Below are positions 1 through 64,000 of a stretch of 64,000 nt of DNA, piece by piece. The notes below the pieces were generated by a model that saw only the letters and a list, made by a program, of their open reading frames with translations, was not told the DNA's origin and searched no databases. Both the position numbers and the translations under genes were made by a program. Positions within the stretch are counted from its first letter, which is position 1, and each line of letters begins with the position of its first letter. The DNA is from Monocercomonoides exilis PA203 (Eukaryota; Protista; Preaxostyla). The stretch lies in the NCBI GenBank assembly GCA_001643675.2, contig LSRY02000013.1, positions 372,001-436,000 on the forward strand. Reading direction: 5' to 3'.

Positions 1-193
1 TTTGTTTTTTGTTTTTTTAATTTTCTATTTTTCAATTGAAAAATGTGAAATGAATGAGAAATCAAAACTTAAAAATTAATAGATTCAATTGAGAAATAGT
101 AAATGCAACAGGGCTGTTTCTTTGAAATGCATTTAATTTCACAAGGACGTTTATCTTCTTTCAGATGTATTCTAAAAAACGTAAGTGAAAAGT

Positions 194-3127
194 TCACTTT
201 GAATTCAAGAAAGGATTGTTAGAAGGGTCAAACGTAAAGGCAGAGTTGAGGAAAGTCGAAGAAGAAGACAAAGCAAAAGGAGAAGCAGCATTTTGAGAGG
301 AGTCAAAAGGATTAGCAGAACTTTGCAGGAAAGGCGAGGGTTCGAATGGAGGGGAAGATGAAAGAAATGGATTGGGAGAAGCAGTAGCAGTAGGAGAAGA
401 AGAAGAAGAAGAAGAAGATGATGATGATGTGAACTGTGCAAATGGATTGGACGATGGATCAACAGCTGGCTGGGCAGATGAAGAAAAGGGAGATGCCATT
501 GGAGAAGATGATGTGGAAGAAGATGAATGTTCTGAAGAGCGATTGTCTGAAAAGGCATTTTGCGTTGAGTTTATGTTTTGCCCAGAAAAAGATGGATTTT
601 GAATACTCATCTGATTTGATCCAACAAGATGAGTGTTGGCTGATTCATTAATCTTTTCAGCTTCACTGTGTTCTGATTTATCTTCCTCTTCCTCTTCCTC
701 TTCCTCCATTTCACTTTCATCATCCTCTTCTTCTTCGCCTTCCTCTTCCCCTTCTTCCTCTCCTTCTTCCTCTCCTTCTTCCTCTCCTTCTTCCTCTCCT
801 TCTTCCTCTCCTTCTTCCTCTCCTTCTTCCTCTCCTTCTTCTCCTTCCTCTCCCTCTTCTTCAAATTCTTCTTCTCCTCCTTCTTCTCCTTCTTCTCCTT
901 CTTCTCCACTATCTGATTCAATCTCTTCAATCTGCCTTTTCGCAAATCCTCCAAATTTCCCTCTCAAATCATCTCCACTTTCATCCCTTTCATCCCTTTC
1001 GTCGCTTTCGTCATCGCTGTCAATCACAACAACCTCATTCCCGTGCTCCCTTCTCTGATTATTACTGCTCCTTCTTTCTGCCTCTTCATTTCCTCCTTCG
1101 CTTTCATCTGAATTGTCCTCCTCGCTTTCTGAGTTCCATTCCATCGCATTCATAAATCCATCTTCTGATTCACTAAACTCCTCTGATTCTCCTTCTTCTT
1201 CGCCTTCTTCGCCTTCTTCTTCACTTTCATCAGTTTCCTTTTCATTTCTTCTTTTGCTTTCTTTTCCCTCATACATCTCATAGTTCTGCTTCATCTTCTC
1301 ATAAAATTCCCTTTCTTGTTCTTCTCTTCTTTCTCTCTCTATTTTCCTCCTCTCTGAATCAAGCTGGCTTTCTTTCTCTTTCTCTTTCTCTTTCTCCATT
1401 TCATTCAGCTTTATATGTCCTTCAAGAGAATGAACATAACGAAGATGTTCCGATTGTAAAAAAGAAGAAGAAGAAGATGATGATGATGATGATGGAGTAA
1501 AAGATGAAGTGGTAGAAAACTGTGTTGAAGAAGAGTTTGAAGAAACAACATGATTTTGTGTTGATGGTGTGTTGTCATTGAAGTTATTGCTGTAATCAGA
1601 GGCAAACGAGGCAAAAGGATTATTTTCGTGAGATGAATGAAAAGTGCCGGTAGAAGAAGGTGCAGCATTTAAGAATGGATTTGATGAAGTCTCGTTTCTA
1701 TCGTTCTTGTTGAATAATTCATTGCCTTCATTCGCACTTGATAGATTGCTTGCAAACGATGCTCCAGATATTCTGTTGAGAAACGGATTTTCTGTTGACG
1801 ATTGCAACGCTTCTGTACTTGTTCGGCTGTTGCTTTGGGTAATTTCTGTCAAAAATGGATTTTGTTTATTTGAAGAAAAAGTATCTTCATTTTGTCTGGA
1901 TGGAGAAGATGATGCGTCCTCTTCTTCTACTTCTCTTTCTCTTTCTCTTTCAGAAGGACTTGAATCAAACATACTTCTTTGAGCAAAGTTTTCTTCTTTC
2001 GCTTCTTTCATAGCGCCTTCATTGTCTGTTCCATCTCTGCTTTCAGAGCATCCAGCCCTTCTGATCCTTTTTTGCATGAGCCTTCTTCGTTTAAGATGAT
2101 GATTAGGATGGGTTCGACTGGTTTGTGAGTTGCTCGATTCATTCTCTTCAATCGCTGTCCTTCCTCTTTTCAGTGGCTGCGTTCTCAAAAGAAGAGCAGC
2201 ATCGTTTGAAAAAGTTGTTTGATAATCTTCTTCTTTTCCTTCTTCTGACTCAGAATTCGATTCAGATGAAGAAAATAAAAGGCTAACATCAATCGAATCA
2301 TCATCTTCATCCTCCATTTCATTATTTTCTTTTCCTATCAGATTTTCATATTCACTGTCTCTTTCTTGTTCTTTTCCTCTTTTGTGCTTTCTTTTCTTTT
2401 TATGTTCAATCACTTTTGTCAAAAGCTTAAGTTTTGTTCGTTGCACAGCAATTTTTACTTTTGCATCTTCCAATTCTTTTCGAAGCATATTTTCTCGTTC
2501 TTCGGTTTGATGTATCAATTCTTGTTTCTCTTTTTCCAAAGAAAGGTGTTTTGCCCTTTCCTCATCAACTTCTTTTCTTGTATCATCGAGTTTTTTCATA
2601 ATTTCTGAAATAGCTTGTTCTTCTTTAATCAAACGTAAAGGTTCAGAAGGAGTTGAAGAAGTGATGCAAGGACGTCGATCTGCAATTGCTGAAGCGTGAT
2701 CAGAAGCTAAAAGAATCTTTATGATTGATTTGTTTGGCACGTATCTACTTGCCCCTTTATCAACAATCTTATTCAAACAGCTTGTTAAATGCAGAGCACT
2801 TTTATCTAAAAGTTGAGTCTTTGAAGCTATTGGTAAATGCTTTGCTTTTTGGCAACTATCTGTACCATTCAGCTTTGATAGATCGCTAGACGATGTTTCA
2901 TCACGTTTTTCTTGAAGATAATTGATTTTAAGTTGGGTTTGTTTATTATCTTTTTCTATTTTCTTTGTAAATGTTAAAAATTTGGAATTTGAAAGATGAT
3001 TAAAAGAATTTTCCTGGGTGTAAACGGCATTGTGTTTATTATACGCAATCAAATGTGGACAAAATATTTTAGCCACATCTTCATTTATTAACAAATCTGA
3101 AAAATTTGTTATTAACTTTCCATCCAT
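194..3127 (-). CDS. Low-complexity acidic/Ser-rich protein with coiled coil and 8 NPF motifs; function unknown
   Basis: 977-aa uninterrupted ORF with a coiled-coil segment, basic NLS-like runs, EEEG repeats and NPF motifs in two clusters. The true start codon is uncertain. Confidence 0.7.
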   Translation of the reverse strand: MDGKLITNFSDLLINEDVAKIFCPHLIAYNKHNAVYTQENSFNHLSNSKFLTFTKKIEKDNKQTQLKINYLQEKRDETSSSDLSKLNGTDSCQKAKHLPIASKTQLLDKSALHLTSCLNKIVDKGASRYVPNKSIIKILLASDHASAIADRRPCITSSTPSEPLRLIKEEQAISEIMKKLDDTRKEVDEERAKHLSLEKEKQELIHQTEERENMLRKELEDAKVKIAVQRTKLKLLTKVIEHKKKRKHKRGKEQERDSEYENLIGKENNEMEDEDDDSIDVSLLFSSSESNSESEEGKEEDYQTTFSNDAALLLRTQPLKRGRTAIEENESSNSQTSRTHPNHHLKRRRLMQKRIRRAGCSESRDGTDNEGAMKEAKEENFAQRSMFDSSPSEREREREVEEEDASSSPSRQNEDTFSSNKQNPFLTEITQSNSRTSTEALQSSTENPFLNRISGASFASNLSSANEGNELFNKNDRNETSSNPFLNAAPSSTGTFHSSHENNPFASFASDYSNNFNDNTPSTQNHVVSSNSSSTQFSTTSSFTPSSSSSSSSSSFLQSEHLRYVHSLEGHIKLNEMEKEKEKEKESQLDSERRKIERERREEQEREFYEKMKQNYEMYEGKESKRRNEKETDESEEEGEEGEEEGESEEFSESEDGFMNAMEWNSESEEDNSDESEGGNEEAERRSSNNQRREHGNEVVVIDSDDESDERDERDESGDDLRGKFGGFAKRQIEEIESDSGEEGEEGEEGGEEEFEEEGEEGEEGEEEGEEEGEEEGEEEGEEEGEEEGEEEGEEEGEEEEDDESEMEEEEEEEEDKSEHSEAEKINESANTHLVGSNQMSIQNPSFSGQNINSTQNAFSDNRSSEHSSSSTSSSPMASPFSSSAQPAVDPSSNPFAQFTSSSSSSSSSSSPTATASPNPFLSSSPPFEPSPFLQSSANPFDSSQNAASPFALSSSSTFLNSAFTFDPSNNPFLNSK
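752..850. repeat. Coding 12-bp tandem repeat (tcttcctctcct)n encoding EEEG on the minus strand
   Basis: About 8 near-perfect units are directly visible. Confidence 0.9.
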
Positions 3128-3643
3128 GAAGAAAAAATAAAAAATATCAACAGAAATTTATGATGGGTTTCATGAAATATTCAAGGAAAAAATATTTGAA
3201 TGTTTTTGATAAATTCTATTCCATATCAATGCAAATAAAATTTATGAATGTATCTTTGAAATGAAACAAATATTTTGGAATTGTTTTTTGCAGTATTTCA
3301 ATCTCGATAAGTTTAAAACATAACATTTCGCAAGAAATGAAAATGGAATTCCGATGAAAAAATATTTAAGATTTTCTAAAAAATGAGCTCTTTTTTAATA
3401 AATTGCAAAAGATAACATTAAGTCTGTTCATTTTGTGGCATGATGAAAAAGTTCACTGTTTTGAAATTTTTTTTCTACATTGAAGACCACTCTTTTTGAG
3501 GCATGTGGTCAAAGTGATGTGGAAATTAATACAACCGCTTTTATGCAATATTTCATTTCATTTTTTTGCAACACTTCTGTGTTGTATTGAGTTTGAAAAA
3601 TAAATTACAAATAAGATCACAACTAATTTTTTTGTAGGAGCCT

Positions 3644-4528
3644 ATGACTTTAACATTAAATGCCAATCAGCCAGATTTAACAAAAGTTGAATCTGCTCCA
3701 ATAGAAAAGGTATTTTTTTCTTTTCAATTGTTTGATGACTTTACTGAAAATTTTTAGGTGATCGTTCATTTCAACAATTTCATTATAAGCACTACACATC
3801 ATTTAAATAAATTCATTTCAACATGTGATCAAAAATTATCTGATGTGTCCACTAGAATTTATCGAATTGAGGCTACACTCGCAAATCTTGAAAAGAAACT
3901 TGCTTCAATTCCTGATTCAACGCTTTCAGCACCTCCTCCATCAGCTGCTCCTCCAACTACTTCTGCAGCTGTTCCACAAGCTCCACCTCTTCCTGATGGT
4001 TCAACTATTCCGCCTCCTCCAGCTCTGCCAACTGGTGCTCCAAATGTACCAATGGCTCCTCCACTTCCAGGAGCTCCAGTTGAAGCACCACCAGTAGAAG
4101 CTGCTCCTCCAGAAGGTTTTCTATTCTTCTAATTGATTATTATGTAATTGTTTTATTTGTTTAATAATAAAAATTTTATCAAAAAAAATTTTTTATTAGA
4201 TCCTTATCCACTGGTCTTCGCGCGCCCTTATAAGACATATTACACCATGCTAAAAGTTAAAATACCTGCACCAGCAGTACGGTACGTTAAAATAAACATT
4301 TTCATATCTTTTATTGAGAAATTTATTTGCACATTTTTGAAATTTTGAAATAATTGCAGAATGAAAGCATTAGGAGCGGGAGAAGATATGGATGAATTCG
4401 ACGAATTCATAAAGCAAGTTCAAAAGAAATTCCCAGGAGGATCTTTACCTCCTCACCCATTGGAAGACGATGATAATGGAGGAGATGATGATTCAGGTGA
4501 TGATGATGACGATGATGATGAAATGTAG
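3644..4528 (+). CDS. WASHC3: WASH complex subunit 3 (CCDC53)
   Basis: Exons ~3644-3709, 3758-4115, 4200-4281, 4360-4528 with GT-AG introns. PDLTKV..FNNFIISTTHHLNKFISTCDQKLSDVSTRIYRIEATLANLEKKLASIP, a Pro-rich linker, DP..Y..MLKVKIP..AVRMK and an acidic tail match CCDC53. Confidence 0.88.
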
Positions 4529-5039
4529 AAATAATCCTTATTTCGCTTCTTCACTTATCTTTGTATCATTCATCGTTTTTATTGCGGTTGATGTTGTTTT
4601 ACTTTCGATTCCTTCTCTCTCCAATTTATATCACACCAGGTTTCCTTCATTTCAGAATTTTCTTCTCTTCTTATCCGAGAGTATTATAATTTTCTTTCCA
4701 CTCATAACATCAAAATGTTGTGACTTTAAAATAAAGAAAAGCAAGAAAAAACTTAAAATGCTTTTTCTTTTTGTTGAAAAAAGACATTGAAATGCTTTTC
4801 GTTATTCTTCTCAATTTAGTGAAACAACAAAAAAGAAATGAAAATGCAATGTTATTTTTATAAAAAAAAAGAGAGAAAGTGCAATAAAAAGTTATTATTT
4901 TGCAAAATTGCTTTGATGTTATTTGGATTGCAAATTCAAAAAAATTATATTTTCAAAACGGATTCAGTTTATTTGTTCATTCATTTTTTATGAACAGAAA
5001 AATTTAATGGCACTTACGATCTTTTGGTTGGTTTTAAAG

Positions 5040-8000
5040 ATGGGAAAAGCCGACAAAAAAGTCGATTTATCCGATGTGCAATTTTCTACCTTCGACAAAG
5101 CATTATTTGGAACTCTTTTTGCTATGTCAAAGGTATGATAAATGAGTATATTACATGTTTATAATAAAAATAATAATTTTTCATTTTTAGGGAGAAGGTG
5201 AGGATGAAGGAGAAACATGGTTCACATATGCTCCTTTAGTATTCGAAATACTTCAGTGCGTCGGGTTGCCAGTTCAAGAAATTAGTTGCTGGCCAATGGG
5301 ACCTACAAAAGATGTTATAATGACTGCATTTGATTTTATGGATTTCCAGTTTTTTGTTGAAACTCCTGTAATGTCATACATGCTATTTTCCGTGCTATTT
5401 ATTATGATTATGGGATCAATTGTTGTGTTCGGAGCTCTTATGATTGTGTTTAAGAATGGAGATTCACGTGTCCCACTTCCACTTGTACGTCTTCTCCGTG
5501 TTATCACAAATGCTTCAGTTACGTGGGGTTACCAACCAATGATTACAATTATATTTATGATTGTAGATTGTCATTGGGATTCTGGAGTCGGCATGTGTGA
5601 TGCATTTCCTGAAGTTAAATGTTGGGAAGGGGCTCAAGCTGTCTTCAATGGGCTTTCTTTGTTTACATTGGCAATATTTCTGCCGTTCACGCAATTCATC
5701 ATTTTGTTTTTATATGAATTTGATTGTAAACATAATGTACTGATGGCAGCTTTTTCTGGTCGTTATGAATTTGTGGAAATGCTCACAAAATGTATTTTGA
5801 CAGCACAATCACAGTGGATCTCTCGCTATTACGAGGTGCGAGTGATGTCATGTATTATTGGGTTCACTTTCCTGATGTTCTACATCATGTGGATGCAGCC
5901 GTATTATTCGCTGCACACGAATGTATTTGCATCAGGCCAATATGCGTGGTCTGTCACCACATCTTTCTATGCGTGGATCTCCATCTTCGTCGAAGGCTCG
6001 GGGGCTCTGGTGATAACGCTGTTCTGGCTGACGTATCTGATATCGACAGTCTTCCTCACGTTCATCATCTGCCTGTATGCGCGGCAGATCTATCTCTCTC
6101 GCTGCGGGCTGACATACGACTTCCACATCCCTGTCAAGGCAGGCGTTCCGTTCAAGAAGAAAGTGCAGCCCTTCTTCAAAGAAGTCGTCCGGGTGAAGTA
6201 CAGCTACATCCGCGGGTTCGTCCACGAGTATCCAGAAACAGACAACGGAAGCACACAAAAGGAGCAGCAAGCAAACTTCGGAGACACTCGAAATGCCACT
6301 CCAGGCAATAACATCACTGCATCTCCGCCATCATCTTCCTCTTCCTCTTCCTCTTCTTCCTCTTCATCATCATCATCATCTTCTTCTTCTTCTTCTTCCT
6401 CCACTTCCTCTTCCTCTTCCGTGTCTTCTCCCCCTCAGTCTGGCCAGCCTCCCCTCTTCTACGGCATCCGCTCCTCTCCCGACGCCACCACCTTCCCCTC
6501 TCTCCCCACCACCCTCTCTGCCTCCACCACACCTGCCCCTTCCTCTTCCACCTCTCCTCTCCTCCGCCAGCCCCCGCCAGCCACCGACGGAGCCGGCACC
6601 AACAGCGGCTCGTCTTCCCCTCGCACTCGTTCTCTTCGCACTGTTCTGCAGCAGCGAATGCCTCAGCTCAGCCAAATCAGCGCAACTGTCTCGCCCACAC
6701 AGTCAGATGCGCCTTCTTCCCTTCTTCCCGATGAGACAGCGGATGGCAGAGAGGAAGTGCCGTATCTGCTGCCGAAGCTGAAGAAAGTGTCGTGGGTGGA
6801 CCAGTCGATAAGGTTTGTGTGGAATCCTGAAGTGCGAAAGAGGAAAGAGTATTTGGAGTATGCAGATGCCATCTACAGACAGGCGCTGATCAGATTCCCC
6901 AGGCACCCGGGGTTGAGAGTGCATTATGGCCTGTTTTTGTACAAGTACAAGAAAGACTGGGAAGGATGCATGAAGCAGATGAACATGGCACATCGTATTG
7001 GGGCCACGATTGACAACCGCTGGATGATCTTCTACATCTTCAAAGTTTACGAGCAAGAGCACTCAGGAGCAGATCTGAAGTCCGCGAATGTGCTGTCGCT
7101 GTTCCGGTACAAGAACCATCTGTCGCAGGCTGAGCAGAACCAGCGAGAGGCGAAGGAGAAGCTGAACACAGTGCTGTCGATGCTGGCGCAGGGTGACACA
7201 GACGTCGGCTCCATCTCTTCTCTACTCGACCAGCTGATCGACAACGAGAGGGAGGCAGACAGCCACTACAGGGCACTTCTTGAGAGTCATCCCTTTTCCA
7301 TTCCTGTGCTGAGAGGGTATGCGTCACTGCTGACAGATATCTTTCGGTTGGACTCAGAAGCAGAGCTGATGTATCAGAAGGCGAATGAGATTGAGGCAGA
7401 GATGAGGAGGATGAACCCAACAGAATACAAGTCTCAAGGGAGAGTGAAGGGGACAGTGGACAAAGTTGGAGCGAGAAAGGCACCGATCAGCGGAAGTGGC
7501 GATGAAGGCGGGGCATCAGGTGATGGGCGGAGCGGGTCAGGGTGGAAAGGGTCGACAGGAGATGTGTGGTTTCTTGTGTTGAAATATGGCTCGCCCTTTT
7601 CAGTGATCATCTTTCTGGGTCTGTTGTTGGGGCTGTTCTTCTCTGGCTTGTCAAATGTGAGTGACATGTCGCAGCATGTGGTGATTGTGGAGAGATTGTC
7701 GTCAGCTGCGCGGCTGAACAACGAGCTGGCGTATCTGGCAAAGCTCTACAACATCCACCGATTCAGCGAGGTGCCTCTGAATGGCTACTTCTACACGATG
7801 AGCGAGACAATCGAGAAGATGTCGGCGATGGCGCAGGAGCTGCACTCACAGACAGTCAACTCTCTCTTCCGGATGTCCTCACGCTATCTCAACTGGCAGG
7901 CAACAGAGCAGACCACATTCCTTGCCATTCACGAGAACAGGTTGCTAAGCTTCCAGCACGCACAGAGCCAGACGCTTGTCAATGCAGTCAATGGCTATGC

Positions 8001-10479
8001 AACAGACATGTATCTCTTAGCTGGTCTGTCTTCTGATCTGTCAGACGACTCAGCACTTGATATAACCATCCAGTCGCTGATGAATGGCCCAACGTCGCTC
8101 GACCAGAACTTCAAAGTGCAGCTGTGCAGCCTCATCAACACACTCGCCAAGCACAACATGACAACCATGTGGCTCGCCATAGCCATCGGCATCATCGGCG
8201 TCGTGCTCACGCTGGTTGTCGTGTTTGTCGTGTACATCCTCCTCACCCGCTTGAACACACAGAGGAACTCTGCCCTCTTCTTCTTCCTCGCCATCCGAAG
8301 AGACGTCCTCCACGACGTGCAGCAGCGCCTGGCGAACTCAGACGAGCTGGACAGAGGGCTGCTGGGAGGGTCAGGCAGCGATGCAGAGAAGAAGAAGAAG
8401 GCGCGGTGGAAGAAAGCGCTGAGGCTGGGCCATGTGATGAACGGCTTCCAGAACGGGATGTTGGGACGCCCGCCGCCACCTGCTGCGCTGATGGCTGAGC
8501 CGAACAGGATGATGATGAGGAGGCCGAGTTTTGCAGCGATGGAGATGATGCGAAGGAGCGGGGCTGCTCTGCCGCCGCTGATGGGAGGACAGCCACAGAT
8601 GATGGGAGGAGGAAGTGGAGGTGGAGGTGGAAGTGCAGATGCCAACCAGCACTCGCAGTCAACATTCACTCCTGTGCAGCACCTCGACCCGTCGATGGGG
8701 AGGCTGCCACCAGTTGCACCAGGACAGATGGGCAAACCAGGTGTGCCGTCGCTCTTCCCCTCTGGCTCGCCTTCTTCGTCGTCGTTGCTGTCTCCCACAG
8801 CTCAGGGTCCATCCTTAGCATCTTCCTCTTCCTCAACTTCAGTTTCTGCCTCTGCTGGTGCCTCAGCCACAGCCTCAGCAGCTAACTCCCACCCGCTCAT
8901 CCCTCCGCTCATCTCTTCCTCTGCGTCTGTCTCCAGCATCATCAACAACCGCACCTCTGCCTCCAAACTGCCCCTCAGCCCGCCGATGAGTGGAAGGCCC
9001 ATGTCTCCTGGCGGCACCACAGGAAGGAACACAGGAAGAGGCGCCGAGACATCGCGGTCGAGGGTGGAGAGAGAGAGAGAGCTGAAGCAGAGGATTAAGG
9101 AGAAGAAGCGACAGGAGCTGGAGAAGCCGCCAGAGTTTGCTGAGATGGTCATTCCACCCGTGACGAAGAAGCGGAGGAAGAGAGTGTTTCAGAATGCTGT
9201 GCCTGCTTCGATGATTGCGATGATCATGACGCTCTTTGCGCTGATGGTGATTGCCTTGCTTGTCGTTGTGGCGCTGTCGATCGTGGCGACTGTCAACATG
9301 CAGCCCTGGCTCGCCCGTGTAGGCATCGCTGGCCTGCGCTCCTCGTCTGCCCAGCTTCTTCATCTGCTTGCTCTCCTTGTGATTTCTCCAAACTCCAACG
9401 GCATTATGAACTACTCAGCCAACCTGCGCTCTTCACCTGGGTGGAAAGGGCTGGAGCACCTACAGCCGCAGAAAGAGGATGTGCTGGCTGTTTATCGCAG
9501 CTTCAGCACAGACTTCGACCATCTGCACGATTTGTGCCGGTTTGGGGAGATGGGCGAGTCAGGTGACAGTGTCATCGACGATGTGGATGTGTATGACACG
9601 TTGGATGTCTCGTCTATCCGTCCTATCCTGTATGACGAGAGCACCTGCTTCATGATCGACAAAGGTGTCTGCTCAGCCAGGCCCAACCGCATCCCCACCA
9701 CAAACATGGGCAACGGGGTGCCTGTGAATGGGATTGAGGCACTTCTGCAGCAGCTGTTCCGCTCGTCTGACCAGCTGCGTCTGTTTGACCCAGCCATTGC
9801 AGACATTTCCACACTGAATGCAGACTCCACCTCGCTCATCTACATCAACACTGCGCTGTCGTATGACCTCTCTGATGGGCTGTTTACAATCACAACTGAA
9901 CTGGCGAGGGCAGCGCAGGCGACGTTTGAGACACAGAAGGTGTTTCTGTATGTGGGATTTGCAGTTGACATGGTGCTGATTGTGGGGGTGTTCTTCTACA
10001 TCTTCTTCCCCGTGCAGTCACAGCTGAACCACGTGGCATTCAAGACAGGGAGAATTCGAGAGCTCTTTCCGATTGAGGAGACGATGGCGATTCGGTGGAA
10101 CAAGGCATTCAATTTAGGGGAGCAGAAGCTGGATGGGAATCACCGGCTTTTACTTGACACAGCAGCAAGTATGGTGGACATACTGATCAAAGGAGAGGAA
10201 AAACTGTTTCCGAACAGTTATGCACAGATGAAGAGTGTGTTGGATGTGCATCTGAAACAAGAGAGCAAGTTTATCACGGGGACGCACCATCCGCACGCGA
10301 AGAAGCACATCCAAAAGATCAAAGAGTTCAACAAGGCGTTTGATGACTTGGTTACGAAGTATGAAGACGGGCTGGATGTGACAGAAGCGATGTTCCATCT
10401 GTTCAACTACTTCATCGACCACCACATCATCGAAGACAACAAGCACATACTCGACTTCACAAAGGACAAACACACTTGA
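5040..10479 (+). CDS. Large multipass membrane protein, TmcB/TmcC-like (N-terminal multi-TM block, TPR-like domain, two TM-loop-TM modules) with C-terminal hemerythrin-like domain
   Basis: Exon 1 5040-5132, intron 5133-5190, exon 2 5191-10479 in frame. Hydrophobic segments at ~5370-6090, 7560-7650, 8170-8250, 9200-9300 and 9940-10010. TPR-like YADAIYRQALIRFP and EADSHYRALLESHP..LRGYASLL. C-terminus has W..F.LG..LD..H, HLKQE, KKH and HHIIED. Confidence 0.8.
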
Positions 10480-11112
10480 AGTGGGGACGGGCAATGAGGT
10501 TGTTCATTTCTTTCTATTTGGTCTTTATGAATACATTCACACTCCTCTAAAAAAAAATCATCTCTTTTTTTTCACTTTCATTTATTTATTTATTTTCTTG
10601 TTATAATCATTTCATGTTTATTGTCATTTCAAAATTTCTTAATTCCTTGGTTTCAAAGAAAAAAGTTCTTCATCAACAAAAAAAATATGATTTATTTGGA
10701 AGTATTTTTTATTGCACTTTTACTCTTTTTCATATTCCTTTAAAAAATATTTTTTCGTTTTATGTTTTTATCAATAAAAAAATGCAATTTTAAAAAGCAT
10801 TTTAATTTTTTCTTTCTTTTTCCTTTTTGACATAACATTAAGATAACCATTTATATTTATATTTAAACAAAAGAATTATAACAAACTATTTTTCTGGATT
10901 GAAAATTTTCAATGAAATATATTTTTTAAGAAAACTATAAAATGAGTTCTTCTCAGTAAAAATTGCATATCTTTGCTGCGGTTTTTGAGTGATTCGAAAG
11001 AATTTGAAATAAATTCCCTTAAGCAGACTTTAATAACAAAAAATGTTCAGGAAAATCATTGTTTTAAATAAAGGGTACATTTTCATTTAATAATCGCTGC
11101 TTATCTTGTCCA

Positions 11113-13301
11113 ATGGCAATGCTTATTGGTCCAGTGCCAACAACACCTGCTGGCCCTGTTCATCCGCCTCCAATGCTAAGGTCTTATTCCATTCGTACCA
11201 TGCCTCGAGTCGGGTCAACGCAATCTTTTAATCAAGATCCTGCTACTCCAACGCAAACTGACTTTGCGCATACAGCTAAAGATTTTGAATATATAAGCAG
11301 TAAATTTAAAGGAAAAGATCTTCAAGCAGAATATGAGAAACGAATGGCTGCGAAAATGGAAACTCTTCGTCATTTGTTTAGAATTGGTACTGGGCCAAGT
11401 AGTAGCCATACTATGGGTCCGAGACGAGCATGCGGCCGCTTTAATAAACGATTTCCGGATACGCATAAAGTCAAAGTTACCCTTTATGGTTCTTTGGCCG
11501 CAACAGGCCGAGGGCATTTAACAGATGTTGCTATCATGGAAGGATTAAAAGGAAAAGAAGTTACTCTTTGTTGGGAGCCAGAAAAAGATCTTGAACATCA
11601 CAACGGCTTAACTTTCGAAGCATTGGACGGACCACGAGCCGGAGAAAAATATACATGCTATTCTATCGGAGGTGGAGCACTTCTTGATGACTCAACAAAA
11701 GGAGGACCTCCAGGAACAGCAATGAACAGCGTTCACGAGATATATCCATACTCCAATTTCACTATGATATTGCATTGGGTTGAAGAAACTGGAAAGCCTC
11801 TTTGGCAGTATGTCGAAGAATACGAGCCTCCTACAATTTGGGATTATTTGAAGAAAGTTTGGTTGACAATGAAAGATGCGATAAATCGTGGCTTAAACAG
11901 CTCGACTGCTGTTCTTCCTGGACCCTTGAACACTCCACAGCGCGCACGGTCGTTGTATCTGAAGTCTCGCAGGTTGAGTGAGCAGTACAGGCGGAACACG
12001 CTTGTGATGGCGTATGCAATGGCAGTCAGTGAAGAAAATGCTTCGGGTGGAGTTGTTGTCACTGCGCCGACCTGTGGGTCTTGTGGAGTGATTCCCGCAT
12101 GCTTGTATTACATGCAGGTAAAGGAAGGATTTGACGATGCTGAGATAATCAGGGCGCTGGCTGTTGCTGGGCTTCTTGGTAATCTCATCAAAGCCAATGG
12201 TTCCATCTCTGGAGCTGAGTGTGGATGTCAAGCAGAGGTTTGCTTTCAAAGTAATTAATTGCAATTGCATATTTTTTTTTAACTTTATGCTTTCTTTTCC
12301 TTCTTCTCTATTCTTATTTTTACTAAATGCAACTATTTAATTTCAGATTGGATCTGCATCTTCGATGGCTGCTGGTGCTGTGACCATGCTGATGGGAGGG
12401 TCACCCTACCAAGTTGGCCATGCAGCATCAATTGCAATGGAGCATTGCTTGGGACTCACATGCGACCCTTGCGAAGGACTGGTACAGATTCCGTGCATTG
12501 AGAGGAATGGCTTCTATGCCACTCAGGCGTTTGTTGCAGCAGAGATTGCTATTTTGGAAGATGGAAGATGTCCCATCAGCTTTGACGAGGTGTGTGCTAA
12601 TGGATGAGAGTGAAATAATGAAAGTTATCTTTCTTGAAGTAATTCTTGAAATGAGATTTTTTTTTTTTTCTTATTGAAATATTTTTGCGTTAATTGCTTC
12701 ATTTTGAATCATTTTCTTTTTTTAATGTTCTGTTGCAAAATTTCATTCGATAATACAACAATATTCATTCTTGTTTGAACAGGTCATATTTACAATGTAT
12801 CTGACAGGGAAAGCGTTGCGCGAAGAATATCGAGAAACAAGCAAAGGTGGACTTGCATTCACGTTTCAGCTTGACGAGCAAGAAGACGAAGTGAAGCAAA
12901 AGAAAGCGGTGAGGCAAGAAGTGCAGCGATCTTTAGACGAAAGAGAGCTAATTGCAACCAAACGGAGGCAGATTATGGAGAAAGCGATGGAAAGAAAAGC
13001 CAAGAAAAAGATGCAGCGGCACAAGCAGTCGGAGATGTCGTGTGAAAGCAATCTGTCGAAGTTGTCGTCTTTGTCCACCGATGATGATGACGACGATGAC
13101 GACGATTATGCTGACGAGGATGACTACTTCATTGGACCTGACAAGGGCCCAATGCCATCCACCATCATTGCTCCTTCTTCATCGTCGTCTGACGTATCTG
13201 CCCCTCTTCGCCTAACAACCACCCCACCTCAACATTACAACGCTTCCAGCTTCGACAATTATTTCATTCCACCTGCTTCTATTCCACCCACAGCCTACTA
13301 A
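11113..13301 (+). CDS. sdaA: Iron-sulfur-dependent L-serine dehydratase, single-chain bacterial type
   Basis: Exons 11113-12237, 12347-12589, 12783-13301. Motifs FRIGTGPSSSHTMGP, LYGSLAATGRGH, YSIGGG, EENASGG.VVTAPTCGSCG, SISGAECGCQAEIG, EHCLGLTCDP..GLVQIPCIERN and YRETSKGGLA. Confidence 0.95.
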
Positions 13302-13700
13302 AGTATTTCTTCATTGTTTTTGTGAACTATTTCTTTATTCACATTTAGCTTCGATGTTTCAAAATTGTATTTATTTTATTTTATAATGTTTTATTTTGTC
13401 TTTCATTTCCATTGTATTCTAGATTTGAAATGTCTTGAAGCTTAAGCAACGTAAGTATTGATCTATAGAATTAAATATTTTTTAATTTTTAATATTTGGG
13501 GCAAAATATTAGCATTGATGAAAAAAAACAAAGATTTGTTCCAAACTTATTATAAAATAATCTTGTAATAATTCTTAAATTATAATGCACAAAAAACATT
13601 GAAAAATTAAAGAGTTGAGAAAATAATTAGAAAACGTTGTGTGGAACATAATTCGTAAAGAAAAAAATTCATCCCAACTATCTTTTTGAATCTGAAATTA

Positions 13701-13704
<4 letters not shown>

Positions 13705-13759
<55 letters not shown>
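13705..13759. repeat. Poly(T) tract of 55 nt (poly(A) on minus strand)
   Basis: Directly visible homopolymer. Confidence 0.95.
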
Positions 13760-13762
<3 letters not shown>

Positions 13763-13899
13763 TCATCATAAAAATGTTGATGATGTGAAAAAAGAAAGTG
13801 AGATTATTAAAATTAAAATTATTAATAATCATAATAAAATTAATGTTTAATTCTGCGAACACCAACACCATTTTATAATATGGAGACAAAGAAGAAAGA

Positions 13900-15420
13900 A
13901 AAGGAAGAAAGAGATGATGTTGATAATTTTCTTTGAATCATAGTGTATGAAGAGTGAGAATAAATTTTTGTGCTTATAAAGCCCCATCACATCCATTTGC
14001 ATTTGCTTCGAATCTTTCGTAAGCACATTTCTCCTTCTCCAAGAATTTTTCAAATGCTTTCTTTGAAAAATATTCTTTTTTTCTTCAATGCAAGATGCAA
14101 GAATTTTTAATCAAATGAATCAAAGATCTTGCAAATTCTTCTTAACACATCCATTCATCATCTCCATATTTCTTGTATCTGCTCCTCATCCTCATCATCT
14201 TGTGCTGCTTGCGCCTCCAATTGTTGATTGAGACTCATTTGGAAACGCGCATCCCATCAATGATGGAGAAGAATTTTCTTCGTCTTAATTTTTCCGTGTC
14301 TTTTGCTCTTATCATTGCCTTTTGAATGAAAATCTTTCTTTTCCCGTCAATCTTTATTTCTTTTCTTTGACATCTAATCAGCCATTTGTTTTTTCTTCAG
14401 TCATTTGATTTCTTTCTCTGTTTCCTCTAATCAATTATGCAACTTTCTTTTCTGTTTCATCAATCCCAGCCAAATTCCTCTGTCATAGAAACTGTGCTCC
14501 AACCCCAACCCCTACCATGATCCTCTCCTTTTGTTAGTTTATAAAAGTCTTTTTCGAAGCATGTCATTGAATATTTGTGGATTTATAACCTTTTGTTTCC
14601 TCAATATCCAAAAGGACGTCCAACTCTCTTCTTCTTCTTCTTTTTCATTCATTCACAATCACTTCCATTTCTTCCTTCACAAACACCAACATCAATGCAA
14701 TCACCTTCTTTTCCGTTCATTCGTTTTTTTCATTATCTCCTCACCATTTTTTTCTTCTTTTTTTGGAATAATTATCCCTCCCTTGGTATTGCCAACAACT
14801 TTCTTTGCACAAAAACACATAAAATCCGCTCCACTGTCTTATGTTCCAAAATGCAATTTAACTTGGATTGGTCCAACTCTTCTTATTGAATTCTATCCTC
14901 TTTTTCTTCATTCAATAAAAAAACATTTGAATGTTTTCACCTCTTGTTCCGAATAAAAATTATGAAAATCATGCATCTTGAATAACTTCCTTTATTTCCC
15001 AATGGTTGTATAACAATCTGCTCCGTTCTCATCGTATTGCTCTCCAAAGCGGAGATTGGCCATTTCAACAATAATTCAGATTCCTGGACTTTGGAGAGGA
15101 TACGGATGGAAATATCTTCACAACAAATAGAACAATATAAAATACATACATTGCGTCTTTCATGTTAAATAAAGTTGTTGTATTTCCCTTGGCCATCCAA
15201 TGTTCAAAAATCATCAGATTGAATTTAAACATAAATTCAATGATATTGTTTCCTCCTCTCTTCACAAGAAATAATTATTCTAATTCTATATGTTATGTTC
15301 ACTCACTGAACTCTCATTTTATGAACAGATATTCCAAATCGAAATATCCATATTGATCAAAACATCCATAACAACAAACTTGAAAGAATAAACCTTTGCA
15401 TTTCATAATATTTACTTGTC
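13900..15420 (-). pseudogene. Degenerate coding-like relic of uncertain origin
   Basis: Purine-rich, codon-like minus strand with many stops in all frames, lying upstream of the poly(A) tract. Weak similarity of ADFMCFCAKKVVG (~14790-14830) to the PLP-lysine region of class-V aminotransferases. Confidence 0.3.
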
Positions 15421-15586
15421 CAAATTCCAAAACAGGAAAGAGTGGTATGAGCTATGATTTTTTTCGCGCCTGTTATCAGTGTTTACATTTCATCCATTTT
15501 TTCTCTTTTTCATTCCTTTGTTTTAATGAAAATGGCAAAATATTGATTCCTGATGATTGCACTGTCTTTGTGAAAAGATACCAGAG

Positions 15587-16993
15587 ATGGAAGGCACAGA
15601 AGAGTATTTTGGTGTGTTCATTTGATTCTATCGGAGGAGGGGAAATTGCAATTAATTTCTGATTTTTTAGCAAAAGAAATGTTTCCTGGAATGGATTTTG
15701 CAGAAGAAGAAAAAAGTCTGCTGAAGGAGGAGATGAATGGAATGCTGAAGAATATGGATAAAGAAGAATTGAAGCATTTTTTCTCGAAAGAAGAATTTGA
15801 TGAAAATTACAAATTGATTGAATTAAACAAATATCCTTTTGAAAAAGCACTAATGTTGCTGAAACATGTTGGATATAACAATGCAAAAAAATTGAGAGAC
15901 CATCATTGTTTAACAGATATTTCCTTGAAAAAAAGATTTATCAGGATGATTGTTGAAGAAGGAAAGAAAAAAGACGGAAATGATGAGAGATTATTGGTTG
16001 ATCTTTGTGAATGCTATTTATTTTATCGTGCGAGATATGTTTTAATCAACGATGAAATATTATTAACTTGCGTGAAATGCCTTCTGAAAGTTGCATTGAA
16101 CAAGGAAGAAAACAAGGAAGCACGAAAAGAAGTGGAAATAGCTTTGTTGGCATTGGGTGATGTTAGATATTTTGTGTGGATACTTCAATTTCGTTTTTTA
16201 ATCACTTTCCATTTTTAATAATTAGGATATGTCAGAAGAACTGTATTTGAATGAGATCAAAGAGATTGTCCAATATAATCAGGATCATCACAATCTGACA
16301 CATCTGGCATATCAATCAGCATGGCAGTTTTTGTTCAACAGATTTTTTGGTGATAAAATGTTAGAAATAGTAATTGTGAATGAACTGCATTTTATCACTG
16401 AAGCAACAAGAGAATTGGAAAAGCTTACAAGAAGTGTGGATTGGCAAATAAAAGATGATGATAAAAGAGGAAAAGAAACAGAAGATGTGAATACTTTGAG
16501 GAGATGGCTCCACACTTTAGAAATTTGCTTCGAATTTCATAGGATGCAAAATGAAGAACTTGTTGAGCTTGTCTGCAGCATTATTCAGATATTCCGAGCA
16601 GCGAAGGGTTATTACGGATATATTTGCGATTTGTGCTATAATTCAATGATTAAAGCAGTGAAAAATAAAGCTGTGAAAATTGATTGCTTGTTGAAAGGAG
16701 GAACTGTAGATCTGTTCTCAGAAGAAATGAATCAATCGACTTTGAAAGATGCAGTTATTTGGGATTGTTCGGATTTCTTTATGAATATTTCGGAAAGACA
16801 GAGAAAAAAGACGGACGGACATACTGAAGAAGAGGAAAGAAAGGCAACGAAAATGGAGGTGTTTGAAAAGATGGAAGAAGAAGGCTACGAAGATATCATC
16901 ACAAGCTTTCTTGAAATTTTTTATTTTCTGAACAATAAATATTTTAGTGATTTCTTATCGTTTAATATTTTTGATTATTTTGTAAATGCTTGA
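15587..16993 (+). CDS. Lineage-specific expanded-family protein, copy 1
   Basis: Exons ~15587-15611, 15671-~16173, ~16226-16993. Shares LLVDLCECY, KVALNKEE, HHNLTHLAYQSAWQFL, IVNELHF, EEEGYED and DYFVNA* with the paralog at 35607-37047. Confidence 0.8.
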
Positions 16994-17957
16994 GAAAATA
17001 AGACACATTTCATGAAACACTCAAATTTTTCTTTTATAAATTTTTTCTTTGACCAAACTTCATTTTGATGAAATGAAGAAAGAAAAGAGAGTTTGAATGA
17101 TTTCAATTAACTTCTTTTCTTCTTCAAAAGTCTTTTAAAAAGATCTGTTTGTTCAGCAAATTTCATGAAACAAAAATCAATATTTTCTTTCTCGTTCATC
17201 AACTTGAAAAGTCTCTCCTATGCTCTTTTGAGCCGTTTTGCATCCTTCTTCCTCTTTCTAAACATTTCCACATTCCATCAATTATCATTGAATTGAAGAA
17301 GAAAAATCAAAATCCTGGAATAAATCGAGAGTTTGTGAATAAATGTGTATGACAATATAATGACGTTTTCTTTAGGTAACTAATCAATTGATTGTAGCAT
17401 CTCTAACACAATTGCAGACTTTCTTTAACCATTGTTCTTTCTGTTTCGCTTTTCAATATTACTCATTTAACAATTATCAAGAATACAAAATTCACAGCTA
17501 GTGTGCAATGAAGAAGAGATATGATGAAAACAAGGAATGAATAAGATGAAGAATGAACCATAACTGAATTAGAGTCAACATTTTAACGGGTCTTTTTCCC
17601 TTTTTGGCACTTTTTTTGTTTTTCCTTGCAAAATGTCGAGAAATGAGAAGTAGTTTTCAGCACATTTAAAATCCTCTTTATCAAGTTCAATTCTATTTAT
17701 TTGCTGTTTTCTTTTTTATTTTTGTTTTTTTTCTCATCGAGAAATTAAGTTTTTTAGCAAAATTTAACAGGACTTTTAACAGCCAACCAGGCAACTCACA
17801 AGAAATTTATAACTTTTTTAAAATTGCAAAACTATTATCTAACTGTTTTTTAATTCTTTTTTTTCACGAACACTTTTTTCTTGTTTTTTTCACATTTCTT
17901 TTTTTTAACAACATGCAAACATTAAACTGATTATTTCTTGATAAATATGATGAAATG

Positions 17958-17984
17958 AAAAAAAAAAAAAAAAAAAAAAAAAAA
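17958..17984. repeat. Poly(A) tract of 27 nt at the nesting breakpoint
   Basis: Directly visible. Confidence 0.9.
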
Positions 17985-18213
17985 TGTAATGAAAACAAAT
18001 ACTCTAATAATGAAGTTTTGAAAAAATAAAACATTTATTTTTTCTATTTATCTTTAACGGACAAATTGTGCAAACTAAAATTGATCAACGATCAATTTTT
18101 TGTGATAAAGTTAAATACTTGACAAATAGAAGAAATTATTGTTTTTTATATCAACGCTTCATTAATAAAGAAATGTTTTTCATATCAAATTTTAATTTTC
18201 ATCATTTCAATAT

Positions 18214-18870
18214 ATGGGGCAAAATATTTTTCTTCAGGCATTTTCATTGAAATATTATGCACTTTTCATTCACTTTTTGAATTCAAAAAACACAATAAAA
18301 TTGGGTCCATTTTTTGACATTCGTGAAATGTTGGAAAACTTAACGTTTTGATTTCAACGATGCCTGTTTACAGATATGAAAATCAGATTTATTTGGAATT
18401 CTGAGAAAGAAAAATAAAGTTACGAATGAAACAATTTTTCCATGATATGTGCAAAAAATGCTTGAAAGTCAATATTTTCCCACATATTAACAAAGAAATA
18501 ATCAGATTTGTTCTTGCATGTTGATGAAAATTTGAAATGCGAAAAAATCAAGAAAAAAGTGTTTGTGAAAAAAAGATTTTAAAGATTAATAGTTCGAAGC
18601 AAATGCTATATAAAACATGTCCCCAATTTCTTGAGCGATTCCCAGTTGGCTTGAAAAAGAACTATTAAATTTAACAAAAAAACGATATTTCTCGATGTGT
18701 AAAAAACGAAAATAAAAATGAAACCAGTAAATAAATAGAATTATACTTGTTATAAAGTATTTTTAAAACGCTGAAAACTACTTCTCATTTCTCGACATTT
18801 TGCAAGCAAAAACATAAAAAGTGCCAATTAAGGAAAAAGTCCCGTTAAAAAGCTGACCCTATATTTCTCA
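18214..18870 (+). mobile_element. Second copy of the same element, opposite orientation, nested in the first
   Basis: For example gctgaaaactacttctcatttctcgacattttgcaag (18770-18806) is the reverse complement of 17625-17661, and 18214-18490 matches the reverse complement of 18902-19178. Confidence 0.75.
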
Positions 18871-19367
18871 ATTTTTTTATGGAACAAAATTCAAAAATCA
18901 AAATATCTGGGTGAAAATACTGACTTTCAAGCTTTTTATGCACAAAGCATGAAAAAATTGTTTCGCTCATAACTTTGTTTCGCTTTCTCAGATTTCAAAA
19001 TAAATTTGAATTTATCATCCGTGAACAGGCATCATTGAAATCAAAACATAAAGAATTGTGATATTCACGAATGTCAAAAAATGTTCCCACTTTTATAGTG
19101 TTTTTTGTTTTCAAAAAGTTAATGATAAGTGCATTATTTCTCAATGAAAATGCCTGAAGTCAAATATTTTGTCCCATTTCTCCTTTAATAACTTTCCGAT
19201 TGGGAAAAAGTTCTTTCATTTAGTTAAAAAAATAAGAAAATCGAATATTTAAAAAAAAAAGTTTCATGTAACAGCAATGATAACTGAATTTTGTTTTATG
19301 ATAAAATTTGCATTTTGGAAAAATATTAAACCTTGAACGAAATTTCCTAATCAATACCCGTTAGCAC

Positions 19368-20318
19368 AGTCTAAGACCAATTAGTGGTTCATAAAACCTA
19401 AAAGTTAGACTCAAAACCGTTTTGATTGAGTCAAGACCGAGTGATTCAATTCTGGAAGTTTGATCAATCAAAATGACAGTTTTTGATAATTTATTTTTTT
19501 CATTTTTGAAATCATTTTCTATGAAAAATATTTATTTTCATTAAATAATAGAACAAATTACATCGAAAAAGTCGAATTTTCTTTATTTCGATATTTTTTG
19601 GATTTTCACATTTAAATTTTGTATCAGTTTTTTCGATTAAAACAAATAAAACTCTTATTTCTCACACTTATATGAAAATTTGGATGCTTTTAACTTATTA
19701 AACATAAAGATCTTAAGTCTTAAAAAGATAAAAAAATATTTTTTGATAAATTTATAATTTTGACTTTAATTAAAAAAATATATCAATAAAAATGAAAAAA
19801 ATAGCTTCAAAGCAATGTTTGTTTGATTGCTTTAAATGTTTGACTCAAAAAAACATCGATCATTAAGTTTCATGGAAAAAATGCAAACTTTAACATTAAA
19901 AACATTTTCGCAGAAAAATAATGAAAAAATAAATATAGTTAAGAATGTTTTTGAGCAAACAAATAAATCAATGCAAACACTAAATCCAATATCTATTCAT
20001 ATCAATCTTATTTGCAGAAAAATGAACATTGTTCATTACGGACTTATTTTCATTTTACAACAAAAAAGAACTAATATACATATAAATGACAATAAATAAG
20101 TTAATATTTCAAAAAATTTTTAAAAACAAACGACTCTGTGACTAAAAACACAAAAAATTTCAAAGAATTTCTATCAAATTTGATCCATATTTTTTTTATT
20201 TCTGATCAAAAATTAGATTGAGGGAAAATCAAATTGATTGAGTCAAAACCAATAAAAAAAACAAAAAACGTTTTGATTTAATCAATTCGTATTGACCCGC
20301 TCAATTCGTTTAAGGTCT
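19368..20318. mobile_element. Decayed MITE-like element with degenerate ~55-bp terminal inverted repeats
   Basis: agtctaagaccaattagtggttca..tcaaaaccgtttt aligns loosely with the reverse complement of 20265-20318. The motif ttgattgagtcaa occurs at both ends, and the interior is AT-rich and non-coding. Confidence 0.4.
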
Positions 20319-20521
20319 ATTTTTCATTCAAATAAAATATTCAAATATAAAAAAAAAATTCATCGTGAACTTATTTTAAATAAAAATGCAAACGATTTTG
20401 AATGCCAACACGCTATTATTTTCAAATTGAAAGTTTTTTTATCTAAAAAAAGAATTTAATGAATTCTACAGAAAAATTTCCTCGATAAAAGATCTGAATA
20501 TAATAAAAATATTTCTTTTTG

Positions 20522-21142
20522 ATGATTGAAAGAGAAGAAGAATTGAGGATGAAAGTGAGCATCATTGGAGATTATGGAGTAGGAGTCTCTTCATTGACTC
20601 AAAGATACGTTGATGTAGATTTTTACAATCACAGACATGGAATAAGTCCTGATTTTAAGTCAAAACATGTTTCTGCTGATGATAAAAAAGTTCTGGCAAT
20701 TTTTTTTGAAGGAAAATTTGGTCACAGGTTTAAGAAGGTTCTGGAAGTATTTTTTCGAAGAGCGGATGCTTGTGCGCTTGTCTTCAGACTGTCATCGCGT
20801 GATTCTTTTGATTATTTGAAAGAGATGAAAAAACAGATAGACGACACACTGGCGAACTTATCGAATGATTGTCCACTTGTGCTTATTGGAAGCGGAAGCG
20901 ATCAGTGGGAGCATCGGGCTGTTAACCGATTTGAGGTGGAAGACTGGTGCAAAAAAGAAGGATTTTGTGGGTATTTTGAGGCGTCAGCAGAAACAGGAGA
21001 GAATGTGGATGAGGCATTCACAGAGCTGGTACGGCTGGGCTTGAGTTACCACGAATCCAAACCCGTTGAAGCAGATGAGGTTGTTGCTGAAGAGCCATCT
21101 GCCAAAAACGAGAAAACATCATTCAAATGTTTTCTGATGTGA
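20522..21142 (+). CDS. Divergent Rab-family (Rab7/Rab32-like) small GTPase, probably nucleotide-binding deficient, with CaaX
   Basis: Intronless. KVSIIGDYGVGVSSL (G1 Lys to Val), DFKSK, FFRRADACALVF, PLVLIGSGSD (G4 lost), YFEASA..GENVDEAF and C-terminal CFLM. Confidence 0.85.
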   Translation: MIEREEELRMKVSIIGDYGVGVSSLTQRYVDVDFYNHRHGISPDFKSKHVSADDKKVLAIFFEGKFGHRFKKVLEVFFRRADACALVFRLSSRDSFDYLKEMKKQIDDTLANLSNDCPLVLIGSGSDQWEHRAVNRFEVEDWCKKEGFCGYFEASAETGENVDEAFTELVRLGLSYHESKPVEADEVVAEEPSAKNEKTSFKCFLM

Positions 21143-22931
21143 AATGGAGGATTTCTAAAATTAATATTATTTTACATTTTCTATTTTATTTTATTTTCTA
21201 TTTTCTATTTTATTTTATTTCTTTTAGTTTCTTTTGTATCTCGAGTGTTTTCGAAGGTGATTTTCTGTTTGCTTGTTGGGTTTTTTCAAAGATAAATTTT
21301 TTCTTTTGTTTGATGTTTTTGTTCAATTTTTGGTTCGTTTTTTATCAGTTGTCCATTTTGCTAAATGAATAGCTTGCATGACTGAAATAGAGAGGGTTTA
21401 TTTGTGCCTTTTGTTTTGAAATTCTTTTTGGAGCGTGATGGATGTGCATCGTTCATCAGTTTGCCAAGGAAGTTTGGGCAAATGCAGGTTGCCTTTTCTT
21501 GAAAGCGAGTTGAATGACATGTTTTAAATATTTATCCAATATTTAATTAAGTTATAGAAAAGTGGGGATAATTATTGAAGAAAAGATTCTTTCAAAAGAA
21601 AATGCATTATTATTGTTGATGTGCATTGGATGTTGTAAGAACTTCGAACTTTTGAACTAATGGAGTTAGAGTTATAATTATTTGCTTCTCAGTAAACTTG
21701 AAAATACTATCATTGAGAAAGCTGCAAAAAAGGATAGAAAAATGAAAAGATGAAACTCCAATTTTTAATGTGCATTCTTATGCTGTTTAAGAATTGTGCT
21801 TTTCTGCAAAAGAAATTGCTCTCATTGTGCGAATCTTGACTGTTGAAAGCAGCGAAAAACAAAGATGAAAGAAAAGGATTAATAAAAGAACTGGAAGTGA
21901 CTTTATTGCCTTTGAGCAATTCACGCGTACATTGCGAATGAGAATTTTTATTTCATTTATGATAACATTGTATTTCTTTCTTTCTTTCATGAGAATTTGA
22001 AAAAAGAGCTTTATTTAAAAGAGGTTACAAAAATCATCAAATATCGTTAAGAATAATACAATCTGATATAGATTGCGTATCATTCTGGGTGAATATTATT
22101 TATATGCAGATTTACTGCAAAAGAAGTATTGAATATTTGATGGTGAATGATCTGAACTTTAGAAGAGAAGCAATGGGAGAACAAGAAGAGGCTGTTAAAT
22201 GCATGAATCGGAGGAAAAATGGAATTGAAGGAAAAATGAAACACGAAACAATAGTTACAAGTTGGAGCAAGGTTATAAGATTACATTTTTCTTCCATTAA
22301 GATATGAAGAGATATATATTTCTTCCAATAGAACTTACCTAGAGATTGTTCAAATCTGTAATGTATTATTAGAGAACTGCTTATAACATATACTTCAGAT
22401 ATTGGTACTTATGATAAATAATTTCACCAGAAAAATCCGAAGTATTGTTGAAGTGGGAATTACATGTGCAATGTCTGATGAACTCTTTCAACTTTGAAGT
22501 TACAGAGCATAGAACATTGCTTCCATTCATTTGTGCTTTTTCGAAAGCTCAAAAAGAAAGATTGACATTGAAAGCATTGCTCTAAACTTTTAATGCAATC
22601 ATTATTATGTTCAAGCAATAAATGAAGACAGAAAAGAAGACTATGTAGTAAGTTTTTAACGAATGCCTTTGAACAAATTTGATTAAAAAAAATGATAGTT
22701 GATAAATTAGAATGTATTTTTGGAGTGTTTTGAAAAATTTGATTTATTTTGAATTTGCTAAAAGATCCTTTATTTTTTCTTCAAAACGATTTTCATTCCA
22801 ATTATTACCAATTGCTAGAAAACAATCCCCCCAAAATATGATAATTATGATTGAGGGTGTTCCAAAATCAGTTTATTAATGAAGATCTATTTATGCAATT
22901 TATATGTTTTGATCAAAAAATATTCACAAAA

Positions 22932-24442
22932 ATGATGTGGAATCCAACTTTCAAGCGGTTGAAGCCCGCTTATGTTGAAGATTGCAGAAATCTTATAATT
23001 TTGTTTGGGCAAAAGAATGATTTTTCATACGCCTCATTTAAATCTGTTTGGGGTGACATGAAATTCACTTTCATCCATGATTCAAAGCCTGAAGATGTAG
23101 ATGATGACGATTTTATGCAGGAACTTTATAGAATATTTATAGGTATATGTTTTCTTTGTTATATGCATTTATTAATGTTTTTGTTATGTTTCTTTTATTG
23201 ATTTTTTTTAGATTTCCTCTTTATACAAGGACAACCATCTTATGTTCGAGTAGGTGCAATTTTTGGTTTATATACATTGTTTTTAACTCGTAAAGGGGAA
23301 AGAGTTTTGATCAAAATTGACGATAGTATGAAAAGACACCTTTAAAATTGTAATTTTATATATTTTTTTCCAAACTAACTATCTTTGGAAATAATTAATT
23401 GATGCTTTTTTTAACAGCCGTTATGCAGGAACTTCAAAGTCTTTCAAGAGAATTGATCGCACTAAATGCCACAGATGCATTCTTTGCTTTGAGAGATCTT
23501 CGCGTTATGCATAAAGCCTTTGCATACACAGCCGTTATGTACACTCCAGGGCCTCCATCTACATTGCCAGACGAAGAAATATCTGCATCCGTTCCTGCGG
23601 AATGGCTTACTTCCAATGGCGTGGCTACAAGCGTTGACTTTTTGGAAATACAAAGGGCAAAAGAGTCTTATGAACGTGCAAAAATTGTTGCACTTCAAGA
23701 GGCAAAGGACAATGGAGTTGAAAGCTCAACAATTGAAGAACTTCTTCACACTGATGTCCTGGCCCCAACAGTTGCAGAAGAGATTGTGAAACATGAAAGC
23801 TATATGTTGCAATCCATGACCCATGGAATTACAGATCCTACTGCTTTGATCGCAGAACGAATGAAATTGCGACTTCAAGCAATGTCTGTTGGAGTGAAGC
23901 ATACCTCACGAGGAAAAGAGGAAGATGAAGATGAAGGAATGGGGATCGGACTTGACGCAATGGGTGTCGGTACTGCAGGTGCGGTTCCTGGTGATGGTGA
24001 AGAAGACGGTATGGGCGAAGGAGGAGAAGGAGGAGAGGAAGGTGAGAACGGCATGCCTGGAATGGGCATGAAGAGAAGAAGGCCAATGATTGGTGTTCAG
24101 CAGCAGCAGCAACAACAACTGTCTCGTCCTCAATTCAAAAGAGGAAGGAAGTCACAATATCTTCAGGACTTTGACTTGGGAGGGCCAATGATGACGCCGC
24201 AAATGATGATGCAGATGGACCCACAAATGATGCAGCAGTATCAGCAATTGTTATTAACGCAACAGGCAGCTATGATGGCGCAGCAAGGACAAATGCAACA
24301 AATGCAGCAACAGCAGCAGCATCCAATGATGGTTTCCGGTGAGGGAATGCAGATGATGTCGCAAATGAATTCAGATGGAGAGACACAGGTCACAAGCTCT
24401 GAAATGGACATGAATGAACAGTCTCAAATGAAGCAAGAATAA
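22932..24442 (+). CDS. SNAPC1: snRNA-activating protein complex subunit 1 (SNAP43) homolog with Q/M-rich tail
   Basis: Exons 22932-23142, 23212-23325, 23418-24442. DCRNLI..F......YASFKSVWGDMKFTFIH and RVGAIFGLYTLF match the SNAP43 domain. Confidence 0.75.
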
Positions 24443-24766
24443 AAGTTTAACTTAATATGTTGCAAAATTTGCTTCATGAACAAAAATTATTAAGGAGCTT
24501 ATTTTTTTTTGAAAAAAAATAATTAACGAAGAATTTTTTTATATATTTTATTTATCCTTCTGTTCCAATTTTTAAAGACTTTATATCATTATTTTTGTTG
24601 CATGTTTATTTGTTCGTTGAAAACCATAGAAAAATGAAAGTAATTTCAAAGTCCAATAAATAAACTCCGCTAATAATCAATAATAACTGTTAAAAGTTAT
24701 GTTTCGTACGACTTGATTATTTGATCTTTTGTATTATTCTTCAAATAGAAAGTATTTAGAACAAAA

Positions 24767-27044
24767 ATGGAACAGTTCTCAGATATAGATAAACTTGCCG
24801 TTTCCACCATTAGACTGCTTTGCGCTGATATCGTGCAAAAACCAAAATCTGTTTGCTTTGAAAGTCCTGTTTCGGTGAAATTACTTTTTTTTGTGCTTTT
24901 AATATAAAAACTCAGGGACATCCTGGAGCACCAATGGGTATGGCTCCAATGGCACATACATTATTTTCTCGTGTTTTAAAATTTGATCCCCACGATCCGG
25001 CATGGATTAACAGAGATCGCTTTGTACTTTCAAATGGGCACGCAAGCTCTTTGATTTACTCCATGTTGCATTTATGCCAATATGGCATCACTGAGGATGA
25101 ATTGCAAACATTCAGATCATATGGTTCGCGCCTTGCAGGGCATCCAGAGTCGTTGCATGTTCCAGGAGTTGAAGTTACAACTGGACCTCTTGGAAATGGT
25201 TTATTTTTAAATTTTTAACAAGAGTTCAAAAAAATTTTTCAAACTTTTCCTTAAACATAGGAATTTCTGCTGCTGTTGGTCTTGCTATTGCAGAAAAGCA
25301 TCTTGCCGCCACATACAACAAACCAAATTATGATATTTTTAATTCCAACGTATTTGTCTTCTGTGGTGATGGATGTTTACAAGAAGGCGTAGCATCAGAA
25401 GCTTGCTCTCTTGCCGGAACCCTTGGATTGGACAATTTAATTGTTTTATACGATGATAATGGAATTACAATTGATGGTCCAACAACAATTTCATTTTCAG
25501 AAGATGTGAAAAAGCGCTTTGAGGCATATGGATGGGATGTTCAAAGCGTGGAAAATGGAGACTCAGATATGCAAAGCATTCTTCAAGCGATTGAAAGAGC
25601 AAAGAGCAACAGTTGCGGATGCAGTTCATCATCGTCTGCAACACCTTCCACAAACAGCTGTGGAGGTAAACCTCATCTGATTGCTGTTCATACAACAATC
25701 GGATTTGGAGCAAAGCTTCAGGGAACATCGAAAGTCCACGGATCTCCACTTGGTGAAGAAGACATTGAAAGACTGAAAGGAGAATGGGGCTTTGATCCAA
25801 AGAAGAAGTATTTCATTCCAGAAGAGGTGAAGAAATTCTATTCTGAGAAGGTTGTTCCGCGCGCACAGTCTGCGAAAAAGGAGTGGGATGCACTTTTTGC
25901 AAAGTACTGCGAAGAATACAAAGCAGAAGGAGAAGCGCTGCAACAGCTGTTCATTAAAGGAGATCTTCCAGCTGGCTGGAGAGATGCTCTTCCCAAATAC
26001 AAGCCAGAAAGCGAAGGAGGAAAGCCAGAAGCCACACGAAAGTCTTCTGAGCTTGTGATGGCAGCGTTGGCAGAGAAGGTTCCGCAAATTGTGGGAGGAT
26101 CAGCAGATTTGCTTGGGTCGACGCTTGCATCAGTGAAAGGATCGCCGATTATGAAGAAAGGAGATTTCTCAGGAAGAAACATCGCATTTGGCATTCGCGA
26201 GCACGCCATGTGTGCCATTGGAAATGGAATTGCCTCGTTTTGCAAGGGATACATTCCTTTTGTGTCCACCTTCCTCGTCTTTGCTCCATATGCATTTGGA
26301 GCCATCCGTCTGTCTGCTTTGTCTCATCTGCGTGTTCTGTTTGTCTTCACACACGACTCCATCGGTGTTGGCGAAGACGGCCCAACTCATCAGCCCATAG
26401 AGACACTCACACAGCTCCGTGCCCTTCCGAATCTGCTTGTTATGCGCCCGGCTGATGGCAAAGAGACAGCTGGCGCATATGCAACAGCAGTCCGTCAGGA
26501 TGGCCGTTCAACTGTGTTTGCTCTTTCTCGCCAAAATCTCCCTCAGCTCGAAGGCTCAAAAGAGGAAGAGGGAGTTGAGAAGGGTGCTTATGTTGTGTAC
26601 CAATCTGGAACTCAGCCAGCAGCAGATGCACAAGCGCCGTTTGATGGACAGAGCATCACCATTCTTTCGACAGGGTCAGAGGTGCATCTGAGCATCGAGG
26701 CAGCGAAGCTGTTGGCTTCTTCTGTGAAATCTGTCCGTGTTGTATCTGTTCCTTGCATGGAGCTCTTCCGCGAACAACCTGCTACATACCGTGCCTCTAT
26801 TCTTGGGTGCACTTGCAATGCGCCTTGCTCATCGGAGCTTGTGATGTCTGTGGAGGCTGGCCTTACCAACTGCTGGTGCGAGTTCTCGCACTGCCAAATG
26901 GGCATTAATACATTTGGAGTGTCTTGCCCAGAAAAGCATGTTTACAACCACTTCCACCTTACACCAGAGGGAATCCGCGATCGTGCTATGGTAGAGCTGA
27001 AGCTTCACCAAGGAAAATTCCTTGAAACCCTTGTTCTGGAATAA
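24767..27044 (+). CDS. TKT: Transketolase
   Basis: Exons 24767-24850, 24916-25198, 25261-27044. Motifs SGHPGAPMG, NRDRFVLSNGH, GDGCLQEG, GGSADL, FGIREH and HDSIGVGEDGPTHQP. Confidence 0.97.
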
Positions 27045-28345
27045 ATATTTGCTGTATTTAGAATTCTTCTTTAATTTTATTTCTTTTATCAACTTCATGA
27101 GTGCGTTTATGTTGTAGACATCATTGTGATGTTGTTTTTATGGAATCATTATCTATAATGAATTTATAATTGATAACATTTATTCTTTGCTTCAATAACA
27201 TTCAAAAATTATGAATTCAATCATTTGGCTGGCATATTTGTATGAAATTAAGCATTTGTTGAACTAAAACATCAAAAGCATAAAAATTAAAAGATTGAGA
27301 AGAAAATCTCAACGTTCAGTTAGTTTTACGACAATGGTTTCACGTTTGCTTGCTTCAATTCTCGAAATGATTTGAACTTCTGTTTCATTAATAACAAAAA
27401 TGAAATGAAATAACAATTTTCCATATTATCTTCAACACGTCTTCACAACGTGAAATACAGCTTGTCTTTTTTTTTTCTTTCTTTTTTTGCTTTTTGGAGT
27501 GATTTTCTCTTTTCCTTTTGAAATTTCTTTTTTTAAAAATACTCAATTTAATTTCCAAAAGTTAATGAGCTTGCAAGATTCAAACATTCTTAAATGTGCA
27601 GATGAATGCATGTCATTTCCCAAATAAGAAGTTGAAATCATGTAATTGCATATTCTGAGATTGTTCGTGCTTTGGGGGAAAATGTTTAATTTAGAAGATT
27701 TTTTAACTTTCTGAAACACAAAAACTTTGAAAATGTTCTTTAAACATTTGTTGCTGTCGAAATGGTGAAAGTTCTTCAGGGAAATATTGTTCGAATTGCC
27801 TTTGTCAGTAGAATTGATCTGAAGTTTCTTCAATCATCCTTTTCTTCAAGGGATTTCTGCTTTTTTCATCAATTTTCATTTTAATTTTATCATGAAATTA
27901 TAATTCATTTTTTGTTTTTATCATGTTGAATGGCATTGATTATATGTAGTTTCAATAATGGTGAAAGCGATAATACTCTCACGTTTTGGAAAAAATACGA
28001 CTTCTCATGTAAAAAATCGATTTAAAAAAATTGACAATCTTGTTTGGTAGCAAAAATTGTCTGAGAATCAAATTCTGCAAAATAAGCTCTCCACCAGCAT
28101 GAAATATTAGTATATGATTTTTGATGCATATGAACACAAATTGTCAAATTGCTAATAAAAAGAGAAACAAAACTGTTTTTGGATTAAACAGAAAAATTAT
28201 ATTTTGTTAAAAGAAAAGAACAAATTATTTTGTTATTAGAGTCACAAATGCATTTTCTAATGATTAGTTCAATATAATGTTTATTTTTTAAATTCAGATT
28301 ATTCATAACCTTTACAAAAATATTGACTTCACATTTATTGTTTTT

Positions 28346-29521
28346 ATGATGCAAACAGTGAAGCCATTCACAATAGAATGTCTTGAAAAGAAAGTTAGAT
28401 TGGATCGCAGACAGTTTTATGAGCGAAGAGCAACAAAAGTGTTTTTTGATAAAACAAACAATCATTCTGAAGTTTATATGGGAAAAACAAAGTATGCATT
28501 GTTTAAATCAAAATTATGCAATGTTTTCTTGTGTTTACGTTTAGAGTTATTTGTGCGGTTACTGGAAGGATGTCAACTCCAAAGAAAGAAAGACCTTCAG
28601 ATGGACAAATTCATGTGAAAGTTCATTTCAGTCCGCTTGGCTCACCTGAATATGATTTGGGGAGGTATTAAGCAAATGCTACATACAAATGAAATATTTA
28701 AGAGTTTATTAATGACATTTTTTAAAATCCCATGTCAATTCAGATTATCTGTGCGCTGTTTAGAGATTGCGAGGATTGTTGAACGAGGTATTCGAGAAAG
28801 CGGATCCATAAGTACAAGAGCATTGTGCGTTTTGGCAACAGTTCATGTTTGGGACATTGATGTAAATATTCATATCATTGATGATTGCGGAAACGTCATT
28901 GATGCTTCTCTTCTGGCAGCCTTTGCAGCACTTCTCAACTTTAAAAAACTACGAACATCAATTGTTTCTGACAAGCTGATAGTGGTTTGATTGTTCATAG
29001 TTGTTCTTTTATTTTTGAACTTTATTTTATTGAATTAGCATCCTGCCTCAGAGCTTAGACCAGTTCCACTCACTCTTCTCCACGTTCCTGTGTCTGCAAC
29101 TTTCGCCTTGTTTTCTTCTCCGTTTGCTTCTTTTTTTATCAGTTTTTAAGAAAAATAGCTTATGCAATTTTGTGTTCATAATCTAATAAAACTTCTTGTA
29201 AATTTCAGGTTTGCAGCTCTTTTGGATCCAACGGAGGAAGAAGAAAAAGTTGCGGATGGCTTCATAACTATTATAAGCAATTCAAGACGAAAGATCTGTG
29301 GAATAGAGAAATCTGGAGGACCTGCTCTAAGTCCGATGCAAATACTTGAAATGAGCCGTATTTCCATTTCCAATGCAATTCACTTCCACCGAATACTCAC
29401 ACAGACAAAATACTTCCCCGAGGAAAGGTGTGCTTGAAGTCTAAATTATTTTATTTTAACGATGAATAATTAATTTAGAAACAGCGAAGGGATAACCTTG
29501 GATATTCCTCTTCCAGAATGA
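28346..29521 (+). CDS. EXOSC9: Exosome complex component RRP45 (RNase PH fold)
   Basis: Multi-exon. RLDRR, GKTRV, ERPSDG..FSPLGSP, RESGSISTRALCV..VWDIDVNIHIIDDCGNVIDA, LDPTEEEE and ICGIEKSGG. Confidence 0.88.
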
Positions 29522-30033
29522 AGAGAACACACCTCTCACTTCACTGCAAAGGCATTGAACTCCAAAAGGAAAGACAAGTGGATTTTCATTTCATAAATTT
29601 TTGTTATCATTTCACTTTTTCCAACTCGTATTTTCATCCAAAAAAACAGTAAAAATCAAGCAAAAACAATTTGATATCCATGTTTTTGAGAGGAAAACAT
29701 TTTTTGAATAAATTAGAAGCCTTGTATCAATTTGATATTTTTTAATAACCCAAATAACTTTTGAAATCATCGGTAATTATTAACGTTATGTATCAGCAAC
29801 AAAGTTTTTTAAGTTTCATAAAAATAAACTTAACAATTTCATCTAAAAAAATTATGAAGTGATAACAACTTGACAGAAACAACACTAAATTTTAATAATG
29901 ATTTTATAGCATACAAAGAAAATAACTTTCAAAGAAAGGATTTTAAAAGCTGAAACAGAATTATCAACAAAAAATATAAAAATATCAGCGGTTGAAATGC
30001 ACAGAAGCCTAATTAAGATGCATGAGTTACAAT

Positions 30034-30844
30034 TCAAGTTCTTGATTTTGATAAATTCATCCCAGAATAAGAATTCCAAGTGGAACTCTTCTTTGTCATC
30101 GTATCAATTTGTTTGGATACTTCTTCAAGAAGCGAAAGCGGTGCCTGATCAGAATTAGTTCGACTAGTTCTCCATGACAGAGTTGAAGTGAATGCTGGAT
30201 CATTTAGAACTCGAGCAGGACCTCCAACGGTTGCAGTTCCAGGGATATGAGTAAAAGTTCGCTTTTTCTCTTTCAGAATAAGTTCTTTCAGTTTTGTACT
30301 TAAAGAGCTGTTAACAACTTGCTGTAAGGAATCAAAATTTAATCTTCCACTGGGTGTTCGTTTAACGGGTTTTATTAGTTTCATCACCTCTTGGACAGTC
30401 GGACGTGGAAGTTCAACTGGATTATGTTCCAATACATCTGTTCTTTCTGCTTTTGAAAGGCCTTTCCAATGTTTCTAAATAATAATTATTATTATAATAA
30501 CATATAAAGCAGGAAATTGAGTTCACAAATGAAAGCCAAACAACAAATATTCCAAGTTTTATTTCTTCTTCTGCTTCCTTTATCATTGTGTTGATTTCAA
30601 CTTTTGAAAGTGGATGAGTTCGGGCAAAACCTCCGCAAATAAAACCTTCCTCATTACAAGGACCAAAATCAACAAATACTTTTAGCGCTCCCCAAGAATG
30701 AGGGCTTTTCACTCCAGAAGGAAAAACAAACTGATGAAAGTCTCTATTTTCAAGTAAAAGTACAAAAGTTCACACTCGTAAAAAGTTTTCTAATGCAACC
30801 GAATTTATTTCAGATTTGTCTTCCGTTTCTTTAGCTTGCATCAT
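30034..30844 (-). CDS. Hypothetical protein (3 exons)
   Basis: Spliceable minus-strand ORFs MMQAKETEDK..., FPSGVKSPHSWGALKVFVDFGP... and EHNPVELPRPTVQEVMK...; no family recognised. Confidence 0.6.
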
Positions 30845-31013
30845 TCAAAATGTCTGAGAACTCAAAAAAGCAGTTACTGAAGAAAAGAAATTATTTTTCT
30901 TATGGGTTCAATTCTTTACGCATTGGATAATACGCTGAATTTTATTTTTACAGTTTTGAATAACAATTACAAAAAATAGATCCCAAAATATTTTTTTAAC
31001 AAAATTTCGAAAA

Positions 31014-31862
31014 ATGAATTTCGAAGGAGACGACGCGCCCATTCCATCTCGTGGAAAAGGTAAAAGGCAAAAAAAGCAAAAAGGAAAAGTTGAAGAATCA
31101 GGTGATGCATTTTCTTCAACTGCAGATCAGGATTATCGGCAATCTCAAAGTGGAAACGGCTGGGCAGGTGGAGATGATGAACCCCAGCAAAAATTGCATG
31201 AGACAACTTCTGTAACATATGTTGATCAAAGTTTGTGATTAATATTCGCGAATTGCTCATCATCTTTTTTTTAGCCGATAATTTTGCTGTTGCTCTTCAG
31301 GATGGTGATGACATTACAAATCAAGTTTGCAGCAAATGAATTAATCTATATATTTTTGATTTCACCTTGTAATATAATATTTTATCGTGCTAAGGTTGCT
31401 GAAGCACCAGCTGTACATCAACAAAAAATACACACTTTGAATGAATTGAACAGCTTAATAACTTCTGCTCAGCCAATTCAAATGGTATGTTTTTCCTTTA
31501 TTTCGTTTGTTTTGCGATATGCGTATTGTTTATTTGGGATTTGAATTTTTTATTGTTCTCAGAGTTCTGGAGGAGTCAATATGTCGGTTCTTATTTCTTC
31601 AATTTTTCCACCAGACCTTGTTGAAGAATATGATGAACCATGGGATCACTCAACTTTATTAAAAGATATAACGCAAGAAATGCAATCCGAAAAAACTTCT
31701 GGTGAGAGTTCCTTATCTCATTCAAAGGGAGCATCCTCTTCTCAAGCCAAATTGCTTTCTTCTACAGCTTCTTCAAAATCATTGTCTGATTCTTCATCAA
31801 AGTTGCGTACAGGCCCTCCTCGCTTTACCCAAACAATGATTGCTGGAAAGCCTCCGATATGA
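31014..31862 (+). CDS. IFT43: Intraflagellar transport protein 43 (IFT-A)
   Basis: Multi-exon. GW motif, DDITNQVAEAP, HTLNELN and GVNMSVL.SSIFPPDLVEEYDEPWD..TLL..ITQEM match IFT43. Confidence 0.75.
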
Positions 31863-33573
31863 AGATGGTCATTTCTATCGCAAATTTATGTTGATATTAT
31901 TGTTTGTTTCAAAAGAGTCTTTAAAAAGAAAGATCGTATTTTCGAAGAAAGTTTTTAAGTTGAAAAACTGTTTTAAATCATATCAATCAGATAATCATGA
32001 AACAATTGAACATAAAGCGAATAAAAACACGAAAAATAACAAATCATAACTGGGGAAAATAATAATAATAAATAAATTAAAATAAATAAATAAATAAAAA
32101 AAATAAAAATAACTAACTTTCCAAAAATACCAAAATTAAGAGGGTTTTTATTTTTTTATTAAAAAACATAAATAGCAATTCAGAATAAGCAGTGCCAATG
32201 ATCCATTCACTTCCCCTGTGCAGAAGAGCGAAACGAACGAATTGGAGAATGAGAAAGTGAGAGTTGTTGTTGTTGAAGTTGTTGTTGACTCTGAGTTTGA
32301 GACTGAGTTTGAGACCGCGTTTGGATTTGAGCCTGAATTTGAGTCTGATTCTGAGCAGCAGGCATTCCGATTGAGAAGCTGTGTGCGTTCAGCAACTACA
32401 CGATCCTTTCAAGGGATTCTTTCAAATCACCAGGCAGCGCTCTTCACCCCGCAACTTTGCTTTAAACTGAGAGAAACAGATGAACATCTTGGCGACTGGA
32501 ACTTCAGAGATGTTGAAGCTTGGTTCTTTGCTTTCACTAACGAAACAAGCATCTTGTAGCAAGGTAGAGATAGCAGTAGTGTTGTCTTTATTGATTAAAA
32601 GCAGCTCTTTGTTCTGTCTGAAAGAGGCAATGCGGCATCGAAAAAAGAAGTAAAATGGAGATTGATGGAAGTACCAACTGCCTTTGCACTTTCTGGTTGC
32701 TTTGTTTTATCTCTTCAATCTTCATCCTATGTAAAATAGTTGTATTGTGTGCGTTTTTCGCATGCCAATAAATGCTATTGTCTTTGAACACGCAATAATT
32801 AGATATTTTGTCTGCTGCTTGCCTCAATTTTTTCAAAACTCCAAATTGTTTGTTCTTATTTTCAACAAAAACCTGGCAATTTCGAGAGAAGTCCTTGCCT
32901 TTCTGGAGAATGTTAAACTTTATTTTTTTATTCAGGCAGATAAAATCTTTTATCTGAATGAAACAAAAACAGTTAATGCATTCAGATAACGCACAGTGGA
33001 AAAACAGAGGTTAGGTTCATCTCATTAACATACACAAGTGCTTCAACCATTAATCCAAAAATAAGCTGAGAAAAAGAAAGCATCAACAAAATAAGAAGAA
33101 TATCATGGCTGTTAAGTTCAGTAATTTTAGTGTTCTCCACCGTTCAGTGTCAAATTACAACGGAAATACCAATTAATCGAAAAAAGAATGTGATCATTTC
33201 AAATGATTCAGTGAATTTTCAAATAAGTGTTTCTGTGTTGTTTTTCATCGAAAGCCGTGTCAAGTTACGAAAAAAGTGGATCACACAGAACAGTATATAA
33301 GATGAACTTTCTTTTTAAAGATTTTAGTGAATTGTGTTTCTTCGAATAAAGCTTCAATAAATGAAAAAGTTGAATATGAGAATACAAAAAGTTCACTGCT
33401 CAGATTGGAGAATTAGTTGAATAAAAGAAAATGTTGTTTGAAGGCACTTTTTCAGTTGTTAAATTTTTAATCTTCAACATCTGATAACTGGGTTTTTGTA
33501 TTTAAATTATTAATTACAGGAAACTGTTGATCCATTAATTATTTAATAAGTTATATTTCTTAATCGGAAGGAA

Positions 33574-35141
33574 ATGGACAATCAATCAAATGAAAAACAA
33601 AAAAATAATAATAAAAAGAAGTACATACAGCAAGTTCATAAATGTGGAAAATCAGGAAAGAAATCTTTTAAGCAAATTACTTTTGGGAATATAGGGGTGA
33701 TTTGTACAACAGAAAAACGCTTCCAAAGATTTTGTGGAAAAGAGTCGCGAATGCTTCTTTCTGAAGCATTTGAAAAAAGATATGGAAAATTTGATAAGAA
33801 AGATGATAAAGAAGCTGATGTAAAAGGTGATATATTTTTTGCTAAGACGTTTTATAACACTATTTTTTTCTCTTATTCATCACAGAACATGACCGTTCAA
33901 CGGCTGATTTGTTAGGTGATGAAATTTCTGACATTAAGGAAGAAATGGCCGCCAAAGATTCCCAACATCGTTTGTGGGAGTTTACAAACACAAAATGCAA
34001 TGGAATCGAATATCTTGAACTTAACCCTGAGGCTATTCAAATGATGAAGGGGGAATCATTGTCCGCTTTTTTAAATTATGTTTTTGAAACACCAAGCTCT
34101 GTTGATACTCGACATGTACGAAGAATGATCCCTCTTGAACAAACTTTTCATGCGGATAAAAAGTCACTTGAAACGGCTATTGAAAAGGCGTCTCGCCCTA
34201 TTATGTCTGAACTATTTAAAGATGAAGGGTCAGTTTTCACTTATAGGCTGGAGGTATTTAATGTGTTTTATTTGTTTAGAATTTTAAGAACGATTTTTTT
34301 TTTTCAGTTTAAATCAAGGAATAATGAAGAGATAGATTTTGATTCTACGTTATCTTCTCTAATATCAGTTTTAAATTCTATTGCTTCTTCGCTTCTCAAT
34401 TCTTCTGATAATAATCAAAAGGAAGCAAAAGATGCATCTTCTTCTACTTCGACATCTGTTGTAGCTTCTCAAACAGCAAAAGCTGTATGGGCTCCTCAGC
34501 TGATCATACCAGAAACAATAACAAGTGCACCTTCATCATCTCCATTTTCATCCCTTCAAAGTGAAAGCAGCGTTGAAAATCCATTTGTGCTTGCTAATCT
34601 GAATGAAGATGAAGTTAAGAGCTCAGAAATATCAGATGTTCCAGCTGACTTTGGCGCTGGTTGGACACCGTCACTCCCATCTCCTGAAAAGACGGAAAGC
34701 TCCAGCAGCTCGCCTTCTGATAAGACTGAAAGCGACAGCAGCTCATCCGTTCCTTCTGAAAAGCCAAACAATACTGCTTCTTCTCGTGTGAAGCTGAACT
34801 GGAGCAATCCTCTTTACAACTTCATTGTTGAGGTTGTGAACACTGTTTGTGGCCTTACTGTTGTCTCTCATTCTGAATGGATTCGCTCGCACAAGTGGAG
34901 CTTTGATGTTGCAAAAAAAGGCAAACTGTCAATGGAAACGGGAAGTTCATCTGCTTCATCATTTTCACCAAAGGAAGAATTATCTACAAGTGAAGAAAAG
35001 AAAGAAGATCTGGAAAATGAAGATGTGCCACACAAAAGAGGAAGAGAGAATGAAGATGAAAATAATGAAAGTGGAGAAGATAATATTAGTCAAGCAATTT
35101 CCTTCCCATCAAAGCGAATTATAACAGATTGCGATTCATAA
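33574..35141 (+). CDS. THUMPD1: THUMP domain protein (Tan1/THUMPD1, tRNA ac4C adaptor)
   Basis: Two introns (~33827-33886, ~34254-34308). GVICTT, TRHVRRMIPLE, YRLEFKSRNN and LNWSNP..FIVEVVNTVCGLTVV; long Ser-rich insertion. Confidence 0.8.
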
Positions 35142-35606
35142 ATTATTGATATTAATTATTAAAAAGAAAGAGAATGTATTTTATCAGAAATGTTTCTTTG
35201 CTCTTTTTGTGATATTTTTAAAACAGATACAAATAATTATGATTAATAAAAAGAATGTAATTATTACGATTTAATTTAAGGTTCTCCCTTTTTTTAAAGG
35301 AATACTTTTTTTAACATTTAAATTAAAACAATAATTAATTGTATAATTTTTTTTCTCAATTTCTTTGAAATTATTATTTTGGTTGGTTTGATCAATAAAC
35401 AAAAGATTTCCATTTTTGGCTCATACAGCCAATCCTTGAAGCTTCTTCGCAATTTCTTTTGCGCTTCTTTCATATAAACAAAAACATAACGGTTTATATT
35501 GAAATCTTTTTCATTTTGCGAGATAATCAACGGTGTGTATTTTATCGTAATTTTGTTATTTGCCAAGCTTTGCCCCTCTTTTTGAATATTTTTTTTTACA
35601 AACAGA

Positions 35607-37047
35607 ATGAGTTTGCCAAATAATATATCTGAAGATAGAATACAGATGATGTCCAAAACCAAGCAGTTTTCAAGTTTACCATTTTATTTTGATTGAACAA
35701 TTTTGAGCAAATTATTTGTTTTTTTAAATCCCCTTTGCAGAGTTGTTTCGTGAACTGGAACATTGCAGAGAAGATGAACAAATGCAAAAAATGGAGGAAA
35801 TGAAAAGAATGATGGATGAAATGAATGGAGAAGAATTCAAATCGATTTTCACAAAAGAACTGTTCGATGAAATGGGAAAAAATATTGAAGAAAAGAAAAT
35901 GTCAATTAAAAATATAGTTCATTTATTGAAGCTTATTGGATATGATGACTTATCGACTGAATTATGTTCGAAAAGTTTTAATGAATCATTCATGAGCAAA
36001 ATAGTTCAAAATATGGTCGTTGAAGAAGAGAAGAAAAAAGAAAGAATGAATGAAAGCCTTTTGATTGATCTTTGTGAATGCTATCTCATGCTGAATGACA
36101 ATTTTTTTTCAGAAAAATTGCTTTCTATATGTGTGCCAAACCTATTGCAAGTTGCATTGAAGAAAGAAGTCTGTAAGGAAGTTCAAAAAGACGTGGAACT
36201 TGCATTGACTGCATTGTCTTGCATTAGCACATCTATAGTTTGGGCAATTTTTGATTGATAGCTTTTTGATCTCTTTTTTTAAAATAAGAACGTGAAACAG
36301 GAATGGTATTTGAATAAGATCAAAGAAATTATCCAATATCATCAGAAACATCACAATTTGACCCACTTAGCTTATCAATCTGCTTGGCAGTTTCTAATCT
36401 TCAGGTTTTGCGAAGACAAAAGTTTTAAAGAATTGATTGTAAATGAGCTGCATTTTGCGAGAGAGGCAATAAAAGAATTGGAAGAGTTAACAGATTGTCG
36501 GAAGCGGAAGAAAAAGGAAAAGAAATCGAAGTATAGGAAAACAGAGAAGGTTTTTATGAGATGGGTAATTTCATTGCTCTATTATGTTCGCACGTTTCAA
36601 TTGTTGAATGAAGAACACATTGAACTAGTTCATCGTCTTGTCTGTCTGCACAGAGCGGATATAAAAAATGAAATTGAAATATTAGAAAGTTTTGTAATAA
36701 TTTTTTGGGAAATGAGCGGAAATGAGTCTGTGTGCATTGATATTTTGCTGAAAGAAGGTGCATTCGATGAGATTCTGAAAGAAATTCAGCTATCAACATC
36801 GAAAAATGAAATTATATATTATTGCTTAGCATTTTATTTAAAAATTTCAGATCGATTGAAAGAAAAGAAGTATGATGAAAAGGAAGAAAAGGAGAGAAAA
36901 GAATTGAAAAGGAAAGTTCATGAAAAGATTGAAGAAGAAGGATATGAAGATGTTATCACAAGCTTTTATCAATCATTTGATTTTTTCAACAATCAATTTT
37001 ATTTCGAATTATCATTGGATATTTCAGATTATTTTGTGAATGCTTGA
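35607..37047 (+). CDS. Lineage-specific expanded-family protein, copy 2
   Basis: Three exons with the same intron layout and motifs as 15587-16993. Confidence 0.8.
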
Positions 37048-37995
37048 GGAATTGTTTTGAATTTCAAACTCAAAAATGATGCCTTTCTTTCTTTATTTCT
37101 TTCTTTCTTTCTCTTCTTTTTCGTCTTCTCTTTCTTTTTCAACATTTCATAAATCGGCATTCAATCGAATTGTTTGTTAAAGAGTTTTTTTCACTGCTTC
37201 GAAATACAATAAACAAACAAACAAACAAAAAGAAAAGTCCATTTGACTGTTCATTTGAAAATTTAATCAAATAATTTTGTCGAATGAGTGTCCTTTTATC
37301 TTTTAATCATATCTGAACTTTCAGTCAGTCAAAAGTCATATTCAAAGACTCCTCCTTTTCTCCTTTGCTGTTCTTTATTCCTATCCCTGTGCTCCCTTTC
37401 CTTTTCTTTAATCCATGTTATTTCATTAAACTTGAAGGTTGTTGAGTCCTTGAAAGAGCATCATCTGGAATAATTTCCGTAGAAAAGAAATGGAAAGCTT
37501 ATCCACCTGTTTTGAAGAATAAATATCAGCGTTCGAATTACATGTCAAATTAGTTGTCTGGTTAACAAAAAAATTGTGAAATTGTGTTTTAAACTGTTAA
37601 TGAAAAGCAATTAGAAGAAAAGAAAAGGAAAATGAAAAAATAAACACTTTCAATCGATTCACACTGTTACTCATATAAAATGGAGGGGAAATATTTTCTT
37701 AATATCGAACAAAAAAATATCATGAAAACTAAATCAGTTATTTTCTTATACAAAAGAAAAGATAACTGATATTTTGTTCTTTAAAAGATTAAGTGAACAA
37801 TCCAAACATTCCAATCAACAACAAAAATTGAACCTTTCTTAATTGCGAATAAAAACAATAGTATTGTGAACATCATGCAGGTCTCAAAGGTCTTATTGAG
37901 CTGCAAAACACAGAAAAAAATTGTTGTATTGATTGCATCCAAATAAACAAAAATGGATCACAGTGATCATCGTTGATCACTTTCTTCATTTCAGC

Positions 37996-38818
37996 ATGTT
38001 TGAACCTATTGCAGTCAATCTTCATGAAGATGATCTTGACTTTGAAGAAATCGAAGAAGAGCTAAAACGTTTTGGAAGAGATTCTTTTGTGGAAAGAGCG
38101 ATACAGTCCGGAAAGACAATTCCTGATTCTTCCAAAGCTCTGGACAAGCAAATACGGAAAATTGAAGCAGAATCAGTTGAGGATTGTTTGTTTTGTATTC
38201 TTTTTAATTTTGTCATTATATGTAACAAATTGACTTTTATTTCAGATGTCAAAGAAGAAAAATTACTTTTTGACCTTCACGAACAAATCAAAAGTTGTGA
38301 CGATGTTTTGTTAAACATGGAAAAGTTACTTGAAGAGTTTCAAGATCACCTTTCATCTCTTACATCTGAAATTCGAAATCTACAAGATAGTTCTCTTTCA
38401 ATGAATCACAAATTAAAAAACAGAAAAGAATTTTCTAAAGCACTTACAAGTTATCTAGATCGCATAACTGTGCCAGATGAAGTACGGAGATCAATTGAAT
38501 CTGGTCCAATAAAAGTTGATTACGACCATTTCCATTCCATTTCACCATCTGTTCTTTCTGCTGTTGCTTCTCTTTCAATGGAAGCTACACGACCTCTTCT
38601 AGCAAGTTTGAATCCAGCAAACTCTGGAAGAACTTTATCTTCCATTAGCTCACAAAGTAGTATGGGATCTTCCATCACTCCACCGTCAGCGGCAACAACT
38701 TCACAAAGTCGAGGAACAGATCGAGGAACAGCTTTATATTTGGGTTCTCAATCTCGTTCTTCAGCTGCATCTTCTTCTCTGCATCGTGTGTCATCGATCG
38801 GAATGGCTCCATCTTCTG

Positions 38819-38858
<40 letters not shown>

Positions 38859-41142
38859 TGCTCCACTTTCTCCAGGAAAAGAGCCAATTCCGCAAGAGAT
38901 GATGATTGATGATGCCATGTGGGAACCACCAGACATTGGAGGTGGGGTTTGTGACGATGGAAACGACTCAATGAATGCTAGCTACGATGGGCAAGGAGAC
39001 GGCAGAGGGAAAGGAAAGGGTCAGTCGCGCGGAGACAACCCAACAGTCGATTTCCCGTTTCTGGACGAGACCTTCTCCACCACAACACTTCCTCCTCCAC
39101 AGGCAATGCGAGAAGAGTCACCAGGTGCGCCTGTCCCGCCAGCGAGCATTGCATCGTCTACAACGTCGATGGAGCTCATCCAGCAGCTAACATCGTGCAT
39201 CACGTTCTGCAACCACCTCGCCACTCTCCAAGCAGCCATGGACTCTGCCCGTGAAGAGACATACGCGTCCTTCCCGTCCACTCAGGAGGCGATGGCAGCA
39301 CTGACACAGCTGGCGCAGACAGCCATCAGACACAGCCGCAATTACCTGCTGGACGCGTTCAATGTGATCCGGCAGACCGAAAAGCAGACACACAGCAGAG
39401 TGATGAAGGAGATCCTGATGCGCTCGCGGGGGATGATGACGTTCCTCCGCAGAAACACGCCTCCCACAGCGGATGAATGCGAGCGTGCTTACATCGACTC
39501 AGCTGCACGCAATCAGGTGAAGCTGTGCAAGACGTATGTGGAGTGCCTCACCCGCGCCATCGAAGAGATCGCAACAAAGAACGACCTCGTCGGCTCTGCT
39601 GAGATCGGACGGAAAACTGGTTTTGCTTCGATCTTCAAAAAATCGGAAACAACTTTGTATTCTTATTCGTTCACTGCACCTGCACAGCCGTCGGGAGATG
39701 AAAGACAGCTTGGCATGGGTCCTTTGTCTTCTTCTGTTTCATCCACTTCCTCTGCATCGTCTTCATCGCTTTCATCCTCATCCTCTTCCTTCGATCCATA
39801 TTCTCTCATTGCCCCATCTCCTTCTCTCTCATCAGCCATGTCATCTTCTCTGATGGCGGCTCACGCAGCTCCCTCTCCCACCACCCCTACTCCTTCTCCT
39901 TCTATTGCATCTTCTCCATTCACACTGACAGCCACACCATCCACCCTCATCACAACCACTACGCCAGCCATCCAGCCGTTCGAACTCGGTAACAGGGCCC
40001 ATGTCTTCTCCGCAGCATTCGACCCAATTCATCTTTCTGTGCTGAAAGGGAAGAAGCTGAAGATCTCGTTTGAGGAGGCGTTTGTGTCAGCACACGCTCC
40101 ACTTGCAGCTATGTCTGTGCAAGAGACACGCTTTGCATTCTACTTCTTCTCCTCCACCACAACCATCTCGCCCACAATGCAGCCACTCATCAATCTCTAC
40201 AAGGACACATTTGCGTCTCTCATTGGCTCCTGCTTCGATCTGGTTGCGCTGCTCATCATTGCGCGGGAGTATGGCCGACTGCAAGAGCTCCTCCATGCCG
40301 ACGGGGTGGTCGTGCTGAACGAGTACTTCGCTGCCCTCGACCAGATCCTCTGGCCGCAGTTCAGAGCCGTCGTGAAGCGCCACGTGGAGTCCATCCCGAT
40401 GCCGAAGAAGCCGAAGCCCATTGAAACAACCGTCCACCCAATCACACAGCGCTGTGCTCAGCTGGTGAGTGCGGTGCTTGCACTCTCAATTGGCTACCGC
40501 TCACAGCCGTTTGTGATCAGCAAGTTCGGCGAGCTGATAACAGCACTTCTTGCATTCTACACAAACCACACGAAGGAGATCGCAGAGCCGAGAAAGAGCG
40601 CGTTTCTGCTGGTGAATGCGTATCACGTCGCGCGTGTCACAGAAGGCAAAGAGGAATGCAAAGAGTGGCACGAGAAGTTCACTGCGCTGTTCCGCACCTC
40701 GCTGTCCACCCACACGTCATACCATCTTTCGAAGAGCTTCCGCAGCCTGTCTGAATACGTGGCCACCGTCACAGCTGCTGTGCAGACGAACCGGACGGAA
40801 GGGCAGGCGATCTTTCCTGTGCAAGTGGCTGACTCAGAAGTGGTGAGACGGCTGGTGAGCGAGACGACGGTGGCGAACCTGGCGTCGGAGATGCAGATGA
40901 AGTGGCAGGCGTATCTGGGGCAGCTGGTGAACGACATCATCCGCGTGTTTCAGGAGAGAGGCGATGCTGTCGTCGCACTCGAGGATGCAATGAACGAGGT
41001 GTCGCAGATGTATTCGGTGTTTGTGGACGTGCTCCACAGGTGCTACGCTGATAAGCCATTCAGATTCGATGTGGTGGATAGCAAAGTCTTCAACCAAGAG
41101 GCTAAACAAAAAATAGTAACTTTTGTTTCATTGAAAAAATAA
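37996..41142 (+). CDS. VPS52: GARP/EARP complex subunit VPS52
   Basis: ATG 37996; in-frame 60-nt intron 38186-38245. LHEQIKSCDDVLLNMEKLLEEFQDHLSSLTSEIRNLQDSSLSMNHKLKNRK, LWPQFR..H..S, HPITQR and FLLVNAY. Confidence 0.92.
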
Positions 41143-41348
41143 TAATCATTTCACTTGTTTCTCCATATTCTTTTTGAGCTGTTAACTTTTTTTGTAATAT
41201 TTAAGTTTTCAACTTTAATTTTAATCAATTTTACAAGCATTTTTTGTTAAAATAGTGAATACCTTTTTATTTCAAAATATTTTATCTTTTATTTTTGCGT
41301 TTGAGAAAAAAAGAAATATTTTGAACAACCCATAGGAAAATCCTAAAA

Positions 41349-43175
41349 ATGGATTTTTTGTCTCCTGCTGATTTCTCCGAAATTGCGAAGACAGTCATAC
41401 TATTTGAGAATGAAGTTGTCCATCTTTCCCTTGAGGACAACGAGGTGAAAATGTTTGAAAATTCTTATTTGCCAAGATCGCATTAATTGTCATCTTTTCA
41501 AAGAAATGAGCACCAGGTAATGAAAAAACAGATATAACTTGCAACTCACAACCCAAAGATTGTAATTTATAAGTTGCAATCTCTCTTCTCGTCATATTTT
41601 ATGTTTCTTGATTTTGTGGATACTTATTCTTTAAAAGTTTGAATTTTTTGATACTTTTATTTTTGCAAATTATTTGCGAATTCAGCCTTAAGTATTTAGC
41701 AAAGATATAATACTTATCAGTTATCCTGGAACTTCTGAGAACGTCAGATTTTCAATTAGATGCATGAGTGGAAAGATAAGACCATTTTTTATTCGTTTTG
41801 ATTCAGCTGTGAAGCGTAGAAAAGAAGTTTGATTGCAATTTTTTGGTCTCTTGTTTTCCGAAGCATTTATTTGAATTTAGCCTCTACCGACGATTACACA
41901 ACCAGAGCCTGAACCTCCAGTTTCGTTGGATCCTAGAACAGCAGCATCGGGTTTGCTAATTTATTTTTGAAAATCGAGACTTATCCATTATATATATATA
42001 TATATATATAGCTGTTGAAGCAACACAAGAAAGACTTGAGCAAAAAATCCAAACAAGTTTTACTAGTATTGATGCTCTGATGGATAGCGCTTACGATTTG
42101 GTTTGAAAGTTTTGTTTTTTTAAAAAAGAATTTTGGAATTATTTTATTGTTTTATTGTTTTATTGTTTTATTTTAATAGATTCAAATGACAGAAGATTAT
42201 CAGCGCGAGGCATCAAGGGCTAAAGGAACAGGGGCCGTTTCGAAAAGTGCTTCAGACGTAGACCAAGTGGAGTATCTGGCATTTGTGCTTCACTTGGAAT
42301 CATTTCGCCTGTTACAAGGTTTGCCTGAATTTTTCAAGATAATTTTAAATTTAAACCCTTCTTGTTTATATTCCTTTTGTCTTATTTGATTATCTTCATT
42401 TCATGATCGTGTGCACTTGCTGTGTGTAAGAGATACAGCTGGTTCCGCGTACGGGGTTGAGCTGTGCTGACAAGTGACTGAATTTATCACACCAATTTTG
42501 GAACGAGAAGGAGGAATGATGCTGCTTGTGGATGCTTATGCCAAGTATAACAGAGCTCGTGGAATTGGTTTGGTTTCTTTTTAATCAATTAAAAACTTTT
42601 GTATTTAATTTTCTTTATTTTATTTGAATTCTTCGTTGCTCTTTGCACAGATCTCATTCCTCCAGAAGATCTTTTAAAGGCCTGCCAGCAATTTGAATCA
42701 TTAAATCTTGGACTTCGTCTCTCAAAGATTAAAACAGGAGTCTTTGTCATACATCTGACCACCCATTCTGAAGAAGCTATTTGCGAGCGAATTGTGAATC
42801 TGACGCGCGAGAGGCGCGGATGTTCCGTCTTGCAAATAGCAGATGCTCTTCATCTCACTTCCATTCTTACACAGGAATATATCTTGGTGTGTTGTCTTGT
42901 CTTTTTTATCTAATTTAATTTGGAAAGATTTCACATTTTTTTTTCTTGATAAAAACGAAATATTTCGATTGATTTGATGCTAATCATATCTTCTTTGTCA
43001 ATGATTTTCTTTTATTATTTGCTGTAAGATTGGAGAGGCAAGGCTACTTCTCTGTCGCGATGAAAGCGAAGATGATATCATATTTTATCCTAATTTTTTC
43101 AACAACAAATCAGAAAATTCAGCTCTTGTTTCACTTAATCTGAATTTTTTATTGTTATTGCACATATTCTTTTAG
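41349..43175 (+). pseudogene. VPS36: ESCRT-II subunit VPS36 (EAP45), unprocessed pseudogene
   Basis: MDFLSPA.., LTTQRL*, SFTSIDALM, SLGIISPVTR, GGMMLLVDAYAKYNRARG, DLIPPEDLLKAC and LCRDES..FYPNFF. Lesions: TAA 41563, probable TAA 41689, frameshift ~42284, TGA 42468. Introns retained. Confidence 0.85.
41989..42010. repeat. (TA)n microsatellite at a VPS36 intron acceptor
   Basis: Directly visible. Confidence 0.9.
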
Positions 43176-43359
43176 TTGTGAAAAAAAACTGTTATTAATT
43201 ATTGTTTATCCAAAACCGAAAAGTCTCAAAACATCTTCAAACTAGAATTATAAAAAACAGAAAAACATAACAAAATAAACAAAAAATAAACAAAAAAGTG
43301 ATATGTATTCGCGAAATATGATATAATAATAAGATAAGAAAGCAAAGACAATTATGAAC

Positions 43360-44222
43360 AGTCAGATTATTCAGTGCTTCTTTTCCAAATTGATCTATAA
43401 TCAAACAAATAAAATGCATTTCGAAAAAAAAAAAGAAAGAAAATTCAAATTTTGAAAAATATTCATTAGCACAATTACATACAATGTGCACTATCTGGCA
43501 TTTTTCTTTGATAACGCATCGAGATTCCAACTCTTCGGAAATTGTTCTATACACTGAGGTCGAATGATACAAAACTAAATCTGGATATTGTTGCATGTGC
43601 TGCTGTCCATTCTTTGCAAACCACACATCAAGCCTCCTCCAGATTTTTTCTTTCGCGTTCTTAGACAAAAACACGGATACAATTGGGGAAACTAATTAAT
43701 ATTTCGATATGATAAAAATTTTTCAATAAAAAAATGCATGCATACTTACAAGAAATACTGCAGAGATAAAGGCAATAAAAGCAAGAAGTGTGAAGCTAAA
43801 CGAGAAAACAACTCCACGGGAATCCCAATTGAAGATTGCCCAGATAAGAACCAAAGCCAGAAGAAGCAAAACCAAAGGCAAGAAGAATGCGACAAGAACT
43901 GAACTGATATATCGATACTTTGCAGCTATCTAAAGATGCAATGAAAAAAATACAATTTTTGTGTTCGAATGCATTTTAGAATAATAATTATGAATATTAC
44001 TTTATCAAATTGTTTCAGAAGATGAGCTCCATTGAACTCTTTAATCGCTTCGTTTAATCCAATGTTTTTCTGCAACGATGTTGGAGGGAATTCTCCACCG
44101 TATCCAGAAATACCCCTTGTTGAAAAAATATTTTAGAAGAAAATGTTATATTTTTTTGATTTAGCTTCTGTCAAACCATTGAATTTGGATTCCCTTTTTG
44201 TTACTAGAAATTCTGTATCCAT
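43360..44222 (-). CDS. Hypothetical membrane protein with two TM helices
   Basis: Spliced minus-strand frames MDTEFLVTKRESKF.., GEFPPTSLQ.., VLVAFFLPLVLLLLALVLIWAIF and VVFSFSFTLLAFIAFISAVFL; the 3' end is approximate. Confidence 0.55.
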
Positions 44223-44769
44223 TGTGAAAAGGTTCTGTATATTCCATTACACTTCAATGATTTCTAAAAAACACTTATTGAATAAACGATCAATAATATG
44301 ATCAATACAAAACCAATATAGAACAATATGAACAAGAAAAAAAAACTTCAGGATTGCATTGCTTTAATATGTATTTTTCAAAAATAGGGAAAAATGTACA
44401 ATGGTCTTTTTTTTCTTTTTGATTTCTGAAAGTATCTTTCTATCTTGAAAAGAAAAATATAAATAAAAATTTCTGAATAAGTTAAAAAAGTTAAAAGTAC
44501 TCTGAATCATAAATGTTTAAAAAAGACATGTTTCCTTTCCTTTCAAATGTCTAATAGATTCAAATCACAATCACTGTGTTTATAACGGACAGATCACTTA
44601 CAAAACGGAAAAATCTTCCAATTTTAATGAGAAACATTGAAAACTGTAATATGCATAACCTATCATAAATAGTCGCTGCTTGTGTAATGTATATAGCAAA
44701 CGATATAGTTGCATTTGTTCATCTTTTTTTTTAAAAACTAAATTTTTACAACTCGTGTTTCAATGAATA

Positions 44770-46278
44770 TTAACCTGAACTAGAAGTTGCATTCCACTTT
44801 ATAACAACTTCATCGTCCAAGCATTTTGTAGTCTCGTCTCTAAGTCTTGTAAACGATAGCACATCAAAAGAAGAAGCATGCGCTGTAAATGATATCTGGG
44901 CAAATAAAAATTCAGATAAAAAATATAATTTTTCAAAAACACTTTAAAAAAAGAATAAAAAAACATTCAAGAACACAAACTCCAAATTGAACCGATGGAG
45001 GAATTCCAACGACTGCAACCCTAACTTGAGAGTCATTTACGAAGAAGTGGAGTGTTCTTTGTTTTCTGTCCATGTTGAGCTCAATGCCAACAACATCTCC
45101 ATCAGAAAATGTTGGCAATTTCGATGTGCTGCGGTGACAATGCCATATCTTCCCACTGTTATTTAGAAATTTGTTATAGAATTTGTATCAAACATATTTT
45201 TTCATCAATAAGTTTTAGAGGAAGTCACATTAACAGATATGAATAAAGATATTATCGAACAAAAATTACACTGAAACATACAATGCTCCATCGTAAGCAA
45301 TGCATTCATCACAATTCCACATATGCTTTTGTTCGCTAATGGCGTTTGACGATCGAATTCCAAACACTATTATGATATCAACATTAATTTCAGTAATGAA
45401 AAATAATCTTTCATTAACTCTACAAAATGAATCTCAAACTTCTAGTTACCCACGTGTTTTTAAAACGTCCTTCTATTTTCCAAATTCCTGAAGATATCTT
45501 TGTTTCCAAAAAAACAGTTAGATCTTTTTTATCTGAGTCGCGCATTGTTCTCGTTGTTTGGGAGCCTTCATGAAAATACTGAGTAGAAGACCTCAAAGAG
45601 CTTCTCGATGTCCATTGCCCAGATGAACGAAGAGAAGATCTAAGAAGCGGTTCCACAGGAATTGAGCGCAAAGATCCTCGTGAAGTTGCTGACATGTATT
45701 AAACAATTGAACGAAAATTTAAAAAAAAAACAAACACAGCGAGCGCTGTAAGGGCATCGATCTAAGAATTTCTAATGATTGTCGTGCAAGGCTCTGTTGA
45801 TCAAGTTGCGGCGAGTGTTTCAGCATGTCAATTTCTTCATCTTTTGTTTGAAGCTGTGCTTTCAATCCAGCTATTTCTTCGTCTTTTTTCTGAACAAGAA
45901 TTAGATAATCGTCAATTTTTTTCTGAAGCTGTGAAATTTCTAAGCGAAGGCGTGCTTCTTTTGTTTTAAATGATGATTGAAGAAATTTAAGAGTTGAAGT
46001 TTTTTCGTTCAACTCTTTTTCAAGTTTCATGCAATCAGAACATTTTTTGTTAATCCTCGGTAAAGAGCATGACGAATATACATTTAATAATCTTCTTGGA
46101 GATATCTACAAACAAATAGTGTTTTTTCATCAAAAATTAACGAAAACAATTTCAAACTGTCAACAGTTCATAGAAAAAAAGAATCGATATAATCACATGA
46201 ATAAATAATTGGAAAAAATACTTAAAACATACCATCGAACTTTTTCGTTGATCTACGTGGCTCTGGAGTCCGTATCAT
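44770..46278 (-). CDS. Coiled-coil protein with C-terminal SPRY/B30.2-like domain
   Basis: Multi-exon. Coiled coil at 45830-46030; ISSGIWKIEGRF and FSDGDVVGIELNMD...RTLHFFVND.Q.....GIP.SV.FG. Confidence 0.7.
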
Positions 46279-46543
46279 CGTTAACAAATTATCATTAACC
46301 CATAGCTAAAATTAATTATATTTTGCCCTTTATAATTTTTTCAATTTTTTCATCATTTTTTATTTTTGGATAGAAAATTATAAAGAAAATTTAGCCCATA
46401 TGATCATAATTTAAAAAGATGGATAAAAATTATTGTTTTTCTAACATTCCATGTATTTTTGTTATCAATTTTTTCATGTCGTTTTGACATGTTTTTTGTG
46501 GATCGTCTTGGATCATTGTTTCAATTCTTTCCCTTGAAATTTA

Positions 46544-49500
46544 ATGATCATACTACATTTTGTTGCATACATTTTGTTTGGAATTGTTAGTTGTTACGAT
46601 GAAAGAAAGCTGATTGATGAGTATACGGATAAGTATTTTAATTTCATTGAGTTGTTACCAAGAGACAACTCAACAGAATGCTTTGCCATAACAAATAATA
46701 GATTTGATGAATGCAAAAATATACTGGAAAGTACATGCCCGCGTGAATGCCTTTCATCACCAAATTACACACTTTGCATCAAGCAATGCAGAGAGGAAGG
46801 TTTGTTTTCAAATAGTAATTTTTCATAGAAGATAAAGGCAATTATATTTATCATCGCTCGTTTAGAGCTTTCTGTTTGTGGGAATAATCTTGTTCACCAG
46901 AAAGAAATTTGCATTTTCCATATTATTAGCAACTGCCGCAACTCTTATTTAAAGTGCGTTGATAAATCAAAGTTCAGATGCAGTCGGTTACCCGAAGGTT
47001 TATAATTACGTCCGCTTCTTTTTGACTGTATTATTCTCTTTTATCATTTCATCAGATGAATCTTCACAATGTTTAATGGATTCAGTTGCAAAATGTGGAC
47101 TAGATTATTCGAACTGTGTTCGTTCTGTACCACCAAATGAAGGTTTTTTATTTTTTTTTTTTCGAAATACTTTTTTATATGTTGTAAATCAACATTTGTT
47201 TTAGAATTTTCTTCACAATGCTCAAGAACATGCAAAATCATTCTTGATCGTTGTGAGTCAAGTCTGATTCAAACATGTTTACATAAATGCCCTTCAAACA
47301 ATACAACATCATCATTTGGCAAAAATGCTGCAACGGACAATCAAATGGACGGAATCGATGGGGAATGTCTGATGAATTGCATCAACAAGGATGCTGACCT
47401 GTGCTATGTTCCCTATGTTGAATGCATCAACGGGTGCAGCTCAAATTCACGTCTTTCTAATTCAACAAATGCCGCAAATGACACATACGACTCGAGTCTT
47501 AAAAGGACGATGGCATTTCACTCGAATCAACATTTGACGCAAGATGCAAGCATATCTGAAACATGTCGCTATGAGTGTGAAGGAAGTATGTGCTTTTTTT
47601 TCCTCTTTAAAAGAAAGAAAGAAATTTTTGTTAATATCTTTTTTTTTTCCTTTGAATGATTCATTTCTTCAGATCATGATGAGTGTGTGACTGCGTGTGA
47701 TGACAAGTGCTTCACGATTTGCGCAGTCTACAAAGGAAGCAACGGATCATACGAAGCAAGTGAAGATTGTGTTAAATGCCTCAGCCGCTGCATCAGAGAA
47801 TGCATTCCGCAAGAAGAGGAGTGTGTGAACCGTTGTATCGAAAGAAAGGTTTTACAATAAAATTATTGGAGAAAAAAAGCAAGTTGATGATTATTTTATT
47901 TATTTCTGTTTCTTCATGTCATATCACATCGCATTTTTTTATATAAATTAATTTGTTTGTGCCAATCCCAGCAACACGACGAGTCCCTGTCTCTTTGCTC
48001 AGAGGAGTGCCAGAAGGCGACGCGTATCTCCACCCAGACCGCCTCGCAGCATTGTGCGCGGATGTGCAGAGGGGCGTATTATCTGGACTCGTGCATGGGG
48101 CTCTGCATGTCAGAGCAGATGGACCCGATCACAGAGCAGAACGACAAGTGCAGAGAAGACTGCCGAGCTGCGTTTGCGAAGGAAAGCTATCAGTTGGATG
48201 TGACAAATGGAAAGGAAGAAGGAAAAAAAGAAGAAGGAAAAGAAGGAAAAGAACAGAAATATGCTGAGCCGGAGGAAGGGAGGAAGCGATGTTTGGATGA
48301 AGTTTGCTGTTTTCTGCTTTGTTTTTGAATTATTAATAGCATTCGATTTTGCCCAGTGCAACATAACATTAAGAGATTGCTCAGAAGAGCTGCGAAATTT
48401 CTGTGCTTCTGAATGTCAGAGCTCTTCTTCCAAAAAGGAAGAAGGAATAAAATGCATTTCTGACTGCCTCTCTTCGAATATGCACCAATGCGTAGATTCC
48501 TTTGCTGACTGTGTTGGCGTGTGTGCGGATGCATTCAGCCCTTCTGCTGCTTCCACATTTAACTCACCATCTTTCTCCGCTTCTCCTTCTAAAAAGATGA
48601 ATTGGGCTGACAAAAGAAATGATAATTATGATTTCGACGTTGAACCTGATTCATTTCAACAGCAACAACAACAGGAACAAGAGACGAAAAGCTTTTTGAA
48701 TTCTCAAATTCCACTGGAAGAACTAAATGTCAGATTGAAACAAACACAAACTGGAGAGAAACAACCAAATCAAAACCAGTTTGCTTCGTCAAATGAACAT
48801 TTTTCTCGTGATTTTCAGAGTGCGTCAACAAATTCTGAAGACAGAAAAGCAAATCCGATTGGCGAGCAGGAAAATGAAGTTGAGCTTTCCGAAACAGAAA
48901 AATGCATCGATGAAGCAATGGAAGACTATCTCCGGTGCCAAAACGACGCGTTGGAGCAGTGCAAGAGCATGCAGAAGATGAACTCTCCATTCAGAGGGAA
49001 CAGAAATGCCAACGGAGAAGCATACGAAGAAGAGGAAGAAAAAGATGAGGAAGAAAACGAGAACTATCACAGCTGCCTCGATGCTATGCTTTCTCAGTGC
49101 TCTTCATACAACTTTCGCTTGACTGGAATGTGCATGGGGAAATTTCTGCAAAAAGAGCACGAAAGCGCCGATCAGCCAGCTGACGATGAAGCACAAGAGG
49201 AAGCGATGAATTCAGCCTCTTCTCCTTCTTCTCCTTCATCCTCTGCCTCTGCTTCTGCCTCTTCTTATTCGCCTTTGTCTAATCCTCCGCAGAGTTTGAG
49301 GGCGATTCGGCAAGAGATGAACAAGTGCAACGACCGATGCGACGTCAAAGGCGACAAATGCCTGGGCGAGTGTGCAAGGCAGAAGAAGAGGATGATGCTG
49401 AAGCTGAGTCTGTCCAACGGCACAGCACAGCCATCCGACAGCCAAACAGCCGGCGGCACTCAATTTGAGCGTGGGGCAGATGGATACGCGTCGGTTGTCT

Positions 49501-50644
49501 TTCAGCAGCGGAGCTCGGCGCTGGCAGAGCAGACCGGCAGAAGCTGCGCCGATGTTTGCGAGGACGAGTGGCTGTCGTGCACGAATGTGTGCGCTGATGC
49601 TGCCACACAAAAGATGAAGCAGCTCAAACGAAGCGCGCTGGCGAACGAGTCTGACCCAGTTTTGTCGCACTCGGCAAAGGACAGCATTGACGATGACTCG
49701 TCTTCGTTTATGCCACCTCAGTCGATGTTTGGAGAGGATGGCATGCAGCAGATGATGATGATGATGCAGATGATGCAAATGATGCAGATGGCACAGTCGA
49801 TGGCAATGAATCCTCCGTTCGACACATCTCAGTTCAACTCTTCATCGACTGCGACAGCTTCTTCTTCTTCTTCTTTCGACTCTTCAAATGACACATTCAC
49901 ACCTCCATTCAGCGACATGCCGAATGATTTTATGATGACTCAGTTCTTTTTCTTTGCAGATGACCAGCCTCCTTTCGGCATAAACCCATTTGGCGAGCAC
50001 TTTGGCCAGTCAATTCCAAACTTCTTTGGAGAAACCAGCCAAAACGAGAATTATGGAAGCACAATTCCTGATGAAGACGATGAGAACGATCCGAAATACG
50101 ACGACTGCGGAACACAAAATGATCGAAATGAGAATTACACAGCGAATGATGAAAGTTCTGATGCGATCGAAAGTTGCTTAAAAGAAAAGAAAGAATGTGA
50201 AGCTGATTGCCGTGGCCTCAAGCAAAGTTTGTTTTGAATGCTATTTTTTTCTTTGATTGAACGACTGTTTTTTATCTTTTTATGCAAAACTTGTTTGTGT
50301 TTTATTATTCTTGTGAAGGATGTGTTATGCGCCTGAGGAACGAAGGAAGGCCAACAGAGGAAGTTTATCGGCATTGTGCGAATGTGGAAGAAGAATGTCA
50401 AAGTGAGTGCGAAGATGCCTTCAGCAGCTGCACAAACACTGCTCCTGCTTCGCACAGCAAGAAAAGAGCGTTCCATCGGCCAGGAATTGCTGAGTCTGTT
50501 TTGGGGAAGAGACAAACACGCGCCATTCGCAGGCAGAGCACTGCTCGCAACCAGATGTTTGACAGAGCTGAAAGTGAAGGGCATCCCAGCGACAACGATC
50601 GGAGCAGAGAGGAAATGATGTATTTTGCTCAGCCACGTCGTTAA
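46544..50644 (+). CDS. Large secreted cysteine-rich protein with repeated CX3C motifs
   Basis: Signal-peptide-like MIILHFVAYILFGIVSC. About 8 exons (~46544-46799, 46866-46997, 47055-47141, 47204-47586, 47673-47848, 47972-48301, 48340-50226, 50319-50644). Dozens of CX3C and CX6C spacings. Confidence 0.75.
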
Positions 50645-50992
50645 TGACATGGGGAAATTGTCAATTAATTATTGGAAAAGTTTTTAATATTGTTCGGTGT
50701 TTCAATTCCAATTCATTTCTTATTCAATCTTTTCGTCTTATCAACTCATTGCTTGCTGCGGCAAACTTTTTTTTAATTTAATTTCTTCAATGCTAATCAA
50801 ATAATATGTCAGACATTCATTTTTTTTTTTGATTGCATTAACAGCGTTTCTCAAATGTTGCACTTGGCTTCACAAGAAAATTCATATTGTTGGGCATTAA
50901 TTTTTGCCCTCGACAATTGTGTGAAAAAAAGAAAAATAAATTTGAAAAAGTCTTAAAAAATATTCATAAAATATTCTAATGAGCATTTAGCA

Positions 50993-52127
50993 TTAATGAA
51001 ATCCAAATAGAGCGTGTTTGAACACGTGTGTTGCTAATGCTGTTGATTGTTCAGAAAGTATCTTCTGAGCATCCTTCAAAAGTGTTGAAAACGCAGTCTT
51101 CTTTCCACGTCCATCAGCTGCTTGATTGCTGCTCATTTGCTGCATCTTCTGAGATAATTCAACAAGCTGCTTTGTATAATAATCTTGATTCTAATTTTTA
51201 ATTAAAATATTTTCGAATAATCAATAGTGAAAACAATATGATGCTCAAATCAGACAAATAAATTAGCACACAAGTAAAAATTGAGTTGTGGAAACAGTGT
51301 TCACCCAATATTTTCTCTGTAATGCAGTAAGAACTCTTTTATCTGTTGATGATTGGAAAAATGTGGTATCCAGTTTGTAATATCGATGAGCCTGTGAACC
51401 CCAATCCTCAAACTTAGCTTGGGGAACTGATTGATATTCTAATTGAGAAGTTTCTGGTTGATATCCTTCTGGATATGTTCTGAATGCTCCTATCTCCACT
51501 CTTCCAGAGGACATTGTTCGCACAGGATCAACAACAATTGCCAAATATGGATCAAGCGCTTGATTGAGCGATTGTGTTGCAACATCAATTGCAGACATCC
51601 AACATCCGTACCCAGGATGTGAATGATACCATCCAACTATTTGTTCGGGACGTCCCAACTGATAAAATAAAAGAAAGCGAAATTTTTTTCGCATTATTTA
51701 AGTATTGTTATTTAAATAAACTCATTTTCAATCAAAAAGCAATCACACCTCCGTTGATAAAATAGCATATTGTGCCATGTATGAGTTTGCTTGATCTCCT
51801 GCATTGACTCTTGTCTCTGTTCCTTCAACAGGAAGAGCGAAAGCATCCATAACATAAAATGTATTTGGTGTTACTTTTCCCTGTAAAATCCCCATGACTT
51901 CGAGCTTGCCTCCCGCACATGCGTGCATAACTAATTTAAGTAAAGCTAAAGCGGATATCTTCACATTCTGAAAATATTTTGGACTTAAAATATTGTCAAA
52001 TAAAAAATAAGTTGGCACTCAAAATAAAGTTATACTTTTCCTTCCATGGCATCTTATCAGTAAATGCTCGCTGTTGTTCAGCGTCATAACGAAAAGGCTC
52101 ATCTGGATCCGAAAAACGCTGGGTCAT
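50993..52127 (-). CDS. COPS5: COP9 signalosome subunit 5 (JAB1/MPN+ metalloprotease)
   Basis: Four exons. [52 protein letters not shown] and EIGAFRTYP. Confidence 0.96.
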
Positions 52128-52271
52128 AATAAAACAAATTTTCAATATGGGTTAGAGAGATTTGCATCATTGTAACTTGTTCGTTCAATAGATATATTGA
52201 TCATTAACTTTTGATTTGGTCAAATTCTTGTATGTTTGTTTCCAACCAAAATTTTTTCTATTCCCTGATAA

Positions 52272-54227
52272 ATGTCTGATTTCAACGTAGATAATGATAT
52301 ACCAAAGAGTTTTAAAGTACTAACTTGTATTATATTGCATTATAAATATTATGATTTTTGTCTTTCCTGTTTTACTTTTGTTTGCAGAGATTATTAGCTG
52401 TTACAAAGAGAAAACAGCTCAACCAAAGGATTCCAAAAGGACCAGATAGGCCTCGGAACATTGACTTCGAAGAAGAATCAGAAGATAATGTTTGAGTGAA
52501 GTTTTGTCGTATATATTTATATGTTTTTTGAAAATCAGTCTTCTGATTATGAAATCAGAGAAGATGAAAGACTGGCTGAATTTGGGTATGCTACTCATTC
52601 ATTAGAATGAATGAAAAAGAATGCAATTATGATATGATGAAATGCTTTTTATTTTATTTGTTTAGCGCTCGTTTACGTCAAAATAAGGCACATGAATTAA
52701 GAAAGGAAAGGGTGAAACAGACAAATCGGTACAAAAAAAGAATGGAGTATGTGAGTTCGAACTTTTTTAGATAACTTTATATATATTCGTTGTTTTTAAC
52801 GTAGATTTCTTGAACGAAAGAAAGAGAAGCAAAAGAAAACAAAAGAAAAGAAAGCACATAAAGATGAAGATTCTTCATCTGAGGGTGAGAACACTTCGTT
52901 TGGATTAAATCGTGGAAATTTGAGAGCAGAAACGGATATTCAGAAGAGATGGACAGTGAAACTTCCAGATGAAATCGAAGCTTTGCAAGAACAGAAGAAA
53001 GGAAAAAAAAGAGCGCTGGCATCTGAAAGTGGAAAGAGAAGAATGGAAGAATTGAAAAAGAAACGAAAGAGAGATGATGAAGGTTTGCCGGATGAAGAAA
53101 AGATGAAGGTGGATGAGCTTCTATCTGAAATCACGCTTTTTGGAGGAGGGGGTCGTAAAAACAGAGCAAGTGGAACATCAAGCAAAAGTCGAGCAATGAA
53201 AAGGATCAAGCGGGAAGAAGAGAAAGAAAGAAAGAAGCTTCTGAAAGAAAAGCTTCAAAGAGAAGAAAGAGAGAAAGAAAAGAAAAGACAAATGAAAGAG
53301 AAGAAGAAGAGAGTGCAGCAAAAGATGAAGGAGCAGAAAATGAGAGAAATGCAAGAGGCGGAAGAAATGAAAATGAAGGAAAAAAGAGAAGAAGAAACCA
53401 GCAGCCAAAAAGTACTTCATGAAGCAAAGCCCATTGAAACAGCGGTTATCGACGATGCGCAATTGCTCAAAGAAATAAACACATCAACACCTGCAGCGAA
53501 GCAGAAGAGAAATGAAGAGAAAGTGAAAACGCTTCTTCTCACATCAATGCTAAATTCATCCAAAGGAACCTCTTCGCATTCAAAAGCAACAACAAAATTA
53601 GAGCCAACAGAACAACAAGAAGATGAAAAATCATCAGTTTCTGATCTGCAAACCTCAGCTCCAGTTCCTATCAAAATTTCAATTTTTCCTGCTTCTGCTT
53701 CGACACACGTTGTCCCAGCTTCTGCAATGCCCCGACCAGCAAAGCGAGCATCAGCAGTATCTGCCATCTCCTCTTCTCCATCGATGGAACAGTCGAAAAT
53801 GCAGAACAGTTCAACTTTATCAACAACACTTACAAATCCAATGGACAAAACGTTGGCTGTTATTAAGCCAGCAAGGGATGTTTGGGAGAAGCCAACAATT
53901 GTTCTTCCGTATCTGAAAGCAATGGAGAAGAAGAAGAAAGCGAAGCGGAATGCTGAAATGAGAGGGTTTGATGATGAAAGCAGCATGGACGATGAATACA
54001 GCGATGAGTCGGACGATGACTCGTCAATTGGAGGAGATGAAGATAGTTCGGAGGAAGATTACATTCAGGAACTGAAAGAGAAGCAAAGCAGATATCAGGA
54101 AATGGAAAGAAATGAAGAAAAAGAAAGGCAGGCAAAGAAAAACAGAAGAAAAAGAGTGAAGAAGATGCTGTCACAGACATGGGCAAAGAAGAATGCCGAT
54201 AAATTAGCTGGCGACAGGTTTGATTGA
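52272..54227 (+). CDS. Hypothetical highly charged (K/E/R) coiled-coil protein
   Basis: Several short 5' exons followed by a long exon ~52805-54227; no family recognised. Confidence 0.65.
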
Positions 54228-54891
54228 AAAAAAGTTACAAAAATGTGATTAACAACCACATATCACTTCGCTTTAAACATTTCAAATAAATTATAAAGAG
54301 CATTCATTTCATAATTAAAAAAGACAAAGATGATTTATTTATGTTTGTTTTTTAAAAATTGATAAATGGGACAATATTTTTTGCTTTATGAATTTTATTC
54401 CATTCAGAGTTTCCGAATAAATTTCTCATTTTTTTTTTTATTTTTCTAAACCTTTTTGTAAAAGAACGTTTGACTTGTCATGATATGAAAGTGGAAAAAG
54501 TTTGGAACAAATCATTATTCTTTTCAAAAAAGCAAGAATTTTGTCCCAAATCAGCAAGAAATATTATCTCTCTGTGTAACTGGAACTCAAACCCCAAAAT
54601 TAACAGAATCGCTTTTTAATTTTTTATCTGGTGTAAAATATGTTGCTATATAAGATTCTGAATGGCCGAATGGATTTATAATGATTTGTATTTTTTATTT
54701 TGTTTCGTCACGCTGAATACAAAATTCGAACAAAGAAAATTTTTTGTCAACATTTGTGTTTTTCTTTATATTATGAACAAAACAATAGATGTTACAAATA
54801 TATATTTTCTTTCAAAAAGAACAAAAAAATTTTTTATTGATGATCAATTTTGAAATGTGTTAATGTTACTTTTGGATCACACAAATTGAAA

Positions 54892-56424
54892 ATGGAATCC
54901 AGTGCTGATCGGCGCTCAAAAGAAAGGTCTTCTTCAGCCTTAATTGAACGTGAAGAAAGGTCTCCGTCTCCTTCATCTTCACCAGACTTCGAAGATTACT
55001 CAAAACCAAAGAAAGAGAACTTTTTATGGAAGTACAGAATGGTGATTCCAAGTTTGTGATTAATTTTATCTTCAATCGCATTTGATATGCACTATTTTTA
55101 TTATGAAGATGGCTTAACGATGGGAAATGCATTGAGTGGGGTGTTTGCAGGATATTGTGCTGTTCATCACAAACCAATGTGGTGCTCGTTTTTAGTTGTT
55201 CTTGGATTTATATTTGGTACGTATAAGCATCTTTTTATGTTATTATTTATTGTTTTGGTGGAATTTTCGCAGATGCATTTGATGGACCAGCTGCGCGCCA
55301 TTTGAAATGTAGCGGAGATTTTGGCATGTTCATGGACAGGTAACTTTTTTATTTTTATATTGTAACATAATCATTATTTGATACTTTTTGATAATAGTCT
55401 TGCAGATGTAACAACATTTGGCGTTGCACCAACTCTTGCATTGCTTTCATATTTTGAAGAAACAACAGCTGGCATCGGAATTGTTCTTGGTGTTGTACAT
55501 TTCACTTGCACTGTTGTACGATTGGCGAAGTTTATGACAGAAGATGGTCCACCTGGAGTATTCCGCGGAATGCCATGCCCATTTGCAGGTGTTTTCAATG
55601 CGGCTGTTTGCGCAGCTGGTTTGGATAAAAAGTGGATCATTGTTGGTTCACTGATTCATTCATTCTATATGATTGATTGGGATACCTTGTATATCAAGCC
55701 ATTCTCTGTGAATGGAAAATTGAAGCTGTCATTTGTGTGGTTCCTCCACTTTTTGGCCCTGTTTTTGGCATCCAACAGAACACCATTTTCTCATATGTTG
55801 CTTGCCCTTATTCCAGTGTGCTACGGAACAATCCCTGTGCTGGTACGCTTGTACAGATGGATGTTCAAACACGCGAAATCGCCTGGCGAATTTGATTATG
55901 TGATGACTGTGGGTGTGTACGATATGTTCCATCGTGGTCATCTGGAACTGTTCTCGCACATGGCTGTCATGGGAAGGAACGTGTATGTTGCTGTTCACGA
56001 CGAAAAGAGCGTGTATCAGAACAAGAAAGTGCGTGTGACTGACTCGCTCGAAAAGAGAATGAATAACGTCAGCAAATTGAGAAGGGTAAAGAAAGTGTTC
56101 CCTGTCTATACTGGTTTGCTTATTTGTCTATTTTTTTGAAATAATAATTATTATTTATGAATGAAATTATTGAATTTTATGTTATAAATTTTCTTTGATG
56201 ATTTTCTTTTCGCTTCATCAGCTGATCCAACTCCGGCTATTAAAGAGATGCTGGATGCAGTTCCTAAGGGACAGAGCGTTGCTTATATGCGAGGTGATGA
56301 TTGGATTGAATTCCCCGGTAAGCCGTATCTGGTTGAACATAACATACCAATCATCTACCATCACTACACAGAGGGCGTTTCGTCTTCTCTTCTCAGACTC
56401 GCCCGCCAACGTCATACAATTTAA
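54892..56424 (+). CDS. Fusion of PssA-like CDP-alcohol phosphatidyltransferase and HIGH-type cytidylyltransferase
   Basis: Exons 54892-55051, 55109-55216, 55273-55339, 55398-56113, 56222-56424. IPNGLTMGN, DAFDGPAARHLKCSGDFGMFMDSLADVTTFGVAP and FRGMPCP, followed by GVYDMFHRGH, VAVHD, RGDDW and YTEGVSSSLLR. Confidence 0.9.
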
Positions 56425-56966
56425 TTTTCAATGTTTCTTTTTTGTTCCTTTGTTCTTTTCGTTTTGTTGTTGTGCAAATTCCTTTCCCTTCAGTTGTCTT
56501 TTGTGTGGTTTATTCCAACAAAAGACGTTTTTTAGAGTCTTTTTATTCGTTTTTTCAAATCATTTTCAAGTAAAATGTTTCACTCATTTTGAAAAGTGTT
56601 GTATTTTTTTAAAAGGAAATGTATCGAGATATTAATATGCTTTAAGCAAAGCTCAAAAGAAGCAAATGATTTTCATCTTTCGAAAATAAGTTGCCCTTTA
56701 GTGGTGAACATAATAGAAGAGTATTTCTAAGAAAATATCTTTCTCTTTTCATAATCTATAATTCAATTCTTTCAGGTTGGAAATCAGTCTTTTCCAGCTT
56801 CTTTTTGCTGAATGGAAATTTGCTTTGCGTAAGCTGAATGTATTGGCAAACTTCTTTTTCAATAAATAGCGTGTTGTAGCACATTTCCCAATTAATCGCA
56901 TTTTATCTCTATTCCGTGTGTTGTAAAAAATAAATAAAATAGTCAATTTGCGAATCCTTCTGCATC

Positions 56967-58248
56967 TCAACCTAATTTATTCCCGTAACCAGTTGGATGA
57001 TCGTCCTTCCATTCATCCATCTCCATCTGAGATTGTCTCTTCTCGTCAGAGTCCTCATTGCTATCATAGCCTTCTTCTTCTTCTTCTTCTTCTTCTTTCC
57101 TGGAAAAAATTCAATTTAAATTTGATATTTTTTGGAATCAATTGATTGCAAATGAATTCACACCTTTTTGACTTTAGCTGTAAACTTTCTTGAGAGATTC
57201 TTTCAAACTGCCTTTCTGCTTCCATTTGTTGCTCTTGCTCAAGAGAGTAAGTCCAAGTTTTGACAGGCTTAAAAACATTTTCCATCCTTTCAGCTCTTGT
57301 TGCCAAAAATGGTGACAAAGATGATGTGTTGCTCAGAATTTTCCCAGTCGTCCATTGTACGGGGCTAGATTGCTGAGAATAGCATGGAGCAGCAATGTTC
57401 GAGTGTTTAACACAACTCAAATCTTCTTGTATTGTAATGTTGCTTTTTCCAAGTGAGGAGGATAGTTTTGTTCCACTTTGTGTTTTCCTTGAACAATTTC
57501 TAACGGATGCTTCTGATAATTCAGTTGAACTCTTCTCTCTTGCTTCCAAAAGGTTTAGCTCTCGTGAAATATTACAAAGTTCTGTAAGAGCAGAAAGTGC
57601 AAATAAATGTAGTTGTAAAATATTCAATTTTCGTAATTCATTCTCGTCTGAAAAGCTAAGATCAAGATCATCATCATCGTTTGCTTTGTTGTGCTTCATT
57701 AATTCGGAGATCTGTTTTTCAAGTGCCTTTTCTTCTCCCATTTTTTCGAGTGCCACATCCCTGGATGATGTGATGTGCATGAAATTTCCTTTTTGAATTT
57801 CAGAAAATGCATTCTTTAACAGCAAATTACTTTCAAATTGAGAATAACTGTTGAGAATTGATAGAAATGTTTTATAATATTGTTGTGCTTCTATTAGAAC
57901 ATTCTTTCGCGTGTGTAGTTTAAATGTGGTTCTTGACACAAGGAATCCTTGTAAAAATGGAATTGAAAGAAGGCGAATATCCATTGATGAAAGTTCAGGT
58001 AATTCAAGGGTTTCACGAAGAGTATGGTACAGCCCCAAGGACTCCGTTAAAGTGTTGCATCGTTCAAGTATGTTCAATGCAGTTTTTATTTCAAAGTCAC
58101 TAGCAGAATGTGATTTTACTTTTTGATATATCCGAAAGGATCTCGCAAAAAGACAACCCAGTGGTGCTTCATGAGCTTCATCCGTTATGTCCTGCTTTAA
58201 CGAACAATCTTTAATTTTTGAATCATCTTCCTGATTCAATAAGCTCAT
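56967..58248 (-). CDS. IGBP1: TAP42/alpha4 PP2A regulatory subunit
   Basis: ELSSMDIRLLSIPFLQG, A..YYKTFL, RAERMENVFKP..TYSLE; last exon after intron ~57100-57162 encodes DEWKDDHPTGYGNK. Confidence 0.85.
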
Positions 58249-58949
58249 AAATCATTTACAAATATATATTATAATGGTTCAATAATTTTTCTCTAGAAAA
58301 TTAACGCAATTATTCTTAATTATATCTCTTTACAAAAGCCTCATGATTAACTGAATTTTAATTTGGTTAATTTGTAGTTTGAATTATGTGAAAAAGTCAA
58401 AATCTTTATTTGCACTGAAATATTCAATAAATCACATCATAATTCTATTCATAGTAAGTGTTAATAATGGCGGACACTTTCCATAACTGTGGACAGTAGT
58501 ATTATCTCAACGATCGTTTATGAAAGATTGTAGTAGAATTCTCATTTAGACTTTCTATGAATTCAAATAAAAATTAATTGTTTCAAACACACTTCCATCA
58601 CAAAAAAATATTATTAATCACCATTTTTTTTCTTTATTCTATGGAGCAGATTGTTTCATTTTCGTGAGTCACATAAATTTGCATAAGAAAAGGGAATAAA
58701 TAGGTTCATTGTCGAAATGTAACTTTCAATGGTTATTGAGATAATAATGTTGAACACAGTTGTTGAAAGTGTACGCCTGATTAACACTTACAATACGCTC
58801 TTTCAATGCACATATCCTTTTCTTTCATATCAAATTTGGACATTTGTAATAATAATTATGCATTTCACATTTGGATGAATATTATTTGGAGAGTGAAGAA
58901 AAATCTCTGAACATTCAACATCCGAATAAAGCGGTGATTTCATAAAATA

Positions 58950-59313
58950 CAGATTGTGTAAAAAAAAATTCAGGACAAGATATATTTCACAATAACTTCA
59001 AGAGGAATAATTCTGACAATTTCCCTCGAAATATATCTCATCAATACAAACTCATTTGAAAAACGAAACTTTCATAATAGCTTCTTTTGTGCTCAGATAA
59101 AAATTTTTCTAAAAATTTAGGAGAAACTCAAAATCATATTTCTCCTTGATTTCATTCATTAATTTTTTTTCGAGCACAAACAAGGAAGTTATGATAGTCT
59201 TGGATGTCACATGAGTTTATATTGATGATATATATTTCGAGGGAAAATGTCAGAATTATTCCTCTTGCGGTTATTGTGAAACCGATCTTGTGCGGTTTTT
59301 TGTGCAAAATCTG
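58950..59313. mobile_element. Foldback MITE, ~364 bp, nearly fully palindromic, with Tc1/mariner-like TA-CAG...CTG termini
   Basis: Arms 58950-59105 and 59161-59313, e.g. caagaggaataattctgaca / tgtcagaattattcctcttg. Central aggagaaa..tttctcct hairpin. Confidence 0.8.
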
Positions 59314-60099
59314 TGACGTCCATTTGTCAAGAATTATTTGAAGTATTTATTTTGTATAAAAACAAGTACAAAAAAAACTACAATTTTCTATTTGTATTTT
59401 GTTTTCTATTAAAAAAATTTTTTTGAATTGTTGCAAGCACATCATAAAGTATTAATTTCCATTTCTGTGAATTTTGATTTGTGTGAACAAAGATTTTATC
59501 AAAGCACACAGCTTTTATTTCCATTTGACAATCTTTTAAAAAGAACAATATTAAAACAATTGATATTTAACTTTTATGATTATATATTTTTTTTTAATTA
59601 TTTCCTTAGCGAGTTAGGAAAGTTTATTATGAAAATATCAATTGCATTATCTTTTTTTGAAGTTAGTATTAGTAAAAGGATTTTGTGTATTAATATATGC
59701 TTATTAATCTGAAGAAGCATTTGCATCTAATATTTTAAAGTTAGATGAAAAAAAAAAATGATTTTGTTCCCCAATTTATAAGTATCAATTGAATCTCCTT
59801 TCACTTACTTCATCATGTTATATTATATATGAAAAAAAGGAAAAACAAAAGTTTTTTCAATTCAATATTCAAGAACAAAAACAAACATCACAGATAATTG
59901 ATATAAAAATATGATATAACGCTTACAGTTGTTTTCTTCAATAGAATCCAACAAATTGTCTTCAAATAACAAGATTTTGAAAATTTGTGAAACAAATAGT
60001 TTGACCTGTAACAAAAATATCTAAAGATAAATTATTTTGCACTATATCTTTGAAATCAAATTAATTATTTGTTTTTTTCACTCTTTGCAAACTCTTAAC

Positions 60100-60830
60100 T
60101 CAATCTCCTCCAATGGCTCCATCTGATTTTTCTGTTTTTGTAACAATTCCTTGCTTATCGAATTCTCGTTGTATAATCCCCAATGTAACATGTACCACTC
60201 CACTAGATTCAGTACGTAACATTTTCCTGTCATCTCCAGATGCAATTAAACTTTCATTTTTCAATCTTGGTGTAAGTCCAAGAAATTCCTCTACAATTAA
60301 AATATTAGAAATTTATTGAACTTAACAATCATAAGCAAACTTGCAAATTCTTCTGTTTTTGTTCCAGTTGGCTTCCAAGTTAATATCTTCAAGTTGTGAG
60401 TTCCTGGAGCAAGTGGAACTTGGACGAATCCATATCCCTCTGAAAGTACGAAAAAAAAAAAATAATTAATCAACAAAGGAATGAAAAAACAAAATACCTA
60501 AATCATAACAACCATATTGATCAATTTTAAACACTTGAACAGCTAAGCGAGGCCATCCAATAACATTGGTCGTTGTAAAGAACAAATCAACAGGATGAGA
60601 CCAAACGCACATGTCACTCTATCATTAAAAATAACATACATCAAACAAGCCAAAGTCTTCAACAATAAAGTTGTGCATACAGAAGCATAATCAGTTTGCG
60701 TTTGACCTGTTTGCTCTCCTTTGTGCAATTTCCAATGCTCTCCATAAGTGAAAGTAAATTTACAGCAAAGATTTTTAGATGAAAATCCCGAAGCTCCAAC
60801 TATTTCACCAATCACATAAAGCTCAGCCAT
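60100..60830 (-). CDS. B9D2: B9 domain-containing protein 2 (ciliary transition zone)
   Basis: MAELYVIGEIVGASGF, GQTQTD, WSHPVD, GWPRL, GYGFVQVPLAPGTH and TWKPTG; 4 exons. Confidence 0.93.
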
Positions 60831-60910
60831 GATATTTAAATTTCCTCTTGATCATGTGCCATATAATTATTTTAAAAAAATCTGAAGAAATTTTAAGTTT
60901 TGTTTATCTT

Positions 60911-62756
60911 ATGATAGAACCAAATTCGTACGATGCCCAGCTATTTTTTTAAGAATTAATGTTTGATCCATTCTACTTTTCAATAGGATTATTGTGAAAG
61001 TTCCTGGAAAGATATTGATGAGCGGAGGATATTTAATTTTGAATGGAGATTCGCAAGGTTGTTGATTTTTTTCTTGAAGTGGTCTATAAGGAAAAACAAT
61101 TACATATGCAGGGGTTGTTGTTGCAACTCGAAATGCTCATTTTTACTGCGAACTGAAAGATGATGAAATAATTGCTGAATTACCAAAAACAGAAGAAGAA
61201 ATCCATATTGGGAAGCTAACTTTATCATCCCCTATGCTCATAAAGGAAAGTGAACATTACAACAGATGGAGATGTGAAACAACCAAAAATCTTCATTTCG
61301 AAAGATTGGATATTAAGATTAACCCTCTAATGGATTATTTTAGAAATACTTCGTTCGCATTTGAAAGATACTTGTTTGAAGAAGCGAAACTTTATGCAAT
61401 TTTATTCCATTTTCAATACATTTAACCGTATGGGCCAATGACTCATTTTATGCAAGTCCTTGCTTGATTTCATCGAACGAAGAATCTTGGAGTTGTTCAA
61501 TTCGAAAGCATGTATTACCACAAGATTATGAAATTAATGCAAAATGTGAGATAAATACATCGAATGAAATTTCTTGCAGTTCCAATATCGGAAAGACAGG
61601 ACTTGGAAGCAGCGCTTGCTTGGTAACTTCTGTGTGCGGTGCTCTTCTGCACTATTTCCTGGGAAAAAAGATGAAAAAGGATTCTATAAGCGAGCTCAAA
61701 ACGGATTTATGCTGCCCTTCTGTTTTTTAAACGCAATTGTTTTGCGCTTCACATTTGATACATTCTTTGCTTCAAGGAAAATTTGGAAGTGGTTTTGATG
61801 TTATGTGTTGTTGTTATGGTTCTCATTTGTTTCAACAGCCAAATAATTTACAATGCAAACCAGAGTTAATGGAAAGAGAAGAATTTTCAGGAGATTTTTT
61901 GAGAGCTAGAGTTGAAGATATGATGAAAATTTGGAATTTGCCGCCTTCAAAACTTCCCTTTAATGCATCTGTGCCTCTTTTTGTTAGCCTTTGTGAAGTT
62001 GGAAGTGGATCGTCTACAGTTTCTCTATCTTCACATCTTAAAAAATGGAAGACAGAACATTTAGAGGAATATGATCAGCTATTTAAAAAATTAAGTAAAA
62101 TCAACAAAGAATTGATTGAACACTTAAGGGATTTCAAAGTTGAGGAAAGCAAAAGTGAAGATGACGAAAGTAATACATCTAAATGTGATGATATAAGCAG
62201 TCAAATGTCTTCTTCATTTTCTTTCCACCTCATTCTGCACAAGAGAATTTCTTAATCGCTCTTTCAATTTTATTTGAAAAATATAGAAAACAACTTCTTA
62301 CCATCAGTACAAAAAGTGGGGTTCCTATTTGTCCGTTGTTAATTGATGAGGTTGCAGATGTCCTAAAATTAGACGAAGATGGTGTAGTTGCCGTTGGAGT
62401 TCCAGGAGGCGTGACTTTTGAATATTCAGAATTGTATTAATTTTTTGAGATTATTATTATTATAATTTAACTTTATGAATATTCTTTATGATTATTATGC
62501 ATCAAAAAAATTCGATTCCTCAACTGCAGCTGGAGGGGAAGATGCATTCTTCATCTTGCTTTCGCGAATAAATTCACTGGAAAGTGTAGCAAAGAAAATA
62601 AATTCTATCTGCAGTAAATACAAACGAAACATTGTTCTGCATCAACTATTTCAGATAAATACTGCACAAGAATTTTCAAATCAAATTGTTACAGATGGAT
62701 TTTCAGTCCAAATTTTAAAAGACAAACTTTTATCAATTCAAAAGCATGAAATATGA
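60911..62756 (+). CDS. ERG8: Phosphomevalonate kinase, ERG8 (GHMP) type
   Basis: VPGKILMSGGYLIL, ANDSFY, KTGLGSSACLVTS, QGKFGSGFDV, GSGSST, GVPI.P and GVPGAGGEDA. Multi-exon, with one in-frame TAA at 61728. Confidence 0.85.
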
Positions 62757-63018
62757 AACGAACATTTTAAAATTAGATGTTCTATGCGAAAGAAAAATAG
62801 GAAGAAAAATATTGAACACATGATACCCTCTTATTTTTTATATTATTTGTCAAAAGAGAATAAATCACAAAAAATGAAATGAAAATTCAATTAAAAGAAT
62901 TAAAAATACAAAATAACAAAACGCTAAATAAGAACAATTAAAATGCAACAGAAAGAGCATTTGACGTGAAGAAGTTCAATATAAGTGATTGCAAAGTAAA
63001 TATAATTTCCAATTTCCT

Positions 63019-63407
63019 CTAATTGTGCTTTTTTGCAAAATCCGCTGCTTTTGAAAACGAATCTACAATCTTTTCAAGTTTTGATTTTGAGACTCTGATG
63101 TATTCAGTTTCAAAATTCTATAGAACATATATAAAACATTAAAACGTAACAAAACATTGCAAACTTCTGTGCCGTTATCATCAACAGTGCTGAAAACAGC
63201 TTCTAAAACGGCGTGTGGAGCAGAAACTTCGTCATCATCTTCCTCTTCTCCAACCTTGACAGGAACATCAATTCTCCAATTTAATCCACATAATTTCTTT
63301 CCCCATCTGACTTTCGTTTCATCTGCAGTTGCACCTTGCCCGCTAATTTCCATTTCCTCATCATCTTCTTCGTTGATTGTTTCAGTTTGATCTCGTTCTT
63401 GTTCCAT
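63019..63407 (-). CDS. Short COMM-domain protein (COMMD-like)
   Basis: Exons 63165-63407 and 63019-63117. LCGLNWRIDV....PHAVLE followed by an amphipathic helix; no N-terminal helical domain. Confidence 0.55.
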
Positions 63408-63454
63408 TTAATTGACGAAAAAATTACTGATCAAAGACAGTCAAATAAAAAGGT

Positions 63455-64000
63455 ATGGGGAAGATGTTATTAGGCCACAAGCTATCTGCTGTTCCTGCCT
63501 TGATACACGAGGTATGTCGTGGTAGACTAGTGTAAAAATATCGAGGAATTTGATTATTATTATTATTAGGTGCTTGTGGCACCTCCAGCGCCAACTGATG
63601 AAATTACTCGTATTCTTGTTGCGTCTCAGACGTATGCAATTGTTTCTTCAAGAACTTACTCAATTTCGATGAATTTTTCTATTTAGATTTTATCATGACT
63701 TAGTTTATGATCGTGCTCTTGCTTGTCTTGAAGATGCCCTGGATAAATGGACTTCTTTATGGTTTGGAGGATTTTTTCGTTATTTATCTGACTTTATGTT
63801 GATTGCGTAATACTGTAATTATGATTGACATCCCTGAACACAGCAAGAACGGAGAACCCCCAATTGAAGTATCGTTGTATTTTCATTGTGCCTGCGGTGA
63901 AATTGAAGAAAGCATTGGAAAAGATGACGAAGCACTGGCAATTTTTAAAGTGTGAATTTTAAGCAATTACCATCAAATCAAATTTGCGTTTTTTATGATA
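63455..64000 (+). CDS. Partial multi-exon gene, TPR-like helical protein (runs off the window)
   Basis: Spliceable exons including YDRALACLEDAL and LYFHCACGEIEESIGKDDEAL. Confidence 0.5.

Follow-up and report, generated by a model that had tools for sequence, protein, structure and literature searches.

Monocercomonoides exilis is an anaerobe and a model eukaryote without mitochondria, for which we know of no O2-sensing pathway. A locus within a window of 64,000 nucleotides of its genome (strain PA203) raises the question of whether a membrane protein of this organism ends in a module able to perceive oxygen, iron or redox state. The initial annotation, made from the sequence alone, had read this locus (5040-10479, forward strand) as a TmcB-like multipass receptor with a terminal hemerythrin-like domain, and had proposed that it represents an undescribed class of sensors.

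Gene structure and membrane scaffold

The locus is an expressed two-exon gene of M. exilis encoding a multipass membrane protein of the TmcB family with 1,793 amino acids. Exon 1 (5040..5132) has 31 codons, counted from its ATG at 5040, in agreement with the translation, the DNA and the RNA contigs, and is separated from exon 2 by a 58-nt intron with GT..AG borders (5133..5190), which is skipped, with 5132 joined to 5191, in the contigs of all four RNA runs. Exon 2 (5191..10479) is an open frame of 1762 codons closed by the stop codon at 10477-10479, and the two exons were searched and folded separately. An identical exon 1 arrangement, followed by an intron, is present in the C30 paralogue. 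The RNA contigs start at 5022-5055 and, in three runs, end at 10736-10739, giving a 3' UTR at 10480..10739 whose contig ends are no proof of a poly(A) site. When the RNA reads were placed, the poly-Ser repeat at 6323-6428 was skipped; downstream of it a single RNA contig covers 6429-10739, from the TPR domain through the transmembrane (TM) modules and the hemerythrin domain to the 3' UTR. An artificial fusion of two gene models was ruled out because one RNA contig spans this interval, and the hemerythrin domain is therefore in the same transcript contig as the TPR domain and the TM modules, as had been assumed.

The protein opens with a multi-TM block (5218..6084), in which a Kyte-Doolittle scan finds about six hydrophobic segments; the translation then shows a low-complexity stretch rich in Ser, Pro and Thr (6180..6870), with the poly-Ser run at about 6323-6428. 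A TPR_TmcB domain (PF25474) follows at 7060..7410; in the Pfam search it matches profile positions 8-124 of 125 with 53.5 bits (cut-off 27) and an E-value of 2.8e-14, and the genome search places it at the same position. Four later TM helices are arranged in two TM-loop-TM modules. Module 1 (7597..8238), delimited by hydropathy and flanking charges, consists of a TM segment at 7597-7659, a loop of 172 amino acids at 7660-8175 and a second TM segment at 8176-8238, while module 2 (9226..10014), delimited by hydropathy, consists of a TM segment at 9226-9294, a loop of 215 amino acids at 9295-9939 and a TM segment at 9940-10014. The two modules are joined by a low-complexity and presumably cytosolic linker with a Lys/Arg-rich end, defined from translation and composition (8239..9225), and the second one is followed by a basic juxtamembrane linker (10015..10092) that, judged by identity to relatives, is highly conserved in the subfamily. 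All these features lie on the forward strand, and the hydrophobic segments amount to about ten in total. The parity of the TM segments and their basic flanks (after those at residues 995-1015 and 1583-1607 and before that at residue 1345) suggest that the TPR domain and the tail are cytosolic and that the two large loops face outward, a topology derived solely from hydropathy and the positive-inside rule.

The N-terminal block and both module loops matched no Pfam family, and no significant mutual similarity was found between modules 1 and 2. Furthermore, the Pfam search of exon 2 returned no PAS or nucleotide cyclase family and, over the whole exon, no HAMP or MCP signalling domain at E <= 1; no recognisable output domain was found by Pfam in the gene product. 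The scaffold as initially described, with its N-terminal multi-TM block, TPR-like domain, two TM-loop-TM modules, TmcB-like character and lack of PAS or cyclase domains, was thus borne out. We found no support for the accompanying premise that PAS or cyclase domains are the usual cargo of TmcB scaffolds in protists. PF25474 is the sole common family given for the nearest Atlas clusters (named 'TmcB/TmcC TPR repeats', from Preaxostyla and Parabasalia), and in M. exilis TmcB proteins normally end in a hemerythrin. With TmcB of Dictyostelium discoideum the protein has in common the TPR_TmcB domain (PF25474) and the multipass membrane character. The Dictyostelium protein is reported to have a part in cAMP signalling when macrocysts, the sexual stage, develop (as cited in PMC8516963 and PMC12750705). 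The former paper also describes the tmcB family as absent from metamonads except Carpediemonas, and the TPR_TmcB genes of M. exilis contradict that statement as regards other metamonads.

Terminal domain and gene family

In its last ~125 residues the protein has the four-helix fold of bacteriohemerythrins, as judged from sequence profiles and the predicted structure. The domain (10093..10452, forward strand) is delimited by TIGR02481, a custom HMM, the AlphaFold2 (AF2) model and the match to DcrH. TIGR02481 aligns from end to end (profile positions 1-123 of 126) with an E-value of 4.5e-13, although its 49.4 bits lie 2.3 below the cut-off of 51.75, whereas Pfam PF01814 does not match the terminal domain at E <= 1, where only DUF2935 appears (E 0.02-0.9). 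A search of 1.84 billion proteins matched ninety-odd bacterial hemerythrins at E <= 1e-3, and a custom HMM built from 69 bacterial matches gives 77.6 bits, a score to be read with the fact that those matches were picked with the same query. A phmmer search of the tail against PDB sequences gave only chance matches to Old Yellow Enzyme (E >= 0.08).

The predicted structure agrees with the profiles. An AF2 model of 9940-10476 from the single sequence was poor (pLDDT 55) and was superseded by an alignment-based model with four helices and a pLDDT of 94; the alignment contained bacterial hemerythrins, and the fold match is therefore not independent of the sequence match. The best 14 PDB matches are all hemerythrins (Z 15-17.8), with other bundles at or below 13.8, and the first among them is the hemerythrin domain of DcrH (3waq; Z 17.8, rmsd 2.0 Å, 131 residues). 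Foldseek gives a TM-score of 0.80, and the best Atlas match is a bacteriohemerythrin (0.85). The initial identification of the terminal domain as a hemerythrin is supported by these matches.

The gene is not a singular receptor; the TmcB-hemerythrin expansion of which it is a member numbers at least 56 genes. Profile searches of the M. exilis genome (82,301,135 bp, 101 contigs) found at least 58 hemerythrin and at least 69 TPR_TmcB matches, and for 56 of the 58 hemerythrin matches there is a TPR_TmcB match 2.7-7.9 kb upstream on that strand. No free-standing hemerythrin was found in the genome by these searches, and 18 paralogues score above the TIGR02481 cut-off. In published work, hemerythrin in M. 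exilis figures only as one laterally acquired gene related to oxygen stress (PMC6759080).

Within this family the gene is a member of a divergent subfamily, common with the oxymonad Blattamonas, in which iron-1 His ligands of helix 3 and the bridging Asp have been replaced. The clade has an SH-aLRT support of 99; in the same domain tree (83 rows x 136 columns) the deep nodes are unresolved and neither show nor exclude that the domains of oxymonads arose once. The N-terminal block is 91% identical to that of the C30 paralogue and 65% identical to that of Blattamonas P0101, and the juxtamembrane linker 83% identical to the former and 59-78% identical to the Blattamonas proteins. This conservation of the linker and of the first half of the hemerythrin domain across two genera argues for a retained function. 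A word-based protein search, which is limited by its length window and word index and is uninformative beyond oxymonads, gave two matches for residues 1-800, one for residues 1-310 and none for residues 1560-1761; by this search the N-terminal block was found solely in the gene's own subfamily.

Iron-ligand residues

Of the seven canonical di-iron ligands (H25, H54, E58, H73, H77, H101 and D106), the studied copy keeps equivalents of five, namely the His codons at 10141, 10249, 10306 and 10423 and the Glu codon at 10261. The two substituted columns are the H77-equivalent, the second His of helix 3, occupied by Ile (I82, codon 10318), and the D106-equivalent, occupied by Asn (N122, codon 10438), with an Asp in the preceding codon (10435). 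Both the MAFFT and the HMM alignments identify H117 as the ligand His and N122 as the ligand Asp column. The hemerythrin pattern first noticed was therefore right in part: W..F.LG...D..H, HxxxE and one His of helix 3 align with the family, but the proposed HxxxxD (H116..D121) is one residue off. In principle, a di-iron site might be rebuilt with H74 (one turn before H78), H116 and D121.

In the three closest relatives the losses go further: the C30 paralogue and Blattamonas P0002 each keep four of the seven ligands, P0101 has the same pattern, and all three lack both helix-3 His, including the counterpart of H78, and have Asn in the Asp column. Since the ligand set is incomplete here and more so in these relatives, canonical di-iron O2 binding appears less likely in the studied copy than in paralogues with all seven ligands, and reversible O2 binding at such a centre is unlikely in this copy. 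On the other hand, the four subfamily members, from the two genera, agree without exception in the helix-1 His, the His..Glu of helix 2 and the His and acidic residues of helix 4, and the residues around these positions vary.

A complete set of ligands occurs in eight sampled paralogues, in a census that covered 14 of the 58 domains and was biased to the best-scoring ones. The complete copies (e.g., C50:68972, C35:289548, C25:555004) resemble the studied gene in the upstream TPR_TmcB domain, at 2.7-7.9 kb, and the terminal hemerythrin, but they reach 72-86 bits with TIGR02481, above the cut-off, against 49 bits and five ligands here. They also possess a conserved extension of ~55 amino acids after the hemerythrin domain, whereas the studied gene stops 8 residues after the profile match. 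On the basis of their ligands, these paralogues are the better candidates for O2 sensors.

Possible functions of the tail and of the family

The closest parallel is DcrH of Desulfovibrio vulgaris (PDB 2avk, 2awc, 3waq), a methyl-accepting chemoreceptor with a C-terminal hemerythrin domain. Both are membrane proteins of anaerobes with a sensor-like TM-loop-TM module and a C-terminal domain of the bacteriohemerythrin type that is cytosolic, in M. exilis by prediction; DcrH, however, has HAMP and MCP domains and all seven ligands, whereas the M. exilis protein shows no HAMP or MCP family in the Pfam search, is of the eukaryotic TmcB type with about ten TM segments and a TPR domain, and has two ligands substituted. 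In FBXL5 and in the plant proteins BTS/HRZ, a hemerythrin-like domain with non-standard ligands and HxxxE spacing works as a stability switch dependent on iron or oxygen. Likened by fold alone, these eukaryotic proteins are a plausible analogue to work from for a tail that has an H..x3..D motif, although they are soluble components of E3 ligases with an F-box or RING, neither of which was found in the studied gene.

The explanation that in our judgement best covers the whole, with an even chance of being correct, is that of an expressed TmcB-hemerythrin gene of a divergent subfamily whose tail is regulatory and carries a one-metal or otherwise non-canonical site. The tail would most likely be a regulatory module of the membrane protein, in which five polar positions that have been conserved (His, His..Glu, His and the acidic residue at i+4) may hold one metal ion or make up a non-canonical site. 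Changes in the metal, redox or folding state of the tail could then act on the scaffold or its partners, for which the hemerythrin tails of DcrH and FBXL5 serve as models. On such analogies, the sensing of O2, redox state or iron by the protein is a candidate function.

A canonical di-iron O2 sensor, in which H74 or H116, with D121, would replace the missing His and Asp and the signal would reach the scaffold as in DcrH, is unlikely. The five ligands in register and the DcrH domain as best structural match are in its favour, as are the His one turn before H78 and the Asp at i+4 of H117, the latter with the HxxxE/D spacing typical of HHE-type hemerythrin-like domains (PF01814). H74, however, lies on the wrong side of H78 to stand in for the H77-equivalent, H78 itself is not conserved among the closest relatives, and the loss in these of both helix-3 His and of the Asp means that the iron-1 site is not conserved by the subfamily as a whole. 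M. exilis is also described as an anaerobe that must avoid O2 (PMC6759080), which would suit a sensor of this kind.

The stepwise loss of ligands in the subfamily would also be expected of a metal-free pseudo-hemerythrin, a bundle that is purely structural or serves protein docking and senses nothing. The loss of different ligands elsewhere in the family (L012-L015, L046), which suggests a relaxed constraint on the metal site, points in the same direction, and after the hemerythrins the best structural matches are generic four-helix docking bundles such as FAT and CCM3 (Z 12-13.5). We consider a metal-free module rather improbable, given that the ligand positions left over are invariant in four members from two genera, as would be expected had a metal or polar site been kept. 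Free hemerythrins protect Fe-S enzymes in Campylobacter, and membrane-tethered tails might likewise buffer O2, iron or reactive species, in a protective or storage role without signalling. The high copy number and the listing of M. exilis hemerythrin among oxygen-stress genes of bacterial origin (Karnkowska et al., 2019, PMC6759080) would fit this role, which is nonetheless very improbable: fusion of every copy to receptor-like scaffolds of 1,700-3,500 amino acids with variable outward loops would make an expensive buffer, and the studied copy is without a full di-iron site.

A broader reading, which we consider unlikely, concerns the family as a whole. Oxymonads would then possess a large receptor system peculiar to their lineage, whose TmcB membrane scaffolds would all have a bacterial-type hemerythrin as cytosolic module, and the family would be split into functional classes by ligand set: with the full di-iron site (O2/NO), without the iron-2 His, and without the iron-1 His, the last including the studied gene. 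If this were true, the classes would read different signals, for example O2, iron or another metal, and redox state, and the system would represent, in a mitochondrion-less cell, a new type of membrane signalling for eukaryotes. The family provides a testable set of candidates for the perception of O2, iron or redox state in anaerobic protists. Moreover, part of it has departed from the canonical di-iron site and yet stayed conserved across genera, a natural series of ligand variants that bears on the role left to a hemerythrin fold after its di-iron site has been taken apart.

The TmcB-hemerythrin class is real and is absent from the searchable literature, in which 'hemerythrin' and 'tmcB' were not found together. 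The claim of an undescribed class holds to the extent that no paper found there pairs the two, but less so for public databases, where a Blattamonas relative already bears the automatic label 'Hemerythrin-like domain-containing protein'.

Gene structure, transcript and membrane scaffold

The TmcB-hemerythrin gene lies on the forward strand at 5040-10479, where translation gives a long open frame with its stop at 10477-10479. Three-frame reading of the 5' end, together with the DNA, defines a first exon of 31 codons (5040-5132, ATG at 5040), a GT..AG intron of 58 nt (5133-5190) and a second exon from 5191 encoding 1762 aa, for a predicted protein of 1,793 aa (31 + 1762); G+C is 50-59% in the coding DNA versus about 30% in the flanks. 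In contigs from four RNA runs of a single study, from which expression level and exact ends are not readable, the intron is exactly skipped and zero differences from the genome are seen. In each run one contig of about 4.3 kb covers 6429-10739 and takes in the TPR domain, each of the four late helices, the hemerythrin domain and some 260 nt of 3' UTR, while the sole gap in contig cover (6323-6428) is a poly-Ser repeat, repeats being skipped in mapping. Since one contig runs from the TPR domain to the 3' UTR, the hemerythrin domain shares a transcript with the rest of the gene.

The two exons were searched separately, unjoined, and residues of the architecture are counted from position 5194 (full-protein numbers are higher by 32). 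Hydropathy reveals an N-terminal block of about six hydrophobic segments (residues 9-297), a first transmembrane pair (802-822 and 995-1015) around a 172-aa loop and a second (1345-1367 and 1583-1607) around a 215-aa loop, and Pfam places TPR_TmcB (PF25474) at residues 623-739 (E 2.8e-14, 53.5 bits versus a cut-off of 27), so that the multi-TM block, TPR-like domain and two TM-loop-TM modules read earlier from the sequence are all present. This is the sole Pfam match at E <= 1, hence no PAS, cyclase, HAMP, MCP or kinase domain is seen, and the claimed absence of PAS and cyclase holds at that threshold. The N-block and both loops match zero Pfam families, and similarity between the two TM-loop-TM modules is undetectable. 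The second and fourth late helices have basic residues on their C-terminal side, the third on its N-terminal side; since an even number of helices separates the TPR domain from the tail, both would lie on one side of the membrane, most simply the cytosol.

About 630 nt downstream, a 381-aa ORF (11113-12258, forward strand) hits the profiles for the two chains of a bacterial-type L-serine dehydratase (SDH_alpha E 3.6e-33, SDH_beta E 2.3e-27); as SDH_alpha is matched only over profile positions 23-154 of 260, this gene probably extends into a further exon. Upstream, on the reverse strand, a 977-aa ORF (194-3127) matches zero Pfam families at E <= 0.1.

The C-terminal tail and its ligand positions

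The terminal hemerythrin-like domain first noticed as a residue pattern is recovered by TIGR02481 (NCBIfam) at 10093-10452, spanning positions 1-123 of the 126-position profile (E 4.5e-13; 49.4 bits, slightly below the 51.75 cut-off), followed by the bacteriohemerythrin models NF033749 and NF002007, the metazoan-type TIGR00058 being much weaker. Run exhaustively against 1.84 billion representatives, phmmer returned a few oxymonad proteins and then about ninety bacterial hemerythrins, themselves about 130 aa long, at 20-30% identity. AlphaFold2, with a 50-sequence alignment, gives a four-helix model (mean pLDDT 94), for which the best Foldseek matches are the DcrH hemerythrin domain and Methylococcus bacteriohemerythrin (TM 0.78-0.80), and the ESM Atlas shape search a bacteriohemerythrin (TM 0.85). 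VIA-align against 3waq yields Z 17.8 and an rmsd of 2.0 Å over 131 of 134 residues; its rows 1-14 are hemerythrins throughout (Z 15-17.8), with unrelated bundles at 13.8 or below. Fold and sequence evidence are interdependent, because the model's alignment includes hemerythrins; both point to a hemerythrin-fold domain. Among the tail's hits, P0040, a protein of 1305 aa from a 48-kb Logan contig, carries HAMP, GAF and PAS together with three tandem hemerythrin domains of 7/7 ligands, and is bacterial, judged from its domain set.

Ligands were assigned with MAFFT and with an HMM derived from 69 of the bacterial hits, which gave an identical domain alignment (numbering from 10075). Five of the seven canonical di-iron ligands are kept, namely H23, H59, E63, H78 and H117 in the H25, H54, E58, H73 and H101 columns; the H77 column holds I82, with no obvious replacement in the aligned tail, and the D106 column N122, with D121 one position before. 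The 'HxxxxD' motif of the initial annotation is thus literally there (H116..D121) but shifted by one residue relative to the family register. HHE-type hemerythrin-like domains have an i+4 spacing from His to carboxylate. D121 stands at i+4 of H117, and a helix-4 carboxylate ligand may therefore persist through it.

The family in Monocercomonoides and Blattamonas

Six-frame searches of the genome (82,301,135 bases, 101 contigs) gave 58 matches to TIGR02481, 18 of them exceeding the cut-off, and 69 to PF25474. All except two of the hemerythrin matches (56/58) have a TPR_TmcB match 2.7-7.9 kb upstream on their own strand, the unpaired two being near-copies of a gene on contig C47 with short or broken frames. 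These (L011, C47:219026-219397, and L008, C47:471049-471420, both reverse strand) are near-identical to the C47:119103 tail, have frames of 208 aa with an in-frame TAG and of 522 aa, lack an upstream TPR_TmcB, and are probably truncated duplicates or pseudogenes. Thirteen TPR_TmcB genes have no hemerythrin match, at least three of them retaining sub-threshold remnants, and the six-frame search found no free-standing hemerythrin gene; the hemerythrin listed as a laterally acquired oxygen-stress gene (PMC6759080) is thus probably one of the TmcB-fused tails.

Among 14 of the 58 domains, a sample skewed towards high scorers, eight paralogues have 7/7 ligands, two have 6/7 with H54 lost, two lack both iron-2 His ligands (H25, H54), the gene studied here has 5/7 and its closest paralogue, on C30, 4/7. 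In the two iron-2 cases (L013, C6:1249686; L015, C8:402182), H25 is replaced by R and H54 by Q or Y with the other five ligands kept, a loss of both His ligands of the O2-binding iron that mirrors the loss described here. In the 6/7 and 7/7 paralogues (L004-L010, L012, L014) the domain is followed by a further 55 or so conserved aa (about locus 1870-2050, recurring 'PPS...E.F..S......K'); the present subfamily lacks this extension and ends 8 residues past the domain.

Among public sequences, the closest relatives belong to Blattamonas nauphoetae and Streblomastix strix. The C30 paralogue (end about 944116) has the same exon 1, the same intron point and a second exon of 2,652 codons, with 91% identity in the N-block, 83% in the juxtamembrane linker, 79% in the TPR domain, 57% in the hemerythrin domain and 34-39% in the TM-loop-TM modules. 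Blattamonas P0101 (1,587 aa) shares this architecture from end to end, and P0002 (929 aa) aligns with the C-terminal half; the best-conserved part of the four subfamily tails is the N-terminal strand with the linker. In the public model of P0101 a Tubulin-binding cofactor C domain (PF07986, residues 24-128) comes first and gives the protein its name; it is either a true additional domain or the product of gene-model merging. The hemerythrin tail of P0101 (residues 1458-1580) carries no annotation.

The four tails form one clade (SH-aLRT 99). In all of them the H77 column is hydrophobic and the D106 column is Asn after an acidic residue, and in the C30 paralogue, P0101 and P0002 the H73-equivalent is also lost (4/7 ligands). 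Substitutions shared across two genera indicate that the ligand loss is old and precedes the Monocercomonoides/Blattamonas split.

Possible roles and known relatives

The identity, architecture and family of the gene can be stated with high confidence; the best overall explanation, which blends these with an inferred mechanism, stands at about even chances. The tail would act as a cytosolic regulatory module of the membrane scaffold, and our tentative preference, short of an even chance, is for a metal site, reduced or altered, through which metal or redox state would still be read out. All four tails share, without variation, the His of helix 1, the H..E of helix 2 and, in helix 4, the His and acidic residues, and the domain is still under constraint. 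A metal-free docking bundle is a doubtful reading, ranked after the altered metal site. A canonical O2-binding di-iron centre is unlikely in this copy, with two of its ligands substituted, and a canonical O2 sensor is improbable here, the 7/7 paralogues being better candidates for one; a buffering role is very improbable.

DcrH, hemerythrin-diguanylate cyclases and FBXL5 are known examples of signalling proteins with hemerythrin tails, and the TmcB family is also known. In the searchable literature no paper names both 'hemerythrin' and 'tmcB', and 'hemerythrin' occurs with 'oxymonad' in PMC6759080 only; neither the fusion nor its ligand classes are described there, nor is the scale it reaches in an anaerobe lacking mitochondria. 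The proposal of an undescribed class stands to that extent, although one Blattamonas member is already labelled automatically by databases. The window contributes the iron-1-deficient subfamily, which is conserved in Blattamonas. Dictyostelium TmcB has been reported in cAMP signalling during macrocyst formation (cited in passages of PMC8516963 and PMC12750705). Section 10 of PMC8516963 places the tmcB family in Carpediemonas and describes it as absent from the other sampled metamonads; the Atlas lists TmcB clusters for Preaxostyla and Parabasalia, and the at least 69 PF25474 matches in M. exilis contradict the absence as stated in that section.

What the first reader, a model, noticed from the sequence alone, without database searches (positions are those of the whole stretch)
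54892..56424. Bifunctional lipid enzyme: PssA-like phosphotransferase fused to a cytidylyltransferase
Seen: both domains are intact and the junction lies inside one exon (55398-56113), so the fusion is not a gene-model artefact. Established: PssA-type enzymes use CDP-DAG plus serine, while TagD/ECT/CCT-type HIGH enzymes make CDP-glycerol, CDP-ethanolamine or CDP-choline. The known IPCT/DIPPS fusion uses a different nucleotidyltransferase fold in the opposite order. Inference: one polypeptide may activate a head-group phosphate (or phosphonate) and transfer it to a lipid, forming a self-contained Kennedy-like route or making an unusual phospholipid from bacterial-type parts.
Basis: partly seen in the sequence, partly recalled or inferred. 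Interest (0 to 1): 0.78.

Follow-up and report, generated by a model that had tools for sequence, protein, structure and literature searches.

The report
Phosphatidylserine synthase fused to orphan cytidylyltransferase
In a gut protist without mitochondria, one spliced, transcribed gene joins a likely phosphatidylserine synthase to an unstudied nucleotide-activating enzyme that likely makes CDP-glycerol, which the synthase half would then join to serine; the same orphan enzyme recurs beside lipid and glycan transferases in animals, viruses and an Asgard archaeon.

Summary
The fusion is real. It is a five-exon, 417-aa gene, identical to Monocercomonoides exilis MONOS_3854. RNA contigs confirm all four introns, one spans both domains, and 13 of 13 coding variants are synonymous.

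The N-terminal half is a type II phosphatidylserine synthase (PssA) by fold, tree and serine pocket. Oxymonads also lack the ethanolamine kinase and ECT orthogroups.

The C-terminal half belongs to an uncharacterised HxGH/RGDDW cytidylyltransferase subfamily, closest to TagD but outside it. This domain sits beside or fused to LicD in 14 of the 16 best viral loci. It is fused to a different, non-PssA transferase in many invertebrates, so the Pfam pair is common. In a Helarchaeota genome it is fused to PS decarboxylase, directly upstream of a pssA that groups with the oxymonad domain (moderate support).

Best reading: housekeeping PS synthase plus a likely CDP-glycerol synthase that would feed the same serine site. 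Substrate and coupling are untested.

The parts
54892..55051 (+). Exon 1: start codon, low-confidence S/P/E-rich N-terminal tail (aa 1-45), start of helix 1
   Evidence: RNA contigs cover 54999-55051 only; pLDDT about 50 for aa 1-40
55052..55108 (+). Intron 1 (57 nt, GT..AG)
55109..55216 (+). Exon 2
55217..55272 (+). Intron 2 (56 nt, GT..AG)
55273..55339 (+). Exon 3: most of the CDP-alcohol phosphotransferase motif (D90 to D111)
55340..55397 (+). Intron 3 (58 nt, GT..AG)
55398..56113 (+). Exon 4: rest of the PssA domain, the linker and the first half of the cytidylyltransferase; holds the fusion junction
56114..56221 (+). Intron 4 (108 nt, GT..AG); 8 substitutions between sequence variants
56222..56424 (+). 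Exon 5: second half of the cytidylyltransferase and stop codon
55027..55863 (+). PssA-type membrane domain, aa 46-267, eight predicted helices; metal/CDP motif D90, D93, R98, D111, D115; serine pocket D111, S112, D115, F157; R153
55864..55890 (+). Short linker, aa 268-276
55891..56409 (+). HxGH cytidylyltransferase-like domain, aa 277-413; HRGH 55930-55941, RGDDW 56290-56304, YTEGVSSS 56365-56388

Best explanation
The gene encodes one membrane protein whose N-terminal half is likely the cell's phosphatidylserine synthase (CDP-diacylglycerol plus serine), and whose C-terminal half likely uses CTP to activate a small alcohol phosphate, most likely glycerol-3-phosphate, which the N-terminal half would also join to serine. 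Shown: the gene structure, transcription across both domains, silent-only coding variation in the RNA contigs, intact motifs, the PssA identity of the N half, and the subfamily and neighbours of the C half. Inferred: PS synthase activity feeding PE through PS decarboxylase (about 0.8); an active cytidylyltransferase (about 0.85); CDP-glycerol as its product (about 0.45); hand-over to the PssA site to give glycerophosphoserine or a lipid derived from it (about 0.45).
For: N half. The best fold match is M. jannaschii PSS 7B1K, TM 0.81 by target length. All four Ser1 residues (D62, S63, D66, F105) plus D41, D44, R49 and R101 named in PMC8633023 (passages) are matched by D111, S112, D115, F157, D90, D93, R98, R153. 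The domain lies inside the PssA clade at 99/98. M. exilis has CDP-DAG synthase MONOS_7541 and two PS decarboxylases. The copy MONOS_2656 is its only PSS entry in the manual table, and it has no member in the other PSS orthogroup q2010125 (PMC10703272 supplements).

C half. HxGH, GDDW and the terminal SS motif are kept in 3 of 3 full-length homologues, and 7 of 7 variants are silent. The best single-domain solved match is B. subtilis glycerol-3-phosphate cytidylyltransferase 1COZ by phmmer, by profile (59.6 bits against 43.6 for the ECT N domain) and by Foldseek. LicD lies beside or fused to this domain in 14 of the 16 best of 54 viral loci. Fukutin and FKRP (LicD-family membership recalled) use CDP-glycerol or CDP-ribitol (PMC8587909 passages). 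Glycerol kinase MONOS_2542 can supply the substrate.

Coupling. In Helarchaeota Hel_GB_A the same domain is fused to PS decarboxylase, 36 nt upstream of a pssA. That genome also has CarS and a second, ordinary Asgard pssA. This pssA groups with the oxymonad domain (95/93) and in 7 of 7 finished variant trees. It shares a Pro after the DG of the motif that 0 of 30 other Asgard PssA and 0 of 16 other PssA hits in that set have. MjPSS has both termini on the cytoplasmic side, which would put the C half on the active-site face.
Against: No activity was measured. The C half fails TagD membership: TIGR01518 gives 25.3 bits against a cut-off of 165.4, it forms a separate clade, and the Arg of the RTxGxS motif is Tyr. 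HldE adenylyltransferase models score higher than TagD models in NCBIfam (37.1 against 25.3 bits), so even the nucleotide is not settled. The oxymonad plus Helarchaeota grouping fell below 80 in the careful tree and reached only UFBoot 70-86. The PssA sample is small and partly chosen by similarity to the query. The two cytidylyltransferase domains are not resolved as sisters, although the Asgard CT-PSD domains are among the top BLAST scores. The archaeal module was found in only 2 of 400 genomes of that phylum, and only one of these shows the pssA neighbour. In P0011 the transferase motif is decayed (D93, G94, R98, G107, D111 changed) while the C half is 89/136 identical, so the C half can persist without a working partner. 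PS decarboxylases are known (recalled) to prefer lipid substrates, which fits a soluble glycerophosphoserine poorly. No PssA is known to me to use a soluble CDP donor.
Confidence: 0.4

Rival explanations
1. The halves work independently: the N half is an ordinary PS synthase, and the C half makes a CDP-alcohol for some other transferase, or senses CTP, and is merely anchored to the membrane.
For: P0011 keeps the C half with a decayed transferase motif. The domain stands alone or feeds LicD in viruses. A housekeeping PSS needs only CDP-DAG, which MONOS_7541 can supply.
Against: The domain is repeatedly fused to CDP-consuming transferases of different clades and in both orders. It sits in a pssA/psd module in Helarchaeota. 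No LicD or fukutin entry was found in the searched supplements (one file truncated, text search only).
Confidence: 0.25
2. The C half is a new kind of CDP-lipid synthase: tethered to the membrane, it would activate phosphatidate or lysophosphatidate and channel the product straight into PS synthesis.
For: The cellular partners found are mostly enzymes of CDP-diacylglycerol pathways: PssA, PgsA/PIP-synthase-like transferases and PS decarboxylase. The linker is only about 9 aa.
Against: M. exilis has a CDP-DAG synthase and Hel_GB_A has CarS. The close viral relatives go with LicD and glycosyltransferases, which points to a soluble donor. The solved relatives all act on soluble phosphates.
Confidence: 0.17
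3. The C half makes CDP-ethanolamine (or a phosphonate analogue) and the N half joins it to serine, giving serine ethanolamine phosphodiester (EC 2.7.8.4, recalled).
For: The serine pocket is intact. Human ECT gives the best summed two-domain score, and the Fom1 phosphonate cytidylyltransferase is the next fold match after 1COZ.
Against: No oxymonad member is listed in the ethanolamine kinase orthogroup, and no phosphonate genes were found in the supplements. The domain lies outside the ECT clade.
Confidence: 0.08
4. [quoted passage not shown]
For: The domain pair matches the last two Kennedy steps at Pfam level. Oxymonads lack canonical ECT, so a gap exists.
Against: The transferase is PssA-type with a serine pocket. 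No head-group kinase orthogroup member is listed. PMC12308965 found no de novo PC route in M. exilis (passages), although PMC6759080 states that PC, PE and PS can be interconverted (passages).
Confidence: 0.05

Closest known systems
Type II phosphatidylserine synthase PssA (M. jannaschii PSS, PDB 7B1K/7POW; TIGR00473)
   Same: Eight-helix fold (TM 0.81 by target length), full CDP-alcohol phosphotransferase motif, serine pocket, R101 equivalent.
   Different: Extra C-terminal cytidylyltransferase domain and N-terminal tail; R104 is Lys; 89.6 bits, under the 107 cut-off.
Glycerol-3-phosphate cytidylyltransferase TagD/TarD (PDB 1COZ, 2B7L; TIGR01518)
   Same: Single HxGH domain with GDDW; best single-domain sequence and fold match.
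   Different: Separate clade with its own HDxxS, RGDDWxxFPG and YTxGVSS motifs; the Arg of RTxGxS is Tyr; far under the family cut-off; fused to a membrane enzyme.
Bifunctional IPCT/DIPPS (A. fulgidus AF0263) and Af2299
   Same: A nucleotidyltransferase domain joined to a CDP-alcohol phosphotransferase; Af2299 was solved with CDP-glycerol bound (PMC8633023 passages). This is the model for a soluble CDP donor being used by the fused transferase.
   Different: There the nucleotidyltransferase is N-terminal and the membrane domain has six helices; its different fold is recalled. NF041135 scores 17.9 bits against 580 and matches only the membrane half.
Uncharacterised invertebrate and protist PF01066+PF01467 proteins (Crassostrea, Lingula, Adineta, Branchiostoma, Sycon)
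   Same: Same domain order and same cytidylyltransferase subfamily.
   Different: Their transferase is PgsA/PIP-synthase-like, outside the PssA clade and without the serine pocket, so the fusion arose separately; no function is known.
ECT/PCYT2 and CCT/PCYT1 of the Kennedy pathway
   Same: Same HxGH superfamily; PCYT2 also makes CDP-glycerol (PMC8587909 passages).
   Different: Single domain rather than tandem; separate clade.

Membership tests
Type II PssA | CDP-alcohol phosphotransferase motif DxxDGxxAR...GxxxDxxxD | tested here: met
   D90-D115
Type II PssA | Serine-binding residues D62, S63, D66, F105 and anion-binding R101 of MjPSS | tested here: met
   D111, S112, D115, F157, R153
Type II PssA | Second arginine R104 | tested here: inconclusive
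   K156; Lys also occurs in several prokaryotic PssA hits
Type II PssA | Eight-helix PSS fold | tested here: met
   AF2 model, mean pLDDT 84; 7B1K and 7POW are the top four hits. The alignment used misplaced the C-terminal helices of the prokaryotic rows.
Type II PssA | Placement inside the PssA clade | tested here: met
   99/98, 48-row tree
Type II PssA | TIGR00473 equivalog cut-off (107 bits) | tested here: not met
   89.6 bits; 55 of 66 matching Asgard genomes also miss it
Type II PssA | CDP-DAG plus serine gives PS | not testable with these tools
   needs an assay
TagD/TarD | HxGH and GDDW motifs | tested here: met
   H290-H293, G375-W378
TagD/TarD | RTxG(I/V)S motif arginine and the two lysines K44/K46 (roles recalled; the paper was not held) | tested here: not met
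   Arg is Y399; K46 is kept as K322; K44 aligns to N320
TagD/TarD | TIGR01518 cut-off and clade membership | tested here: not met
   25.3 against 165.4 bits; separate from TagD-like rows
TagD/TarD | CTP plus glycerol-3-phosphate gives CDP-glycerol | not testable with these tools
   needs an assay
ECT/PCYT2 | Two tandem cytidylyltransferase domains; ECT clade | tested here: not met
   one domain; separate clade
IPCT/DIPPS | N-terminal nucleotidyltransferase before a six-helix DIPPS domain; NF041135 | tested here: not met
   reverse order, eight helices, 17.9 against 580 bits
CEPT/CPT (Kennedy phosphotransferases) | Diacylglycerol as acceptor; non-PssA transferase | tested here: not met
   PssA clade with a serine pocket; no CEPT row was in the tree

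The most novel reading that the evidence does not exclude
The RGDDW cytidylyltransferases are the common entry step of an unrecognised set of pathways that build glycerophosphodiesters directly from CTP and glycerol-3-phosphate: glycerophosphoserine in oxymonads, glycerophosphoethanolamine in Helarchaeota (CT-PSD plus PssA), a glycerol or inositol diester in invertebrates, and glycerophosphate-decorated glycans in viruses. Oxymonads, having lost the Kennedy pathway, took the prokaryotic pssA-CT module as one gene; in M. exilis it also serves as the route to PS and PE.
Probability: 0.25. Interest if true: 0.82.

Novelty: new variant of a known kind. Interest (0 to 1): 0.6.

Why it matters
It names the likely source of PS and PE in the first eukaryote found without mitochondria, and shows that this enzyme is of prokaryotic type. 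It also exposes an unstudied cytidylyltransferase subfamily that was fused several times to head-group enzymes, including a conserved uncharacterised protein of molluscs, rotifers, amphioxus and a sponge. One substrate screen on the small soluble domain would assign all of these. If the coupling holds, a PssA would be using a soluble CDP donor, which I do not know of from any characterised enzyme.

Tried and rejected
Gene-model artefact: rejected by spliced RNA contigs, DNA contigs and orthologues. Dead domain: rejected for M. exilis and Blattamonas by motifs and, in M. exilis, silent variation. Uniqueness of the Pfam pair: rejected. One origin for the oxymonad and invertebrate fusions: rejected by the transferase tree, with a long-branch warning at its root. 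The cytidylyltransferase as stand-in for a missing CDP-lipid synthase: weakened. A link of the invertebrate family to aminoethylphosphonate lipids: no paper found and no cnidarian among the named hits; left open.

Led nowhere. No whole genome is held for the window, so M. exilis gene absences rest on published orthogroup tables. A genome scan with P0145 and a viral scan with P0019 found nothing. Phage GenBank records gave one weak hit. Plasmids gave 83 partial hits, none covering 80% of the query. The first Atlas search scored under 0.9 and was a lead only. RNA contigs do not cover 54892-54998, so the start codon is not confirmed by RNA. The VIA-align second look and a dimer prediction did not run. 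One of four IQ-TREE variants did not finish and was left out. Support labels printed were shifted by re-rooting and are corrected. The tree is the quick method.

Paper searches that found no description of this fusion or subfamily: (open-licence library only). The supplement of PMC6759080, which holds the M. exilis lipid gene table, could not be read and may bear on the gene inventory.

Full report
Observation. The stretch 54892-56424 is a five-exon gene. Removing four AT-rich GT..AG introns gives 417 aa, identical to P0002, which the databases name M. exilis MONOS_3854; a second copy, MONOS_2656, is 416/417 identical. Pfam finds PF01066 at aa 50-181 and PF01467 at aa 281-409, both over cut-off. 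RNA contigs from four runs of one study skip each intron in at least two runs, and one spliced contig spans 54999-56583. DNA contigs keep the introns and bridge the junction. All 13 coding differences in the RNA contigs are silent, 7 of them in the C half, while intron 4 alone differs at 8 places. The fusion is therefore real, transcribed and apparently under selection.

Range. Full-length homologues are Blattamonas P0010 (153/225 identical in the N half, 99/136 in the C half) and the unnamed P0011 (95/222 and 89/136). Four metagenomic fragments match single exons, and P0003 spans the junction. The orthogroup table of PMC10703272 (supplements only; main text not read) lists the two M. exilis genes, one Blattamonas gene and one Aduncisulcus gene, whose architecture I could not check. 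The published annotation is simply phosphatidylserine synthase, EC 2.7.8.8.

N-terminal half. An AlphaFold model (mean pLDDT 84) shows eight helices from aa 44 to 267 and matches M. jannaschii PSS best. PMC8633023 (passages) names D62, S63, D66 and F105 as the catalytic serine site, D41, D44, D62 and D66 for metals, and R101 and R104 for anions. The HMMER alignment (chain numbering offset by 3) puts D111, S112, D115, F157, D90, D93, R153 and K156 at these places. In a 48-row tree the domain lies inside the PssA clade at 99/98. It scores 89.6 bits on TIGR00473, under the 107 cut-off, as do many Asgard PssA. The acceptor is thus most likely serine. In the published tables M. exilis has CDP-DAG synthase, PI synthase, two PS decarboxylases and glycerol kinase. 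It has no member in the other PSS orthogroup, and no oxymonad has a member in the ECT or ethanolamine kinase orthogroups. I infer that this protein is the route to PS and then PE. These absences come from orthogroup tables, not from my own genome search. Two papers disagree on PC synthesis in this organism (passages).

C-terminal half. HxGH, GDDW and the terminal serines are intact in all three full-length homologues. The closest solved single domain is B. subtilis TagD by sequence, profile and fold. Yet the domain is not a TagD member: it scores 25.3 of 165.4 bits, has Tyr in place of the motif Arg, and belongs to a separate clade (92/85, bootstrap not fully settled) marked by HDxxS, RG[DN]DWxxFPG and YTxG[VI]SS. 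NCBIfam HldE adenylyltransferase models score somewhat higher than TagD, so CTP use is likely, not shown.

What the relatives say. I scanned 63 of the longer proteins among the hits, chosen by length; fusions of this domain family to CDP-alcohol phosphotransferases in both orders, to LicD, to SPX and to PS decarboxylase appeared. A search with the oyster protein returned 101 proteins, 68 with both Pfams by my count, from molluscs, rotifers, a brachiopod, a nemertean, amphioxus and a sponge; 64 of the 91 new ones have the transferase first. Their transferase lies outside PssA and lacks the serine pocket, so the Pfam pair is common but the PssA version arose separately. Of 54 viral loci I examined the best 16; LicD was adjacent or fused in 14 and not found among the ORFs scanned in L008 and L011. 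Fukutin and FKRP take CDP-ribitol or CDP-glycerol (PMC8587909 passages), which points to a small soluble donor.

The Helarchaeota module. In Hel_GB_A the same domain (39% identical) is fused to PS decarboxylase and followed 36 nt later by a pssA. The genome also holds CarS and a second pssA that groups with other Asgard PssA, so the module looks accessory. It is rare: the domain was found in 2 of 400 genomes of the phylum. This pssA and MAG protein P0019 group with the oxymonad domain at 95/93, under 80 in a second careful tree, at SH-aLRT/UFBoot 89/72, 91/86 and 70/70, and at 0.86-0.94 in four FastTree runs. Only P0002, P0010, P0019 and this pssA carry a Pro after the DG of the motif. The cytidylyltransferase tree does not resolve the sister of the oxymonad domain. 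A shared origin from a pssA-CT gene cluster is plausible, not shown, and no donor is claimed.

Mechanism. I commit to a housekeeping PS synthase plus a cytidylyltransferase that likely makes CDP-glycerol and would pass it to the serine site, working like IPCT/DIPPS without being a member (confidence 0.4 for the whole). The PS synthase step alone is much safer (about 0.8). Rivals are uncoupled halves (0.25, helped by P0011, which keeps the C half with a decayed transferase motif), a new CDP-lipid synthase (0.17, helped by the decarboxylase fusion), a serine-ethanolamine diester synthase (0.08) and the Kennedy-like reading (0.05).

Novelty. Both folds and the idea of a nucleotidyltransferase fused to a CDP-alcohol phosphotransferase are known. 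Nine paper searches found no account of this fusion or subfamily; I saw listings and abstract starts, and passages of bioRxiv 10.64898/2026.02.12.704994 and PMC10597341, neither of which treats it in the passages shown. The scan's own notes hold nothing on this sequence and four unrelated lipid-enzyme fusions. Verdict: a new variant of a known kind, interest 0.6.

Noticed in passing
P0034, P0028, P0046, P0047, P0101, P0213: A conserved, uncharacterised CDP-alcohol phosphotransferase plus cytidylyltransferase protein in molluscs, rotifers, a brachiopod, a nemertean, amphioxus and a sponge; labelled PCYT2 in Branchiostoma although it is not ECT-like. It deserves its own study.
   Followed up: partly
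L056:5983-8166 (also L055:2272-4455): Helarchaeota gene pair: cytidylyltransferase fused to a bacterial-type PS decarboxylase, then an extra pssA.
   Followed up: yes
L057:1742-3028 and L067: The same CT-PSD fusion on a contig titled Ca. Deferrimicrobium; its coordinates match a genome returned by the Asgard phylum search, so title and placement disagree.
   Followed up: partly
L001-L005, L007 (phage-like), L006, L009, L010, L012-L016 (giant-virus-like): Recurring viral module of LicD, this cytidylyltransferase and GT2 glycosyltransferases or methyltransferases.
   Followed up: partly
P0035, P0069, P0120, P0146: SPX phosphate-sensing domain fused to the same cytidylyltransferase subfamily.
   Followed up: no
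P0011: Full-length homologue with a decayed transferase motif but a well-kept cytidylyltransferase.
   Followed up: partly
window 54892-56424: A second near-identical gene copy (MONOS_2656) exists; contigs show mixed variants, from the copies or from alleles.
   Followed up: partly
window 51263-52018 (-) and 57064-58251 (-): Flanking genes are a JAB/MPN (CSN5-like) protease and a TAP42-like protein; no lipid gene among the neighbours scanned.
   Followed up: partly
window 48204-50237 (+) and 52800-54227 (+): Long ORFs without a Pfam match: one Cys-rich with a hydrophobic N-terminal stretch, one low-complexity and charged.
   Followed up: no
window 6001-10000: GC 0.54-0.57 against about 0.33 elsewhere.
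   Followed up: no
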